A stretch of 64,000 nucleotides of DNA, taken from a virus. Its lineage: Duplodnaviria > Caudoviricetes. The first letter of the stretch is position 1; the number at the start of each line of letters is the position of its first letter. Shown one piece after another: positions 1 to 64,000 of this stretch. The stretch lies in the IMG/VR virus record IMGVR_UViG_3300025137_005045, one strand, 5' to 3'. A program made the translations under genes and the position numbers. Under the pieces are notes generated by a model, which saw nothing but the letters and a program-made list of their open reading frames with translations, made no database searches and was not told the origin of the DNA.

Positions 1-336
1 TTAGGGTTAACAGGAGTTGATGCATTACCAACAATTCCAGTTCGTGCAGATATCGCCGGTACAGATTTTGAAGGATTTATTGTATCACAAAAAGGTTCAA
101 AAACATTCCGTGTATCAAATGACGGTGGATCAGTAGTAGGAGAAGCTATTTTAGTTAATAAAATTACAGGTCATGACGCAGGAGAAATGTCAATAGTTGG
201 ACTAAACACGGCAGGAGAAGCAAAAGCTATTTCAAAGATTACAGCTAATAAAGCTGTTGATTTTGATGGAGTTATTTATTCTTGGGCAGTAGAAGACGAT
301 TCAGCTGAATCCATGCTACGCTTAACAGCTCTTTAA
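1..336 (+). CDS. 5'-truncated phage structural/hypothetical protein (C-terminal 111 aa)
   Basis: Open frame 1 from window start (LGLTGVDALPTIP...MLRLTAL*), TAA at 334-336, followed by a terminator; not in ORF track. Confidence 0.75.
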   Translation, partial: LGLTGVDALPTIPVRADIAGTDFEGFIVSQKGSKTFRVSNDGGSVVGEAILVNKITGHDAGEMSIVGLNTAGEAKAISKITANKAVDFDGVIYSWAVEDDSAESMLRLTAL

Positions 337-360
337 AATTAATATTTTTTTAGGCTACGG

Positions 361-396
361 AAATCCTCTTAGTAAATACACTGAGAGGATTTTTTT
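361..396 (+). terminator. Intrinsic terminator hairpin whose loop holds a late-promoter core
   Basis: AAATCCTCTTAG / CTGAGAGGATTT stem, loop TAAATACA, T-run follows. Confidence 0.7.
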
Positions 397-966
397 ATGA
401 CAGTAGGATTTGTATTAGGTAATGGTCGAAGTAGACTAGCAGTAGATCTTGAAGAGTTAAAAACCAAAGGGTTAATTTACGGATGCAATGCTATCTATAG
501 AGAGTTTATGCCTCATGTATTAGTAGCAACAGATAGGTTAATTGCAAACAGAATTCAAGAAGAAGAAATAGATAAAAAAGTTAAATTTTGGACACGTAGG
601 CCTATAGAAGGTTCAGCGGCACATAAAATAGAACGACCGTATTACGGAAATAGTTCCGGGCCTGTTGCAGTATCTAGAGCTTGCATAGACGGAGCAACAC
701 ATATATTTCTTTTAGGATTTGATCTAGGTACATCAGACAGCAAATTTAATAACATATATGCCGATACTGAATTCTATAAAAAAAGTACAGATGATCCAAC
801 CTATGCAGGTAATTGGATATATCAACTTAATGATATAGCTAAAGCATTTCCTAAAGTAATATTTTTCAGAGTAACAGGTGAAGAATCTGCAGAAGTTAAA
901 TTTGATCGAAATAATATGGAAACAATAGCTATGGCCGAGTTTAAGTTAAAGATAAATAAGCTATAA
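397..966 (+). CDS. DUF115/Maf (MptE-like, sialyltransferase-fold) protein
   Basis: VLGNGRSR, YGCNAIY, VATD and IFLLGFD motifs. Confidence 0.6.
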   Translation: MTVGFVLGNGRSRLAVDLEELKTKGLIYGCNAIYREFMPHVLVATDRLIANRIQEEEIDKKVKFWTRRPIEGSAAHKIERPYYGNSSGPVAVSRACIDGATHIFLLGFDLGTSDSKFNNIYADTEFYKKSTDDPTYAGNWIYQLNDIAKAFPKVIFFRVTGEESAEVKFDRNNMETIAMAEFKLKINKL

Positions 967-978
967 TAGGAAAAGCAA

Positions 979-1629
979 ATGAGTACACATAAAAGAGTAA
1001 CCGGAGATTATGCTATTACCACTGTTAATGCCAGTGATAATATTACTTTAACTACACACACTGTTACAGTGACAGGTAACTTAACTGTTTCGGGTACACA
1101 AACAACTGTTAATTCGGTTGACCTGGATATTAAAGATAGACTTATTGTTTTAAACAAAGGTGAGTCAGGTGCAGGAGTTACAGGAGTACAATCAGGTATA
1201 CAAGTTGATAGGGGATCTGCGACTGATTCTAAGATCGTATATGTTGAATCTTCAGATCAATGGAATCTTGACCAAGGTAACGGATCACTTGTTCCCATTG
1301 TTAGTTCAGTATCTGGAGTAACAGAAGTAAGTGATGACACTACACCAGTACTAGGTGGTGCTTTAGATGTTAACGGCAAGTCAATAGTTAGTTCATCAAA
1401 TGGTAATATTGCAATAGCCGCAAACGGTACAGGAATATTACATGTTGACGGCTCAGCGGTACGGTTACAAAACGAAGCTGGAGACCCAACAGGACAATCA
1501 GGGTATACTACAGTTTATTCTAAAGTAGCTGGATCAGGTGGTACAGGATTATATGCAGTGACAAATACCTCAACAGCAGATGAACTAGTAAGTAAATCGA
1601 AAGCCGTAGTATTCGGCATTATATTTTAA
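979..1629 (+). CDS. Virion structural (tail/baseplate-associated) protein
   Basis: Thr/Gly/Val-rich, GNLTVSGTQTTVNS...DRLIVLNKG...GIQVDRG motif shared with the tail fibre; late promoter core at 953-958. Confidence 0.6.
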   Translation: MSTHKRVTGDYAITTVNASDNITLTTHTVTVTGNLTVSGTQTTVNSVDLDIKDRLIVLNKGESGAGVTGVQSGIQVDRGSATDSKIVYVESSDQWNLDQGNGSLVPIVSSVSGVTEVSDDTTPVLGGALDVNGKSIVSSSNGNIAIAANGTGILHVDGSAVRLQNEAGDPTGQSGYTTVYSKVAGSGGTGLYAVTNTSTADELVSKSKAVVFGIIF

Positions 1630-1639
1630 GGAATAAAAC

Positions 1640-1954
1640 ATGACAATTAGTACATTACAAGTCAATGATAGTGCTACAACAGTATATACATCGACAAACA
1701 ATACAGCAGTTACTTTTCAATCTTATACAAACTATTCTGCCAGTGCAGTTAAAATTGATATCAATTTGGTACCAAGTGGTGGATCAGTAGCTGATACCAA
1801 TTTGATAGTTAACGAGCTAGCTATTGCGGCAAAAGATACATATCAAGTATATTCTGGAGGAGAAAAACTCCTGTTAGGAAACGGTGATTTCTTAGTTGCT
1901 ACAGCCAATGCGGCATCAGCAATAACAGTTGTAACATCATTTACAACAATCTAG
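1640..1954 (+). CDS. Small virion structural protein
   Basis: 104 aa beta-rich ORF, SD AAGGA, in structural operon. Confidence 0.6.
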   Translation: MTISTLQVNDSATTVYTSTNNTAVTFQSYTNYSASAVKIDINLVPSGGSVADTNLIVNELAIAAKDTYQVYSGGEKLLLGNGDFLVATANAASAITVVTSFTTI

Positions 1955-1961
1955 ATAAATT

Positions 1962-2372
1962 ATGTCAGGTAAATTTCTTAAAGAGCCTAAGGCAGACACG
2001 TCAGCAAAAGCAATCACAGTACCTTCCGGTGGTGCTTCTGACAGACCAGGCGCTCCTATATTTGGTAGTTTTAGATTTAATACCGACATTGGGTCTCTAG
2101 AGTTCTTTAACGGAACAGTTTTTAAGACTGTATCTGAAGCAGGAGAGAAAACTCTTGTTATTAATACATTTACAGGTAACTCGTCTACCAAAACATTTAC
2201 AATGTCAGTAACACCGACAGCAGTAACTCAACTATTGGTTTTTATTGGCGGAGTATTTCAAGAATCAACCACACACTACTCAGTATCATCAGATGACATA
2301 ACATTTAGTGAAGCACCTCCAACTGGAGAAACTATAACAGTTATTCACAACATTGCAAAAACTCCAAATTAA
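1962..2372 (+). CDS. Tail-associated protein with fibre module and Ig-like module
   Basis: VPSG..SDRP..P..G.FRFNT module plus FTGNSSTKTF...FSEAPPTG module, both also in 5918 and 7298 genes. Confidence 0.6.
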   Translation: MSGKFLKEPKADTSAKAITVPSGGASDRPGAPIFGSFRFNTDIGSLEFFNGTVFKTVSEAGEKTLVINTFTGNSSTKTFTMSVTPTAVTQLLVFIGGVFQESTTHYSVSSDDITFSEAPPTGETITVIHNIAKTPN

Positions 2373-2380
2373 TATATAGA

Positions 2381-2386
2381 TAAATA
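2381..2386 (+). promoter_or_regulatory. T4-like late promoter core TAAATA
   Basis: GATAAATA just after a stop codon, upstream of the 1146-aa gene. Confidence 0.6.
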
Positions 2387-2477
2387 AACGCATAACCAAC
2401 ACGGTGTTGGGGACAAACCGAGGTAAACCTGCGATAGAACAAGGTTATCCGTGAAATACGGAGGATAAGGAGAGAAT

Positions 2478-5400
2478 ATGGCTTCAGGCCGAATATCCGG
2501 TAGACTCTTGCGAGATGATCTTGCTAGAGATACCAATTTAACATTTGATACAAATACTCTGGTTGTTGATTACGTCAACAACAAAGTTGGTGTTGGCACA
2601 GTTTCCCCATCTGACCTTCTTACTGTCAATGGTAATTCTACTTTAGACAAAATACAAATTTCAAACAATCAAATAATATCAGTCAATACCAATGCTGACA
2701 TAGTAGTGTCTCCGAACGGTACCGGAAATATTAATGCATCAACAAGTTTTATAAACAACGTATCTAATCCAGTACAAAATCTAGACGTTGCTAATAAGGT
2801 ATATGTTGATACAACAGTAGCCGGAGTACTTGGTAGTACATTGAACTTGGGTTCAGCTGGTGATGGATCATTGGTAACCAGCGGAGCATATATTAATTGG
2901 ACAACAACAACAAAAATTACAGATGCCATCGACGATTTAAACGAAGTAGTTGAAAATGTACGTAATAATACTTTTGTTAAACAAGTAGACTTTGTAGCTG
3001 ATATAGTAGCGGCAGGTGCAGGAACTGCGGTCACTTTAACAATTACGACAACAGGTACCGCTAATAGATTTGATGTAACATGGGGCGATGGTGATACAGA
3101 TACCAATATTACAGATACAACACCAACGCACACATACGCTACAAATGTAGGATCACCATTTGATGTAACTGTTAGAGCATATAATACCGGCGGTAGTGGA
3201 ACCGGTAGTGAAGCAAGTAAAACTAGAGAAAATTACATTACCATTTTTACAGCAAATCCTGTGGTATCATTTGCGATATTTGCGGGATCAAGTGGCGGAA
3301 GTGCAATAAACTTTTGGGATGATGGTGCTACAGTATATTTAGAAAATACAACAACAAATATTGGAAGTGCTACAATTCAATTTACAGTCAATTGGGGTGA
3401 TGGATCAAGCAATAATGTAATTACGGATAATACAGCAAATGGCGGAACAGCAGGTAGTAGACTTGCACATACATTTACAGCATCAACAGAACAAGAACAA
3501 CAAAGAACAGTTACAGTTACTTTAGATAGTCATTCAACAGCAACACCAGCAGTTATTCCAACCAGTGCTAACGATGCAGTTGAAATTTATGATACACATA
3601 CTCCTACAGTGTCACTAGATGATGCTTCGGGAGTCAATGAAGAAGCAACATCAGGACATGTTGTTACATTTACAAATAATACAGAAAATACAATAGGTAG
3701 TTTCTCAACATATGGAATACAATACCAATACCAATGGGGTGATGGAACATCTTCAAACACTGTAAACGCAGGATCAAGCGGTGCTGGCGATACAGGCGGC
3801 ACAATTGCTCATACATTTGCGTTAAGCTCAAGCGATCAAGCAAATGGAACACCAAGGGATTATGTTGGTAATATTAGAGTTACATCAAATCATACAAGTT
3901 CACCGTTTGTAAGTTCAAACTTTACTGTTCATGTTGAACCTGATGTCAGATCAAATATTGCAGGAACAGCGGTTACAGTATCAGATCGAACAGGTGATGA
4001 TCAATTTGATATATATGATTTTACTGACTATAATGGAAGTAATCGTGCGTTAGTCAGGATGACTAACACATCACAAAATGCCGATGACTATGTTTATAAC
4101 TTTGCTGACGGTGCAGGTAACACAGCAGTTACAGAAAACGGAAGTAATGCAGGCAGTATCGGAGCAGTTTTAGATCGTGATTTCGCAGGAAAAAGCACAG
4201 GCACATACAATCTAACATTTACATCTAACGGAACTCCAGACATAACAGCACAAACAGATGTTGACACGAGTATTACATTTACATTAAAAGCTACCCCAAC
4301 AGTACCAAGCAATTTAAGTAGCTTTACACTAAGTCTGTCAGATAGCTCTCAAGGTACTAGTCCTAAACTAACATCGGGCTTTACAGACAATTCAGAAAGT
4401 AATCCATTAGCGGCAGGTGCTAGTTTATCGACCACTAGTGCCAGAAGATACACATCAGGTACAATTGATACTAATGTAATTAATAATTCGTTTAACGGCG
4501 TTGCAGGCACCTTAACAGCTAAAGTAAATGGTGTTGATAAAGGTAACAAAGCATTCTCTGCATCAACAGGCGAGAACGGAACATTTACAAGTTTGGTAGT
4601 AAGCAATCAAGCTGATGCAAACAGCACAATATCAGGATCAACATACCCAACAGGATTTTATCAAACATTTGATGCTAAAATTACACAGGCATTATCAAAT
4701 TACACAGTAGGTGTTAATGATCAAAGATTAGAACATTCAACAACAGGAAACACTAATTACGTATCTGTTGTTTATGATGACATTACTGACACGCCAACAA
4801 TTGGAAGTGGAGCAGGCACACTAGCAGAAGGAACAGCAGGCACTAAACGATTTGTTTCAGGTGTTCCTTATTACAATTCAGGATCACCAACAGTGGTATT
4901 AACAGGCGTGCAAGTTAGCAACTTAACAGGGCAAGCATTTTCAGATGTTTCAAATCCTGTGGAAGTTAATACCGGTGCTAATCAGGAAGGAACATCATCA
5001 GCAGGTACTGTAGATACTGATTACACATATGCAAACATAGACGGGTCAACAACAATGCTAGCTAGTGGTATTCCAAAGATGGATATTGGTGTATCAAGTG
5101 CATATACATTAGGTGCATTAACAGTACCGATTACTTCAAGTTCAGTAAGAACTGTCGACAGAGTTCGAGTTCGTGCTAGAAACTGTAATGGTATAGGTGG
5201 CTACATATCTAATGTAACAAACATTAATGTACACACATCAGCACAATCAGGTATAAGTGAAATATTAATTCCAGTAAGTGATAGTTTAGGTGCAGGATTT
5301 GATGATGACGGTGTAAGAATATTTAATTTTAACGGAGATACATCAAATAATCCGAGTTATTCAGGGTCAACAAACTTCTATACTAGTAGTCCATACACTG

Positions 5401-5918
5401 AGGCAAGTGATCCTGGAGTTGCAGGAACAAAAGAAGCAACTATACGTTTAGGGGTGCTAGAACATAATGTTGTTAATTATGCATCAGGATATTTACCAGC
5501 AGGACCAAATAGAAGTGGAGACACAGGAACACAATACTTTACATTTGCTTTCCGTAGAACAACAATGTCTAATTTTGATATTAATATTACTAGTTCATCA
5601 ATTGCTGGATTATGGATAGCGGCTCCAGGAACAGGCATTGACACAGCTTCAGGATTGAATGGATGGATTGATTCATCAATAACATACGGTGGATCAGGAG
5701 TACCTGGTAGTGATACAGGCAACGGTGGGAATGGGTCAAATGGTTGTGCATTTACATCAGGGGATAGAATAGCATCAGGTACAAGTTTATCAGGTGGCTA
5801 TACAATGACACTAGGTAGTGAGAACGGAACAAATGCAACAGGAAATGTTATATTAGTTCGTATTGCATTAACATCAGGTCAAAGTGTAACAGCGTTGTCA
5901 GTAGGAGTAGCTAGCTAA
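2478..5918 (+). CDS. Large PKD/Ig-domain virion protein (1146 aa)
   Basis: Several WGDG/FWDDG/FADG PKD-type motifs with TPTHTY, AHTF; Ser/Thr/Gly-rich; SD AAGGAG. Confidence 0.65.
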   Translation: MASGRISGRLLRDDLARDTNLTFDTNTLVVDYVNNKVGVGTVSPSDLLTVNGNSTLDKIQISNNQIISVNTNADIVVSPNGTGNINASTSFINNVSNPVQNLDVANKVYVDTTVAGVLGSTLNLGSAGDGSLVTSGAYINWTTTTKITDAIDDLNEVVENVRNNTFVKQVDFVADIVAAGAGTAVTLTITTTGTANRFDVTWGDGDTDTNITDTTPTHTYATNVGSPFDVTVRAYNTGGSGTGSEASKTRENYITIFTANPVVSFAIFAGSSGGSAINFWDDGATVYLENTTTNIGSATIQFTVNWGDGSSNNVITDNTANGGTAGSRLAHTFTASTEQEQQRTVTVTLDSHSTATPAVIPTSANDAVEIYDTHTPTVSLDDASGVNEEATSGHVVTFTNNTENTIGSFSTYGIQYQYQWGDGTSSNTVNAGSSGAGDTGGTIAHTFALSSSDQANGTPRDYVGNIRVTSNHTSSPFVSSNFTVHVEPDVRSNIAGTAVTVSDRTGDDQFDIYDFTDYNGSNRALVRMTNTSQNADDYVYNFADGAGNTAVTENGSNAGSIGAVLDRDFAGKSTGTYNLTFTSNGTPDITAQTDVDTSITFTLKATPTVPSNLSSFTLSLSDSSQGTSPKLTSGFTDNSESNPLAAGASLSTTSARRYTSGTIDTNVINNSFNGVAGTLTAKVNGVDKGNKAFSASTGENGTFTSLVVSNQADANSTISGSTYPTGFYQTFDAKITQALSNYTVGVNDQRLEHSTTGNTNYVSVVYDDITDTPTIGSGAGTLAEGTAGTKRFVSGVPYYNSGSPTVVLTGVQVSNLTGQAFSDVSNPVEVNTGANQEGTSSAGTVDTDYTYANIDGSTTMLASGIPKMDIGVSSAYTLGALTVPITSSSVRTVDRVRVRARNCNGIGGYISNVTNINVHTSAQSGISEILIPVSDSLGAGFDDDGVRIFNFNGDTSNNPSYSGSTNFYTSSPYTEASDPGVAGTKEATIRLGVLEHNVVNYASGYLPAGPNRSGDTGTQYFTFAFRRTTMSNFDINITSSSIAGLWIAAPGTGIDTASGLNGWIDSSITYGGSGVPGSDTGNGGNGSNGCAFTSGDRIASGTSLSGGYTMTLGSENGTNATGNVILVRIALTSGQSVTALSVGVAS

Positions 5919-7111
5919 TGGCAATTACAGACACCCAGAAAGTTGATTACCTTTGGAAGAAAATAGGGTACGGTGCAACTAAAACAGATACCAATGCTAA
6001 TAAAAAAGCACCCAACGAAGCAATAGCATCACCATTACTACTGCGTGGCGACAAAGTGTGGCAACAGGCAAGTAGCATTCCAGCAGTTATGCCAGGTTCA
6101 TCATCAGCACCGGTTACAGTGTATCCAACATCAGCACCAGATGAAACAACAATTGATGGAACAGCCACAGCAAACAGAACTTGGAAAACAGGATTAACAG
6201 ACTGGATACCGCCAGAGATAGGTTCTACATATCAAGTAAAAGTGTTTATACATACTTCAAGTGATGCCTCAGGTGCATCAGGTGGTGATCAAGTGTTTGC
6301 CACAGGTTCAGGTAATGATGACGAATGGTTCTTTGATTATCAATCAGGAGTACTACACTTTGTAGGAGCAAACTTGCCCAACGGTATAAGTTTCTCAGGT
6401 AAGTCAGTTTATATATCAGGTGCTAGGTATACTGGTACGTTTGGAGTAGGTAGCGGTTCGGCAACTACTTTAGGTAATATTACTGCTGATGACACAACGC
6501 TGACATCAACAACAGCCAGCGACGATATTATCATTAATGCTGAATCCGGGCTATTTAAGATTTTAGGAACAACAGGATTTGCTATTCCTGTTGGAACAAC
6601 AGCACAAAGATCTGGTTCACCAGCTACGGGTACATTAAGATATAATTCCACAACAGGTGCATTAGAGTTATATGATGGGGCGGCATGGGACGCAACAGGA
6701 GACTTCACAACTCTAGTACAGTCATTTAATGGAGATGCTTCAACAGTGGCATTTACATTATCAGCGGCAACAACCACAGAGAGTCTAATAGTTAGTATTA
6801 ATGGCGTTTTACAAGAACCAACAACAGCATATGCTGTAAGTTCAACTACGTTAACATTTACAGAAGCTCCTGCGACCGGCGATAAAATTATTGTCAGATT
6901 TATGACAAAAACATTAGGTAGTACTGTTGGAACTTATGTTAAAACATCACCAGTAGCAGTTTCTGGATTACCATCAGCATCATCAGTAGGTGCTGGATCA
7001 AGAGCATTCGTAACAGATGCCAACGCAACAACCTTTGCATCAATAGTAGCAAACGGGGGATCCAACGGAGTACCTGTTTACTCAGACGGCACAAACTGGC
7101 GTATAGGTTAA
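5918..7111 (+). CDS. Virion structural/tail protein
   Basis: IPVGTTAQR..G.LRYN and FNGDASTVAFTL...TFTEAPATG modules; TAATG coupling. Confidence 0.6.
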   Translation: MAITDTQKVDYLWKKIGYGATKTDTNANKKAPNEAIASPLLLRGDKVWQQASSIPAVMPGSSSAPVTVYPTSAPDETTIDGTATANRTWKTGLTDWIPPEIGSTYQVKVFIHTSSDASGASGGDQVFATGSGNDDEWFFDYQSGVLHFVGANLPNGISFSGKSVYISGARYTGTFGVGSGSATTLGNITADDTTLTSTTASDDIIINAESGLFKILGTTGFAIPVGTTAQRSGSPATGTLRYNSTTGALELYDGAAWDATGDFTTLVQSFNGDASTVAFTLSAATTTESLIVSINGVLQEPTTAYAVSSTTLTFTEAPATGDKIIVRFMTKTLGSTVGTYVKTSPVAVSGLPSASSVGAGSRAFVTDANATTFASIVANGGSNGVPVYSDGTNWRIG

Positions 7112-7186
7112 TTATATAAAGTGCGTAGTTTATTCAATAATATCAGTAGTTTATATCAACCCGTAACAGTTACAAAATACCAAATT

Positions 7187-7196
7187 TAAATAAATA
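7187..7196 (+). promoter_or_regulatory. Late promoter core(s) TAAATAAATA
   Basis: Two overlapping TAAATA upstream of the main fibre gene. Confidence 0.55.
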
Positions 7197-7297
7197 CTTT
7201 CAAGTAGATAGCTGGACAATTAACAGTTGTCAACTACCAGGTAGTAGTTCGGGGGATAGCTACCCTTAAATGCTTAGATTATAAGGACAAAAATATC

Positions 7298-10200
7298 ATG
7301 GCAGTAACAAGAATAAAAAATAATCAGGTAACAGATGCAACATTGACCGGTGCTAAACTAGTCAATAACACTGTTACCGCAGGAAAGTTAGCAAACAATT
7401 TAACTTATGCCTCGAACTTAACGGTTTCGGGCAATCTTACAGTTAACGGTGCTACTAACACAATTTCCACAGTAAACACAACAATTGAAGATGCGGTTAT
7501 TGTACTTAACTCTGAAGTTACAGGTTCAAGTGGTGCAAGAGACATGGGTCTTTACGGTGAACGTGGTGACGATACATCAGTGTTTATGGGATATGATGAG
7601 TCAGCAGACATATTTGTAATGGCAACAACAGATTCAGCAGGTACAGCAACAGCAATAAACATAACAGATTATGTTGGTTTAAAAGCTGGTCCAATTACAA
7701 CAGACGACACAATTGTAGCAACAGCTAACATTACAGGTGGTAACTTGATCACTGGTGCTCAAGTAGTAGCAACAGGTAACGTAACTGGTGCTAACTTAAA
7801 CACAGCTGGAAAAATTACAGATGGTGCTTTAGTATCAAATAATGGTACAATAACAGGTGCCGTAGCAATTACAGCTTCTGGTGCAATACAAGGTGCTACA
7901 CTAACAGATGGTGCATTTTCAGTTAATTCTGGAGCGGTAACAGGTGCAACTACATTGTCAACATCAGGACTAGCAACACTAGCAACTGCTATTGTTTCAG
8001 ATCTGACTGCTGATCAAATATGTGTACCAACAACAGATGGTAGACTTGCAAGTACCAACAAACTAACATTTGACGAAACAACATTAGGTGTTACAGGTGC
8101 GGCAACAATATCAACAACATTAGGAGTAACAGGACTGTCAACACTAGCAACTGCTACAGTTTCAGATCTGACTGCTGATCAAATATGTGTACCAACAACA
8201 GGTGGTAGACTTGCAAGTACCAACAAACTAACATTTGACGAAACAACATTAGGTGTTACCGGTGCAATTACTGCATCAACAACTATTGCGGCAACAGCTA
8301 ACATTACAGGTGGTAATTTAATCACTGGTGCTCAAGTGGTAGCAACAGGTAACATAACTGGTGCTAACTTAAACACAGCGGCCAAAGTTGTTTCAGGTAG
8401 TTTAGAAACAGGTGATGTTACAATTGCTTCTAGTAAAACACTAGCATTTGGTGCTAACAAACTTACAGGAGTAGCAGATCCAGCAAATGCTCAAGATGCG
8501 GCTACTAAAGCGTATGTTGATGGTTTACTATCATCTGGCTTCACAGTATCAGATGGATCTAATACACAAACTATTGCTAACGGAAATACACTAACAGTTT
8601 CAGGAACAGCTAACGAAATTACAGCAGTAGTTTCAGCAACAGACACATTAACACTTAGTTTACCAGATGATGTTACGATTGGTGATACACTAACTGTTGC
8701 AGGTAACTTGATAGTTCAGGGTACAACAACAACAGTTAACTCATCAGTAACACAAGTTGCTGATCCAATCTTCCAACTTGGTCGTGGTGCAAGCGGTGCG
8801 GCACTTGAATCGGATGATGCAAAAGATCGTGGTATAAGTATGTTTTACTATGAAGGTTCTGAAAAAACTGCGTTTATGGGCTTTGATACAACAGCCAATA
8901 CGTTTAAATACTTCTCAGATGCAACCATTAGTAGTGAAGTTGTTTCAGGTACAATGGGTACTGCTGAGTTTGGTTCAGTAGTAGTTGATAATTTAACTCT
9001 TGATGCAAATACTATTACATCAACAAACACTAACGGTAACTTAGAACTTGCGGCCAATGGCTCAGGTAAAGTTAATCTTGCTACAGGTAACGAACTTGTT
9101 ATTGCAGATTTAGCTGATGGAAAAATAATATTTTCAAGCAGTGGTCAATTATCAACCAACTCGAATTTAGGTTTTGACGGATCAACACTGGCTGTTACAG
9201 GTGCAATTACTGCATCAACAACCATTGCGGCAACTGCTAATATTACAGGTGGTAACTTAATCACTGGAGCCCAAGTGGTAGCAACAGGTAACGTAACTGG
9301 TGCTAATTTAAACACAGCTGGAAAAGTTGTTGCTGGAACAGTTATGGATTCAGCAACCATACATACATCAGGATTAGCTACATTACATTCAGCAACTGTT
9401 GAAGATCTAACTGCTGATCAGTTACTTGTACCAACAACAGGTGGTAGATTGGCTAGTACTGACAAACTAACCTTTGACGAAACAACACTGGCTGTTACAG
9501 GTGCGGCAACGATATCAACAACACTAGGGGTCACAGGACTATCAACACTAGCAACTGCTACTGTTTCTGATCTAACAGATAACCAAGTGGTAGTAGCAAG
9601 CACAAGTGGTAGATTGGCAAACACCAACAAACTAACATTTGATGAATCAACACTGGGTGTTACAGGTGCAATTACTGCATCAACAACGATGACTGCAACA
9701 GGTAACATCGGAGGTGGCAACATAGCAGGTACACGTGGTGTATTCACAAATATAGCAGGTGCATTAGAAACAGCGGCACAACCAAATGTAACATCACTAG
9801 GCACACTAAGTGCTCTAACAGTGGACAATGTTGTTGTTAACGGTAACGACATTACAGTAAGCTCAGGTGAATTAACCTTTAACGATGCTAGTGCTGACTT
9901 CAACATACGTTTTGAAGGTAATGGTGATGCAAACTTGTTATTCTTAGATGCAGGTACAGATTCAGTTAACATTGGTACAGCAACAGCAATAACTGATGTA
10001 AAACTTAATATTGGCGCTACAACATCATTTATGCCTCCAAAAGGTACATCTGCACAACGTCCTAGTTCAGCTGTAGTCGGTATGTTACGTTTTAACACAA
10101 CCACTGACTCAATTGAACAGTATTCAAGTGCTGACGGTTGGGAATCAGTTGGTGCTGTATCGTTTACTGTTATTGCTTCACAGACATTTGACGGTGATGC

Positions 10201-10915
10201 TTCAACAGTAGCGTTTACCTTAAGTGAAGCACAAACTACTGCTTCATGTATTGTAAGTATTAACGGTGTGGTTCAATTACCAACTGATGCTTATGCAGTG
10301 TCAGGTACTACACTGACATTTACAGAAGCTCCAGCAACAGGTGACAAAGTTGAAGTACGTAAAATTACTACTACAACTACTATTACCAACTTATCATCAT
10401 CAGGTGGAGAAGCTACTGTTACAACTCAAACTTCAGAAGAAGTTGATATTAAAGGTAACTTGATGCCAACAGTAAATAACACTTACTCAATTGGTAATGC
10501 ATCAGTAGGTTGGACAACTGTTCACGCAGAAGCTACATCAGCAAAATACGCTGACTTGGCAGAGAAATATGAAGCTGACGCTGATTATACTCCAGGAACT
10601 GTTGTACACTTTGGTGGTGAGAAAGAAGTTACTGAATGTGATCAAGATCATTGTACACGAGTAGCAGGAGTTGTTTCAACAGCACCAGGTTACAGAATGA
10701 ATGATGGTTTAGAAGCTGAGCATACAGCAATGGTAGCATTAACTGGTAGAGTACCTTGTAAGGTTACTGGTCCAGTTGCCAAAGGCGATATGATGGTATC
10801 AGCAGGAAACGGTATGGCTAGAGCAGAAGCTAACCCAACATACGGTGCAGTAATTGGTAAAGCACTTGAAGTGTGGGAAGGTGGAGAAGGCGTTATTGAA
10901 GTAGTAATTAAATAA
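7298..10915 (+). CDS. Long tail fibre-like protein with C-terminal chaperone/autocleavage-like domain
   Basis: 1205 aa, repeated TGGNLITGAQVVATGN units, DAATKAYVD, C-terminal SAKYADLAEKY...VALTGRVPCKV...IGKALE. Confidence 0.75.
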   Translation: MAVTRIKNNQVTDATLTGAKLVNNTVTAGKLANNLTYASNLTVSGNLTVNGATNTISTVNTTIEDAVIVLNSEVTGSSGARDMGLYGERGDDTSVFMGYDESADIFVMATTDSAGTATAINITDYVGLKAGPITTDDTIVATANITGGNLITGAQVVATGNVTGANLNTAGKITDGALVSNNGTITGAVAITASGAIQGATLTDGAFSVNSGAVTGATTLSTSGLATLATAIVSDLTADQICVPTTDGRLASTNKLTFDETTLGVTGAATISTTLGVTGLSTLATATVSDLTADQICVPTTGGRLASTNKLTFDETTLGVTGAITASTTIAATANITGGNLITGAQVVATGNITGANLNTAAKVVSGSLETGDVTIASSKTLAFGANKLTGVADPANAQDAATKAYVDGLLSSGFTVSDGSNTQTIANGNTLTVSGTANEITAVVSATDTLTLSLPDDVTIGDTLTVAGNLIVQGTTTTVNSSVTQVADPIFQLGRGASGAALESDDAKDRGISMFYYEGSEKTAFMGFDTTANTFKYFSDATISSEVVSGTMGTAEFGSVVVDNLTLDANTITSTNTNGNLELAANGSGKVNLATGNELVIADLADGKIIFSSSGQLSTNSNLGFDGSTLAVTGAITASTTIAATANITGGNLITGAQVVATGNVTGANLNTAGKVVAGTVMDSATIHTSGLATLHSATVEDLTADQLLVPTTGGRLASTDKLTFDETTLAVTGAATISTTLGVTGLSTLATATVSDLTDNQVVVASTSGRLANTNKLTFDESTLGVTGAITASTTMTATGNIGGGNIAGTRGVFTNIAGALETAAQPNVTSLGTLSALTVDNVVVNGNDITVSSGELTFNDASADFNIRFEGNGDANLLFLDAGTDSVNIGTATAITDVKLNIGATTSFMPPKGTSAQRPSSAVVGMLRFNTTTDSIEQYSSADGWESVGAVSFTVIASQTFDGDASTVAFTLSEAQTTASCIVSINGVVQLPTDAYAVSGTTLTFTEAPATGDKVEVRKITTTTTITNLSSSGGEATVTTQTSEEVDIKGNLMPTVNNTYSIGNASVGWTTVHAEATSAKYADLAEKYEADADYTPGTVVHFGGEKEVTECDQDHCTRVAGVVSTAPGYRMNDGLEAEHTAMVALTGRVPCKVTGPVAKGDMMVSAGNGMARAEANPTYGAVIGKALEVWEGGEGVIEVVIK
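7718..9670 (+). repeat. Intragenic module repeats in tail fibre
   Basis: Unit A (about 90 bp) near 7718, 8291, 9230; unit B (about 135 bp) near 7963, 8129, 9368, 9533, the first two B copies nearly identical in DNA. Confidence 0.85.
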
Positions 10916-10940
10916 CAGCAAGCTCACAAGCAATAAACTA

Positions 10941-10969
10941 AAAAGCACTCGGAAACGGGTGCTTTTTTT
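10941..10969 (+). terminator. Intrinsic terminator
   Basis: AAAAGCACTCG-GAAA-CGGGTGCTTTT plus T-run. Confidence 0.85.
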
Positions 10970-10975
10970 ATCTGA

Positions 10976-10991
10976 TAAATAGTGATAAATA
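10976..10991 (+). promoter_or_regulatory. Tandem late promoter cores (GATAAATAGT x2)
   Basis: TAAATA at 10976-10981 and 10986-10991 just after the terminator. Confidence 0.65.
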
Positions 10992-11011
10992 GTTGTGGAG
11001 AACAAAAAATC

Positions 11012-11482
11012 ATGGCCAAACAAACAATTAATATCGGTGTTGCAGTAAACGACGGAACAGGAGATGCGTTACGCACATCATTTGATAAAACAAACGATAA
11101 TTTTGACGAGATATATCTCGCAGGACCAGTCGGCACTAACATAAAAGTAACAGCAAACACATTGGTCAGCACTGATACCAACGGAAATATAACAATAGAT
11201 CCCGATGGTACTGGTATTGTCACAATTAACAGTGATCTAATTATAGCAGGTACGGTCAGGGGCGATTCGAGCTCAATAATCCAGTTTGAGTCTGAGGTTG
11301 GCATTGAAAATCTAGGTGCAGGTGGAAATGAAGCTATCGTACTGGCAGATCCGATCCGCCTTCGACACTTAACATCAGCGGAAAGAGATGCACTGTCTCC
11401 CACTAATGGTTATTTAATATACAACTCCTCAACAAACAAAGTACAAGCACGTGCCGGCGGTGCATGGGTAGATCTACATTAA
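11012..11482 (+). CDS. Baseplate wedge/fibre protein with gp9/gp10-like N-terminus
   Basis: MAKQTINIG..NDGTGD.LR..F.K.N.NF.E.Y; start moved to ATG 11012 after SD GGAG. Confidence 0.65.
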   Translation: MAKQTINIGVAVNDGTGDALRTSFDKTNDNFDEIYLAGPVGTNIKVTANTLVSTDTNGNITIDPDGTGIVTINSDLIIAGTVRGDSSSIIQFESEVGIENLGAGGNEAIVLADPIRLRHLTSAERDALSPTNGYLIYNSSTNKVQARAGGAWVDLH

Positions 11483-11492
11483 GGAATATTAA

Positions 11493-13340
11493 ATGGCACT
11501 AACTAGGCCTAGAGCTCATCAATTAAGCGATTCCGACTATAAACAAAGTGTTAGAGTAGCACAATCATCAAATGTAACCCTATCTGGCGGAGCTCCAGCT
11601 ACAGTTGACGGTATTAGTGTAAGTGCTAAAGATCGTGTTTTAGTATTAGCACAAACAGATGCCTCACAAAACGGTATCTATTATGTATCAGTAGTAGGAA
11701 GTGGGTCAAACGGTACCTGGGTAAGAGCAACTGATGCAGATGACCAAGGTGATATGACATCAGGATTAACTGTTAAAGTCACAGCAGGAACAGTACACGA
11801 CGACACCACTTATAAATTAACTACAGATGATCCTATAACACTAGGATCAACAGATTTAGTATTTGCACTTGCTAGTGCATTTGCATTTGGACAAGTCAAT
11901 GCTGGAGGAACAACATTAACAGCAGATCAGGTCAATGATCTATTAACGCTAACTGCTGGAACTAATGTTGTTGTAACCGGAAATGCCGGAACAGACACAG
12001 CCACAATTGCACTTAGTACAGCTCCAACATTTACAGGTAATGTAACTGGTGGTAACTTAATTACAACGGCATTAACATCAACACAACACTTAACAGTATT
12101 AGCCAGCGGTACTGTAGAATTTAACGATAATAGATTACGTAACGTTGCAGATCCAACTTCAACTCAAGATGCGGCCACTAAAGCATATGTTGACAGTGCA
12201 TTAAGCTCAGTAGTTACTATATCTGATGGATCCAATACACAAGTACTAGCAGACGGAGACACACTAACTTTCGCCGGTACATCAAACGAAGTTGACGTTG
12301 CTGTTTCAGCAACAGATACCGTGACCATTGGTCTTCCTAACGCTATTACTATAAGTGGTAACGTAACTGGTGGTAACTTGATCACTGGTGCCCAAGTGGT
12401 AGCAACAGCTAATATTACAGGTGGTAACTTGATCACTGGTGCACAAGTGGTAGCAACAGGTAACGTAACTGGTGGTAATATAGTCACAGCGGCCAAAGCT
12501 GTTTCGGGTACTATAGAAACAGGTGCAATCAGTATCACTAATACATCATTAGACGATAGTATATTAATTACAACAACAGAAGCTTCAGCAACCGCAGGTC
12601 CTGTTTTAACTCTAAAACGTAATAGTTCGTCGGTGGCTGACGGAGACTATCTAGGACAAATAAAATTTAAAGGCGAAAATGATGCTGATGAGGAAATTGT
12701 ATATTCTAAAATTACAGGTAAAATTTTGGACGCATCAGACGGTACTGAAGACGGAATATTAGAGTTTGCATTTAAAAAAGGTGGTAGCAATAATATTTCA
12801 GCAAGATTTAGATCTGATTCTTTACAGTTAATAAATGGTACTACTCTAACGGTTAATGGTTTAATTAGCACTGCTTCAACAATAACAGCGACATCAGATA
12901 TTGAAACAACTGGCGGAGATGTTAATATTAAAGCCAGAGGAGAAACTAGATTTTATGACTCAGACAGTTCAAACTATGTGGCATTAAGAGCAGGATCTAC
13001 AGTAGCCAGCGATATAATATTTACGTTACCAACAGCAGATGGTACTTCAGGACAGGTGATACAAACAGACGGAGCCAAAAATCTATCATTTGTGACAGCT
13101 AGCGGAGGAGGGGGAGGATCATCAGGATTCTCTCAATCAACAATTACAACTCATCCAGCCGCTAGTGGCAATAAAAGTTTAGGTACTGGTGGAGATAATT
13201 CAACAGAAGAAACACCTTTTGAAGCTGGCGGGGCGGATGCGTTTGGAGTTAGTTTAGGAATAGTATACGACCAAATGGAGCCAACTGGATCAACAGTTAG
13301 TATAGATTTAGGTGATTCTGAATCACATGTTGGTGCTTAA
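11493..13340 (+). CDS. Tail fibre-like protein
   Basis: SVRVA..NVTLSG..VDG..DRVLV..Q..NGIY head module; shares TGGNLITGAQVVAT and DAATKAYVD modules with 7298 gene. Confidence 0.7.
   Translation: MALTRPRAHQLSDSDYKQSVRVAQSSNVTLSGGAPATVDGISVSAKDRVLVLAQTDASQNGIYYVSVVGSGSNGTWVRATDADDQGDMTSGLTVKVTAGTVHDDTTYKLTTDDPITLGSTDLVFALASAFAFGQVNAGGTTLTADQVNDLLTLTAGTNVVVTGNAGTDTATIALSTAPTFTGNVTGGNLITTALTSTQHLTVLASGTVEFNDNRLRNVADPTSTQDAATKAYVDSALSSVVTISDGSNTQVLADGDTLTFAGTSNEVDVAVSATDTVTIGLPNAITISGNVTGGNLITGAQVVATANITGGNLITGAQVVATGNVTGGNIVTAAKAVSGTIETGAISITNTSLDDSILITTTEASATAGPVLTLKRNSSSVADGDYLGQIKFKGENDADEEIVYSKITGKILDASDGTEDGILEFAFKKGGSNNISARFRSDSLQLINGTTLTVNGLISTASTITATSDIETTGGDVNIKARGETRFYDSDSSNYVALRAGSTVASDIIFTLPTADGTSGQVIQTDGAKNLSFVTASGGGGGSSGFSQSTITTHPAASGNKSLGTGGDNSTEETPFEAGGADAFGVSLGIVYDQMEPTGSTVSIDLGDSESHVGA
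12359..12480 (+). repeat. Copies of fibre unit A in a second gene
   Basis: GGTAACTTGATCACTGGTGC.CAAGT.GTAGCAACAG tandem, near-identical to 7718-7810. Confidence 0.8.
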
Positions 13341-13381
13341 TTGCAATAAATAACAATAGATTAACAAGGAAACAATAGAAA

Positions 13382-14014
13382 ATGCCTACCGTATTACAAT
13401 TTAGAAGAGGAACAACTACCCAGAACAATGCGTTCACGGGATCACTTGGTGAAGTTTCGATAGATACAGACAAAGACACGGTGGTTGTTCATGACGGCTC
13501 TACAGCAGGTGGTCATCCGCTATTAGGATACAAAGTACATGCTGATGTACTGAACGGTCGTTCAGACGGTGTTGGTAATGTTGGTAACGCAGATGTTGGA
13601 TTTAATACATTACATGCCAAAGCAACTTCAGCACAGTATGCGGATTTGGCGGAAAAATATAGTACCGACGCAATGTACGACCCAGGAACTGTGGTTGTAA
13701 TTGGTGGCGATGCTGAAGTAACTGCGTGTACATCAGTGGCTGATCATAAAGTATTAGGTATAATATCAACAGCACCAGCATATAAAATGAATCAAAATAC
13801 TCAAGGTCAAGACATTGCTCTTACAGGCAGAGTTCCTTGTAAGGTTACTGGTCCAATAGCCCGTGGCGATCTACTAGTAACATCTGATATTACAGGTCAT
13901 GCACGAGCATGGAATCCACAAAACTTTATTCCAGGTTCAGTTGTTGGCAAAGCACTAGAAGATAAAGCAGATAATAGTGCAGGTATCATTGAAGTAGCTG
14001 TAGGCAAAGTTTAA
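13382..14014 (+). CDS. Short fibre protein: Mtd-N-like head plus C-terminal chaperone-like domain
   Basis: LQFRRGTT..N..FTG..GE..ID.DK..VHDG.T.GG; C-terminus paralogous to 7298 gene; late core 13347-13352. Confidence 0.65.
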   Translation: MPTVLQFRRGTTTQNNAFTGSLGEVSIDTDKDTVVVHDGSTAGGHPLLGYKVHADVLNGRSDGVGNVGNADVGFNTLHAKATSAQYADLAEKYSTDAMYDPGTVVVIGGDAEVTACTSVADHKVLGIISTAPAYKMNQNTQGQDIALTGRVPCKVTGPIARGDLLVTSDITGHARAWNPQNFIPGSVVGKALEDKADNSAGIIEVAVGKV

Positions 14015-14015
14015 C

Positions 14016-14690
14016 ATGGAAGAACGTTATCGCTCAGACTATGAGGGCGAGTTTATTGTAACGAACTCAGTTATCCGCGGCGGCAAAAAAATTCAAGACA
14101 AAGAGTGGATTGAAAATCCTATTCAAAATCAACATATCTCCGGACGTGCAGTTTGCATAGCAGACGGAGAGTCAAGATCACATTTTCTTATAAAAAATTT
14201 AGAAGATCATAAAGGCGGGCTGTTAGGTAAGTTACGACTACAGACCTATGGTACAGGACGAGTTGCAGATGAAATTGTGTGTAATTTCTATGTATCTCGT
14301 AATACAACAATGTTAGAAAAATGTATAGAAAAAGAATACACAGTTCAAACTGTTTGTTATACTTCTACTACTAATTGTTTAAAATATCCTGGAGAGTTTT
14401 ATCTAGTACCGTACAAGTTGTTAGGTAGTGATCTACTAACAGCGGCATACATTGCATGTTTTGATGGTCACAAAGAAATATTTCTTTTAGGTTATGATTG
14501 TCTCGACGATAGAACTACCACTGATGAACTAACTGATCTTATGAATACATACAAAGGTACAAAATTTATCAGAGTTAGTAAAGGAGTAAAAATAACTCAA
14601 ACAGATATTCAAACTCCGGAAGAATGGAAATGGTGTACAAACTTTAGTGAAATGACCTATGCTGAATGGATTAGTTACTGCGACGTATAA
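14016..14690 (+). CDS. Second DUF115/Maf-like protein
   Basis: AVCIADGESR, TYGTG, IFLLGYD; similar layout to 397..966. Confidence 0.45.
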   Translation: MEERYRSDYEGEFIVTNSVIRGGKKIQDKEWIENPIQNQHISGRAVCIADGESRSHFLIKNLEDHKGGLLGKLRLQTYGTGRVADEIVCNFYVSRNTTMLEKCIEKEYTVQTVCYTSTTNCLKYPGEFYLVPYKLLGSDLLTAAYIACFDGHKEIFLLGYDCLDDRTTTDELTDLMNTYKGTKFIRVSKGVKITQTDIQTPEEWKWCTNFSEMTYAEWISYCDV

Positions 14691-15115
14691 AGTGCTTGCT
14701 CTACTGTTTCAACTTTCTGTTTTACCTCATCAATATTAATTGTAGACCACAAGCCTGGGTGTAACGGTTTAGGTATAATATTCTTATCGATCCAAGTATA
14801 TCCTAAATGTTCTATATTCAAATTGGGTGCAAACTCATCTGCAACCACTCCAAAAAAGGTATGATATATAAAACGATTGTCTGGTGATGTAAATTGTTCT
14901 ATAGGAATAATTTTTTCTGTTTTAGGAAACTGGCCAAGTTCTTCAACACATTCTCTTGTTAACGCATCTAATAGATTTTCGTTACCTTCAACTTTCCCAC
15001 CAGGTAATCCCCAAGTGCCTGGATGCTTGCTGTCGTTTCTCAATAGATAAAGATAGCGTTTAGTGGACTTAGCATAGAACCAAATACCGATTGCGTTTAG
15101 AGGACCAGACTCCAT
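14675..15115 (-). CDS. Nudix hydrolase
   Basis: Nudix box GGKVEGNENLLDALTRECVEELG (GX5EX7REUXEEXG). Confidence 0.85.
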   Translation of the reverse strand: MESGPLNAIGIWFYAKSTKRYLYLLRNDSKHPGTWGLPGGKVEGNENLLDALTRECVEELGQFPKTEKIIPIEQFTSPDNRFIYHTFFGVVADEFAPNLNIEHLGYTWIDKNIIPKPLHPGLWSTINIDEVKQKVETVEQALYTSQ

Positions 15116-16494
15116 TCGCCTCCCTTGTATAATCCTTGATAACTCTTAACCCACATTACTCCAGTCCACTTATATTGTATACTAGTGGTAGTATTGGTTA
15201 TAAAGTCTGTGATATCTGATGAATAATCCGGAGTGCGTTCACTGGCATTGAATGCTACAAACCATTTAGCTCCATCATACTGTATAATATCGTTTGCAGA
15301 TGCAATTACACTTCCCCATGCCGATGCAGGAGTAGTGTTGGAACTATCACCTATGGCTTCTGTTAACAAGTAACGCTGTCCAGTTGCGGCCGCAATTAAT
15401 CCGCTACCTGGACCACTGGTAGTAGGGTCAATGACAGCAGTTAATGGATCTAATGTATTTTGTGGAATAGTATCGCTATCTATAGAAAATAATAATAATC
15501 TATCATCTGTTGGATGCACTGCAACAGTACCTACAATTTCAGTAGCAACAAAATCAGATGTTAATCTAATTTGTGTGATTCCAGCTCTTAATACTCCGTA
15601 GTTGTCGATAAGTGCTGACCACAATACATTATCATCTTGTGTAGTGGATGCGTTTAAGGTTCCTTCAGCAGAATCAACACGTTCACTTCTTAATAGCTGT
15701 AGTTGATTACCTATTAGTACAACTTGATATCCAAATGGTGTAATCTTTTGTCTAGTACCTAACAATAAATCATCATTGACTAATGCTTCATTAGCATCAC
15801 CGTTTGCATCAAAAATACTTGATACTATCTTGTGTACAACTCCAAGTTTTTTAACTTTAGCTGGAGGACTTATCCATAATGGTAATTCAAATGTTAATGT
15901 AGCAATATCAATGTTATCATCAGTACCTACAGGAATTGATCTTGATGACCAATTAACATCTCCTAGTTCAACAACTGTTAAACTAGTCCAATCAATATAA
16001 TTATCTGTTGATTGTATTTCCATACTCGGATTAAACAATGCTAATAATTGTTCTAGTAGCTGTAACTTCATTGTGGTATTTGAGGTCCAGCAATCTAACT
16101 GTATACTCATATTATATGGAACTGGCATCATTCTTTCTACAGTAAATGCGTTACCCTGTGTTTTTTCAAATGATTGTGTGTTTTGGTCAAATTCTCTTTG
16201 TTTAAATGATTTTTTATCAACAAAATACGGTTCCTGAACACGTTCTCTTGCATATTTTAAATCTGTCACATGAAAGGTCATCATTGGAACATTAGGTAGT
16301 TTGTTTCTAGAATTATCTGCTATTATAGTTGCCGCCTGTCTACTAGCATCACCATATCTAATAGGTACTCTGGTTAATGTAGGAGCTCCGGTATCATCTC
16401 TCCCGTATTCAACTTGAAAGTTCGAAAACATTCGTGTAAATTGTAATAAGAAACGTCTTATCTGATCATCATAAAAAAATTGTTGTAATGCCAT
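15097..16494 (-). CDS. gp15: Tail terminator/sheath stabiliser (T4 gp15-like) with C-terminal extension
   Basis: FFYD.QIRRF..QF..F, VPI.YG, P.M.F, MPVPYN..QLD.W..N...QLLEQ...FNP. Confidence 0.75.
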   Translation of the reverse strand: MALQQFFYDDQIRRFLLQFTRMFSNFQVEYGRDDTGAPTLTRVPIRYGDASRQAATIIADNSRNKLPNVPMMTFHVTDLKYARERVQEPYFVDKKSFKQREFDQNTQSFEKTQGNAFTVERMMPVPYNMSIQLDCWTSNTTMKLQLLEQLLALFNPSMEIQSTDNYIDWTSLTVVELGDVNWSSRSIPVGTDDNIDIATLTFELPLWISPPAKVKKLGVVHKIVSSIFDANGDANEALVNDDLLLGTRQKITPFGYQVVLIGNQLQLLRSERVDSAEGTLNASTTQDDNVLWSALIDNYGVLRAGITQIRLTSDFVATEIVGTVAVHPTDDRLLLFSIDSDTIPQNTLDPLTAVIDPTTSGPGSGLIAAATGQRYLLTEAIGDSSNTTPASAWGSVIASANDIIQYDGAKWFVAFNASERTPDYSSDITDFITNTTTSIQYKWTGVMWVKSYQGLYKGGEWSLVL

Positions 16495-17660
16495 TAGTTA
16501 TCCTTGGTAGGTTTAAGTACATCACTGAGACTTTGCCTACTTGGTATGTTGCCACGATCACTAGTTCCAATAACAGAATCATTATTGAAGAATGAACTTT
16601 GTTGTGAGGTATTCTGTGATCCTGGTGTTAATTCAGTTCTTACATTATCTTCTACTTTCACCCATCTTGCTCCATCATATCTAAATAATCTATTTGGAAA
16701 GAAATCTAATCGTAATGCGTATGCTCCGGTAGCCGGATTAGCTGGAAAGCTAACTCCTGGAGTTACGGGTAAGCCGTTTGGTGGAACATTGTTACCTGTC
16801 ATATATCCGACCAAGTACCCATCAACTTTAGGAGTAACTCCAGGTACACTTACACCATTGGCAGTAACATCTTTCGGATTTGCTGGCTGTCCAGCCACTG
16901 TGGCAGTAACATAAAATGCTGTATTGTCATAACCACTCTTAGGAACTTCAACCTCTGCCTGTTGAACAATAGCATCGTTAATTGCTAAATTTTTATCTTT
17001 GGTTGATAAAAAGTCTTCCAGTGTTCCTGCGGACGGATTGTCTGCATCCATTGGCTTGTTAAGTATATCATCATATTCTTGGCTAGCAGTTAACGGAGTT
17101 GCTTTAACACGCCACACATGTGGCATCCATGTTTGTGAGAATCCCTCTGATGCAAAACTTGCATCTTGTATCACATAGTATTTAGGTAGTGCTTTGGGTC
17201 CACTTGTATCAAGAGGATGATAATCTGTTAAATTAGGTACTTCGATAACATCACCATTCATTAGTTTACGACCAAACTGATCAATCATATCGTTGTAATG
17301 GAAAGTTATGAACAATGTATCACCATTGAGGAATAAACCAAATTGACTTAAATCAAAATCAATATCTTGTACATTGTATACACCTCTAAGAGTGTAGATA
17401 GAATCATCGTAGTCACGATCTCTGTTTTCTAAGAATAATAAATCTTCAATAAAGAGAGGATTAGTTTCATCATAGGTAGGTTGAGTAGTGTCACCTCCTT
17501 CGTGACCTTCTCTGACAGAACTGTCACCTACGGTCTTAGGACCTAAATATTTGTGAATAAAGATATCTATTCCACCAACGGTATACATTTCACGTACAGT
17601 TTTATCTAGAAACTTATAGTCGTTGGTTTTGGTCGGTCTGTAATTACTAAGTCTTGGCAT
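16494..17660 (-). CDS. gp14: Neck/head-closure protein (T4 gp14-like)
   Basis: G.D..IHKY.GP, LS.FGLF..DTLFITFH, GD.I..P; adjacent to gp15. Confidence 0.65.
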   Translation of the reverse strand: MPRLSNYRPTKTNDYKFLDKTVREMYTVGGIDIFIHKYLGPKTVGDSSVREGHEGGDTTQPTYDETNPLFIEDLLFLENRDRDYDDSIYTLRGVYNVQDIDFDLSQFGLFLNGDTLFITFHYNDMIDQFGRKLMNGDVIEVPNLTDYHPLDTSGPKALPKYYVIQDASFASEGFSQTWMPHVWRVKATPLTASQEYDDILNKPMDADNPSAGTLEDFLSTKDKNLAINDAIVQQAEVEVPKSGYDNTAFYVTATVAGQPANPKDVTANGVSVPGVTPKVDGYLVGYMTGNNVPPNGLPVTPGVSFPANPATGAYALRLDFFPNRLFRYDGARWVKVEDNVRTELTPGSQNTSQQSSFFNNDSVIGTSDRGNIPSRQSLSDVLKPTKDN

Positions 17661-17681
17661 TTGCTATTCCTATTATCCTAG

Positions 17682-17687
17682 TATTTA
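17682..17687 (-). promoter_or_regulatory. Late promoter core for gp14-gp15-Nudix operon
   Basis: Minus strand TTCGATAAATACT, 21 nt before ATG with SD AGGA. Confidence 0.65.
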
Positions 17688-17700
17688 TCGAACCTTTTGG

Positions 17701-17761
17701 TTGACCTAAAAATAGGAAAGTGATATAATAGCTTGACTAGTTAAAATAAAGACAGTAAAGT
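17701..17761 (+). promoter_or_regulatory. Tandem sigma70-type promoters
   Basis: GG-TTGACC-17-TATAAT (17701-17729) and TTGACT-17-TAAAGT (17733-17761). Confidence 0.7.
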
Positions 17762-17768
17762 TCACTAA

Positions 17769-18032
17769 ATGTTAAAAATAGATACTTCGGAAGATTGGCC
17801 AAAGATAGAGCTAGAATTATCAGAATCCACCAAAAATCTATCATTAACCATACAAAAAGACCTAGAAAAGATAAACAAAAATATCTGTAGTTTAATTTCT
17901 GAGTTAAGTAAAGCAGAAATTGAATGTAGAAGGCGACATAAGCCAACAGAGAAATTTATAGAATTACAGGAAAAGTGTAACGCAATGATTACAGATTATC
18001 AAAAAATGATTATGATGGGACAATTACTTTGA
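17769..18032 (+). CDS. Hypothetical coiled-coil protein
   Basis: 87 aa ORF after sigma70 promoters, TTGA overlap with next gene. Confidence 0.6.
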   Translation: MLKIDTSEDWPKIELELSESTKNLSLTIQKDLEKINKNICSLISELSKAEIECRRRHKPTEKFIELQEKCNAMITDYQKMIMMGQLL

Positions 18033-19165
18033 CATTTAAACCAATTAAAGTAGCAATAGAAGATCGCAAGGCTAAAGGTGAGGAACCAGTGTTTTCTAAA
18101 CAACCTGCTCCTGAAGAAAGAAATATGGCATTGGCGAGGGCGTACAACTGGTACGGATATATTTGTGATAAAAAACAAGCCAAGAAGTGGGTGGCACAAT
18201 GGCTTATTAATAATGAACATAAAACAATGTCTAAAGAGCTTATGGCAATAAAAGATAGTTGGACTCCTGTCACAGCAGGTTGGTTAGTTAGAATGCAGGA
18301 AACTGGATTAGAGTTAACAGCCAGCGAAATAGAGTATATACATACTTCTGCAAGAGATGCAATAGAATCCAATGCAAAAACATTGATTAAAGATGATGAG
18401 AATGGTGAAGACAAGCCAAAAGCAAATAGGCCTAACATACAAGAAATTATGATAGAAAGAGCACACTTGGCCGGAGGTGATATTGATGGATTGTGGGACG
18501 AATATATAAGTGGCGATATTAAAGCCGGCAGTAAACCTAAAATACAACAGTTTTTAGCTGAAAGAAATATACTTGCCCAACATGTTAGCATCATCAAAGT
18601 TTATTGGGAAAAACAGAAAAAAGAGTTAGAGGACGCTGTAGCAGGTGTAGACGCTGATTTAAGCGAAGGTTATAGTTGCTATACTAAGACCCAGCAAAAG
18701 AACATGATCAACTACTGTGCGTCGATTATAGCAGAACTAGACGCATATCACCAGAGTAAGAAAGCCAAGGTAGGTACTAGACGTAGGAAACCAGTACCAC
18801 CAGAGAAGCAAGTAAGAAAATTAAAACTAATGAGAAAGTACGAAGAATTTAAACTAGAAACTGTAGAACCTACTCGTATACTCAAAGCAAGTGAGATGTA
18901 TGTTTACAATACCAAAAATCGTAAATTACAATACTATATTGCTGATGACTATGCTAAAACATTTACAGTTAAAGGCACAAGTATATTAGGATTTGATACT
19001 AATAAAAGTTTACAAAAAACTTTACGTAAACCTCAAGAGTTTCTTAAAGAAATTAGAATGGCTGGTAAACCCGATAGCCGTAAACTATTTGACACTCTTA
19101 AAACAACTCCAACAGCCGTCAATGGTCGGTTCAACGAAAATCTAATTATCATTAAAGCTACCTAA
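18029..19165 (+). CDS. Hypothetical phage protein (378 aa)
   Basis: Long ORF, TTG start overlapping the upstream stop; no family recognised. Confidence 0.75.
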   Translation: MTFKPIKVAIEDRKAKGEEPVFSKQPAPEERNMALARAYNWYGYICDKKQAKKWVAQWLINNEHKTMSKELMAIKDSWTPVTAGWLVRMQETGLELTASEIEYIHTSARDAIESNAKTLIKDDENGEDKPKANRPNIQEIMIERAHLAGGDIDGLWDEYISGDIKAGSKPKIQQFLAERNILAQHVSIIKVYWEKQKKELEDAVAGVDADLSEGYSCYTKTQQKNMINYCASIIAELDAYHQSKKAKVGTRRRKPVPPEKQVRKLKLMRKYEEFKLETVEPTRILKASEMYVYNTKNRKLQYYIADDYAKTFTVKGTSILGFDTNKSLQKTLRKPQEFLKEIRMAGKPDSRKLFDTLKTTPTAVNGRFNENLIIIKAT

Positions 19166-19202
19166 CTATCATTCTCGATAAATAGTTGTAACGGAGAATA
19201 CA

Positions 19203-19958
19203 ATGGCAGACTTAACTACATTAAAACAAGAAGTGTTTACATATGTTGCTAATCGTTTAGGCGAAGGCATCGTTGATCTAGAATTAGATCCGGCACATTA
19301 TGAAACAGCATACGAAAGAGCAGTCAACACATATAGAACTAGGGCACAGAATGCCTATGAAGAAAGCTATTCGTTATTAACACTTGTTGAAAATCAGAAC
19401 ACATATGTACTACCTACAGAGGTATATACAGTTAGACAAATTTTTAGACGTACCATGGGCGATAGCACAGGTCCACACTCAACAAGTTTTGATCCGTTCT
19501 CTTCAGCAACATTAAATGTCTATTTGCTTAACTATTCTAGTGCAGGCGGACTAGCAACGTTTGATATGTATACTCAGTATGTTGAAATGGCAATGCGTAT
19601 GTTTGGTGGGTATATGAATTATAATTTTGCACCTGTTACCAAACAATTAACAATAATGCGTGATCCTAAATCAAGTGGCGAGCAAGTTCTACTATGGACT
19701 TATAATCTTAAACCAGAGACTATTTTACTACAAGATATTGCAGTTAAACAATGGATTAGAGACTATACCTATGCTGGCTCCAAAATGATTATTGGTGAAG
19801 CACGTGAAAAGTTTGCTACTATTGCAGGTCCACAAGGTGGTTCACCATTGAATGGATCAACACTTAAAGCTGAAGCACAAGCCGAAATGGATAGATTGAT
19901 ACAAGATCTAAGCACATTTGTTGACAACAGCGAACCACTAAGCTGGGTTATTGGTTAA
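19203..19958 (+). CDS. gp13: Neck/head-tail adaptor protein (T4 gp13-like)
   Basis: V..RLG..IVDLEL, WIRDYT.A..K..IG.AR.KF..I.GP.GG..LNG..L..EA..E; late core 19179-19184. Confidence 0.75.
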   Translation: MADLTTLKQEVFTYVANRLGEGIVDLELDPAHYETAYERAVNTYRTRAQNAYEESYSLLTLVENQNTYVLPTEVYTVRQIFRRTMGDSTGPHSTSFDPFSSATLNVYLLNYSSAGGLATFDMYTQYVEMAMRMFGGYMNYNFAPVTKQLTIMRDPKSSGEQVLLWTYNLKPETILLQDIAVKQWIRDYTYAGSKMIIGEAREKFATIAGPQGGSPLNGSTLKAEAQAEMDRLIQDLSTFVDNSEPLSWVIG

Positions 19959-20344
19959 TGAAAATTAACGAAATTATAATTGAAGGCATGGTATTTGCTC
20001 GAGGAGGAGCAGGAGGTGCTGGTGGGTCAGGTAAAGTAAAAATGAAATGGCGATGCGAAACAGGTGCTCGTGCCGGTCGTATAGTTAGTTCACCACAGCA
20101 ATGTGGAGCCGCAGTTGATGTAGGTAAGCGTGCTCAAATGAAAAAAACACGAGCCAGAACTAAAGTAAGACAAGCACGAAAATCAAAAAGAACTAAAAAA
20201 ATGAACGTTAGTAGCCGTATTATGCAGGCTCTAAACAAATTCAAAAGACGTGGTGGTCCTAAGAAAGCGGCCAAATCAAAAATAAGCAAGCCTTTTACAA
20301 AAACCAAATTCCTCAAAAAAATTAAAGCTAAAAAATCCAAGTAG
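19958..20344 (+). CDS. Basic probable internal head protein
   Basis: MKINEIIIE|G leader, then Lys/Arg-rich body. Confidence 0.6.
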   Translation: MKINEIIIEGMVFARGGAGGAGGSGKVKMKWRCETGARAGRIVSSPQQCGAAVDVGKRAQMKKTRARTKVRQARKSKRTKKMNVSSRIMQALNKFKRRGGPKKAAKSKISKPFTKTKFLKKIKAKKSK

Positions 20345-20351
20345 AAATAGG

Positions 20352-20380
20352 TTGACCTTTTAATTTATTAATGCTATACT
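20352..20380 (+). promoter_or_regulatory. Sigma70-type promoter
   Basis: GG-TTGACC-17-TATACT; ATG 7 nt after -10. Confidence 0.75.
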
Positions 20381-20386
20381 TTATGT

Positions 20387-20911
20387 ATGGACCTAATGAT
20401 CGATATCGAAACACTAGCTACAGGACCAGACGCTATGATTATGACGATAGCGGCACAGGTCTTTGATCCCTTATCTACAGGATGGCCGGAAAAGCATTTC
20501 TACGCCAGAATAAGTCCCGAAAGCCAACCTAAGCGGCACATAGATGATACCACAGTAGAATGGTGGGCTCATCAAGGCTCTGAAGCACAAAAAGAAGTAT
20601 TTGAAGAACAGTTCCGTAGAGACCTGGGTGACTGTTTAGAAGAACTAGGAAAACTAATATGGCAAAGTGAAAAAATATGGGCCAATGGTATTTGTTTTGA
20701 TATGAATATATTAGAGCATGCGTTTAAGGAATATGGTATTACATTACCATGGAAGTTTTGGAATGTAAGAGATGCCAGGACTTTATATTCATTATGGCCA
20801 GATTTGCCACAAGAAAAGTCAGCAAGCCATCATGCGTTAGATGATTGTAAACGTCAAATCAAGATGTTACAAGACTGTGTTAAACACTTAGGAATAAACA
20901 AAATAAAATGA
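20387..20911 (+). CDS. DEDDh 3'-5' exonuclease (DexA/RNase T-like)
   Basis: MIDIETL, GICFD, HHALDD. Confidence 0.8.
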   Translation: MDLMIDIETLATGPDAMIMTIAAQVFDPLSTGWPEKHFYARISPESQPKRHIDDTTVEWWAHQGSEAQKEVFEEQFRRDLGDCLEELGKLIWQSEKIWANGICFDMNILEHAFKEYGITLPWKFWNVRDARTLYSLWPDLPQEKSASHHALDDCKRQIKMLQDCVKHLGINKIK

Positions 20912-21522
20912 TTATAGCAATTAGCGGACTTATTGGATGTGGTAAAGACACTGTAGCAGATTATCTTGTAAACAATCATGAATTCAGACAAGAAAGTTTC
21001 GCCGGCAATCTTAAAGATAGCATGTCTGCTGTATTTGGTTGGGACCGTGACATGCTAGAAGGTCGTTCAAAATTAAGTAGAGAGTGGCGAGAACAAGTCG
21101 ACGAATGGTGGGCGAACCGTTTAGATATTCCGCACTTAACACCTCGTTGGATTTTACAATATGTAGGCACAGATGTTATTCGTGGTAAGTTTCATGATGA
21201 TATGTGGTTAGCTAGTTTAGAAAATAAACTTAGAAACACAAAAGACAATATTGTTATCTCAGATGTTCGTTTTAAAAATGAAGTTAAGATGTTAAAGGCA
21301 CTTGGTGCTGTCTGCATAGAAGTTACTAGAGGTGATCGTCCTGATTGGTATCATATTGCTTTAGATGGTGATATCGAAAGTCTTGAAAAATTAGGTGTTC
21401 ATAGAAGTGAATATGATTGGATCGGTACTAGGTTTGATCATACATTAGATAACAACAACACTCTTGAAGATCTGTACAAACAAGTTGAATTAATCACCTG
21501 CATCAGCTACTGGTGTTCATGA
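20908..21522 (+). CDS. gp1: Deoxynucleoside monophosphate kinase (T4 gp1-like)
   Basis: IIAISGLIGCGKDTVAD, FA..LK, PR.ILQ.VGT, ISDVRF.NE. Confidence 0.85.
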   Translation: MIIAISGLIGCGKDTVADYLVNNHEFRQESFAGNLKDSMSAVFGWDRDMLEGRSKLSREWREQVDEWWANRLDIPHLTPRWILQYVGTDVIRGKFHDDMWLASLENKLRNTKDNIVISDVRFKNEVKMLKALGAVCIEVTRGDRPDWYHIALDGDIESLEKLGVHRSEYDWIGTRFDHTLDNNNTLEDLYKQVELITCISYWCS

Positions 21523-21527
21523 TACAA

Positions 21528-21872
21528 TTAATCAGGAGTTAAGTCACCAGGTTTCCATCCTGTACGTTGTGCTTGGATAAATGCAGTACAATTTAAACAA
21601 ACAGTTCGTAAGTTTAATAACTCAGAATTATTTAGATTGCCATCCATGTGATGTACCCTCATCTGGCTAGCATGCTTGCATTGAAATCCACAAACATCAC
21701 ATATTCTCTTTATTTTATAACCACTAGATGCCCAACGTGGAGTAGGTACTTTTTTCTTTTTATTTCTATTAATACAGGATAAACAACGACTACGGAAATA
21801 GGTTTTTCCTTGGCGTTTATAGTTAATTGCACATGTATTATAGTTACATGCACTGCAAATGGGTCTTTTCAT
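21528..21872 (-). CDS. Zn-binding HNH endonuclease-like protein
   Basis: CxxC, CDVCG, VHHMDGN..N...NLRTVCLNC. Confidence 0.7.
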   Translation of the reverse strand: MKRPICSACNYNTCAINYKRQGKTYFRSRCLSCINRNKKKKVPTPRWASSGYKIKRICDVCGFQCKHASQMRVHHMDGNLNNSELLNLRTVCLNCTAFIQAQRTGWKPGDLTPD

Positions 21873-21998
21873 ACATATATTTATTAAATATTAGACCTTT
21901 ATAAAGGCGTCTATAAACCACCAATTAATCAATATTGTAATAAATATTCGTAACGAAGTAAAAGGTAACTTAGTTACTATTAATTAGAGGACAATAAA

Positions 21999-24900
21999 AT
22001 GGCATTAGTATCCCCAGGAGTAGAGGTTAGTGTAGTTGATCAAAGTCAATATCTACCTGCACCAACAAATTCAGTTCCATATATCTTGATTGCAACTGCA
22101 CAAGATAAAACAAGTGGAACAGCAACATCAACAGCGACAGGAACAACATTAGCAAATGCTAATAAAATTAATTTAATTACTAGCCAAAGAGAACTGGTAT
22201 CAACATATGGTGATCCAACTTTTTATAATACATCAGCCGGCACACCAATTAACGCTTTCGAACTAAATGAATATGGTTTATTAGCGGCTTACTCAGTTTT
22301 AGGTATTAGTAATAGAGCATATGTTCAACGTGTTAATGTTGACACTGCACAGCTTTCCGCATCATTATCCAGACCATTGGGTCGTAGTGATAATAATTCA
22401 TACTGGTTAGACACAGCACAATCAACATGGGGCTTACATGAATGGTCAGGAACAACTAATTCATTCACTAATAAAGTTCCAACAGTTATTACATCAACAA
22501 CTGACTTAGACGGCGGTATACCTAAAGCATCAATTGGTGCTATCGGAGATTATGCAGTGGTAGCAACTAATGCCTCTAACCCTGTGTATTTCAAAAATAG
22601 ATCAAATGCTTGGGTACTAGTCGGATCTGATGATTGGCACAACAGCTGGCCAACAATCCAAGGTACAGTAACAAGTCCAGCTATAACATCAGGACATAGT
22701 ATTGTTATTAACGGAACAACAGTTACCACTGGCGGAACAACTGCAACAGCTTTAATTAATGCAATTAATTCGGCTTCTATTGTTGGTGTAACAGCCGCGG
22801 TAGTAAACAACAAAGTTGAAATTTATGCAGATAGCGAAGTTTCAGATGATGGGTCTTCATTGGAAGGTGCATTAGTATTAGGTAACGGCTCAGGTACTAT
22901 ATTAACAGATGCTGGATTAACAGCAAAAACATATTACTATCCAAGATTGAGACAGTCACAACATTATTCAAATCCACGTTGGGCAACAACAGATACTGCT
23001 CCTCGTCCTACAGGTTCTATATGGATTAAAACAACAGCAGTAAACAACGGTGCTGATATAATTGTAAAAAATTATAATTCAACTACAGAACTGTGGTCAA
23101 CTATAAGTGCACCAATATATGAAAACGATGTTACTGCACTTAAAAAAATTGATCCAACAGGCGGTGGTGTGAATATTGCGGCTAATACATTATACGTTCA
23201 ATATGATTCTGCAGAAGCAGATAATGCAACATATAGAATCTATAGAAGATATGCTACAGGTGCAACAACAGTTACATCAGCTGATACTAGCCCAACATTC
23301 GTAAATTCAGAAACATTTACTATATCAGCAAGTGTTAAAAATTCAACAACAATGTCGACAGCAGTTACAGCAATATTAGGCGGAACAGCCGCCGCTGACT
23401 TTGTAACAGCATTTAATGCGGCCAATGTAGCTAACACACTAGCTTCTGTAGTTAACGGTGCTGTTAGAATAACACATACACAAGGTGGTGTTATTATTCT
23501 TAAAGATGTATCAGGAACACCAGTAGCTGATGCAGGTATTAACTCAACATTAGATACTGTTAAAGCAGGTAACAACAATGACGTTGTGCTTTCTAACTAT
23601 GTTCCACTAACATACACAGCATCAGCAACTGAACCAACACAAGATCCAGCAGAAGGTACATATTGGTATTATTCAGCAACTGACCAAGTTGATATATTAA
23701 TACAGGATGGTGGTGTATGGAAAGGTTATAAAGGTGTAACTAACGATGCTAGAGGATTTGATCTATCACAAACTTCACCAAATGGACCAATTGTATCAGC
23801 AACTGCTCCTACAACACAATCAGATGCTTCAGCATTAGTATATGGTGACTTATGGATTGGAACAGCAGACTTAGATAACTATCCTAAAGTATACAGATGG
23901 CAATCGGTTGAAGGTATTGATCAATGGGTAGTCATTGATACAACTGATCAAACTACATTAAACGGTATTTTATATGCAGATGCACGTTGGGGAACAGCAG
24001 GCACAGTTGATCCTGTAACCGACGATATTCCAACTATTGTATCCTTACAAACCAGTGATTATGTTGATTTAGACGTACCATCCCCAACATTGTATGCAGA
24101 AGGTTCATTGTTATGGAACACACGTCGTTCAGGTTTTAATGTTAAATCATTCCAAGTAAATTATTTTAATTCTACAGACTTTACTGGAACATTACCTGCA
24201 CAGAAAGATGCGTGGGTTAATGCAAGTGGTAATAAAGCAGATGGTTCCCCATACATGGGACGTAAAGCAGTACGTAAAATTATAGTTGCGGCATTAGAAG
24301 CAGGCCTCGATGCTAATACATCAATACGTGAAGAACAGAAACAATTTAATTTATTAGCGGCACCTGGTTATCCAGAACTAATTGATAATCTAGTAGCTCT
24401 AAATAATGATAGAAATAATACAGGTTTTGTAATTGGTGATTCACCATTTAGATTAACAGACAATGCAACAGATGTTGTTAATTGGGCAACTGACGCAGGC
24501 GGAGCTGGAACAGACAGTGAAGACGGTCTTTCAACAGCAGATCCATATGTAGCAGTATTTTACCCAAGTGCTAAAACAAACGACTTAGCAGGTAATAAAG
24601 TTGTTGTTCCACCATCACACGTGATGTTAAGAACAATAGTTAAGTCTGATGAAGTTGGCTTTCCATGGTTAGCACCAGCAGGTGCATTACGTGGAACTAT
24701 TGACAATGCAGAAGCTCTTGGTTATGTTAATGCACTAACGGGTGAGTTCGAACAGATATCTGTTAGAGAGTCATTACGTGATACACTTTACGCAAATAGA
24801 GTTAACCCATTAACATTTATTCCAGGTTCAGGATTACAGAATTATGGTAACAAAACTATAGCGGCAACTCCATCAGCACTTGATAGAATTAACGTAGCAA

Positions 24901-25205
24901 GACTAGTTGCTTTCATACGTGATAGATTAGAAGTGTTAGGTAGAGGATTTATATTTGAACCAAACGACACAGTTACTAGAAACGAAGTTAAAAATGCGTG
25001 CGAACAGTTATTAAATGATATAACTGCTAAACGTGGTATTTACGACTATCTAGTAGTATGTGATGATACAAATAATACACCAGAACGTATTGATCGTAAC
25101 GAATTATACGTTGATATAGCAATTGAACCTACTAAATCTGTGGAATTCATTTACATTCCATTAAGAATTAAAAACACAGGCGATATTGAAGCAGGTAATT
25201 TATAG
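21999..25205 (+). CDS. gp18: Tail sheath protein, enlarged (1068 aa)
   Basis: MALVSPGVEV, C-terminal PPS, W.APAG..RG, RINVARL, FEPND, VVCD.TNNTP..IDRNE..VDIAIEP.K..EFIYIP. Confidence 0.92.
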   Translation: MALVSPGVEVSVVDQSQYLPAPTNSVPYILIATAQDKTSGTATSTATGTTLANANKINLITSQRELVSTYGDPTFYNTSAGTPINAFELNEYGLLAAYSVLGISNRAYVQRVNVDTAQLSASLSRPLGRSDNNSYWLDTAQSTWGLHEWSGTTNSFTNKVPTVITSTTDLDGGIPKASIGAIGDYAVVATNASNPVYFKNRSNAWVLVGSDDWHNSWPTIQGTVTSPAITSGHSIVINGTTVTTGGTTATALINAINSASIVGVTAAVVNNKVEIYADSEVSDDGSSLEGALVLGNGSGTILTDAGLTAKTYYYPRLRQSQHYSNPRWATTDTAPRPTGSIWIKTTAVNNGADIIVKNYNSTTELWSTISAPIYENDVTALKKIDPTGGGVNIAANTLYVQYDSAEADNATYRIYRRYATGATTVTSADTSPTFVNSETFTISASVKNSTTMSTAVTAILGGTAAADFVTAFNAANVANTLASVVNGAVRITHTQGGVIILKDVSGTPVADAGINSTLDTVKAGNNNDVVLSNYVPLTYTASATEPTQDPAEGTYWYYSATDQVDILIQDGGVWKGYKGVTNDARGFDLSQTSPNGPIVSATAPTTQSDASALVYGDLWIGTADLDNYPKVYRWQSVEGIDQWVVIDTTDQTTLNGILYADARWGTAGTVDPVTDDIPTIVSLQTSDYVDLDVPSPTLYAEGSLLWNTRRSGFNVKSFQVNYFNSTDFTGTLPAQKDAWVNASGNKADGSPYMGRKAVRKIIVAALEAGLDANTSIREEQKQFNLLAAPGYPELIDNLVALNNDRNNTGFVIGDSPFRLTDNATDVVNWATDAGGAGTDSEDGLSTADPYVAVFYPSAKTNDLAGNKVVVPPSHVMLRTIVKSDEVGFPWLAPAGALRGTIDNAEALGYVNALTGEFEQISVRESLRDTLYANRVNPLTFIPGSGLQNYGNKTIAATPSALDRINVARLVAFIRDRLEVLGRGFIFEPNDTVTRNEVKNACEQLLNDITAKRGIYDYLVVCDDTNNTPERIDRNELYVDIAIEPTKSVEFIYIPLRIKNTGDIEAGNL

Positions 25206-25225
25206 TAGTAATAAACTACGCACTT

Positions 25226-25249
25226 AATGGTTCTTCGGAGCCATTTTTT
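25226..25249 (+). terminator. Intrinsic terminator
   Basis: AATGGTTC-TTCG-GAGCCATT plus TTTT. Confidence 0.8.
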
Positions 25250-25304
25250 GCGACCACGGATCGATAAATAGTAGTAGAAAGATATTTATTAAGGAGAAAT
25301 ACAC

Positions 25305-25922
25305 ATGGCTGTTTCATCATTAACTAGGATGTCAGTTCCTTTAGCGTCAGATCAAAGTGCATCTAACCAAGGACTGTTAATGCCTAAATTAAAGTATCGT
25401 TTTAGAACGGTATTTGAAAACTTTGGTGTATCATCACCAAGAACAGAATTAACTAAACAAGTTATTTCATTTGCTAGACCTTCATTATCATTTGAAGAAA
25501 TGCCGATTGAGTTATATAACTCTCGTATGTACCTAGCAGGTAAACACACTTGGGAAACCACAACAGTTGAATTACGTGACGATGCTAGTGGTGCAGTTGC
25601 TAAACTAATGGGCGAACAACTACAGAAACAATTAGACTTTATGGAACAATCATCTGCATCAGCAGGTATTGACTATAAATTTATCACACGTTGCGAAATA
25701 CTTGACGGTGGTAATGGTGCTAATGAACCAAATGTTTTAGAAACTTGGGAACTATATGGTTGTTACCTAACAGCAGTTAACTATAATGACTTGTCATATG
25801 GTGAAAGTGCTCCTGTAACAATTTCAGCAACTATCAGATTCGACAATGCTATCCAAACACCGTTGGGTGATGGAGTTGGTACAGCAGTAGGTAGAACATT
25901 AGGCACAGTAGTAACAGGATAA
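25305..25922 (+). CDS. gp19: Tail tube protein
   Basis: KYRFR..F, ARP, ..YLAGK.TWE, WELYGC...VNY..LSY..S.P.TIS.TIRFD; follows sheath; late core 25265-25270. Confidence 0.85.
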   Translation: MAVSSLTRMSVPLASDQSASNQGLLMPKLKYRFRTVFENFGVSSPRTELTKQVISFARPSLSFEEMPIELYNSRMYLAGKHTWETTTVELRDDASGAVAKLMGEQLQKQLDFMEQSSASAGIDYKFITRCEILDGGNGANEPNVLETWELYGCYLTAVNYNDLSYGESAPVTISATIRFDNAIQTPLGDGVGTAVGRTLGTVVTG

Positions 25923-25927
25923 TTTAG

Positions 25928-27118
25928 ATGGCCGGAATCTTTGGGGACGTTTTAAAAGGCTTCCTCGGTAGCGATTATCTTAAAGACTATAGGCATGCCA
26001 GCAAAACCTTTAGGTCAGCTGGCTTTGAGTTAGCTCCACGATTTAAATTTTTATTCCATGTACATTTCAATTTAAATGTAACGGAGCTACCAGGTCTAAG
26101 AAATGCGTTTGGTACTCAAGATCAAAGCAATCTTAGTGTCCTAGTTAAAAATATAACACTACCAAACTACTCTTTAGACGTAGACGAATTCAATCAGTAT
26201 AATAGAAAACGTTTAGTCCATTCAAAAATCAATTACGAGCCAGTAACTGTAGAGTTCCACGACGACGGAGCAGATCTTGTTCGTAATCTATGGTTTAAAT
26301 ATTTTAGTTATTATTATAAAGACCCAAGCCAACCGTACAGTGCTCCTGGAGTAAACAACCAAGTTTCTACAGGTGGCATTAATAATGCACCAGTAGGACA
26401 AAGTAATTATAATACCAGAGACATCTATACTCAAAATAGAGCAGGTAGTGATTGGGGATATTCAGCAGAAGATAGTACTGGCAGTGGTAACAAACCAAGT
26501 TTCTTTAAGGATATTACAGTCTATGGTTTTAATCAACATGATTTTGTTTCATATACATTAATCAATCCTCAAATTACAGAAATGCGTCATGATCAATATG
26601 ATTATAGTCAAGGCGGTGAACCAATGGCTAATACTATGACTATTAAGTATGAAACAGTCAAGTATGGTGCAGGAGCTCTTAACGGAAAAACAGGTGCACC
26701 AATACCTGGATTTGCAAATCCAGAGAACTATGATAAAGAACCAAGTGCATTAAGTCAACCAGGATCAAACTCATCAATATTAGGCCAAGGCGGAATACTA
26801 GATGGGGGTGTTGGTATATTTGAAGATTTATCAACAGGAGATATTTTAGGTGCCGCCAAAAAAGCAGGCAGAATATATAACATCTTTGATAAAGGTGATG
26901 TAAGCATGGAAGGTGCTAAAGAAGAAGTATTAGGAGTAGTACTGCGTGAGGGTTTACCAACGGTAGCATCAGGTGATTTTAGTTTTGCGACACCTCCAAC
27001 TTCTAAAAGAACTACAGGCAGTCTAACATCAACAGCTACACCAGACACTTCAGTAACGACATCTAGTCTCATTTCTAGTAACGGCAAAGCTATCGGCTCC
27101 ACAACTATAGTTCGATGA
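25928..27118 (+). CDS. Tube-fold protein (tube initiator/baseplate hub-like)
   Basis: K.I.LP.Y......NQYNRKR.V..KI.Y.PV...FHDD, YTL.NP.I....HD..DYS, .TI.YE. Confidence 0.6.
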   Translation: MAGIFGDVLKGFLGSDYLKDYRHASKTFRSAGFELAPRFKFLFHVHFNLNVTELPGLRNAFGTQDQSNLSVLVKNITLPNYSLDVDEFNQYNRKRLVHSKINYEPVTVEFHDDGADLVRNLWFKYFSYYYKDPSQPYSAPGVNNQVSTGGINNAPVGQSNYNTRDIYTQNRAGSDWGYSAEDSTGSGNKPSFFKDITVYGFNQHDFVSYTLINPQITEMRHDQYDYSQGGEPMANTMTIKYETVKYGAGALNGKTGAPIPGFANPENYDKEPSALSQPGSNSSILGQGGILDGGVGIFEDLSTGDILGAAKKAGRIYNIFDKGDVSMEGAKEEVLGVVLREGLPTVASGDFSFATPPTSKRTTGSLTSTATPDTSVTTSSLISSNGKAIGSTTIVR

Positions 27119-27154
27119 TTTCCCACCTAGGCCGTAATAAGGTTAAATACTAGT

Positions 27155-27517
27155 ATGGCAACAGTAAACATTACAAAAGACAATTTAGACTCTACGGTCA
27201 AAATATTTGACACATTCTATAATACAGAAATAGTTATAAATTCTAATGACTTTGATAAAGTCCGTTCATTCTTTATTCTGAACAGTGATGATGTTGCAAT
27301 TGCAGATGACTTTACAGCATCATTCTTTAAGATACAACAAAATTATAACACAACTGTAGATGAGCTATTAGAAAAATTTAAAGGCTTAGCAGACCCTATT
27401 GCAATGGATGAAACTATTGCTTATTATCTAAATGGTCTAAGATCAAAATCAACATTACTTGGTGTTAGCGTATTACAGCAACCTAACTTATATGCGGCAC
27501 GTAATGTTAGCAAATAA
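27155..27517 (+). CDS. Hypothetical late protein
   Basis: 120 aa ORF, late core 27144-27149. Confidence 0.65.
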   Translation: MATVNITKDNLDSTVKIFDTFYNTEIVINSNDFDKVRSFFILNSDDVAIADDFTASFFKIQQNYNTTVDELLEKFKGLADPIAMDETIAYYLNGLRSKSTLLGVSVLQQPNLYAARNVSK

Positions 27518-27954
27518 TGGCTAGCAAATTTGCAAATGGCCTTTACTCAATAATGAATCCTGACAAATACGTAGGTAAAAAAGCACCTAGGTATAGATCA
27601 AGTTGGGAACACGCATTTATGCAATTTTGTGATAAGCATACTAGTGTAGTTAAATGGGCTAGTGAGAGTGTACGTATTCCTTATAAACATCCACTAACTG
27701 GAAAACAAACAAATTACGTTCCTGACTTTTTAGTACAGTACCAAGACAAACGGGGTAAATTAGTAACAGAGCTGGTAGAAATTAAACCCAAGAAACAAAG
27801 TATAATTGAAAGCAAGAATGCTAATAGAGCTACTAGAGAAACTGTAGCCATCAATCATGCTAAATGGGACCAAGCCATGCGTTGGTGTAAAGCAAACGGT
27901 ATTACGTTTAGAGTAGTTACCGAAGACGACATATTTAGAAGCGGAAGTAGATAA
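27517..27954 (+). CDS. gp4: Head completion nuclease (T4 gp4/TnsA-like)
   Basis: YRSSWE..FM.FCD, WASE..IPY, Y.PDF, EIKP.KQ, N.AKW, F.V.TE.D. Confidence 0.85.
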   Translation: MASKFANGLYSIMNPDKYVGKKAPRYRSSWEHAFMQFCDKHTSVVKWASESVRIPYKHPLTGKQTNYVPDFLVQYQDKRGKLVTELVEIKPKKQSIIESKNANRATRETVAINHAKWDQAMRWCKANGITFRVVTEDDIFRSGSR

Positions 27955-28451
27955 TGACAAAAAAATTAGAAGAATTATTTGATTTAAGTCCATCAGAGTC
28001 AAAAACAGAAATCACTGATGTTAATGAACCGTTACCACAGAAATCTGGAGAGTTACCTGCAGAAACATTGGTAAAAATTGATAAAATAGAAACAGCTCTT
28101 CCGGCAGTAAAAGGTTTAGAAGCAAGTGATCAAGAAATGGACGAGCTAGGACAGTTAGCTAAAGACTCTTATAAAGACTTAATGGATCTAGGTATGAATG
28201 TGGATAGTCGTTTTGCTAGCGAAATATTTGGCGTAGCAAGTAATATGTTAAATCATGCTATATCAGCTAAAACTGCAAAAATAAACAAAAAATTAAAGAT
28301 GATTGATCTACAATTAAAGAAAGCCGCACAAGATCAAAAGAAATTAGTAGACAACGCAGGTAACGAACCAATGGAAACCGGACAAGGTTATGTATTAGAT
28401 CGAAATGAAATGCTTAAAGAGTTATTAAAAAATAAAGACACAAAAGAATAA
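27954..28451 (+). CDS. Probable terminase small subunit (gp16-like)
   Basis: Helical LMDLGMNVDSRFASEIF.VA..ML segment; follows gp4. Confidence 0.45.
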   Translation: MTKKLEELFDLSPSESKTEITDVNEPLPQKSGELPAETLVKIDKIETALPAVKGLEASDQEMDELGQLAKDSYKDLMDLGMNVDSRFASEIFGVASNMLNHAISAKTAKINKKLKMIDLQLKKAAQDQKKLVDNAGNEPMETGQGYVLDRNEMLKELLKNKDTKE

Positions 28452-28488
28452 AGTAGCATAAATATACGCATAGTTAGGGGAAATAATA

Positions 28489-29076
28489 ATGAAAACATTT
28501 ACAGAATATTTAACAGAGTCAAAGCAAACTTACTCATATCGAGTTAAAGTAGCTGGTGGCTGTGATAAGGATTGTCTTAAAGAACTAGAAGACAAATTAA
28601 CAAAATATGATTTGATTAAAATGTCAGATCCAAAAACAACTCCTGTTACGGAAGATCCATTAGATTTTCCAGGCGTTAAAAACATGGAAGTTTGTATTTT
28701 CGAAATTGAATTAGATTATCCAGCAAGTGCAGATGAGTTATATGAAATTCTTGAATCTTGTACATCAAAAGCTAAATCAAACATTAAAGTAACATCAAAA
28801 CATTTTGCAGATTCATGGGAAGAAAATGAAGGTGCAGAGGCTGAAGAAGCTCCGATACTTGAAAAAGAGTATGACGAACAAAATAAAGCAGAAAAGGATG
28901 CTAGTGAACTATATGCAGATCCTAGTAAAGCAGTACCTGAAGAAACAAGAAAACATGAAATAGCAGGAGGAACTACCCCTAAGGCTCCTACTACTAATGA
29001 TCTACCAATGGGCGACAAAAGTGCTATGGGTAGTCAGAAAAATAAATTACCAAACGTTAAATCGTTTGCAAGATAA
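28489..29076 (+). CDS. Probable internal head/core protein
   Basis: MKTFTEYLTE|S leader like T4 CTS; acidic C-half; late core 28459-28464. Confidence 0.6.
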   Translation: MKTFTEYLTESKQTYSYRVKVAGGCDKDCLKELEDKLTKYDLIKMSDPKTTPVTEDPLDFPGVKNMEVCIFEIELDYPASADELYEILESCTSKAKSNIKVTSKHFADSWEENEGAEAEEAPILEKEYDEQNKAEKDASELYADPSKAVPEETRKHEIAGGTTPKAPTTNDLPMGDKSAMGSQKNKLPNVKSFAR

Positions 29077-29088
29077 GAGGATACTACT

Positions 29089-30348
29089 ATGGACATGTAT
29101 AATGTACTAGACACACTTAAGAAAATTGAAAATCCAACGGAAGATCAAAAAGCGGCAATTAAATCAGCTGAAGTAACAACTCCAGAAGCACCGGCTCCAC
29201 AAGGAGTTACTGAAGTTAGTACCACAGGTGACAATATCTATGCACAATATGGTAAAGATGCACATGATGATTTACTTAGACTTGCAGAAGTTCCTGTGAT
29301 AAATGTACAAAGTGATACGCCAGAAACACCTGCAAATGAATCTGTTGAAATCGAAGAAGGACAAAGTCCAGCACAGAAAGCGGCATTCCAAAAAATGTTA
29401 GATGCTAAAAAAGGTAAAGAAGAAGTAGAAGAAGAAGATGCTACACCAGATCAATATGAAAAAAACGAAGAAGTTAAAGAAGCTAAACCAGATTTCTTAG
29501 ATCTAGATAAAGATGGTGACAAAGAAGAGCCAATGAAAAAAGCGGCTAAAGACAAAGAAAAAATGAAGGAAGACGAAACCATCGAAGAAGAAACTATCGA
29601 AGAAGCATATGATCCAGAACATGTTAAAAGTGTAGTTGACAAGCATGAAAAAGAAGGTCATAAAGTTGAAATGGATCGTCCAGAAGATGGTGCACAAGGT
29701 TTTACAGTTACATTTAAAGATGGTTCACGTAGACATTACAAATATTCTAAAGCAAGCACAAAAGTTGATAGTTTAGAGCCAACAGACCCATTGGTAGATC
29801 CAAATGCTCCTAAACGTGAGCGTGGCCGTCCTAAGAAAGAAGGACTAGGTGAAGAACAAGCAGAACAAGCAGAACCAGCAGTGCTTGACACAGCTTTTGT
29901 AACAATGGAATCTGAAGAAACAGATCCGTTGACAGCAATGTTTGAAGAAAAATTAAACGAATCAGCAGAAACAGAAGAAGTTGCTGAAAGTTTACAAGTT
30001 GTACAAAATATTGATGATGATAATCAAGAAACAGTAAGTGTAAATGCACAAGGTGAACATACTGATATGCTTAAACAGTTATTAAACTTGTCAGGACAAC
30101 GTTCAGACGGTTATAAAGAGTATGAAGGTGAGGAAGAAGCTGTTGAGGAAGAAAGAGACATACAACATGCTAACACACCACATGAACAAGTAACTGACGT
30201 TGATACACAACTGAACAAAATGGCAGGGGGTTTAAATGGCCCTAAGGATAAGTCAGCGGCCAAATCAAACAGTAATGCGTTGTACAACGAATCAATCACT
30301 GATGAAAAAATGATGGAATTATATAAGGCCTATAAAGGTAGTGAATAA
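29089..30348 (+). CDS. Acidic scaffold/core-like protein
   Basis: 419 aa Glu/Lys-rich, many (I/L/V)xE sites, KPDFLDLDKDGD motif. Confidence 0.55.
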   Translation: MDMYNVLDTLKKIENPTEDQKAAIKSAEVTTPEAPAPQGVTEVSTTGDNIYAQYGKDAHDDLLRLAEVPVINVQSDTPETPANESVEIEEGQSPAQKAAFQKMLDAKKGKEEVEEEDATPDQYEKNEEVKEAKPDFLDLDKDGDKEEPMKKAAKDKEKMKEDETIEEETIEEAYDPEHVKSVVDKHEKEGHKVEMDRPEDGAQGFTVTFKDGSRRHYKYSKASTKVDSLEPTDPLVDPNAPKRERGRPKKEGLGEEQAEQAEPAVLDTAFVTMESEETDPLTAMFEEKLNESAETEEVAESLQVVQNIDDDNQETVSVNAQGEHTDMLKQLLNLSGQRSDGYKEYEGEEEAVEEERDIQHANTPHEQVTDVDTQLNKMAGGLNGPKDKSAAKSNSNALYNESITDEKMMELYKAYKGSE

Positions 30349-30854
30349 TGAAATCATTAGACGAATATCTTAAGGAAGCCGCCAGACGGCAAATAAATCC
30401 AGTAACCGGTGACCAAATTGATTTTATTATCAATCAAGACACTATCATTGAGACCGTAGTTCTCGAACACGATGAAGAAAGTGTTGTTCTAGATCTAGAT
30501 GAAGAATGTCAAACAATGTTAGAAGATTGTGGATGTGAATTTACAGGTGTGAAATTCTTTGATGTATTTGCTGAAGCAGAATACAAAGGTAAAAAAGTTA
30601 AATTAAACGATCCTATTAGAACATCAGAAAATCCTAAAAAGAAATTTAAAGTATACGTAAAAGATCCTAAAACAGGTAATGTAAAGATTATACGATTTGG
30701 CGATCCTAACTTATCAATCAAAAGAGACGACCCTAAAAGACGTAAAAGTTTTCGTGCTAGGCACGGATGTGATAAAGCTAAAGGTAAAGACAAATCTACA
30801 GCTAGATACTGGTCGTGCTATCAATGGCGTAAAGGTGCAAAGGTAAACAACTAA
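30348..30854 (+). CDS. Probable internal head protein: acidic N-half, basic C-domain
   Basis: MKSLDEYLKE|A; AEYKGKKVKLN..RRKSFRARH.C..RYWSC domain. Confidence 0.6.
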   Translation: MKSLDEYLKEAARRQINPVTGDQIDFIINQDTIIETVVLEHDEESVVLDLDEECQTMLEDCGCEFTGVKFFDVFAEAEYKGKKVKLNDPIRTSENPKKKFKVYVKDPKTGNVKIIRFGDPNLSIKRDDPKRRKSFRARHGCDKAKGKDKSTARYWSCYQWRKGAKVNN

Positions 30855-31219
30855 TGCGTGCTAAAGAGTTCTTAAAAGAATTTAAAAGGTGGAAAACAAA
30901 ACACGGAACAATCGACGACCGTCAAGCACAAGCAACACCGGGAGCTTACACCAACGATGCAGATAGATATTACGGATTATATCGTGCCAGTATGTTTATG
31001 GCAAGAGCACCAGGCAACAACGATGATATAGATATAGACTCTGTTGCGGCAACTGCATACATTGGTGCATACACTGATGTGGACAAACAAAAAATAGATG
31101 CGGCTCACAAAGCATTAGGTATAAAAACAAAAACACAAGCTAGAGGACCTAGCGAAGAAATGCCAGACACAAACACAAAATCACCAATAACTGCCGCCAA
31201 ATGGCAAAGGAAAAAATAA
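30854..31219 (+). CDS. Probable internal head protein
   Basis: MRAKEFLKE|F leader; TAATG coupling. Confidence 0.6.
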   Translation: MRAKEFLKEFKRWKTKHGTIDDRQAQATPGAYTNDADRYYGLYRASMFMARAPGNNDDIDIDSVAATAYIGAYTDVDKQKIDAAHKALGIKTKTQARGPSEEMPDTNTKSPITAAKWQRKK

Positions 31220-31220
31220 A

Positions 31221-31331
31221 ATGACTTGTAAAAACTGTAGTTGTAAATGTTCGGATTGTAAATGTTCAGATTGTTACTGCGATAAATGTGGCACCAACGC
31301 ACCAGTAACCATAACAGAATCAAGAGATTAG
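31221..31331 (+). CDS. 36-aa Cys-rich metallothionein-like peptide (not in ORF track)
   Basis: MTCKNCSCKCSDCKCSDCYCDKCGTNAPVTITESRD*; fills the gap exactly (1 nt after previous stop, 1 nt before next ATG). Confidence 0.75.
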   Translation: MTCKNCSCKCSDCKCSDCYCDKCGTNAPVTITESRD

Positions 31332-31332
31332 C

Positions 31333-31788
31333 ATGTATGAATATGCAGTAACGATTAGAAGAGTAGTTGACGGTGATACCGTTGATGTAGATATTGATTT
31401 AGGATTTGGTGTAGTATTAATTAAAGAACGTGTTCGTATTATGGGCATTGATACTCCTGAAAGTCGTACAAGAGATAAAGTAGAAAAAGTATTTGGATTA
31501 GCCGCAAAGGATAAACTTAAATCACTACTAGGTAAAACATCAGTTTTGAAATGTCAAAAGTACGATGCTAAAGGTAAGTTTGGTCGTATATTAGGTGACT
31601 TTATAACCAATGATAATAGAATGGTAACAGATGTAATGATTGAATCAGGACATTGCGTAGCATACTTTGGCGGATCAAAACAAGAAGTTGAAGCAAAACA
31701 TTTGGTTAATAGAGAAAAACTTCTACGTGAAGGTGCTATAAATATGACAGCATACGATAAAGCTGTTAAACTAATGGAAGGCAAATAA
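31333..31788 (+). CDS. Staphylococcal nuclease (thermonuclease) homolog
   Basis: VVDGDTV, RVRIMGIDTPE, KFGRIL. Confidence 0.85.
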   Translation: MYEYAVTIRRVVDGDTVDVDIDLGFGVVLIKERVRIMGIDTPESRTRDKVEKVFGLAAKDKLKSLLGKTSVLKCQKYDAKGKFGRILGDFITNDNRMVTDVMIESGHCVAYFGGSKQEVEAKHLVNREKLLREGAINMTAYDKAVKLMEGK

Positions 31789-32345
31789 TGAAAATCCTAG
31801 AAATTCAGGAAGGCAAATACAGAGAGAATGATGTTGAGGAATTTGTGCCTAACGATGAGCAACTTGACAAAGTTAAAAACAAATATCTCCCAGACTGGGA
31901 AATGTTAGATCATAGAGAACTTACTACAATGTATGTCTGCCAGGATCATAGACAAGCAGAGGAAATGATAGGCTTTATCAATGACCTATCTGAAAAGATG
32001 GATCACTTCGCAGAAGTAACACAAGACGTTACAGAAGTTAAAGTAAAGACATCTACGTTTGACGTTAAGGGCCTTACAGTGCTGGATTTTCAACTTGCTA
32101 TGTCAATAGACGTTTGGGCAGAACAAAAAGACATTAAACAGACATCTACTGCAGGTAACTTTGGAATGCACGAAGATCAAGGTTTAACAGAAGCACAGTT
32201 TGATGAAGCGGCAGGAGAAAAGGATGCTTGCTATCATAAAGTAAAATCAAGATACAAAGTATGGCCTAGTGCATATGCTTCAGGTGCTTTAGTTAAGTGC
32301 CGTAAAGTAGGTGCTAAGAATTGGGGCAACAAGAGTAAAAAATAA
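31788..32345 (+). CDS. Pterin-4a-carbinolamine dehydratase-like domain fused to a small basic domain
   Basis: LPDWE..SEKMDHFAEV..STFDVKGLT.LDF.LA..ID; C-terminal DACYHKVKSRYKVWPSAYASGALVKCRK. Confidence 0.65.
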   Translation: MKILEIQEGKYRENDVEEFVPNDEQLDKVKNKYLPDWEMLDHRELTTMYVCQDHRQAEEMIGFINDLSEKMDHFAEVTQDVTEVKVKTSTFDVKGLTVLDFQLAMSIDVWAEQKDIKQTSTAGNFGMHEDQGLTEAQFDEAAGEKDACYHKVKSRYKVWPSAYASGALVKCRKVGAKNWGNKSKK

Positions 32346-32827
32346 TGCGTGCCAGTGACTTTATTACAGAACTAAATTGTCAGTATGGTGAATACTACTG
32401 TTCTCATGATAAGAAAATGAAGTGTCGTAAAACACCTAAAAAATCAAGAACCGACGAAAAATGTTGGGACGGCTATAAAAAGAAAGGCATGAAGACTATG
32501 TTTGGCAAGCGTGTTCCAAACTGTGTTAAGAAAGAAGATAAGACAAACGAAGATCTTAAAGACTGGTTTGGCAAAGGTAAGAAAGGCGGAGCTGGTGGTG
32601 GCGGTTGGGACCGTTACAATAGTAAAGGTGAGCGTATAGGTAAGTGTGGAGATGCCAAGAAAGGCGAAGGCAAACCTAAATGTTTATCAAAATCTAAGGC
32701 GGCAAGCCTAAGAGCCAAGGGTGGTAAGAAAGCAATAGCACAAGCAGTTAACAGAAAACGCAGAAACGATCCAAACAAAGATAGAAAAGGTTCTGCCAAG
32801 AACGTCACAAACAAATACAAAAAATAA
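32345..32827 (+). CDS. Basic probable internal head protein (multi-module)
   Basis: MRASDFITE|L; CWDGY..VPNCVK and EDLKDWF..KCG..PKCL modules. Confidence 0.6.
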   Translation: MRASDFITELNCQYGEYYCSHDKKMKCRKTPKKSRTDEKCWDGYKKKGMKTMFGKRVPNCVKKEDKTNEDLKDWFGKGKKGGAGGGGWDRYNSKGERIGKCGDAKKGEGKPKCLSKSKAASLRAKGGKKAIAQAVNRKRRNDPNKDRKGSAKNVTNKYKK

Positions 32828-32855
32828 ATTTTAGTATTGCCTGATAAATACTATT

Positions 32856-33110
32856 ATGGCACTTACACTATCATCATCAAACCCAGATCAATCAGCGTTG
32901 AATAGACCGACTGATCAATACGATCCTAACGGTATTGCACATGCAACCAATACAACTACACCTGCTGACACTAAAGCAGACCGTGCTACAGCTAAATTAG
33001 CATACGCTCTATTTGTTCAAGATGTTAAAATTGCAGTGGCTGTAGGAGACAGTGCAGGACCATCTGAGTTTCCAGTTGCTGGATCAAATATAGGCTATGC
33101 GGACGATTAG
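32856..33110 (+). CDS. Hypothetical late protein
   Basis: 84 aa ORF, late core 32845-32850. Confidence 0.6.
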   Translation: MALTLSSSNPDQSALNRPTDQYDPNGIAHATNTTTPADTKADRATAKLAYALFVQDVKIAVAVGDSAGPSEFPVAGSNIGYADD

Positions 33111-33728
33111 ATGTTTAGGCATATTGATGTTCCGTTAATACGTAATCCTAAATGTACTCAAACCGTAGATAATCTTACAGCTAATGAGTTCCGTTATTAC
33201 GATAAAGATGGCTTTGAGCTATGTCAAGCAGAACAACGTTACTACGAAGCGGAAAACCACCCTATAGAGCAACCTATACTTAATCACAGACTGTGGCAAG
33301 AAGAATGGATGACCATTGATCATCCTAGGCTACATCTTGATCATGCCATGATATTACATCGAGCTGATTATCAAGAGTTTGCCCAAGAACAATTAATCAA
33401 AATAAAACAAACTATTCCACAAGCAGACTTATTGTTGCGTACAAAACAGCAATGGGGATTTGACTTTGATCTAGATTATATTTTAGATAGTGGTGAGATA
33501 TTTGAAGTGTTACACATTGAATGTGACTACAATAACTTCACTGAATTTGAAGAAAGATTATATACATTTGAAGATAGTATAGAACGAATAGATTTTGAGG
33601 AAGCCGCAAAATCATTATGGCGTGACAAAGATAAATGGCAACATCTAAAAGCATTCACACAAAACGACTGGAAAGCCGATTATCTCCTAGGTTGGGAAAA
33701 ATCAGAGTACACAGAAAAAGCTCTATAA
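33111..33728 (+). CDS. Hypothetical protein
   Basis: 205 aa ORF abutting the upstream stop. Confidence 0.7.
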   Translation: MFRHIDVPLIRNPKCTQTVDNLTANEFRYYDKDGFELCQAEQRYYEAENHPIEQPILNHRLWQEEWMTIDHPRLHLDHAMILHRADYQEFAQEQLIKIKQTIPQADLLLRTKQQWGFDFDLDYILDSGEIFEVLHIECDYNNFTEFEERLYTFEDSIERIDFEEAAKSLWRDKDKWQHLKAFTQNDWKADYLLGWEKSEYTEKAL

Positions 33729-33762
33729 GTAAGTACAACGATTAATCACTAGGAAATACCCA

Positions 33763-34410
33763 ATGTTTGACGCAACAAAATTAAAATTATATTACGACTA
33801 CAGTCTGAATACTGTCAAAGATGAAGGAGAAGATCCAGTCTTTAATGCGGTCACAGGACAAGTGGTTGATAACTTTATAGCTCCGTTAAACTTAAAAAAA
33901 GACATAGAAATATTAGATATTGGATCTGGTGTTGGATACTTTAGTGATCATATGAAAGACTTAGGATATACTAATATCACAAGTACTACATTTACCGATG
34001 GTGACGCAAAAGCATTAGAATCCAAAGGTTATAAGTATATCAAAACTGATATTAACTTTATTAAACAGCCGGATAGTTTTTATGATTTTATTTTTTGTCG
34101 ACATGCACTAGAACACAGTCCTTTTCCTTATTTCGCTCTATTAGAATATAATAGACTACTTAAAAAAGGCGGACAAATATATGTAGAAATGCCAGAACCT
34201 AAGGGTCCTAGAGGAGCAGATACTTTTCCGCAACACTACAGTGTATTAGGGGCAGTTGCTCTACAGAGCTTGATATCAAGAGCTGGATTTAAAATAGAAT
34301 GGTATCGTAATGCACAAATTCCTATTACTAACAAAGAGACAAAGAAAACTCAACAGGAAACATATAACTGTATATTAGCAAATAAAATAGGTAACATCGA
34401 AGTTAAATAA
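33763..34410 (+). CDS. Class I SAM-dependent methyltransferase
   Basis: ILDIGSGVG, YDFIFCRHALEH, LLKKGG. Confidence 0.85.
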   Translation: MFDATKLKLYYDYSLNTVKDEGEDPVFNAVTGQVVDNFIAPLNLKKDIEILDIGSGVGYFSDHMKDLGYTNITSTTFTDGDAKALESKGYKYIKTDINFIKQPDSFYDFIFCRHALEHSPFPYFALLEYNRLLKKGGQIYVEMPEPKGPRGADTFPQHYSVLGAVALQSLISRAGFKIEWYRNAQIPITNKETKKTQQETYNCILANKIGNIEVK

Positions 34411-34414
34411 TAGT

Positions 34415-34618
34415 ATGGATATTAATGATTTAAAAAAATTAGCAGGAGTTACTGATCAACATGGTAATTCAATGGGAGAAAACATAAGCCGAGTAGCCTC
34501 CGAAAAATCTGCATATCAGAGAAAACATAAAATACGACCAGGTACTGAAGAATGGTTTAAGTTATGGTTTGCACAACCTCGTTTAACAGGTGAGAACCCA
34601 ATGCCTAAAAAGAAATAA
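34415..34618 (+). CDS. Small hypothetical late protein
   Basis: 67 aa, LKKLAG motif resembling head-protein motifs; late core 34404-34409. Confidence 0.6.
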   Translation: MDINDLKKLAGVTDQHGNSMGENISRVASEKSAYQRKHKIRPGTEEWFKLWFAQPRLTGENPMPKKK

Positions 34619-35406
34619 TGAAAACGCTGTACAACGAAAAACCTAAAAGATTATTTACATTTGGGTGCAGTTTTACTAAATTTTGGCAGTGGGGAACTTG
34701 GGCAAATATATTAGCATATGATTTAGATATTCCTTTTTATAATTTAGGAAGAGGTGGAGCAGGAAATTCTTACATTGCTAATAGAATTTCTCAAACAGAT
34801 AATGTTTACAAATTTACTAAAGATGATCTGGTATTAGTGTGTTGGTCAACTTATGCAAGAGAAGATAGATGGACGGAACAAGGGTGGACAGGTGATGGTA
34901 ACATATATAATGATGATACATACCCTAAGGAGTTTGTAATGAATTTCTGTTCAGACGAACATTTTCTATTAAAAGATATGTCATTGATTAATCTCATTGA
35001 TGGTTACTTAGAAAATAAAACAAATCATCACATGTTTAGTATTGATAGACTGATACCATTTGGATTAGAAAATTTTATGAAAAAACAGCAAAAGATTTTT
35101 CTTAAGGTTAAAACAAGTTATGCAGATGCAATATATGGTGGTAATTTAATAAATGCCAATACACCCAATGACAAAGATCTTATATCAGCACAGGTAGATA
35201 ATCATCCTACATTATTACAGCATTTAACTTATCTGCAACACATATTTGATAATCCTGTAAGCGAACAAACACAAGAGCATGTTAAAAAAATATATCTTGA
35301 TTGGAAAGAACAAACACTGAATGGTTATAATCCAACTTACGAACGTGATGTGCCTGAGCAATTTTATATTAAACAATCAACTAAGTTGTCAGAGGAAATT
35401 GTATAA
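34618..35406 (+). CDS. SGNH/GDSL-hydrolase-like protein
   Basis: FTFGCSFT (block I), NLGRGGAGN (block II), DNHP near the C-terminus. Confidence 0.55.
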   Translation: MKTLYNEKPKRLFTFGCSFTKFWQWGTWANILAYDLDIPFYNLGRGGAGNSYIANRISQTDNVYKFTKDDLVLVCWSTYAREDRWTEQGWTGDGNIYNDDTYPKEFVMNFCSDEHFLLKDMSLINLIDGYLENKTNHHMFSIDRLIPFGLENFMKKQQKIFLKVKTSYADAIYGGNLINANTPNDKDLISAQVDNHPTLLQHLTYLQHIFDNPVSEQTQEHVKKIYLDWKEQTLNGYNPTYERDVPEQFYIKQSTKLSEEIV

Positions 35407-36974
35407 TGGCTAGCAAATCACTAGACGGCGTTCTTATTAAGAAAGCCCATAAAAAGTCCACATACACTCAAAAACAAGTAAATGAATTTGCACAATGTGC
35501 AGACCCTACCAACGGGGCCAAATACTTTATGCAAAATTTCTTTCACATACAGCATCCTACACGAGGAGGTATCAAATACGAACCATTTGAATATCAAAGT
35601 CGTTTGATAGATGTATATCATAACTATCGTTATTCAATATCAATGATGCCTAGACAAACAGGTAAGTCGACATCAGCCGCAGGATACTTGTTATGGTATG
35701 CCATGTTTGTACCAGATGCAACAATACTAGTCGCCGCACACAAATATGCAGGTGCACAAGAAATCATGCAACGTGTTAGATATGCCTACGAAGCATGCCC
35801 GGATCATATCAGAGCAGGTGCTGTTAGTTATAATAAAGGTAGTATAGAATTTGATAATGGCAGTCGTATAGTGGCACAAACAACAACTGAAAATACTGGT
35901 CGAGGTATGAGTATATCAATGCTGTACTGTGATGAGTTTGCTTTTGTCAGACCTACCATTGCTCGTGAATTTTGGACTTCAATATCTCCTACTCTGGCAA
36001 CTGGCGGTAAAGCAATTATTACATCAACACCTAACTCAGATGAAGATCAATTTGCATTACTATGGAAAGGCGCCAACAAAACAGAGGATACGCACGGTAA
36101 CGAAACAAAACTAGGAGTCAACGGATTTAAACCATTTCGTTCATATTGGAAAGAACACCCCGATAGAGATGATGAATGGGCAGATGAAGAACGTGCTAAA
36201 CTAGGTGAAGAACGTTTTAGACGTGAGATGGATTGTGAATTCATCATCAATGATGAAACACTGATTGCTCCAATACATCTAATGTCATTGGAAGGTGAAG
36301 AACCCTCAGAAAAAACTGGACAAGTACGCTGGTTTGGAACAATACAACCTGATCATTTATATGTGGTAAGTTGGGATCCAAGTTTGGGAACAGGTGGCGA
36401 TTATGCGGCCATGCAAGTATTTGACGCAACAACATTTACACAGGTAGCAGAATGGAAACATAATAAAACAACAATACCTGAACAGGTTAGAATATTTGCT
36501 GACATGATTAAGGTATTAGAAAGTCGTGTAGGTGAACAAAATAATATCTATTACTCAGTGGAAAACAATACCATAGGAGAAGCCGCTTTAATATCTATAG
36601 CAGACTATGGAGAAGATAACATTAAAGGTGTGTTTCTAAGCGAAGATAAAAAAGCTGGTGCAGGCAGACGTTATCGTAAAGGATTTAATACAACAAATAA
36701 AAGCAAATTATCAGCATGTAGTAAATTTAAAACCCTATTGGAGCAAGGTAGATTAAAAGTTAAATCTAGACCTTTAATTAGTGAACTTAAAAACTTTGTA
36801 GCACATGGTACTAGCTATGCGGCCAAACCTGGAGAGCATGACGATCTGGTTATGGCAACAGTGTTAGCAGTCAGGATGTTACAACAGATACAGAATTATC
36901 ATAAGAGTATCGGAGAGTCAATGACAGATCATAGCGATAGCAAAATTGACCCGATGCCGTTTATAATGTTTTAA
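35406..36974 (+). CDS. gp17: Terminase large subunit
   Basis: PRQTGKS Walker A, DEFAF Walker B, STPN, WDPSLGTGGDY, HDDLVMA. Confidence 0.95.
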   Translation: MASKSLDGVLIKKAHKKSTYTQKQVNEFAQCADPTNGAKYFMQNFFHIQHPTRGGIKYEPFEYQSRLIDVYHNYRYSISMMPRQTGKSTSAAGYLLWYAMFVPDATILVAAHKYAGAQEIMQRVRYAYEACPDHIRAGAVSYNKGSIEFDNGSRIVAQTTTENTGRGMSISMLYCDEFAFVRPTIAREFWTSISPTLATGGKAIITSTPNSDEDQFALLWKGANKTEDTHGNETKLGVNGFKPFRSYWKEHPDRDDEWADEERAKLGEERFRREMDCEFIINDETLIAPIHLMSLEGEEPSEKTGQVRWFGTIQPDHLYVVSWDPSLGTGGDYAAMQVFDATTFTQVAEWKHNKTTIPEQVRIFADMIKVLESRVGEQNNIYYSVENNTIGEAALISIADYGEDNIKGVFLSEDKKAGAGRRYRKGFNTTNKSKLSACSKFKTLLEQGRLKVKSRPLISELKNFVAHGTSYAAKPGEHDDLVMATVLAVRMLQQIQNYHKSIGESMTDHSDSKIDPMPFIMF

Positions 36975-36987
36975 GATAAATACTGAC

Positions 36988-38697
36988 ATGATATCCACAG
37001 AAAACATTAATCAAAATTTATTTGATCTTTTAACTACTAAGAACTTTGAACTAGTAACCAGAGACAATAAAGGAAAAGAAACTGCTGAACCTAAAAAAGC
37101 AGAATTGTTTAGCTTTGACTATACTGCTGATGATAATAACTATGGTACTGTTGTAGTTACTATTACCGGTGATGGTAACCTAGAAGTATTTTACGGTGAC
37201 ACACTTGGTAAAGGAATGGACCTAGATCATAAAGCAGAATGGTACGACTTTCTTTATCAACTAAGACATTTTGCTAGACGTAACATGTTAGGATTTGATT
37301 TAAAAAATATGAATAAACTAAAATATGCAATGCAGTCAAGAAGCCAGGTAGAAGAATCTAAATACTACGGTTACAAGAATACAAGTTATACCAAACCTAC
37401 TAAAGAAGCAAAACTTAAAATAGTACACTCAAAACCAATTGATGAAGAGGCAGGAGATCAACGTTATAGAAATATAAAAGCTCTATATGTTGAAAATTCA
37501 GATGGTGAACGTTTTAAACTACCTTTCACTAAATTGTTTGCTGGTCGTGCAATGGCAAGACACGTAAGCGAAGGTGGGTCACCACATGATCACTTTGGCC
37601 AATATATTTGTGAATTAGTATCAGATATAGGAGTGCTAGCTAATTTTGTGAGAGCAAGTAGAGGTAAAGAATTTACAGATGCAGGTACAAGCGTTATGGC
37701 AGAGGCCGGTGTTAGACACTATGCTGATCTTAAAAAGAAAGTAAAAAGAATGATAGGTCGTAGAGGATACAAAGAACAGTTTAACGCATTTGACCCAGAA
37801 CAAACACAGGAGCATGTTGAAATCACAGATCAAATACGTGACATGTTTACAGAAACATTACTAGATACCAGAATTGAACAAGCTATTCCGGTACTAAACA
37901 AACTCGAATCAAGGAACTCAGTTATGAAAGAAATTAGCGAATTTAACAATTGGGCAGAGGATATTACTGCACTTGAAGGTTTTGATCCTGATGAATTTGA
38001 CGGTGAAATTAAAATACCAGCAGTAAACCAATTAAGAGGAGAAAGACCAACAACAATTAAATATACTGCTGAAGTAGATAAAGAACAAAACACAGTGCGT
38101 GTAACTAAATGCTCAGACGAAAAGTATAGAGATGAATGCCAAGCAGATGCTGAAGCAGAGTGGGACGCAAGAGATGTTGATATACCAATGGAAGACGCTG
38201 ATCTAGAAGAAGGCAAAATGAAAGACTTACACTATGACTTACAACATTCCTCAGACGAAGAATTTGAAAAGAAATATAAAATGAAAAAATCAGATTGGGA
38301 AGAAGTTAAAACACCAGGACTAGCAATGGATCCAAATAAACCAGCATACATTAGTAAAATGAAAATGGAAGACGAACCAACAGAGGATAAGGACATGGAA
38401 GTATATGAAGGGCCTACAAGAAAAGACTTTCAAATGGTAGCAGACTTGCTTAAAGCAAATCCAGATCAAGATAAGAGAAAAGAATTAGCTAATCATCATG
38501 CTGATATGTTTGCTAAACAAAACCCACGCTTTGATAAAAAAAGATTTCTTAAAGCGGCTGGTATTGATGAAGGCAATGAATTTACTAAAAAATTAGCACA
38601 AGCAAAAGCCTCAGGCGAAGCAGAGTTTGAAGTAAATGGTAAAAAATATGAAGTACGAGAAGATGAATTAAAAGCAATACTTAGGTTGGCTAGATAG
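36988..38697 (+). CDS. Hypothetical multi-module protein, probably head-associated
   Basis: 569 aa; acidic linkers with xxE|G/S sites; late core 36977-36982. Confidence 0.6.
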   Translation: MISTENINQNLFDLLTTKNFELVTRDNKGKETAEPKKAELFSFDYTADDNNYGTVVVTITGDGNLEVFYGDTLGKGMDLDHKAEWYDFLYQLRHFARRNMLGFDLKNMNKLKYAMQSRSQVEESKYYGYKNTSYTKPTKEAKLKIVHSKPIDEEAGDQRYRNIKALYVENSDGERFKLPFTKLFAGRAMARHVSEGGSPHDHFGQYICELVSDIGVLANFVRASRGKEFTDAGTSVMAEAGVRHYADLKKKVKRMIGRRGYKEQFNAFDPEQTQEHVEITDQIRDMFTETLLDTRIEQAIPVLNKLESRNSVMKEISEFNNWAEDITALEGFDPDEFDGEIKIPAVNQLRGERPTTIKYTAEVDKEQNTVRVTKCSDEKYRDECQADAEAEWDARDVDIPMEDADLEEGKMKDLHYDLQHSSDEEFEKKYKMKKSDWEEVKTPGLAMDPNKPAYISKMKMEDEPTEDKDMEVYEGPTRKDFQMVADLLKANPDQDKRKELANHHADMFAKQNPRFDKKRFLKAAGIDEGNEFTKKLAQAKASGEAEFEVNGKKYEVREDELKAILRLAR

Positions 38698-38721
38698 TTC
38701 CTTAAAAAAGAACTGTAAGGG

Positions 38722-38756
38722 AAGAGTATACTATAGATAAGTTATACTCTTTTTTT
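38722..38756 (+). terminator. Intrinsic terminator
   Basis: AAGAGTATA...TATACTCTT stem plus T-run. Confidence 0.7.
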
Positions 38757-38787
38757 ACGACTTTGGTAAAATATACTAATATAACTA

Positions 38788-38816
38788 TTGCAAAGCTAAA
38801 TAAAGTATCATATAAT
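38788..38816 (+). promoter_or_regulatory. Sigma70-type promoter with embedded late core, upstream of gp32
   Basis: TTGCAA-17-TATAAT; TAAATA at 38797-38802 inside the spacer. Confidence 0.65.
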
Positions 38817-38883
38817 ATAACTGTTGTATGATTTATACACATTAAAAACTAAACATTATGGCACATTTAAGGAGAAACACATT

Positions 38884-39921
38884 ATGGCATCTTTAGCAGA
38901 AATTCGAGCTAAACTCACACAAGCAGAAGCAAGAACATCAAATAATTCACAAGGTGGTGGCGATAACGCTATCTATCCACACTGGAATATCTCAGAAGGA
39001 GCAACATCTACTTTACGATTTTTACCAGACAGTGATCCAAACAATTCATTCTTTTGGGTAGAACGTAACATGATACGTTTACCATTTAATGGTATTAAAG
39101 GTGAAATGGATACTAAACAAGTACAGGTACAAATTCCATGTATAGAAATGTGGGGTGAGTCATGTCCAATTCTAGCAGAAGTAAGAACTTGGTTCAAAGA
39201 TAGTTCACTAGAAGAAATGGGTCGTAAGTATTGGAAAAAACGTTCTTACATATTCCAAGGCTTTGTAAGAGAGAATCCATTAGCAGATGATAACACACCT
39301 GAAAATCCAATACGTAGATTTGTAATGAGTCCACAAATTTTTAATATTATTAAAACAGCATTAATGGATCCAGAAATGGAAGAGTTACCAACAGACTACT
39401 TGCGTGGTATCGATTTCCGTGTTGTTAAAACACAAAAAGGTGGATATGCTGATTATACAACGTCAACATGGGCACGTAAGGAAACAGCACTTACAGAAGT
39501 AGAACAAGCGGCCATTGAAACACATGGCTTACATAATTTAAATGACTTTCTTCCTAAGAAACCAAGTGAAGTTGAACTTAAAGTTATGAAAGAAATGTTT
39601 GAAGCATCAGTAGATGGTAGACCATATGATGCAGAAAAATTTGGTGCATATTTCCGTCCATATGGAATGCAAGCACCAGCGTCAAGTGGAACCTCAGAAG
39701 CATATAGCACACCGAAAGCTACACCAGCAGTAACTGCCACAGCAGATGTAACTGCTAAAGCAGAAGTAGCACCGGCGCCTGCAACTGAAGCGACACCAGT
39801 AGCTGAAACAGCACCAGCACCAGTAGCTGAAAAAGCACCTGCAACTGAAGCGGCACCTGCGGCATCAGGGTCAAAAGCAGAAGATATACTTGCAATGATC
39901 CGTTCAAGACAGTCGTCTTAA
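38884..39921 (+). CDS. gp32: Single-stranded DNA-binding protein
   Basis: LRFLP, IPC.E.WGE.CPI, YWKKRSY.FQGFV, DFRVVKT.KGGYADY; start moved to ATG 38884 (SD AAGGAG). Confidence 0.85.
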   Translation: MASLAEIRAKLTQAEARTSNNSQGGGDNAIYPHWNISEGATSTLRFLPDSDPNNSFFWVERNMIRLPFNGIKGEMDTKQVQVQIPCIEMWGESCPILAEVRTWFKDSSLEEMGRKYWKKRSYIFQGFVRENPLADDNTPENPIRRFVMSPQIFNIIKTALMDPEMEELPTDYLRGIDFRVVKTQKGGYADYTTSTWARKETALTEVEQAAIETHGLHNLNDFLPKKPSEVELKVMKEMFEASVDGRPYDAEKFGAYFRPYGMQAPASSGTSEAYSTPKATPAVTATADVTAKAEVAPAPATEATPVAETAPAPVAEKAPATEAAPAASGSKAEDILAMIRSRQSS

Positions 39922-40004
39922 TAGATTAGATTATCGAGCGGTGGAAACATCGCTTAGATAACTACTGATAACGTAATATAAAGATATTGAATTAGGAGAA
40001 AGAG

Positions 40005-41132
40005 ATGGCTAAACCATTTGACGCAAGTAAATTTAGAAAAAGTATTACTAAAAGCATTCCTGGAATGAGTTTAGGTTTCAATGACCCAACAGATTGGATT
40101 TCAACAGGTAATTTTGCTTTAAACTATTTAATTAGTGGAGACTTTAACAAAGGTATTCCGTTAGGCAAGGTAACAGTATTTGCTGGAGAATCTGGAGCAG
40201 GTAAATCATATATTTGTTCAGGCAACATTATTAAAAATGCACAGGAACAAGGAATCTATGTTATCCTGGTTGATAGCGAAAACGCACTAGACGAAAGCTG
40301 GTTACACGCCTTAGGCGTAGATACATCAGATGATAAACTACTTAAATTAAACATGGCCATGATCGATGATGTGGCTAAAACTGTTTCTGAGTTTGTAAAA
40401 GAATACAGAGACATGCCTGAGGAAAATAGACCTAAGGTGTTATTTGTTATTGATAGTTTGGGTATGTTACTAACACCTACAGATGTTAACCAGTTTGAAG
40501 CAGGTGACATGAAAGGTGATATGGGTCGTAAGCCCAAAGCACTAACATCACTTGTGCGTAATACTGTTAACATGATCGGAGCACTTAATATTGGTATTGT
40601 GGCAACTAATCACACATACGCATCACAAGATATGTTTGATCCAGATGATAAGATATCAGGCGGACAAGGTTTTATTTACGCATCCAGTATTGTTGTTGCT
40701 ATGAAAAAACTTAAACTAAAAGAAGATGAGCTAGGTAACAAGATATCAGATGTTAAAGGTATCAGAGCAGGCTGTAAAGTAATGAAAACACGATATGCTA
40801 AACCATTTGAAGGTGTTCAAGTTAAGATTCCCTATTCAACAGGTATGAGTCCTTATAGTGGCCTAGTTGATATGGCAGAAAAAGCAGGCTTACTAGTCAA
40901 AGACGGTAACAGATTACGTTTCGGAGAAGCAGATAGCGAAAACGAAATTAAACAGTTTCGTAAAGCCTGGGAACTAAACGAGAACGGCTGTTTAGATAAA
41001 GTTATGGCTAGTTACGGAAAAGTAGCAGACGATATAAGTATTGAAGAAATGGAAACCATGGATGACACTGCCGTAGAACAGCAAGCACCAGAAGTTGTAG
41101 TTGAAACAAAGATGGCAGAGGAGGAAAAATAA
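40005..41132 (+). CDS. uvsX: RecA-like recombinase
   Basis: GESGAGKS, DSENALD, VIDSLG, TNHTY, SGGQGFIYASS. Confidence 0.92.
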   Translation: MAKPFDASKFRKSITKSIPGMSLGFNDPTDWISTGNFALNYLISGDFNKGIPLGKVTVFAGESGAGKSYICSGNIIKNAQEQGIYVILVDSENALDESWLHALGVDTSDDKLLKLNMAMIDDVAKTVSEFVKEYRDMPEENRPKVLFVIDSLGMLLTPTDVNQFEAGDMKGDMGRKPKALTSLVRNTVNMIGALNIGIVATNHTYASQDMFDPDDKISGGQGFIYASSIVVAMKKLKLKEDELGNKISDVKGIRAGCKVMKTRYAKPFEGVQVKIPYSTGMSPYSGLVDMAEKAGLLVKDGNRLRFGEADSENEIKQFRKAWELNENGCLDKVMASYGKVADDISIEEMETMDDTAVEQQAPEVVVETKMAEEEK

Positions 41133-41133
41133 A

Positions 41134-41403
41134 ATGTCTGAACCACTAGTAACAGCCTCTGAAGTGTGGCTAGCAGTTAAAGAACATATCTCAGATGAAG
41201 AACAAGCAGGTATTGATGTTGTTAATGCACTAATTGATAACTTAGGATTTGACGGAGAAGCAATTAAAGCTAGTGAATTAGGTCAAGACGAAGCTATTAA
41301 AAATGCAGTATCAGAATATGTGTTAGACGAGGAAGAAGAAGACGATGGTCTAGATACTTGGGGTGATGAACAGGATGATGAGGACGATGAGGACAACTAC
41401 TAA
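41134..41403 (+). CDS. Small acidic hypothetical protein
   Basis: MSEPLVTASEVW...DDEDDEDNY; start moved to ATG 41134. Confidence 0.65.
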   Translation: MSEPLVTASEVWLAVKEHISDEEQAGIDVVNALIDNLGFDGEAIKASELGQDEAIKNAVSEYVLDEEEEDDGLDTWGDEQDDEDDEDNY

Positions 41404-41855
41404 TGTGGTATAATAAAGTAGTTGATAATATTGGTAATTTACCTGATTTCATAATGTACTATCGAAATGAATTAGAAAGTGCCAAGAAAGATGTCAGTAT
41501 CTACGGATATGTGGAAAAGAATCTTAGTGATTTACCAGGAGTAACTGAACATCGATTTCATCAATTGCAAGAAATTGAAGCAGTGCTTAACTTTCTAAAC
41601 ATACAATTACGTAAAATTAGACGTAAGCACTTTCAGAAATATCTAGAAGCATATCAAAGAGCATTAACATCGAGAGATGCCGAAAAGTATGTTGATGGCG
41701 AAGATGAAGTAATTGAATACGAAACACTGATCAATGACATTGCTTTACTTAGAAATCAATGGCTAGGTATAATGAAAGGACTTGAAAGTAAAAACTTTAT
41801 GTTAGGACATGTAGTCAGATTAAGAGCCAGTGGCATGGAAGATATACAACTGTAA
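41403..41855 (+). CDS. uvsY: Recombination mediator
   Basis: KYLE.Y.RAL.SRDAEKYVDGE..V, GIMKGLE; near uvsX. Confidence 0.75.
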   Translation: MWYNKVVDNIGNLPDFIMYYRNELESAKKDVSIYGYVEKNLSDLPGVTEHRFHQLQEIEAVLNFLNIQLRKIRRKHFQKYLEAYQRALTSRDAEKYVDGEDEVIEYETLINDIALLRNQWLGIMKGLESKNFMLGHVVRLRASGMEDIQL

Positions 41856-42613
41856 TGTTTGAGACTCCGCAAGAAAGTCATATTCATTCACGTGAAATGT
41901 TGGATGTTATAGAAACCTTTTATGAGTTTATGATATCCGTTAATACTGTTGCTGATATGGGAGGTGGTGCAGGTCTAGATGCTGAATGGTGGGCAACCAG
42001 AGAAACAGATCCAGATGTTGACACGACCGGTAAGGCTCAGCCGTTAAATATTAAAACTTTTGTGATTGATGATCAAGCTAAGTTTGATGTTAAACACAGC
42101 AATGTTACTCATCTAAAATTAGATATGGAAAATACCGGATTAGATAGTGAACAGTATGACGTTATTACTAGCCATAACAGTTTTCAATATGCTCTTAACC
42201 CTATATCCACACTGCGACATTGGTGGGATTTATGCAACCTAAATGGTATGTTAGCACTACAGATTCCCCAAACCACAAATATCAAGTATAATCGCCATGA
42301 CATTTCAAATCCAAATAATGAATATCATCATTATACTCTGGTTAATTTAATTCATATGTTAGCAGTTAGTGGATGGGACTGTAAGTCTGGATTGTTTATT
42401 AAAGATCTACGTGATCCTTGGATCAAAGCAGTAGTTTATAAGGGTGAAGTCAAACCTCAAGATCCTAGAACTACTTCCTGGAGAGATTTAGCTAATTTAG
42501 ATCTGTTACCTGACTCAGCCGTGGAATCAATTAATAAATGGGGATATGTTAAACAACAAGATTTAATATTGCCCTGGTTTTCAGGACACGTAGGATCATA
42601 TAATAATCACTGA
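41855..42613 (+). CDS. Class I SAM-dependent methyltransferase-like protein
   Basis: VADMGGGAG, DMEN, YDVITSHNSFQY, NGML..QIP. Confidence 0.7.
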   Translation: MFETPQESHIHSREMLDVIETFYEFMISVNTVADMGGGAGLDAEWWATRETDPDVDTTGKAQPLNIKTFVIDDQAKFDVKHSNVTHLKLDMENTGLDSEQYDVITSHNSFQYALNPISTLRHWWDLCNLNGMLALQIPQTTNIKYNRHDISNPNNEYHHYTLVNLIHMLAVSGWDCKSGLFIKDLRDPWIKAVVYKGEVKPQDPRTTSWRDLANLDLLPDSAVESINKWGYVKQQDLILPWFSGHVGSYNNH

Positions 42614-42638
42614 ATAAACTACCCACATAAATAGTGAT

Positions 42639-43358
42639 ATGGACAAAACAGAAACTATACCAATATTCATTGGGTATGATCCAAGAGAAGCAATAGCGTT
42701 TCATACCTGCGTTAATTCAATTATAAGACATGCTACACAACCAGTAAGCATACATCCTCTAGCACTTAATCTGCTATCAGGATATGAGGAAACACACACC
42801 GATGGATCCAATCATTTCATATATTCAAGATTTCTAGTTCCTTACATGGCAGGATTTGTAGGACGAGCTATATTCATTGATGGTGATATGATAGTCAAAG
42901 ATGACATAGCAAAATTATGGAATGAAACGAAAAACTTTGGCTCTTGGGATGTCGCTGTTGTAAAACATGACTATAAGACCAAAATGCCTATTAAATATTT
43001 AGGATCCAAAAACGAAGACTATCCTAGAAAGAACTGGTCCAGCGTAATGCTTTTCAATTGCGGCAATGCACCTTGTAGAAAGTTAACACCTGAATTTATA
43101 CAAAAAGCAAAGGGTTCAGAGTTACATAGATTTGAATGGACAAAAGATGAACGTGTGGAAGAATTACCTAAAGAATGGAATTGGTTAGCAGAAGAATATA
43201 AAGATAATCCAGATGCTAAACTGGTTCACTATACCTTAGGAACACCTTGTTTTCATGAATTTGCTAATACCGGAATGGCCAATGATTGGCATCAAGAAAG
43301 ATTATTCACTGATTATTGTCAACAAAGGATTGATCTATTAGATGATACAGACCACTGA
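42639..43358 (+). CDS. GT-A glycosyltransferase (GT8-like)
   Basis: IFIGYDPRE, YSRFLVP, FIDGDM (DxD), KNWSSVMLFN, WN.L, HYT.GTP. Confidence 0.8.
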   Translation: MDKTETIPIFIGYDPREAIAFHTCVNSIIRHATQPVSIHPLALNLLSGYEETHTDGSNHFIYSRFLVPYMAGFVGRAIFIDGDMIVKDDIAKLWNETKNFGSWDVAVVKHDYKTKMPIKYLGSKNEDYPRKNWSSVMLFNCGNAPCRKLTPEFIQKAKGSELHRFEWTKDERVEELPKEWNWLAEEYKDNPDAKLVHYTLGTPCFHEFANTGMANDWHQERLFTDYCQQRIDLLDDTDH

Positions 43359-44220
43359 TATACTTTGTGTTAACAGAGTTGGACACGATAAAGAGCCTAA
43401 AAATAATCACAAGTTAGAAACAACAGCTATGTATAACTTTACTAAAGGTTGTCAAGGTTATCCAACCAGTTGGGACGAAGCTCAAAATTATCATGATAAC
43501 ACAATAATAATATATGGTGCGGCTATGGCTAGAGGAGTCAAACACTGCTGGGCAAACAATATTAACTTCTTCTACATTGACAACGGTTACATAGGCAATG
43601 TATTAAATAATAAACAATTTCATCGTGTAATACAAAATCACGTTCACGATATCAGACCAATAATCGAAAGGCCAAGAGATCGATTGGAAGATGTCATAGG
43701 GTTTTTAGAATGGACGCGAAGTAAAGGTAATCGCAGAGTTAATATAACTAATCCTAAAGATTTCTTAAAACCTAAATCTTTTAAACCAGGTCGTAATATA
43801 CTAGTTGCACCACCTAGCCAAAAAAGTTTTACATTATGGGATATTAATCAGGAAGAGTGGATTGATCAAACAGTTGCTGAAATAAAGAAACATACCGATC
43901 GACCTATTAGGATTAGATTAAAACGTGCCAGAGATGAAAGATTGGTTGAGAATACAATGGAACAAGATCTAGCAGACTGTCATTGTTTGGTTACATATAA
44001 TTCAGTATCTGCATTAGAAGCATTGATAAATGGTAAGCCAGCATTTACATTAGGTCCTAATGCCGCACAACATCTTTGTTATAATGATCTAGCAAAGATA
44101 GAAAATCCATACATACCAAATACCGACGAAGTTGACGCACTGCTAAGACATTTAAGTTACAGTCAGTTTACAAGAAAAGAAATGGCAAGTGGAGACGCCT
44201 GGGACATATTGAATGGCTAA
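43342..44220 (+). CDS. KpsS/KpsC-like (capsule-synthesis type) GT-B protein, paralog 1
   Basis: YIDNGY, ILVAPPS, IRLK, VTYNSVSALEALINGKP, HLSYSQF. Confidence 0.55.
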   Translation: MIQTTDILCVNRVGHDKEPKNNHKLETTAMYNFTKGCQGYPTSWDEAQNYHDNTIIIYGAAMARGVKHCWANNINFFYIDNGYIGNVLNNKQFHRVIQNHVHDIRPIIERPRDRLEDVIGFLEWTRSKGNRRVNITNPKDFLKPKSFKPGRNILVAPPSQKSFTLWDINQEEWIDQTVAEIKKHTDRPIRIRLKRARDERLVENTMEQDLADCHCLVTYNSVSALEALINGKPAFTLGPNAAQHLCYNDLAKIENPYIPNTDEVDALLRHLSYSQFTRKEMASGDAWDILNG

Positions 44221-45367
44221 CTACACAATCATCAATGATGATGAATTAGCTGTTTTTATTGCAGACCTACTCATTATATCCGGTTATAGAAGAGGACCCC
44301 ATTGGCATTTTTGTAACAAGATATATGCCAGTCACTATAATGGTACAAAACCAGTATATAATACATCAAAACATAAAGAAAGAATAGAGAAAGCAGTTAA
44401 ATCAGATTGTGATAGATGGCGAGACAAGATAATAAAAGAAAAAAGAACAAAATGGAAATTTGATAAAAGAAAGTTAGTGCATTTTGTTTTAAAAAATTTA
44501 GAAAAAATATGTAGTATATATGGTCACGGTAATCATCTTAAAGGTAAGCGTTTACTATTATCTAGATATTTAGATAGTCCGTTCGACGGGTATATGAAAC
44601 AATTATCTAATGCAATATACAATAAACCATCATATAGAACAAAAGAAACATACACCAACATAGAAAAAGATTGTTTAATTAGAAATATGCTGGACAATGA
44701 AGTTCTTTTAAAAAATAAAATTGATAACAAGTTTCCTTTTTGGTTTGTAGATAGTGGATATACTAACTTTACTCGAACTTCTGGTGTTAAAATATATCAT
44801 AGACTATGTCGTTCTGACATACATGCTGAAATACCTAAACATATTTTTCCAATGAACAGACTGTTACAGATGATATTCGATAATCGAGGTCTACTAAACG
44901 GATTTAAATTTCCTCGACATTGGAGAACAGGAGGGGATACCATAATAATAATACCCCCAAGTGAGCATATATGTGCAATTGGCGGATTAAATCAAGACTC
45001 TTGGATAAAGGCACAAACTAAAAAATTAACAAAACTTACTGATAAAAAAATAATAGTAAGAACAAAAACTGGTTCTAGAAAAACACGTACTAGCTTATAC
45101 GATGATCTACTAGATGATGAATCTGTGTATTGCGTGGTTGGATATAATTCAAATGCACTGACCGAAGCAGTATGGGCCGGAGTTCCTATAATTACATTAG
45201 GTAAGCACGTAACAAATCCTGTTAGTAGAAATAGTCTAGATAAAATTGATAACTTATATAGAGACGATGTCAGTCAGTGGCTTTGTTATCTAAGTTATAG
45301 TCAGTTTACCAATGAAGAATTGTTAGACGGAACAGCTAAAGAAATTATGGAGACATGGCATGTATGA
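44213..45367 (+). CDS. KpsS/KpsC-like GT-B protein, paralog 2
   Basis: FVDSGY, IIIPPS, VRTK, VGYNSNALTEAVWAGVP, YLSYSQF. Confidence 0.55.
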   Translation: MANYTIINDDELAVFIADLLIISGYRRGPHWHFCNKIYASHYNGTKPVYNTSKHKERIEKAVKSDCDRWRDKIIKEKRTKWKFDKRKLVHFVLKNLEKICSIYGHGNHLKGKRLLLSRYLDSPFDGYMKQLSNAIYNKPSYRTKETYTNIEKDCLIRNMLDNEVLLKNKIDNKFPFWFVDSGYTNFTRTSGVKIYHRLCRSDIHAEIPKHIFPMNRLLQMIFDNRGLLNGFKFPRHWRTGGDTIIIIPPSEHICAIGGLNQDSWIKAQTKKLTKLTDKKIIVRTKTGSRKTRTSLYDDLLDDESVYCVVGYNSNALTEAVWAGVPIITLGKHVTNPVSRNSLDKIDNLYRDDVSQWLCYLSYSQFTNEELLDGTAKEIMETWHV

Positions 45368-46268
45368 TGTAGTAGTCTATCTCTCAAGTTTACCTAGAAT
45401 AGCAGACCATGATCGTAAAGCACAAATATTAAAGGCATTTGCTGAAGGATGTCAGCGTGCTGGTGCGAATGTATTTGTTCAAACTGAATGTAAAGTAATT
45501 CCTGCACGACTAGGTGTATTCATTGGATGGTATGGACAAACATTCTCAGGACCCCATATTCATTTACGTAAAGCAGTGATAGATTGGGCACGTGACAATA
45601 AACAGCATTGCATGCCCATAGACGGATCCTGTTTTAAGTTTGCTGACCCTGAAAGCATGTATGTGCGATATAGTCTAGATGGTGTTTATTATAACGAAAA
45701 TGAGTATGCTAATAAAGGCAGTATTAGTACCAAATGGAATCAAATTAGATATGATCTACGCCTTCAAGGAATGAAACCATGGAAGACACCTGGACAGGGC
45801 AGTCATATATTAATATGCTTACAGCGTGATGGTGGCTGGAATATGAAAGGTACTAATTTGGACGAATGGTTGGCTAACACAGTTACCAACATTAGAAAAT
45901 ATACAGCTATGCCAATACTAATCAGGCCTCATCCAAAACGTAAATATAATTTACAAGGGTATGCTTCTCAACCTAATGTATTTGAAAGCGTGAAAGAAAG
46001 CACATTAGATCAAGATCTAGCAGGAGCTCACGCTAGTGTATTTTATAATAGTTCAAGTGCGGTCGCTAGTATACTGCAAGGAGTACCGGCATTTGTATCA
46101 GATGAGGATGCAGTAACTTGGGAAGTATCCAATCATAACTTAAAAAAAATACTAACACCTGATTATCCTGAGCGTAGTCAATGGTTGTATGATTTAGCTT
46201 CGTGCCATTGGAGTGATGAAGAATCCAAACAAGGACTGATCTGGAAACACTTTAAATCTTACTTGTAA
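45360..46268 (+). CDS. KpsS/KpsC-like GT-B protein, paralog 3
   Basis: ICLQRDG, IRPHP, FYNSSSAVASILQGVP. Confidence 0.6.
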   Translation: MYDVVVYLSSLPRIADHDRKAQILKAFAEGCQRAGANVFVQTECKVIPARLGVFIGWYGQTFSGPHIHLRKAVIDWARDNKQHCMPIDGSCFKFADPESMYVRYSLDGVYYNENEYANKGSISTKWNQIRYDLRLQGMKPWKTPGQGSHILICLQRDGGWNMKGTNLDEWLANTVTNIRKYTAMPILIRPHPKRKYNLQGYASQPNVFESVKESTLDQDLAGAHASVFYNSSSAVASILQGVPAFVSDEDAVTWEVSNHNLKKILTPDYPERSQWLYDLASCHWSDEESKQGLIWKHFKSYL

Positions 46269-46501
46269 GATCCAGCTATCTCCATTAGTTTTTCATGTGT
46301 ATGACAACCCGAATAACTGATGTATATTTCGGAATTTTGTAAACCTTTCATTAGATCAACTTGATGTAAATATGTGGTTAACAAGGCATGTATGTGACAG
46401 GTGTATTCAGTTTCAAAATCTAAAATAATTGAATTAGGCGTACATTCGTTGCTTAGGCTAATGCAAGTGCCTAATACATATCCCCAGAGTTCTATACCCA
46501 T
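46259..46501 (-). CDS. Small hypothetical protein
   Basis: 80 aa, short overlaps at both ends in the minus-strand operon. Confidence 0.45.
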   Translation of the reverse strand: MGIELWGYVLGTCISLSNECTPNSIILDFETEYTCHIHALLTTYLHQVDLMKGLQNSEIYISYSGCHTHEKLMEIAGSYK

Positions 46502-47139
46502 CCCATAACGATGTCATTACGAACACGACACAGTTCTTGAGCACCCCATCTGGTTAAATGTCCTAACGCTTCATAATCGTAATCAAACCCTACATCATCA
46601 TGTCCTTTTTGTTCAATGACCATTATGGGTTTATATTTTTTAAATGTTTCTATACCACCTAACAGAATATTTTCTTCATATCCTTCGCAATCTATTTTGC
46701 AATAGTCAAATTTAGGTAAATCTAAATCATCCAGTCTAAACATATCTATTGTGCCGTCGCCCATTGAGTTAACATCTACATGACTGTGTCCTGTATTCTC
46801 AGGAGTAATGATCATGTTAATTTTTGTTGTTTCATTACCTAACGCATGAGAACGCATATCAACCTTGGTCATGGCAACATTCTTTTTATAGCACTCACGA
46901 AAGTCATTGACAGGTTCAAATGCTATTACCTTATCAAATTGTTCAGCCATGTCTCGACTCCATAAGCCTACATTGGCTCCTATATCCAACGCTAGACCTT
47001 TGTGTTGCACAAACTCAAAGCTCTTACTTCTAACGGGTTCTTGATAAACTGCACCTCCGCCTCTTTTAATATTTTTAGTTAACATTCTGGCAAAATGAGT
47101 ATCGTAGTCTGGGAACCACCAACCGTGTTCCTGATACAT
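46492..47139 (-). CDS. FkbM-family methyltransferase
   Basis: ALDIGANVG, IAFEP, KIDCEGYE, P..VIE; start moved to ATG 47139 (TAATG overlap). Confidence 0.85.
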   Translation of the reverse strand: MYQEHGWWFPDYDTHFARMLTKNIKRGGGAVYQEPVRSKSFEFVQHKGLALDIGANVGLWSRDMAEQFDKVIAFEPVNDFRECYKKNVAMTKVDMRSHALGNETTKINMIITPENTGHSHVDVNSMGDGTIDMFRLDDLDLPKFDYCKIDCEGYEENILLGGIETFKKYKPIMVIEQKGHDDVGFDYDYEALGHLTRWGAQELCRVRNDIVMGWV

Positions 47140-47963
47140 TAAGGTTTCTCCCTTAAATTTGACCAATAAGGATGATCAGTATGCACGCCTTGATCTCTTT
47201 TATTACTGTGTCCTAAATCTTTACGTTTACCTTTGACATGATCTAGATACTGACCAAGGGCACTGTTAACAAAAGGATGTCCTGCAAAGCCTTTATTGTC
47301 AGGACTAGGATTTAAATTATAAAAAATATTGTCTGGATTCTGTCTATATTGTTTCCAAATAGTACTCCAAACGTAACTGTCGTGATATTCTTTTAAATCA
47401 AAAAGTTTATCTTCTGTATATTGCGAAACAAATTCGTTAATAAACAATCTGGTGTTAGGATGTCTTAAATTATACCCTACCCAACCACATTCTGGATGAT
47501 ATTTTTCGCCTCTACCTAGATATGTAATCATAGCATCGACAGGAGATACTGATCTCATAAATTCTACAGGAACAGGTGTGTGAGTAAGTGTGTCAGCATC
47601 GCACCATACTATCCAATCAGTTTCTGTTTTAATAGTTTTTACTGCTAGCTGTGTGGAAAATACTTTATAACAAAATCGAACAGCGTCCCATTTAAATTGT
47701 TTACGTGGATCCTGTGTTTTAACATCTTTACCGTGTGCTCGAAGATTATTTTTGTGTCGTTCAACAAACTCTCTACATTCTTTACTTTCGGCAAGTAAAT
47801 CAACTATCTTAACATTTGGTTTAGTAGTTTTAGGAGAACAGTTTTCGGTATACACAACAAGATCAATTTGATTAGGCCAATACTTTTCAAAAGTATCAAT
47901 CATTCTTTGACCATATTGTTTCATACCTTCTTTGTGAAATGTGGTAATCAGAGTATATTTCAA
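47139..47963 (-). CDS. GT-A glycosyltransferase-like protein
   Basis: RFCYKVF, VWCDAD (DxD), HDSYVW, DHVKG; minus late core 48014-48019. Confidence 0.7.
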   Translation of the reverse strand: MKYTLITTFHKEGMKQYGQRMIDTFEKYWPNQIDLVVYTENCSPKTTKPNVKIVDLLAESKECREFVERHKNNLRAHGKDVKTQDPRKQFKWDAVRFCYKVFSTQLAVKTIKTETDWIVWCDADTLTHTPVPVEFMRSVSPVDAMITYLGRGEKYHPECGWVGYNLRHPNTRLFINEFVSQYTEDKLFDLKEYHDSYVWSTIWKQYRQNPDNIFYNLNPSPDNKGFAGHPFVNSALGQYLDHVKGKRKDLGHSNKRDQGVHTDHPYWSNLREKP

Positions 47964-48023
47964 TTTTTTATACCTTGTTTATATATTTGGATACATATTA
48001 TTATATTAGCATATATTTATTCA

Positions 48024-48842
48024 ATGAAAACACTGACACATTTTTCTGCGTACACTTCACTAAACTCAAAGCCAGTTATGAGTGCTTTTTTGGAAAGTGC
48101 AAGTAAAAAATTTAAAGTATCTGAAGGCGATATGTCTGCAGACTGTGCTGTCATATGGTCATGTTTATGGGCAGGACGTATGGCTCCTAACAAACAAATA
48201 TATGAACACTTCCGAAGTCAAGGTAAGCCTGTAATAATAATTGAAGTGGGTGCTCTTAAACGAAATATCTCCTGGAAAATTTCAGTTAACAACATTACAA
48301 ATCAAGGATATTATGGGCATACTGAAAACTTAGATTGGGATCGTCCTAAACTGTTGGGTATTCAACTTAAAGAACAGACCGGAAACAACGGAAAAATATT
48401 AATAGCGGCACAGCATCATAAAAGCCATCAACTAGCTAACTTAAACAGTCAGGAAGATTGGATCATACAGCAGATTAAAACAATACAAGATCAAACAGAT
48501 AGAGATATAGTGGTTCGAAGTCATCCTAGATCACCCTTAGACATACCTAGTCAGCGACCTCGCAAGCTGGAAGGAACATATGATGACTTTGATTTTGATA
48601 GCAAATATTATTGTGTGGTTAACTATTCAAGTGGTCCGGGCATACAGGCCGCCATTATGGGAACACCAGTAATAACTAGTGAATACAGTCTAGCACATCC
48701 AATAAGTAATAACATTAATCGAATACGTCGACTAAAAAATAAAGCTACGGATCAATGGCTAACAGAAATAGCACATACCGAGTATCTGGTAGAAGAGATA
48801 GCTGACGGTCGTTGGATATCAAGATTGGAACCCACATTGTGA
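48024..48842 (+). CDS. KpsS/KpsC-like GT-B protein, paralog 4
   Basis: IIEVG.L, IAAQH, VRSHP, VVNYSSGPGIQAAIMGTP; start moved to ATG 48024. Confidence 0.55.
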   Translation: MKTLTHFSAYTSLNSKPVMSAFLESASKKFKVSEGDMSADCAVIWSCLWAGRMAPNKQIYEHFRSQGKPVIIIEVGALKRNISWKISVNNITNQGYYGHTENLDWDRPKLLGIQLKEQTGNNGKILIAAQHHKSHQLANLNSQEDWIIQQIKTIQDQTDRDIVVRSHPRSPLDIPSQRPRKLEGTYDDFDFDSKYYCVVNYSSGPGIQAAIMGTPVITSEYSLAHPISNNINRIRRLKNKATDQWLTEIAHTEYLVEEIADGRWISRLEPTL

Positions 48843-49582
48843 AACAGATAGACGACTACATGAAAGATGGTATAGACTGCGGGTGCGTATTGCACGGGGA
48901 GTATTATACTTTAGAATATGCTAAAAAGTTAGAAGCTGGACTACGTAGAAATTTTAGCTGTCCTGTACGTTTTCATATATGGACTGAGAAAGCCAGAGAA
49001 GTTCCTAAAAGATGGCACAAGCACGCTCTTAAAGATCTAGGAGTTAAAGGACCAAAGAAAAGTTGGTGGTACAAGGTACAATTATTTAGAAACAAAGCCT
49101 TTCAAGGTAGACTGTTTTATTTTGATCTAGACATCGTATTAACTGGTAATTTAGACTGGATGCTGAGATTAGGTAAGGAACAGTTCTGGGCTGTCAGAGA
49201 TTTTCGCTATCTTTGGAAGAAAAACAAATGGAGTATAAATAGTAGCGTAATGATTTTTAATACTGATGAATATTCAGGTTTATGGAAAACATTTAAACGT
49301 AATCATCATGCTATTATGACACAATATAATGGTGATCAGGATTATGTTGATAATGAAGTACCAGAAAGTAAAAAACGTTGGTTAGATCAAAATCAAGTAA
49401 AAAGCTACAGATGGGAAGTGATGGATGGCGGGATGGATTTTGCCTATCGTAACTACCCAAGAAGAGGTGAGGATCGAAGCCATATTTTTAAAAATTTAAG
49501 TATAATCGTATTTCATGGTATACCAAATCCACATGAAATTGATGATGAACAAGTCCTAAGCCATTGGCGAGTGGATAAATAA
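48839..49582 (+). CDS. GT-A glycosyltransferase (GT8-like)
   Basis: WWYKVQLF, YFDLD (DxD), NSSVM, GDQD, FHGIPNPH; GTG start overlaps upstream TGA. Confidence 0.75.
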   Translation: MKQIDDYMKDGIDCGCVLHGEYYTLEYAKKLEAGLRRNFSCPVRFHIWTEKAREVPKRWHKHALKDLGVKGPKKSWWYKVQLFRNKAFQGRLFYFDLDIVLTGNLDWMLRLGKEQFWAVRDFRYLWKKNKWSINSSVMIFNTDEYSGLWKTFKRNHHAIMTQYNGDQDYVDNEVPESKKRWLDQNQVKSYRWEVMDGGMDFAYRNYPRRGEDRSHIFKNLSIIVFHGIPNPHEIDDEQVLSHWRVDK

Positions 49583-49606
49583 CAGTAACAATTGGAGATA
49601 TAGTAC

Positions 49607-50251
49607 ATGGCTAACAGAACATTTAAGGTATACGGACAAGCATATGCGGCATCAGGGGATGTAACTGCGGTTTTATCCGTGGGTGGCGTAGAAGTATTCA
49701 ACGGAGCAGTCAATGACTCCTCTACAGTGAGAAACGGACAACCAACAACATCAAATCATTTATTTACATTCACACTGGATGAAGCAACAACAGGTGGAAT
49801 GGCATATTCACTAACAGCAACGGGCGGTGAACTTTGTCTAGGACAAACAGAGTATAATGGTATTCCTAATCTGACTATATCTAAGGATTGGTTTGACACA
49901 AATGTGCCTGATGACACTGCTGTAACAGCAGAGGCACAAACACATATAGCAGACACTTTAGGTGAAAGTGCTTTAGGTAGCGATCTTTATAATGCACTTA
50001 AAGCTGGAACCGTTACGAATGCCACTGATGAACAGCATGCAAAAATATTAGCTGAAAATACAATAGCAACTGATTTTACAGTGTATGGCGAATCTAACGA
50101 CACCAGAGCAAACGGTCAAATTGACGGATCGACAATGGCAGAGTGGAATGACGACGCAGTTAATAAAGCTAATTGGCCAGTTTTGGAAGACGGTCAGGTA
50201 TTTACTTGTACATGGAATTTAGATCCAACAACAACAGATCCAAATGCTTAA
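49607..50251 (+). CDS. Hypothetical late (probably virion) protein
   Basis: 214 aa Thr/Ala/Asp-rich; late core 49576-49581, SD GGAG. Confidence 0.6.
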   Translation: MANRTFKVYGQAYAASGDVTAVLSVGGVEVFNGAVNDSSTVRNGQPTTSNHLFTFTLDEATTGGMAYSLTATGGELCLGQTEYNGIPNLTISKDWFDTNVPDDTAVTAEAQTHIADTLGESALGSDLYNALKAGTVTNATDEQHAKILAENTIATDFTVYGESNDTRANGQIDGSTMAEWNDDAVNKANWPVLEDGQVFTCTWNLDPTTTDPNA

Positions 50252-50263
50252 TTAATTTAACAC

Positions 50264-50294
50264 AAACAACCCCACACTAAGTGGGGTTTTTGTT
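50264..50294. terminator. Bidirectional terminator between convergent genes
   Basis: AACCCCAC-ACTAA-GTGGGGTT flanked by A-rich and T-rich runs. Confidence 0.75.
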
Positions 50295-51260
50295 GACTAA
50301 TGTTTCTAGATAAAATTGTTTGTTGTATAAGCTAATTGCCTGAGCTTGTTCAAACACTGTTTGATATTCATCAGTAGGCAGTGATAGAATACTGTTGATA
50401 GTTTCTTGCATTGCTCGCCATCGTTGTGGTCCTGTGTGTCTATCATATGTTTCATCCCAACACGAACTCCACGTTTTAAATCCTATCTGTCTTAGGTTAT
50501 TTAAATAATCTTTTGATCCGTATATTATCATGGGTTTACAACCAAGCAACGGTCGAGTAGTTTTTTCTGTAGAAAAAAATGTAGTGCCCATGGTCCAGGT
50601 TTCTACTACTATCTCAATATCAAAGTTTTTATAGTAATTTAAAAGATTAAATTGTGGAGTTAGGTATTCTTCCCCCTCGGTCCAATCTTTAATAATATAT
50701 TGATCAAGCATTTTTACTCCATCTATACTAGTAATGTCAATATTTTTACACCAGTTATCAAAATTTTCTGTATCAGTTACCCATTGATCATATGCAGTCT
50801 TGTCTAGAATATCAAAATCATATGAAGGATAGTCTTGAGAACTTAATAAACAATCTTTATTTCGCAACCAGTACAGTATGCTTAGTCTTGGAATATTCTT
50901 TCTTCCAATAAAACAACCCAGTCGATTGTGGCTGTTCAGACTAATAGGAGTTATTGGAAATTGTTTATATTTTCTAGCACCATCAGCCCAAAAATGATTA
51001 AGGGTTCGCCACTTGTTGATATTAGTATACAAGTTGGTATTTTCTATAACATTCTCAGATTGTATTCTAATAGTGTAAGGATCTCTCTTGCTTTTTCTAA
51101 CATGTTCGTCTAATATTTTAATAACATTACAATGGAATAAGCTAGGTCCCTCGTCTGTGACCAGTAGCACAGTTTCATCTAGATTATCCTCTAAGAATCT
51201 AATTAGGTCATTTGAATTTAGAAGACATTCGTCATATACGGATATTTTAAATTGTTTCAT
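50277..51260 (-). CDS. Glycosyltransferase-like protein (GT10-like TEK motif)
   Basis: IEIVVET...FFSTEKTTRPL..KP.IIYG, L..IGFKT; minus late core 51266-51271. Confidence 0.45.
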   Translation of the reverse strand: MKQFKISVYDECLLNSNDLIRFLEDNLDETVLLVTDEGPSLFHCNVIKILDEHVRKSKRDPYTIRIQSENVIENTNLYTNINKWRTLNHFWADGARKYKQFPITPISLNSHNRLGCFIGRKNIPRLSILYWLRNKDCLLSSQDYPSYDFDILDKTAYDQWVTDTENFDNWCKNIDITSIDGVKMLDQYIIKDWTEGEEYLTPQFNLLNYYKNFDIEIVVETWTMGTTFFSTEKTTRPLLGCKPMIIYGSKDYLNNLRQIGFKTWSSCWDETYDRHTGPQRWRAMQETINSILSLPTDEYQTVFEQAQAISLYNKQFYLETLVNKNPT

Positions 51261-51285
51261 GCAACTATTTACTAATATATTTTGG

Positions 51286-51314
51286 TTGACCGAAAAATTA
51301 TTTTTTGTTATAAT
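51286..51314 (+). promoter_or_regulatory. Sigma70-type promoter
   Basis: GG-TTGACC-17-TATAAT; ATG 7 nt after -10. Confidence 0.8.
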
Positions 51315-51320
51315 GTTTAC

Positions 51321-51509
51321 ATGAAATATAATTATAACTTAGAAAAAGTTAGTGCTGATTTGTATGATGATATAGATCAACTAGCTCTAGACACATCCGG
51401 ATTATTTGAGCAAAAGTTACAAGAGCTAGGTATAGTGTTACCGGACGATCAGCTTGAACAACTATATGATTTAATGAGAAATTTAGCATTAAATTCGGTT
51501 GACCAATAA
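51321..51509 (+). CDS. Small hypothetical early protein
   Basis: MKYNYNLEKVS...; start moved to 51321, downstream of the promoter. Confidence 0.55.
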   Translation: MKYNYNLEKVSADLYDDIDQLALDTSGLFEQKLQELGIVLPDDQLEQLYDLMRNLALNSVDQ

Positions 51510-51527
51510 TTCCAAAACTGCTATAAT
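51499..51527 (+). promoter_or_regulatory. Sigma70-type promoter
   Basis: GG-TTGACC-17-TATAAT. Confidence 0.8.
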
Positions 51528-51565
51528 AGTATTTGAAAGTTAGGAATTAATCATTTACGGGGGTA

Positions 51566-52378
51566 ATGAACATGGTAGCAACTGCAATTAAATTCAAAAA
51601 AGAAACAGATGATCAAGTCATTGATCGTATTGGTAAACGTTTTACTATACTAGATGACATGACCAAGGCCGCAATCAGAGGTGATGTTAGAGCAATGATT
51701 GTTGTAGGGCCTCCAGGAGTTGGTAAATCATATGGTGTTGAAAAACAATTAGAAAAAGCTAGCATGTTTACAGAAGTTGCATCAAGACCTAAACAGTATG
51801 ATGTTGTTAAAGGTGCTATGAGTGCAATTGGTTTATATTGCAAACTATTTAACTACAAAGAAAAAGACAATGTACTAGTATTTGATGATTGTGATTCAAT
51901 ATTACAAGATGAGTTATCATTGAACATTTTGAAAGCGGCATTGGATTCAAAGAAAACAAGAAAGATTTGTTGGAATACTGATAGTTATAAATTACGTAAC
52001 GAAGGTGTACCTGATACCTTTAACTTTGCAGGATCAGCAATTTTTATTACTAACATTAAATTTGAAAATGTTAAAAGTAAAAAATTACAAGATCACCTAG
52101 AAGCTGTACAATCAAGATGTCACTATTTAGATCTTACACTTGATACTAGCCGCGATAAACTATTACGTATCAAACAAATTGCTGGTACTGGTGCTTTGTT
52201 TCAGGACTATGACTTTAACGGACATCAAATTCAAGAAATGTTAGACTTTATGGATGATAATCAGAACATGCTAAATGAACTTAGTTTACGTATGGCACTT
52301 AAAATTGCTGACTTAAGAAAAGTTTCATCAAACAACTGGCAAGAGCTTGCAAAAGCAACTGTGATGAAAAGAAGATAA
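51566..52378 (+). CDS. AAA-type ATPase
   Basis: GPPGVGKS Walker A, LVFDDCD Walker B, FITN sensor, SRCHY arginine finger. Confidence 0.8.
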   Translation: MNMVATAIKFKKETDDQVIDRIGKRFTILDDMTKAAIRGDVRAMIVVGPPGVGKSYGVEKQLEKASMFTEVASRPKQYDVVKGAMSAIGLYCKLFNYKEKDNVLVFDDCDSILQDELSLNILKAALDSKKTRKICWNTDSYKLRNEGVPDTFNFAGSAIFITNIKFENVKSKKLQDHLEAVQSRCHYLDLTLDTSRDKLLRIKQIAGTGALFQDYDFNGHQIQEMLDFMDDNQNMLNELSLRMALKIADLRKVSSNNWQELAKATVMKRR

Positions 52379-52398
52379 TTTAATCTTTTTTGTTCGTA

Positions 52399-52442
52399 AA
52401 AGGGTGTTGTTGGTTGACACCCTTTCTCCTTTTATATATACT
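52399..52442 (+). promoter_or_regulatory. Hairpin overlapping a sigma70-type promoter
   Basis: AAAGGGTGTT/GACACCCTTT stem (52399-52425) contains TTGACA; -17-TATACT at 52437-52442. Confidence 0.7.
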
Positions 52443-52449
52443 GTATATT

Positions 52450-53907
52450 ATGAAGCAAGCCTTATTACATATTAAAGATGAAGTCAACGTAAAAATTGAG
52501 GGTCTTGATCTTGACGTTCGCAAAAAATTAGTTGACATGTTCAAATTTGAAATACCCGGAGCTCGATATATGCCAGCTGTTAGACTAGGCAGATGGGATG
52601 GCAAAGTTGGTTATTTTCAACTTGGAGGTAGTACCTACATTAATTTGTTAGATGAGATATTACCGGTGCTTGAACAATATAACTATGATGTTGATCTTGA
52701 GGATTACAGAGACTACGAAAGAAGTTTTGCGTTTACTGAGGTCAAGGAAGATAGTTACAGCCACTTAAAATGGCCTCCAGGACATCCTGTAGCAGGACAA
52801 CCAATCATGTTACGAGATTATCAGGTTGAGATAGTTAATAAGTTTATGTCAAATCCACAATGCTTACAAGAAATAGCAACAGGTGCCGGCAAAACATTAA
52901 TAACAGCAGTGCTGAGTCACAATTGCGAACAACATGGTCGCACAATAGTTATTGTTCCAAACAAGAGTTTAGTCACACAAACAGAAGCTGATTATGTCAA
53001 TATGGGATTAGACGTTGGTGTGTACTTTGGTGATCGTAAAGAGTTTGGAAAGACACATACAATTTGTACTTGGCAAAGCCTAAACATTTTACTTAAAGGA
53101 TCCAGAGCACATGCTGTAGATATCACCATCGACGAGTTTCTACAGGATGTTGTTTGTGTCATGGTTGACGAAGTACACATGGCCAAAGCAGACGCATTGA
53201 AAACTTTATTGACGGGTGTCATGTCACAAGTACCTATCCGTTGGGGACTGACTGGAACAGTTCCTAAAGAAGCATATGAACGTATGAGCTTGCGTTGTTC
53301 TATAGGTGATGTAATAGGTAAACTGTCAGCTAACGAATTACAACAGGACGGAGTGCTTGCCAATTGTCATGTAAACGTGGTACAGTTAGTGGATCATGCT
53401 GAATATACATCATACCAGGATGAACTAAAATATCTATTAGAAACACAGGATCGAATGAAGTACATGGCGAATCTGATTACTAAAATTAGAACAAGTGGTA
53501 ATACTCTGGTACTGGTAGACAGAATTGCTCCTGGACAGGCCTTAACTGAACTAATTACAGATGCAGTGTTTGTATCCGGAGCCACCAAAGCACAAGCCAG
53601 AAAGGATGAATATGATGAAATTGCAACAACGGACAGTAAGGTTATTATTGCCACTTATGGTGTTGCCGCTGTTGGTATTAACATTCCTCGTATCTTTAAT
53701 CTTGTTCTTGTTGAGCCTGGGAAAAGTTTTGTTCGTGTTATTCAGTCGATTGGCCGAGGTATTAGAAAAGCTGAAGACAAAGATTTTGTTCAAATTTGGG
53801 ATATAACATCCACATGCAAATTTGCCAAGCGACATCTAACAAAACGTAAAGCATTTTATAAAGAAGCAAATTATCCATTTGAAGTTGAAAAAATTGAATG
53901 GAAATAG
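52450..53907 (+). CDS. uvsW: SF2 DNA helicase
   Basis: LRDYQ, ATGAGKT, VDEVH, GLTGT, QSIGRGIR; start moved to ATG 52450. Confidence 0.9.
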   Translation: MKQALLHIKDEVNVKIEGLDLDVRKKLVDMFKFEIPGARYMPAVRLGRWDGKVGYFQLGGSTYINLLDEILPVLEQYNYDVDLEDYRDYERSFAFTEVKEDSYSHLKWPPGHPVAGQPIMLRDYQVEIVNKFMSNPQCLQEIATGAGKTLITAVLSHNCEQHGRTIVIVPNKSLVTQTEADYVNMGLDVGVYFGDRKEFGKTHTICTWQSLNILLKGSRAHAVDITIDEFLQDVVCVMVDEVHMAKADALKTLLTGVMSQVPIRWGLTGTVPKEAYERMSLRCSIGDVIGKLSANELQQDGVLANCHVNVVQLVDHAEYTSYQDELKYLLETQDRMKYMANLITKIRTSGNTLVLVDRIAPGQALTELITDAVFVSGATKAQARKDEYDEIATTDSKVIIATYGVAAVGINIPRIFNLVLVEPGKSFVRVIQSIGRGIRKAEDKDFVQIWDITSTCKFAKRHLTKRKAFYKEANYPFEVEKIEWK

Positions 53908-53910
53908 TTC

Positions 53911-53940
53911 TTGACAGACACACCTACAGTAACTTATAAT
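53911..53940 (+). promoter_or_regulatory. Sigma70-type promoter
   Basis: TTGACA-18-TATAAT. Confidence 0.65.
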
Positions 53941-53949
53941 AAGGGTAAT

Positions 53950-54450
53950 ATGCAAATACTTACATTAGAAAATACAAAGTACGACTTGGCTACACTTCCT
54001 GATGAAATAGATGATATGCGTTTTAGCATACTGGATAACAGTGATCCAGGAAATCCAGATTATCATTGGATACCGTTAATCTTTTTAGAAAGTTTTAATT
54101 CACCAGCATTGGTATTAAAGATAGGTAATAATACTATTAAAATGCCTGTGGATTGGCAAATATTAATTGGCGAACCTGATGTCGGAGATTTAGAAGTATT
54201 ACCGTTAACATCAATTAATGATAGAGGATTTAGAGCATTTCAATTTAATAGTTTAACTGACTTTAGACCAAGTTTCTTGGATATAGAAATTGTAGATGTC
54301 TATCAAGATGTTTCGTGGTATAGCCCTAAACTTAAAAATGGACAGTTACTAGCAGTACCTTTAGAGGACGGACCTACTCCTAAATGTTGTTATTTTGTTA
54401 AGGATATAAGCCGTAATTGTGAAATAGTTAATTATACGTTATCATTCTAA
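53950..54450 (+). CDS. Hypothetical beta-rich protein
   Basis: MQILTLEN...; start moved to ATG 53950, downstream of the promoter. Confidence 0.7.
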   Translation: MQILTLENTKYDLATLPDEIDDMRFSILDNSDPGNPDYHWIPLIFLESFNSPALVLKIGNNTIKMPVDWQILIGEPDVGDLEVLPLTSINDRGFRAFQFNSLTDFRPSFLDIEIVDVYQDVSWYSPKLKNGQLLAVPLEDGPTPKCCYFVKDISRNCEIVNYTLSF

Positions 54451-54926
54451 TGGCAAATACAAATTCACCTTTATATATCGGTAATGAGATGGCGGCCTTT
54501 GATCGCAAGGACAGGGACTACTATGACAAGTTCACTGATGAGGAAAAGAAACAGTTTTCAACATATTTGATGTTGCGTTATGGAGCGTCAGTAGGTGGTA
54601 ATAGAGATCTGCAGGCATACTATCTAATGGCCACAAACAAATATGTTAACAAATACTTCTTTGATCTAAACAAGCATACAAAGTTACAATGGTTAATGTG
54701 TACAGCAGTTAGTCCTAATATGGGCAAACAGTTTCACTATTGGCAAGCGGCCAAAAAGAAAGAGGGCAAGTCGACTAACAAAATAAGAAAAGTAGTAGCT
54801 GAATTATTTCCAAACATGAAGTCAGATGAGATGGATATGTTTTTGGAAATGAATACTCAAAAAGAAATTAAACAATATTGTAAAGAACTAGGATGGGATG
54901 ACAAGCGAATTAAAGCAGACTTTTAA
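54450..54926 (+). CDS. Possible clamp-loader small subunit (gp62-like)
   Basis: FS.YLMLRY, N..N..FF.L.KH.KLQW; size and replication context. Confidence 0.4.
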   Translation: MANTNSPLYIGNEMAAFDRKDRDYYDKFTDEEKKQFSTYLMLRYGASVGGNRDLQAYYLMATNKYVNKYFFDLNKHTKLQWLMCTAVSPNMGKQFHYWQAAKKKEGKSTNKIRKVVAELFPNMKSDEMDMFLEMNTQKEIKQYCKELGWDDKRIKADF

Positions 54927-55590
54927 ATGTAAATATTGTGGGCGTGAATTCCGTAAGGAGACCACACTGGCCGTACATGTCTGTGAGCAAAAGAAACGTT
55001 TTCAACATAAAAATGATCCACCAAGTCGTATGGCATTTCAGAGTTATTTAAAGTTTTATGAAACAAGTCAGGGATCTGCAAAGTCAAAAACATTTGATGA
55101 CTTTGCTACATCAGCATACTATAAAGCGTTTATTAAGTTTGCTAACTATTGCGTTAATGCTCGTGTAATTAATACTGTTAGGTTCACTGAATGGTTATTA
55201 AAAAATAACAAGCGTATAGACTATTGGGGCAGTGATAAACTTTATGATGAATTTTTAAAGGAATATATCTTTAGAGAAAATGCCACAGACGCATTAACCA
55301 GAGCATTAGAAACATCAATGGATTGGGCAGAAGAAGTTAAATCGCCAAGCGAAGACTTCTTGCGTTATGGTAACTGCAATAAACTATGTCATTACATTGT
55401 TACTGGTAGAATAACAGGTTGGATAATATTTAATTGTCCCTCAGGTCACGAGCTGTTAGAAAGTTTAAATCAAGAACAGTTGGCTATAGTGTATGAACTT
55501 ATTAATCCTGATCGTTGGTCAAAAATATTACGTGACTATCCAGGTGACACAGAATATGTTAAGGAAATGTTAAAACAAGCAGGATGGTAA
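54898..55590 (+). CDS. Zinc-finger protein, function unknown
   Basis: FKCKYCGREFRKETTLAVHVC at the N-terminus. Confidence 0.6.
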   Translation: MTSELKQTFKCKYCGREFRKETTLAVHVCEQKKRFQHKNDPPSRMAFQSYLKFYETSQGSAKSKTFDDFATSAYYKAFIKFANYCVNARVINTVRFTEWLLKNNKRIDYWGSDKLYDEFLKEYIFRENATDALTRALETSMDWAEEVKSPSEDFLRYGNCNKLCHYIVTGRITGWIIFNCPSGHELLESLNQEQLAIVYELINPDRWSKILRDYPGDTEYVKEMLKQAGW

Positions 55591-56171
55591 AATTTAATAC
55601 AGACGTTGATATTGACTTCGCTGATCGCGATGATATACTTAAATTAATTAAGCATACTTCTGCAATGCAGAATAATGATCAAGGTATACGTAAGCATAAT
55701 TCAGGTGTGTACGTAACAGACATTCCTTATAATCCATTGACAGACACAGCCTCAATTGATTATCAATCAGCAGAAGAACGTGGTTACTTTAAAATCGACT
55801 TTCTTAATGTCAATGTTTATAAGTTAATTAAAGATCAGGCACATTACGATCAATTGATGGCCCGTGATGTTCCGTGGGCAAGATTACAGGAACGTGAGTT
55901 CTTTGAACAGATAATACACATTGGTAATCATTATGATCTGGTAGGTGATTTAGCACTAGATACAATACCACGCATGGCAATGTTTCTGGCACTTATACGT
56001 CCAGCAAAACGACACTTGGTAGGAAAGACATGGGCAGATATAAGTAAGGATATATGGACAAAAACAGATGACCAATACTTCTTTAAGAAGTCACATGCTG
56101 TTAGCTATGCCTTGTTGGTAACATTACATATGAAACTACTAGATGAAAATTTACATACACGAGAGCAGTAA
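55584..56171 (+). CDS. Miniature DNA polymerase III alpha (DnaE)-like protein
   Basis: DVDIDF..RD, KH.SGVY, GYFKIDFL, LALIRP, FKKSHAVSYAL in DnaE order within 195 aa. Confidence 0.7.
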   Translation: MVKFNTDVDIDFADRDDILKLIKHTSAMQNNDQGIRKHNSGVYVTDIPYNPLTDTASIDYQSAEERGYFKIDFLNVNVYKLIKDQAHYDQLMARDVPWARLQEREFFEQIIHIGNHYDLVGDLALDTIPRMAMFLALIRPAKRHLVGKTWADISKDIWTKTDDQYFFKKSHAVSYALLVTLHMKLLDENLHTREQ

Positions 56172-57162
56172 ACTTAAAGACTTTTACAATCGAGCTGATC
56201 ATTACTCAACAGCAGAGCTACCTACCCTTCCTAAAGACGCAATAAAAATAATACCAGTAGCTACCTACTGTGAAGACAGTGATGCACATATAGATTATAT
56301 CAAGAACACTAATGATCATATTGTATTAGAAAACTGCATAGAGGGGTCTAGCACGCTTATCAGACACCTCGACAATGACGGTTTGTTAAAGCTAGCATTA
56401 GATAAAAAGTTTAGCATTATTTGTTCAGGTGAAATGCCAGAACAAATGAATTCGTTAAACATTGAATACATGATGTGGCTGACCGGTAACGTTAATCAAG
56501 ACAATCGAAATATTATGATACGTTATATTGATCGTCCGTACACATTTTTATTTCTCAATAATAGAGTAAGAACCCATCGAGCTAAATTAATTAGAGATCT
56601 GTATCGCAAGGAATTGTTAGACAAGGCATTATGGTCTAACATTAATATGGGTAATGACGATGCACCATTCAGTAAAAAATTACCAAAAAAGTATGGTCCT
56701 TATTCAGGAAAGGATTTAATTGATTGGGATAAGTGGGCGGCGGGACCAGCCATCGTTAATCAGTACTCTGACACGTACTTCTCGGTATTTGCTGAAAGTA
56801 CAGTATTACATAGATATTCTTTAATAACTGAAAAATCATGGAAACCAATTATTACTGGACATCCATTCTTAGCACTAGCAAGTGCCAATCATTATAAGAG
56901 GCTGAAAGAATTAGGATTTAAAACATTTAGCGGTATCATTAAGGAAGACTTTGCAAGTCTAAATAGATGGGAAGACAGAAGAGCTTGGTTAGTAACTGAA
57001 ATTGAAAGGTTATTAAGTTTAGATCTTGATCAATTCACAAGAGATTGCCAACCCGTTTTAGATCATAATATTGAACATTTTTGGAAGTTATGGGATAGTT
57101 ACTCTGCAAACACTAGCGATCAGATTGATCTATTTCTTAGTCAATTCGCCGAACAAGTGTGA
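56143..57162 (+). CDS. Glycosyltransferase-like protein (GT10-like TEK motif)
   Basis: LNNRVR.HR, YFSVFAES..LITEKSWKPI..HPF, LKELGFKT; paralog of 50277..51260. Confidence 0.45.
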   Translation: MKIYIHESSKLKDFYNRADHYSTAELPTLPKDAIKIIPVATYCEDSDAHIDYIKNTNDHIVLENCIEGSSTLIRHLDNDGLLKLALDKKFSIICSGEMPEQMNSLNIEYMMWLTGNVNQDNRNIMIRYIDRPYTFLFLNNRVRTHRAKLIRDLYRKELLDKALWSNINMGNDDAPFSKKLPKKYGPYSGKDLIDWDKWAAGPAIVNQYSDTYFSVFAESTVLHRYSLITEKSWKPIITGHPFLALASANHYKRLKELGFKTFSGIIKEDFASLNRWEDRRAWLVTEIERLLSLDLDQFTRDCQPVLDHNIEHFWKLWDSYSANTSDQIDLFLSQFAEQV

Positions 57163-57514
57163 TTGATTTTTTCTTAGTGCGTTTCTTAGACAAATCGCTT
57201 AGACTGATTGTTGGACCTAACAGTATTTCTAAATCTTTATTAATAAATGTTTGTAGATATGGTTTAAATTGTGCCCATTCTTCTCTTAGGAATATATTGA
57301 TTGGTATTGAACGATTTGATTCCCACCACCAAACGTTAGCAAGATCTAAAAACTTTTGTTTTAATTCTACATCTACGATGCGGCCAAAATCGTATAGAGT
57401 GGTAACAGTACTGTCACGATTTTGCACAATACCAACGTATTCGGCACTGGCGTATCTGACTACTGTAACAAATGGATACTTGTCTGATAATTCTTTAAAG
57501 AATTCATTGCTCAT
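57137..57514 (-). CDS. Hypothetical protein
   Basis: 125 aa; minus TATAAATA at 57552-57559. Confidence 0.65.
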   Translation of the reverse strand: MSNEFFKELSDKYPFVTVVRYASAEYVGIVQNRDSTVTTLYDFGRIVDVELKQKFLDLANVWWWESNRSIPINIFLREEWAQFKPYLQTFINKDLEILLGPTISLSDLSKKRTKKKSITLVRRID

Positions 57515-57533
57515 TGATCGATAAATACTCTAT

Positions 57534-58289
57534 ATGTTTACAACTCAAGTCTATTTATATAAGCAAAAACACCAAGTGGTATTAAGAGATACCACAACGG
57601 CTCTAACATCAATGAGGTATAATCCCGTGTACGCAAAAAATTTAAAATTACACAGAGGCACAGATAATGTCTTAGTGTTTACATTTGTTAATCAGGACCA
57701 AAAACCTGTTAATAATTCCACAGCAACCTTTACATTCAGATTAATCAATAGAGAAGGCAGTGACGTACTTCTTGCTAAAACAATGACTGCTATTGATGCT
57801 ACTAAAGGTACTGCTTCAATTACTGTCACTGAACAAGAATTAGATGCAGTAAGCACACAACGAGCACACTACACAATTGAACGTAGTCTTTCGACCAGTG
57901 ATCTTTATGACGCTGTGTTTGTAGATGATCATTTGGGAGGTAGAGGCGTTGTTGAAATTGTTGATTCTGTTATGCCAACACATACCGAAAGCACCTCGAT
58001 TACAATTCCAGCCTTCTTTGATGATGAAGGTGTTACTACCCATTACTCAAGTGAATGGCATGGAACCAATGATGTTCAAACTCTACAATATAAACCTAGT
58101 GCATTTACAGGTAAGATACAAGTAGAAGGTGCAACAGCAGACGACAATTTAAGATATAATCTAGGAACTGAACTTTCTTTAACATCATCTAGTACAACCG
58201 GATATATAACTATATCGGGCTACCATCCTTTTTTAAGATTACGCATTGAAGAAACAAGTGGTAGCATATCTGAAATAAAAATTAGATAG
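57534..58289 (+). CDS. Probable virion protein (BppU-like N-terminal Ig domain)
   Basis: N.L.F.F.NQDQKPV; late core 57522-57527. Confidence 0.5.
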   Translation: MFTTQVYLYKQKHQVVLRDTTTALTSMRYNPVYAKNLKLHRGTDNVLVFTFVNQDQKPVNNSTATFTFRLINREGSDVLLAKTMTAIDATKGTASITVTEQELDAVSTQRAHYTIERSLSTSDLYDAVFVDDHLGGRGVVEIVDSVMPTHTESTSITIPAFFDDEGVTTHYSSEWHGTNDVQTLQYKPSAFTGKIQVEGATADDNLRYNLGTELSLTSSSTTGYITISGYHPFLRLRIEETSGSISEIKIR

Positions 58290-58296
58290 GTACTGT

Positions 58297-59028
58297 TTGA
58301 ACAAAATCAAAAAAATCGTTGGATTCGGTGATAGCTGGATTTACGGTGATGAGCTATTAGATCCCAAATTAGTTGAGCAAGATCAAGAAGCACATTCTTG
58401 CTGGTCTCAGAATGTAGACTATAGAGAAACTAACTGTTTCCTAGGTCTGTTAGGTCAAAATTATGATGTTCCTGTTGAGAATTTTGGAATACCAGGAGGT
58501 AGCTTACAAAGTGCTATGTGGACTTTTCTTTGGTGGCTACGTCACGAATCAAATCCAGAAGAATGTTTAGTACTACACGGTACAACAGACAACGACCGTT
58601 TTAGTCTATTTGATCCCAAACACAAGCATTATTCAAACGACCCTATTTGGAACAAATTCATACATTCAGCGTGGATAGAATATGGTAGCAGTGTTGTTCC
58701 AGACCACTTCCGAGATGTCGGTAAAAATTTAATTGCATATAGCGACTGTGAAGACCTACGTCAATATAATTATGAGCAAGCTGTTGGATTATTTGATGGT
58801 AAGAGTGCCAGACTAAACATACCAATGCTACAATTTCATATTATGCCACCGATAACTCCTATAGATGTTCCTACATTATTATGGCCCGAGCGTAATTATT
58901 GTAGTTGGATAGTAAGACATCCTGAGAAAGAATTAGTTACATGTCCAGGCGGGCACCCCAATGAAATTGGACACCAAATGATATCAAAACAGTTGATTCC
59001 GGAGATAGATTCTGTTATACTAACTTGA
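58297..59028 (+). CDS. SGNH/GDSL-hydrolase-like protein
   Basis: VGFGDSW, NFGIPGGS, GGHPNEIGH. Confidence 0.65.
   Translation: MNKIKKIVGFGDSWIYGDELLDPKLVEQDQEAHSCWSQNVDYRETNCFLGLLGQNYDVPVENFGIPGGSLQSAMWTFLWWLRHESNPEECLVLHGTTDNDRFSLFDPKHKHYSNDPIWNKFIHSAWIEYGSSVVPDHFRDVGKNLIAYSDCEDLRQYNYEQAVGLFDGKSARLNIPMLQFHIMPPITPIDVPTLLWPERNYCSWIVRHPEKELVTCPGGHPNEIGHQMISKQLIPEIDSVILT
58993..59021 (+). promoter_or_regulatory. Sigma70-type promoter for primase
   Basis: TTGATT-17-TATACT with TG extended -10; ATG 7 nt after. Confidence 0.6.
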
Positions 59029-60005
59029 TGTTAGATATCTTATCTGTTATACCAGGCAAGCACAAACAAACTTCAAGTGGTTGGGTTTCTTTCAATGCGG
59101 TCTGTTGTCAGCATAACGGAGAAAGGGCAGATAAAAGAAAGCGTGGTGGTATAAAGACCGATGGTAAAAACTGGAGTTATCACTGTTTCAATTGTGGATA
59201 TAAAGCAAGTTTTAAATTAGGACGTACACTGTCGTTTAAAACCCGTAAGCTGTTATCTTGGATGGGTGTTGATCAAAATACTATTTCTGCTCTTAACTTA
59301 GAAAGTCTAAGACATAAAGATATTAGTCAACTAGCAGAGGATAGAACACAACCAAAACTTACCAAGGTAACATTTAATAAATTGGAATTACCTAAAGAAT
59401 TGAGATTGATAGAAGAGTCTGATCAACAGTATGTTGATTATCTAGAGTCCAGAGCAGTTGATCCTGGAGATTATCCATATATGATAAGTCCAGATCAAAA
59501 AGGTAGACAAGCAGAGCGTATTGTTATACCATATACATATAATGAAGTAATAGTTGGTTGGTCAGCCAGATACTTGGATGACAGGCAACCAAAGTTTATC
59601 AATGAACAGCAACCAGGTTATGTGTTTGGTACTGATTTACAACAAGATTATTGGACACAATCTATAGTTGTTGAAGGTATATTTGATGCACTCAGTTTGA
59701 ACTGTTTAGCTGTATTACATAATGATATTAATGCAAAGCAAGCACAAGTAATTACTAGCTTGCGTAAAGATATAACAGTGGTACCAGATCAAGATGAAGC
59801 AGGACTAAAACTTGTTGATCGTGCAGTTGAATTAGGATGGGCAGTTTCAATACCTAGATGGCATCCTGAAGTTAAAGATGTAAATGACGCAGTAAAACGT
59901 TATGGTAGATTAGGAACTCTGATAACTATTATGAATAGCAGAGAAACTAGTAAAATTAAAATTGAACTTATGAGGAAGAAACTTGTTAAAAGAATACGGA
60001 ACTGA
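59028..60005 (+). CDS. gp61: DNA primase
   Basis: Zn ribbon (CC.H..YHCFNC), TOPRIM VVEGIFDAL and PDQDEAG. Confidence 0.88.
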   Translation: MLDILSVIPGKHKQTSSGWVSFNAVCCQHNGERADKRKRGGIKTDGKNWSYHCFNCGYKASFKLGRTLSFKTRKLLSWMGVDQNTISALNLESLRHKDISQLAEDRTQPKLTKVTFNKLELPKELRLIEESDQQYVDYLESRAVDPGDYPYMISPDQKGRQAERIVIPYTYNEVIVGWSARYLDDRQPKFINEQQPGYVFGTDLQQDYWTQSIVVEGIFDALSLNCLAVLHNDINAKQAQVITSLRKDITVVPDQDEAGLKLVDRAVELGWAVSIPRWHPEVKDVNDAVKRYGRLGTLITIMNSRETSKIKIELMRKKLVKRIRN

Positions 60006-61386
60006 TATACAAAGACTATTTCTTGAAATGATGTTGCAGGATGCACAGAGTTATACTCGTGTACAAAATATCTTTAATCCAGAAAACTTTGATCGTAGCT
60101 TACAAGAATGTGCTAAATTTATTAAAGATCATGCTGACAAACATAACACAATGCCAGACATGAAGCAGGTTTCCGCAGTTACTAATATTCAATTAACATC
60201 AATACCCGAAGCCAAAGACGGACATTTTGATTGGTTCTTAGAAGAGTTTGAAGGTTTTACACGCAGGCAAGAACTTGAACGTGCAATCTTAAAGTCAGCT
60301 GACTTGTTAGAGAAAGGTGATTATGGACCGGTAGAAAAAATAGTTAAAGATGCAGTACAAATTAGTTTAACTAAAGACATGGGAACAGATTACTTTTTAG
60401 ATCCTAAAACCAGACTAATGGAAATTAAGTCCAGTAACGGACAAGTATCAACAGGTTGGCCAATGTTAGATAGATTGTTGTATGGCGGATTTAATAGAGG
60501 TGAACTACAGATATGGGCAGGCGGATCTGGTTCTGGTAAAAGTTTGTTTATGCAGAATATGGCAGTAAACTGGGCAATGCAAGGCATGAATGGTTGTTAT
60601 TTAACATTGGAATTAAGTGAAGGCTTGTGTGCCATGCGTATGGATAGTATGATGACAAACACTGCATCAAAAGAAATATTCAAAGATATCGATAACGTTG
60701 AAATGAAAGTTAAACTTGCAGGTAAAAAAGCAGGACACTTACGTATCAAATATATGCCAGCACAGTCAACAGTAAATGATATCAGAGCATACATGAAAGA
60801 ATTAGAAATACAAACTGGACATAAGCCAGACTTTCTATGCGTTGATTACTTAGATTTGTTAATGCCCGTGAGTGCTAAAGTTTCACCAAATGATTTGTTT
60901 GTTAAAGACAAGTATGTGAGTGAAGAATTACGTAACCTGGCAAAAGAATTAGATATCATATTTGTAACAGCATCGCAATTGAATAGGGGTGCAGTGGAAG
61001 AAGTAGAGTTTGATCACAGTCACATTGCAGGTGGATTGAGTAAAATTAATACTGCTGATAATGTGTTTGGTATATTTACAAGTCGTGCAATGCGAGAACG
61101 TGGAAGATATCAAATACAGTTAATGAAAACTAGATCAAGTTCAGGTGTAGGGCAAAAAGTAGATCTAGAGTTTAATTTAGATACACTACGTATTACAGAC
61201 CTAGGCGAAGAAGGACAAAGTGATTACAATAGACCATCACCAAGTGGTAGTAAAATTATGGACTCAGCAAAATCTACTACTAGCACAGTATCTGATGGAC
61301 AAGTACAAAAAGAAGATGGTAAAGTAACAGCTGATATACAAAGCAGTAAACTAAAAAGTCTATTAAGTCAAATTAAAACTCAGTAA
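59983..61386 (+). CDS. gp41: Replicative helicase (DnaB-like)
   Basis: GGSGSGKS, LTLE, VDYLDL, TASQ.NR, KTR. Confidence 0.9.
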   Translation: MLKEYGTDIQRLFLEMMLQDAQSYTRVQNIFNPENFDRSLQECAKFIKDHADKHNTMPDMKQVSAVTNIQLTSIPEAKDGHFDWFLEEFEGFTRRQELERAILKSADLLEKGDYGPVEKIVKDAVQISLTKDMGTDYFLDPKTRLMEIKSSNGQVSTGWPMLDRLLYGGFNRGELQIWAGGSGSGKSLFMQNMAVNWAMQGMNGCYLTLELSEGLCAMRMDSMMTNTASKEIFKDIDNVEMKVKLAGKKAGHLRIKYMPAQSTVNDIRAYMKELEIQTGHKPDFLCVDYLDLLMPVSAKVSPNDLFVKDKYVSEELRNLAKELDIIFVTASQLNRGAVEEVEFDHSHIAGGLSKINTADNVFGIFTSRAMRERGRYQIQLMKTRSSSGVGQKVDLEFNLDTLRITDLGEEGQSDYNRPSPSGSKIMDSAKSTTSTVSDGQVQKEDGKVTADIQSSKLKSLLSQIKTQ

Positions 61387-62379
61387 ATGATTTCTTATCA
61401 TGATATAAAACATATCCACTTAGAAATATCTAGTTTATGTAATGCCCGATGTCCACTATGCCCTCGTAACTTTCACGGCTATCCCTATAATGATGGATAC
61501 ATAGAAAGAAACCTCACACTTGAAGATGTTAAAAAGATATTTGAACCCAACTTTGTGAAACAGTTAACGGGAGTAATGATCAATGGTAACTTTGGAGACT
61601 GTGTTATGAATACAGAAACTCCAGACATCATTGAATATTTTAAAACATACAGTCCTAATATTAAAATAGATATAAACACCAATGGTGGTGCACGCTCTAA
61701 ACAGTTTTGGCAACGGTTAGCTAAACTAGATGTTCGAGTATTTTTTGCATTGGACGGATTATCCGATACACATTCTATATATAGGCAAGACACGGTATAT
61801 GAAACAGTAATAAAGAATGCACAAACATTTATCAACGCAGGCGGTAATGCTATTTGGAAAATGATTCCTTTTGATCATAATCAACATCAAATTAAAGAAT
61901 GTCAAGCACTAAGTAAAGAACTTGGATTCAGTAACTTCATGTTAACAGACCAAGGTAGAGACAATGGAGTTGCAGTTGACAAAAAAGGCAAGGTTATTAA
62001 CGTAATAGGTAAGCCTGAGGTTATTAACTTTGATCAGCTATTAGAATCTAAAAAGACAGATGAGATATTATTAGAAGATCTTAATCCTGTGATCAAAAAC
62101 ATAACCTGTGAAGTAAAGAAAAGTAAATCAATATATGTAACAAGTACAGGAGAAGTATATCCGTGTTGTTATACTGGCTTTTATCCTAGAACATATGGTC
62201 ATGGACAATACTATCAAGTAGTTAATCAACAGTTAAAGGACATCATTGAACCTAACAATGCGTTAGAAACTTCTTTACAAGAAAGTATTAGTTGGTTTAA
62301 TAGTGTTGAGGAAAGTTGGAGTAATAAAGATTTCAACAATGGCCGTTTAGTTATCTGTAACGATGTTTGCGGTTCCTGA
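61387..62379 (+). CDS. Radical SAM protein with SPASM/twitch-like tail
   Basis: CNARCPLC (CxxxCxxC), VYPCC, CNDVC. Confidence 0.85.
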   Translation: MISYHDIKHIHLEISSLCNARCPLCPRNFHGYPYNDGYIERNLTLEDVKKIFEPNFVKQLTGVMINGNFGDCVMNTETPDIIEYFKTYSPNIKIDINTNGGARSKQFWQRLAKLDVRVFFALDGLSDTHSIYRQDTVYETVIKNAQTFINAGGNAIWKMIPFDHNQHQIKECQALSKELGFSNFMLTDQGRDNGVAVDKKGKVINVIGKPEVINFDQLLESKKTDEILLEDLNPVIKNITCEVKKSKSIYVTSTGEVYPCCYTGFYPRTYGHGQYYQVVNQQLKDIIEPNNALETSLQESISWFNSVEESWSNKDFNNGRLVICNDVCGS

Positions 62380-62410
62380 TAAATATACAGACTAGAGAGA
62401 ATAATAACCT

Positions 62411-62656
62411 ATGCAAAAAAAGACTAGAAGTATATTAGACGAACTAAATGACTTGCACATTCCAAAAGATAAAACACATCTTGTTGAAAGTCGTGCCAGT
62501 AATATTATCCAGTCGGCAATTAATCTATTTGAACAGATTGATAAAGCATATGACAGAGAGCAGGCAGACGACCTTCAGCGTAAATTCGTCAATGCCATTA
62601 AAACCAGAGATCCAAAAAAGTTTTATAGATCAGTGAGACGTAAAGATGAAGATTAA
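62411..62656 (+). CDS. Small hypothetical late protein
   Basis: 81 aa; late core 62380-62385. Confidence 0.65.
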   Translation: MQKKTRSILDELNDLHIPKDKTHLVESRASNIIQSAINLFEQIDKAYDREQADDLQRKFVNAIKTRDPKKFYRSVRRKDED

Positions 62657-63185
62657 TGAAATAATAAATGAAGGTATACTCGATCGACTACTTGGAAGAA
62701 ATACACAAGATAGAGAGCAAGCTATAAATGCCCAAGCAATGGTAGGAGCATCGAAAATAGCCGCAAGAGCATGGGGCAAGTACAAACAAAATTTAGAACG
62801 TATCAATAATTACAATCCAGTACCAAAAGCAATGCTTAACGATAAATTAATAAAATGGATAGACGATAATCTATTAGGATCTTATTCCTTAGCCAACGGA
62901 GGAAATGTCCTGAATACGGTTGTTAAAAGAATGTCCAGTAATATAATGAGTAATCCCGAACAAACAGAAGATTCATTCAAACAAATATTAACTGTTGCAG
63001 GTAAAGTCGCATTGGATCCTACAGCAGGTGCCTCAAGCGGAGGAGGATTTGATCCAAAAAGACAGGATATTTGTCGTGACCAACCAACAACGGTAAAAGG
63101 CGACACAATATATGTATGCGGTGAGCCAATTAAAGATGGCGAGCCTGGATACAAAGAACTTGCTAATAAGTTGGGCATAAAATGA
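62646..63185 (+). CDS. Probable internal head protein
   Basis: MKINEIINE|G leader. Confidence 0.55.
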   Translation: MKINEIINEGILDRLLGRNTQDREQAINAQAMVGASKIAARAWGKYKQNLERINNYNPVPKAMLNDKLIKWIDDNLLGSYSLANGGNVLNTVVKRMSSNIMSNPEQTEDSFKQILTVAGKVALDPTAGASSGGGFDPKRQDICRDQPTTVKGDTIYVCGEPIKDGEPGYKELANKLGIK

Positions 63186-64000
63186 TAATACTTGAGGGCG
63201 GTAACGTATTCAAAGACGAAAACAAACAACCGTTAACGCAACGTATCAATCTTGCTGACATTAAGCCAACAATACAACAATTAGAAAAACTTACTGGATT
63301 ATCCTTGCAAGATAACATGTTAGGTAGTACAGGTAATAAAGCAACCAGTGGTGATTTAGATCTATCAGTTGATGTTACAAAAACTTCAAAAGAACAACTA
63401 ATACAAACACTCAAGGCCAAAGGCGTGGATGACAAAGATATCGCTAAGTCGGGCGACAGTGTTCATTACAAAGCACCTATAAAAGGTGATCCCAACAATG
63501 GTTATGTACAAGCAGACTTTATGTTTGGTAATCCAGACTGGCAAAAGTTTAGTTTAAATGTTGTTGGAAACAGCGAATTTAAAGGAGTGCATAGACATAT
63601 CCTATTAGCAAGTATTGCCAAAGCAAGAGGACTTAAATGGAGTTATAAAAATGGTCTGTTGGTTAGAGACAGTAACAGATTGTTATCAGTTGATCCAGAC
63701 GAAATTGCTAAAATATTAATTGGTGGAACACGTAAAGATTTAAATTCAGTTGAATCAATAATTGCTAAAGTCAAACAAGATCCTGAATACGAAACACTAG
63801 TGGCAGATGCAAAGGAAACATTTGAAAAAGATGGATTGGTATTAGAAGATGCCAATGATGCAAACTTTTTAGCACGTTTAAGAGATCGTATTGTTAATCA
63901 AGGTATGCAAGTAATTATAGAAGCGGCTCGTATAGAACATCCTGAAGATATGATATTTGATGGTGCCAGCCAAGGTGCACTTAAAGCTATTGCTACCCTC
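63182..64000 (+). CDS. 3'-truncated Pol-beta-superfamily nucleotidyltransferase fusion (not in ORF track)
   Basis: ATGA overlap; MIILE|GGNVF...LGSTGNKATSGDLDL...VQADFM...VIIE|AARIEHPED; open to window end. Confidence 0.7.
   Translation, partial: MIILEGGNVFKDENKQPLTQRINLADIKPTIQQLEKLTGLSLQDNMLGSTGNKATSGDLDLSVDVTKTSKEQLIQTLKAKGVDDKDIAKSGDSVHYKAPIKGDPNNGYVQADFMFGNPDWQKFSLNVVGNSEFKGVHRHILLASIAKARGLKWSYKNGLLVRDSNRLLSVDPDEIAKILIGGTRKDLNSVESIIAKVKQDPEYETLVADAKETFEKDGLVLEDANDANFLARLRDRIVNQGMQVIIEAARIEHPEDMIFDGASQGALKAIATL

Follow-up and report, generated by a model that had tools for sequence, protein, structure and literature searches.

What is the protein whose gene runs off the end of this DNA from a T4-like marine phage, and could it travel in the virion? 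The window, meaning the whole 64,000-nucleotide stretch that we analyzed, ends inside an open reading frame that begins with an ATG at position 63182 on the + strand and stays open to the window end, a span of 273 codons. A preliminary description had read it as a probably packaged Pol-beta-family nucleotidyltransferase fused to a second module, and had blamed its absence from the list of open reading frames on truncation. Truncation is indeed the sole cause, as the window edge cuts the gene. The window corresponds to G000:C1:59371-123370 of a 132-kb record that is itself only ∼36% complete, and following the frame for another 987 bases recovers a full ORF of 601 aa (L001:1501-3306, equivalent to window positions 63182-64987). 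All the strings that had been quoted are present: MIILE-GG (residues 1–7), LGSTG (47–51), SGDLDL (56–61), VQADF (109–113), an acidic linker, LEDANDAN (221–228), and the start of the second domain, VIIE-AARIEHPED (244–256). They are not chance resemblances: when 43 standalone homologues of 33–54% identity are aligned, invariance is confined to the columns of D58, D60, and D112, which are fixed in 25 fusion proteins as well. Sequence conservation and structure prediction together support a mini family X polymerase joined to a DUF6267 ligase-like enzyme, with predicted functions to match. The features of the locus are collected in Table 1.

Table 1. Features at and around the polymerase-ligase gene (window positions)
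Feature	Position	Strand	Basis or remark
T4-type late-promoter-like (G)ATAAATA	62379..62385	+	32 nt ahead of the operon's first gene
81-aa first operon gene	62411..62656	+	phrog_11854 "virion structural protein", E 7e-17
179-aa gene with T4 capsid-targeting-like leader MKINEIINE/G	62646..63185	+	stop overlaps polymerase-ligase start (ATGA)
Leader MIILE, five residues; putative propeptide with head-protease-type h-x-E end	63182..63196	+	homologue counts, low pLDDT
Mini family X polymerase domain, residues 6–223 (palm + thumb), predicted	63197..63850	+	AlphaFold2, Foldseek, VIA-align, invariant Asp
Putative catalytic Asp codons	D58 63353-63355; D60 63359-63361; D112 63515-63517	+	conservation
Acidic stretch, conserved helix ARLRDRIVNQGM, inter-domain site V-I-I-E247/A-A	63851..63922	+	
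Start of DUF6267 ligase-like domain, residues 248–601	63923..64000, on to window-equivalent 64984 (L001:2242-3303)	+	

Predicted folds of the two domains

Residues 6–240 are modeled by AlphaFold2 with high confidence (pLDDT 93.9, falling below 50 for residues 1–4) as the palm and thumb of a family X polymerase, with Z ∼10 against Pol beta, lambda, and mu. The Foldseek matches listed against the PDB are all Pol lambda, Pol mu, or Thermus PolX, at E ∼1e-5. All 50 of the 50 VIA-align matches listed are family X polymerases; the best of them have Z 9.9–10.2 and rmsd 3.4–4.3 over 159–175 aligned residues, laying model residues 11–191 on Pol beta 139–335, Pol lambda 377–575, and Pol mu 275–494. The hG[GS]...DxD...D signature is present as LGSTG, D58-L-D60, and D112, and the model adds to it the PolX palm-and-thumb architecture, beyond a generic nucleotidyltransferase palm. 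The original Pol-beta-family assignment, including the third Asp proposed in VQADF, is thus borne out by the alignment, AlphaFold2, Foldseek, and VIA-align, and the predicted structure matches the nucleotidyltransferase fold specifically as a family X polymerase. Both the 8-kDa dRP-lyase domain and the helix-hairpin-helix subdomain are absent, with only 10 residues ahead of the aligned core; African swine fever virus (ASFV) Pol X presumably lacks the same two parts. We therefore assign to the N-terminal domain, with high confidence in the model, a stripped-down family X DNA polymerase fold whose template-directed activity is only predicted. Neither cGAS/CD-NTases nor CCA-adding enzymes, poly(A) polymerases, or MNT toxins occur among the Foldseek and VIA-align matches listed, a result that does not in itself rule out families outside those lists.

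Pfam finds no family at E up to 1 in the 273 residues within the window and none in residues 1–250 of the full protein, and a PHROGs search with the same 273 residues comes back empty. A profile of the 43 homologues matches no PDB sequence at E up to 10, and phmmer finds no relative of the full protein among PDB sequences. The domain forms 712 clusters at 50% identity, and a review of phage polymerases from 2022 mentions no phage member of family X. It would represent a new phage polymerase family.

The second module is likewise a separate entity. Pfam places DUF6267 (PF19782) at residues 251–598 (E 9e-42, 144.2 bits versus a cut-off of 27, profile positions 4–374 of 376), and AlphaFold2 gives it a confident fold of its own (pLDDT 94.3). 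The case for a ligase fold rests on VIA-align wide, in which ranks 1–23 of 48,161 representative PDB chains are ATP-dependent RNA or DNA ligases only, at moderate Z scores of 4.8–7.1, with 141–188 residues aligned and many ligase scores tied. NgrRnl leads (7.1), followed by REL1 (6.3), T4 Rnl2 (6.1), T4 Rnl1 (5.7), and T4 DNA ligase (5.5), so that RNA-ligase and DNA-ligase matches lie <2 Z units apart. Foldseek returns no PDB match below E 1e-3 for this domain, yet ligases top its list.

Motif I of the putative ligase, K286-W-D288-G289, falls just beyond the window end and is invariant in the 25 fusion proteins and in 52 DUF6267 proteins. The invariant residues of DUF6267 are K286, D288, G289, D366, F382, P384, N385, E576, G577, V579, K584, V586, and R588, and the motifs KWDG, GDLLY, FxPN, EGYV, and KxVxR are invariant throughout the DUF6267 alignments. 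By eye, the conserved GDLLY (D366), F382-x-P-N385, E576-G-Y-V579, and K584-x-V-x-R588 were assigned to ligase motifs III, IIIa, IV, and V, whose usual order they follow along predicted strands. The model has no C-terminal OB domain, the chain stopping ∼13 residues past motif V, and its extra mass is an all-helical insert (model residues 205–314). NCBIfam has no match for the domain and Pfam only DUF6267; the DUF6267 profile finds no ligase among PDB sequences, and hhalign gives no signal between it and the PA5oct DNA ligase (probability 0.1). The moderate ligase Z scores (5–7) and the fact that neither domain is tied to a known family by sequence methods count against the polymerase-ligase reading. 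Judged from model and motifs, DUF6267 folds as a divergent lysine-nucleotidyl ligase, and its activity is a prediction. A testable ligase function is thereby proposed for a widespread family, with members in 435 cultured phage records, mainly marine cyanomyoviruses, and among thousands of proteins from metagenomes; no paper on DUF6267 came up in a literature search. The DUF6267 cluster is T4-GC71.

With a family X palm and thumb on one side and a ligase-fold partner on the other, the pair therefore has the appearance of an enzyme set for filling gaps and sealing nicks. This shifts the picture away from the two functions first suggested, countering of nucleotide-signaling defence and Alt-like modification of host tRNA or protein: the structural matches listed are Pol lambda, mu, and beta and bacterial PolX, and the partner resembles a polynucleotide ligase.

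Candidate protease sites and the late-promoter operon

Both MIILE/G and the internal VIIE/A place (L/I)-x-E before a small residue, as read from the sequence. The leader had been called CTS-like, which holds for its end, a conserved h-x-E cut-site type, but not for its length: five residues are half of the 10-residue T4 CTS. A full CTS-like leader of ∼10 residues is absent here and present on the upstream ORF and on many family members, so targeting may rely on the coupled upstream protein. Where residues precede the polymerase domain in homologues, they end in h-x-E in 104 of 106 occurrences, namely at 75 of 77 N-terminal leaders and at all 29 internal junctions, against a background of 1.75%; an h-x-E leader opens all 62 related fusion genes, and five residues is the most frequent leader length in polymerase-domain homologues. 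Ten of 116 homologous domains start directly with M-GG, and there the h-x-E Glu vanishes along with the leader. At the second junction, E247, R250, I251, H253, P254, E255, and D256 are invariant in the 25 fusion proteins, and in most family members [ILV]-x-E-[GAS] lies ahead of RIEHPED, with variable spacing and, in some, doubled sites. Standalone members of both families carry leaders like the MKTYQEFIAE/A with which T4 IPII and IPIII begin, for example MITFKQYILQE/GG and MRYSEFKLVESKFYLSE/GA.

The operon to which the gene belongs opens with a late-type promoter motif. Of the 23 copies of ATAAATA on the + strand of the 132-kb record, 19 are intergenic, in a sequence of which intergenic DNA makes up 4.8% (binomial P ∼7e-22); they lie 12–108 nt ahead of gene starts, those of large structural genes among them. 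The exact 8-mer TATAAATA shows no enrichment (3 observed versus 9.5 expected); the informative signal is the position of ATAAATA, not the 8-mer count. At related loci the enrichment is modest, with the motif upstream in 27 of 52 versus ∼25% expected. By tblastn, the 81-aa protein has homologues annotated as virion or structural proteins in PA5oct-like, RaK2-like, and CBB phages, that is, small virion proteins of jumbo phages.

Coupling to an upstream, leader-bearing gene recurs among relatives. An upstream ORF accompanies 55 of 62 related fusion genes; 45 of the 55 begin with a CTS-like M[QKRS]-[ILVAS]-x-[EDQ]-h, and 49 overlap the fusion gene or stop ≤11 nt before it. In P0077, a homologue of the 179-aa protein is fused in frame with the polymerase-ligase. 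We considered a programmed frameshift joining the two ORFs and dropped it because the ATGA overlap has no canonical slippery site. The genome encodes a gp21-type protease (PF03420, 85.9 bits, G000 56293-56724) and the major capsid protein gp23 (323.9 bits) with ...KKHLAE/ASVAG near its N terminus, and genes for a primase and a DnaB-type helicase precede the fusion gene. A downstream 346-aa ORF has no tblastn match in phages. The 132-kb record contains no conventional ligase or HIGH-type nucleotidyltransferase, which says little at ∼36% completeness.

Polymerase and DUF6267 domains co-occur repeatedly, in either order, in many chains, and the long chains also bear unrelated modules such as the anti-Thoeris protein Tad3. 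In relatives, an NMNAT-like enzyme is fused to DUF6267 or lies beside it. Phage PA5oct encodes a homologue of the polymerase domain, EST35_0231 (BLASTP 9e-13), in a syntenic cluster after primase-helicase. Two other candidates failed: in the OM43 phage Melnitz, the protein upstream of the DUF6267 gene is not a PolX homologue, and EST35_0227 of PA5oct is not a DUF6267 protein, a structural search favoring EST35_0228.

Proposed packaging and the competing explanations

The folds, the conserved catalytic residues, the h-x-E junctions, the protease, the late-promoter operon, and the leader-gene coupling are observations. Our proposal, to which we give an even chance, is that they describe a precursor of two enzymes, made late and taken up into the phage head, where a protease would set free a polymerase and a ligase that repair incoming nucleic acid. 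A T4-type prohead protease would free the enzymes within the head, cutting between MIILE and G6 and again between VIIE247 and A248. The first enzyme released would be a minimal family X polymerase of palm and thumb that, like ASFV Pol X, would have no 8-kDa lyase and no helix-hairpin-helix; the second would be the DUF6267 lysine-nucleotidyl ligase. Entering the cell along with the DNA, both enzymes would act before phage gene expression, most likely on the incoming phage genome, filling short gaps and sealing the nicks that remain. Cleavage, packaging, ejection, and substrate (DNA or RNA, ATP or NAD+, dNTP or rNTP) are what we infer.

The earlier suggestion of packaging has gained comparative support from the h-x-E sites, the gp21-type protease, the late-promoter operon, and relatives or neighbors detected in virions. 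EST35_0231 is annotated as "structural protein, ESI-MS/MS", and virions of S-SM1 and S-CREM2 were found to contain a leader-bearing cytidylyltransferase, T4-GC190, a cyanophage neighbor of DUF6267. However, the PA5oct virion preparation included enzymes that its authors call virion-unrelated, and a leader is missing from the PA5oct homologue. The same holds for cyanophage DUF6267 proteins, which start MPNKHLEHPED; in addition, the gene adjoins a primase and a helicase, and h-x-E-GG could be a structural part of the domain instead of a cut site.

These last points would fit an unpackaged, cytoplasmic replication or repair enzyme, in which the polymerase fills primer gaps, DUF6267 seals Okazaki fragments as the "missing" ligase of cyanophage-like T4 relatives, and h-x-E-GG is the first structural element. 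Besides the placement of the fusion gene after primase and DnaB-type helicase genes, DUF6267 lies between gp41 and gp61 in cyanomyoviruses and Melnitz, and neither PF01068 nor PF01653 ligases turn up in four complete DUF6267-bearing Kyanoviridae genomes, in contrast to PA5oct, which encodes a conventional ligase. According to a review (PMC2984593), cyanomyoviruses are without gp30 but may contain distant homologues that have gone unrecognized. We nevertheless consider this reading rather unlikely. A replisome role sits poorly with an operon opened by a late-type promoter and a virion-protein homologue, and with chains that carry unrelated modules such as Tad3, which suit co-delivery better. 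The loss of the h-x-E Glu together with the leader in the 10 M-GG-starting proteins, the variable spacing and occasional doubling of sites ahead of RIEHPED, and the presence of the polymerase-domain homologue in PA5oct virion preparations also speak against it.

The ligase matches raise a different question, that of the substrate. An RNA repair kit, packaged or not, would use the ligase to reseal host-cleaved tRNA or other RNA and the Pol-beta-fold domain, as a terminal nucleotidyltransferase, to rebuild RNA 3′ ends, countering defences of the anticodon-nuclease type. The top structural matches of the C-terminal domain are Naegleria Rnl5, REL1, T4 Rnl2, T4 Rnl1, and Trl1; viral RNA ligases are its nearest annotated BFVD proteins outside the DUF6267 family, and its protein-atlas lead is PF09414 (RNA_ligase). 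Motif I reads KWDGKP, without the Arg that is usual at this motif in DNA ligases and capping enzymes, and the OB domain is missing. On the other side, the many ties and the small Z difference between RNA and DNA ligases weaken this preference, the N-terminal domain aligns through the thumb to the C terminus of templated DNA polymerases and not with CCA-adding or poly(A) enzymes, and the operon has no kinase-phosphatase end-healing module. We judge such a kit improbable, though the same RNA-ligase matches mean that the substrate of the proposed polymerase-ligase pair may not be DNA. Far less probable still is an injected, T4 Alt-like nucleotidylating effector that modifies host protein or tRNA or makes or destroys signaling nucleotides: the Pol-beta superfamily includes such enzymes and Tad3 occurs in some polyproteins carrying the polymerase domain, but the structural matches listed are all family X DNA polymerases with palm and thumb covered, the constant partner is a ligase fold, and no cGAS-, OAS-, MNT-, or AMPylase-specific feature was seen.

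A fuller version of the packaged polymerase-ligase proposal can be offered only tentatively, as possible but doubtful. In it, aquatic T4-like phages would carry in their heads a protease-released polymerase-ligase kit that patches the entering genome, the first virion-delivered nucleic-acid repair in phages, and DUF6267 would be the "missing ligase" of cyanomyoviruses. A bolder form would combine ribonucleotide patching with RNA-ligase-type sealing, by analogy with bacterial LigD or Pol mu; possibly, too, the ligase runs on NAD+ regenerated by the fused or adjacent NMNAT-like enzyme. If packaging holds, T4-like phages load their heads with repair enzymes in addition to anti-restriction and host-takeover proteins, their cargo can take the form of cleavable multi-enzyme chains whose contents are readable from sequence, and the pair may be relevant to phage survival after marine sunlight damage and to the early steps of infection. 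The reported lack of a DNA ligase in cyanomyoviruses (PMC2984593) is now directly testable, and the small, self-contained polymerase and ligase domains are possible reagents.

Comparison with known systems

It is useful to set each part of the proposed system beside its closest counterpart. For the ligase, the best matches are Naegleria Rnl5, T. brucei REL1, and T4 Rnl2 (Z 7.1, 6.3, and 6.1; 163–185 residues aligned). Like DUF6267, these nick-sealing RNA ligases have a KxDG lysine motif and no OB domain. DUF6267 departs from them in that motifs IIIa and IV are separated by a helical insert of ∼110 residues and motifs IV and V by just ∼4 residues, and in that its N terminus carries a conserved RIEHPED helix. 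Sequence similarity between the two groups is not detectable.

For the route into the head, the counterparts are T4 IPI-III and Alt, whose N-terminal propeptides, with (L/I)-x-E at their ends, are cleaved off by the head protease, and which illustrate that unrelated enzymes can be loaded and ejected into the host. The propeptide removed from T4 Alt has only 7 residues (PMC9026906). Here the putative cargo is a polymerase-ligase pair with a leader of its own of five residues, the full CTS-like leader is on a translationally coupled upstream gene, and a second site would split the chain internally.

As a pair, the two enzymes appear to have their nearest counterparts in PgV PolX and in the combination of ASFV Pol X and ligase. 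ASFV likewise combines a minimal palm-and-thumb family X polymerase (O174L) with a virus-encoded ligase (NP419L). Its Pol X, ligase, and AP endonuclease are all late proteins that end up in the virion, and the polymerase and ligase are thought to repair viral DNA before replication (PMC12172490). ASFV Pol X is absent among the Foldseek and VIA-align matches listed for our N-terminal domain. ASFV is a eukaryotic virus that encodes its enzymes in separate genes and whose ATP DNA ligase is of the conventional kind, OB domain included, whereas this phage joins both in one chain, its DUF6267 partner has a helical insert and no OB domain and is not recognizable as a ligase by sequence, and loading apparently proceeds via T4-type leaders and protease sites. 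PgVPolX, from Phaeocystis globosa virus, shares the fusion of PolX to a ligase in one protein, and its ability to fill and seal gaps of a single nucleotide has been demonstrated (PMC5537341). PgVPolX joins a complete Pol-beta-like core, including dRP lyase activity, to an NAD+-dependent LigA-type domain, whereas the phage polymerase is reduced, its modeled ligase partner looks like the ATP-dependent ligases of RNA and DNA, and the domains are bordered by protease-type sites.

The gene and its two domains

The ORF opened by the ATG at window position 63182 has no stop before the window end; followed into the rest of the 132-kb viral record (completeness estimate 36%; the window is G000:C1:59371-123370), it encodes 601 aa. 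The preliminary description, which quoted strings that all occur in this ORF, had rightly taken it to be truncated. Its start overlaps the stop of an upstream 179-aa ORF (ATGA). No in-frame start exists upstream, and thus the protein begins MIILEGGNVFK. The operon order is 81-aa ORF, 179-aa ORF, 601-aa gene and 188-aa ORF, and replication genes adjoin the 601-aa gene.

The N-terminal domain (residues 6-240) gave no match in sequence libraries. Its AlphaFold2 model (pLDDT 93.9, with disorder limited to residues 1-4) was built from 43 aligned standalone members, among which D58, D60 and D112 are the sole invariant columns. The Foldseek matches listed against the PDB are all family X DNA polymerases (Pol lambda, Pol mu and Thermus PolX; E ~1e-5). 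VIA-align gave Z of 10.1-10.2 and rmsd of 3.5-3.9 over 163-175 residues, superposing model residues 11-191 on Pol beta 139-335, which is the palm and thumb to the C-terminus. Because the structural matches listed are all to PolX, over palm and thumb, and the domain is too short for 8-kDa or helix-hairpin-helix subdomains, it is best described as a mini PolX. The Pol-beta-family fold proposed earlier therefore holds, but as this specific polymerase type rather than a generic nucleotidyltransferase. The family is large, with 712 cluster representatives at an E cut-off of 1e-3, and mobile, occurring alone (~225-260 aa), before or after DUF6267, and within chains of up to ~1300 aa.

The C-terminal domain (residues 248-601) matches, over residues 251-598, both Pfam DUF6267 (E 9e-42) and phrog_455, a PHROG of no assigned function; a literature search found no paper mentioning DUF6267. 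With an AlphaFold2 model of pLDDT 94.3 (52 members aligned), Foldseek against the PDB returned nothing significant, although ligases top the list. In a Foldseek-independent search, ranks 1-23 of 48,161 chains are all polynucleotide ligases, at moderate Z values of 5-7 (Naegleria Rnl5 7.1, REL1 6.3, T4 Rnl2 6.1, T4 Rnl1 5.7, ligase III 5.6, T4 DNA ligase 5.5). In a viral structure library, members of the family itself lead, followed by annotated RNA ligases. Invariant residues could be assigned by inspection to ligase motifs I (K286-W-D-G), III (GD366LLY), IIIa (F382-x-P-N), IV (E576-G-Y-V) and V (K584-x-V-x-R). This exclusively ligase top ranking, together with the motifs, is the basis for reading DUF6267 as a ligase-like fold. 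Unlike known ligases, it has a ~110-residue helical insert and a conserved N-terminal RIEHPED helix, and lacks an OB domain. Since the nearest structures are RNA ligases, RNA or ribo-terminated nicks are possible substrates. We hold the model-based fold assignments of both domains with high confidence.

Leaders, putative cleavage sites and probable late expression

The + strand of the record carries 23 copies of ATAAATA, mostly within GATAAATA. Nineteen copies lie in the intergenic 4.8% of the sequence (P ~7e-22), 12-108 nt 5' of gene starts, large structural genes among these. By this placement, the motif behaves as a late promoter of T4 type. Genes for a gp21-type prohead protease and a gp22-like scaffold are also present in the record, as is one for a gp23 with ...KKHLAE|ASVAG, where the bar marks a putative cut after hydrophobic-x-Glu (h-x-E). 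For the 81-aa protein, the PHROG match is to virion structural proteins, and its jumbo-phage homologues are annotated likewise. Six ORFs carry leaders resembling the T4 capsid targeting sequence (CTS), which suggests a broader set of head cargo in this phage. Two of the six lie directly 3' of ATAAATA motifs.

Features and their coordinates (window positions unless another source is named)
Feature	Position	Strand	Remark
601-aa ORF	from 63182; L001:1501-3306		
GGNVFK (residues 6-11)	63197-63214		predicted mature N-terminus
ATAAATA	62379-62385	+	heads operon of 81-aa to 188-aa ORFs
ATAAATA	28458	+	
ATAAATA	31738	+	
MKINEIIIE|G	19958		CTS-like leader
MKTFTEYLTE|S	28489		CTS-like leader
MKSLDEYLKE|A	30348		CTS-like leader
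MKILEIQE|G	31788		CTS-like leader
MKINEIINE|G	62646		CTS-like leader, 179-aa ORF
MEFIKDITE|S	64987, just past window end		CTS-like leader, 188-aa ORF
330-aa ORF	61387-62379		between helicase gene and late operon; N-terminal CxxxCxxC, radical-SAM-like by eye
Phage copies of class-V aminotransferase (NifS/IscS-like) and NifU-like scaffold, then B12-binding radical SAM protein	L002:8470-12308 (G000 128469-132307)		resembles a gene set for supplying iron-sulfur clusters
T4-GC190 beside DUF6267, P-SSM4	L005:7902-9053		'cytidylyltransferase'
T4-GC190 beside DUF6267, S-RIM8	L006:7887-9044		'cytidylyltransferase'
T4-GC190 beside DUF6267, P-RSM6	L003:5210-6307		'cytidylyltransferase'
T4-GC190 beside DUF6267, Melnitz	L004:5583-7535		'cytidylyltransferase'
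PA5oct structural-protein block	L009; PA5oct 145219-161806		

Scanning the 149 cluster representatives that the N-domain search listed yielded 116 polymerase-domain occurrences. The h-x-E motif ends 75 of 77 N-terminal leaders and precedes all 29 internal occurrences, against a background frequency of 1.75% in these proteins; another 10 of the 116 start directly with M-[GS]G. Thus, the Glu is present only if residues precede the domain. Five-residue leaders, as in the 601-aa protein, are commonest, and longer ones (MITFKQYILQE|GG, MRFTEFKTTLLE|GG) resemble MKTYQEFIAE|A of T4 IPII/IPIII. The predicted mature end GGNVFK is nearly invariant, and cleavage after Glu would leave the same end as Met removal in M-GG forms; it is conceivable that its free N-terminal amine is catalytic, for example as an AP/dRP lyase.

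Standalone DUF6267 proteins have leaders such as MRYSEFKLVESKFYLSE|GARIDHAED, and fusions place [ILV]-x-E-[GAS] ahead of RIEHPED at variable spacing, with sites sometimes doubled. An h-x-E leader is present in every one of 62 distinct fusion genes retrieved from viral contigs. Among 55 ORFs upstream of related fusion genes, 45 begin with a CTS-like pattern and 49 overlap the fusion gene or end <=11 nt before it; in P0077, upstream protein, polymerase and ligase form one 789-aa chain with the junction ...YALAE|GG.

DUF6267 almost always accompanies the polymerase domain. Other fused modules include HIGH-type nucleotidyltransferases (weak matches to NMN adenylyltransferases, all sub-threshold), NT5C/HAD phosphatases, amidoligase, DUF5661 and the anti-Thoeris protein Tad3. 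The long metagenomic chains P0153 (1002 aa), P0142 and P0173 combine a PolX-like domain with Tad3, DUF5661, NT5C/HAD phosphatase and amidoligase modules, have h-x-E before every PolX domain, and look like cargo polyproteins. Such unrelated modules joined by h-x-E linkers would fit co-delivery as cleavable cargo. A 10-residue CTS is enough to load proteins in T4, where Alt is trimmed by only 7 residues (PMC9026906). We consider it fairly probable that the 601-aa protein is processed and packaged.

Relatives in named phages and a possible replicative role

The order primase, DnaB-type helicase and 81-aa homologue recurs in Pseudomonas phage PA5oct, where it is followed by a block of proteins of unknown function annotated as 'structural protein, ESI-MS/MS'. 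Within it, EST35_0231 is a polymerase-domain homologue (BLASTP 9e-13); it is leaderless, beginning MSGNAF. This supports packaging but does not prove it, since the PA5oct paper's 93 virion-linked products include seven enzymes termed virion-unrelated. DUF6267 also has a structural match in PA5oct (BFVD Foldseek E 6e-4), a 446-aa protein that, judging by length, is probably EST35_0228 of the same block.

The DUF6267 gene of cyanomyoviruses (T4-GC71) is located between gp41 and gp61 and adjoins T4-GC190, whose likeness to NMN-adenylyltransferase is weak (all matches below threshold) and whose leader is CTS-like (MKKFSAFLKE|A or MITFHVFITE|A). The two are fused in S-PM2 and uncultured phages. Purified virions of S-SM1 contain T4-GC190 (PMC3037559), and those of S-CREM2 contain its counterpart (PMC10665884). 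In the literature searched, one review links cyanophages with capsid targeting.

Some points tell against packaging, and DUF6267 may, in addition or instead, be a replicative nick-sealing enzyme, because the cyanophage form has no leader, the 601-aa gene has replication neighbours, and four complete Kyanoviridae genomes with DUF6267 lack a conventional ligase (PA5oct has one). This absence is consistent with the remark that cyanomyoviruses are without gp30 (PMC2984593).

Comparison with known systems

For the polymerase-ligase pair, we give DNA gap-fill-and-seal roughly even chances. Among known systems, the closest are ASFV Pol X and its ligase, both of them late, packaged proteins (PMC12172490), and PgVPolX, a PolX-ligase fusion with demonstrated gap repair (PMC5537341); the T4 CTS/gp21 route is a further one. 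The novelty lies in the phage host range, in a different ligase family, in the fact that both enzymes are reduced, and in their format as a polyprotein with a leader.
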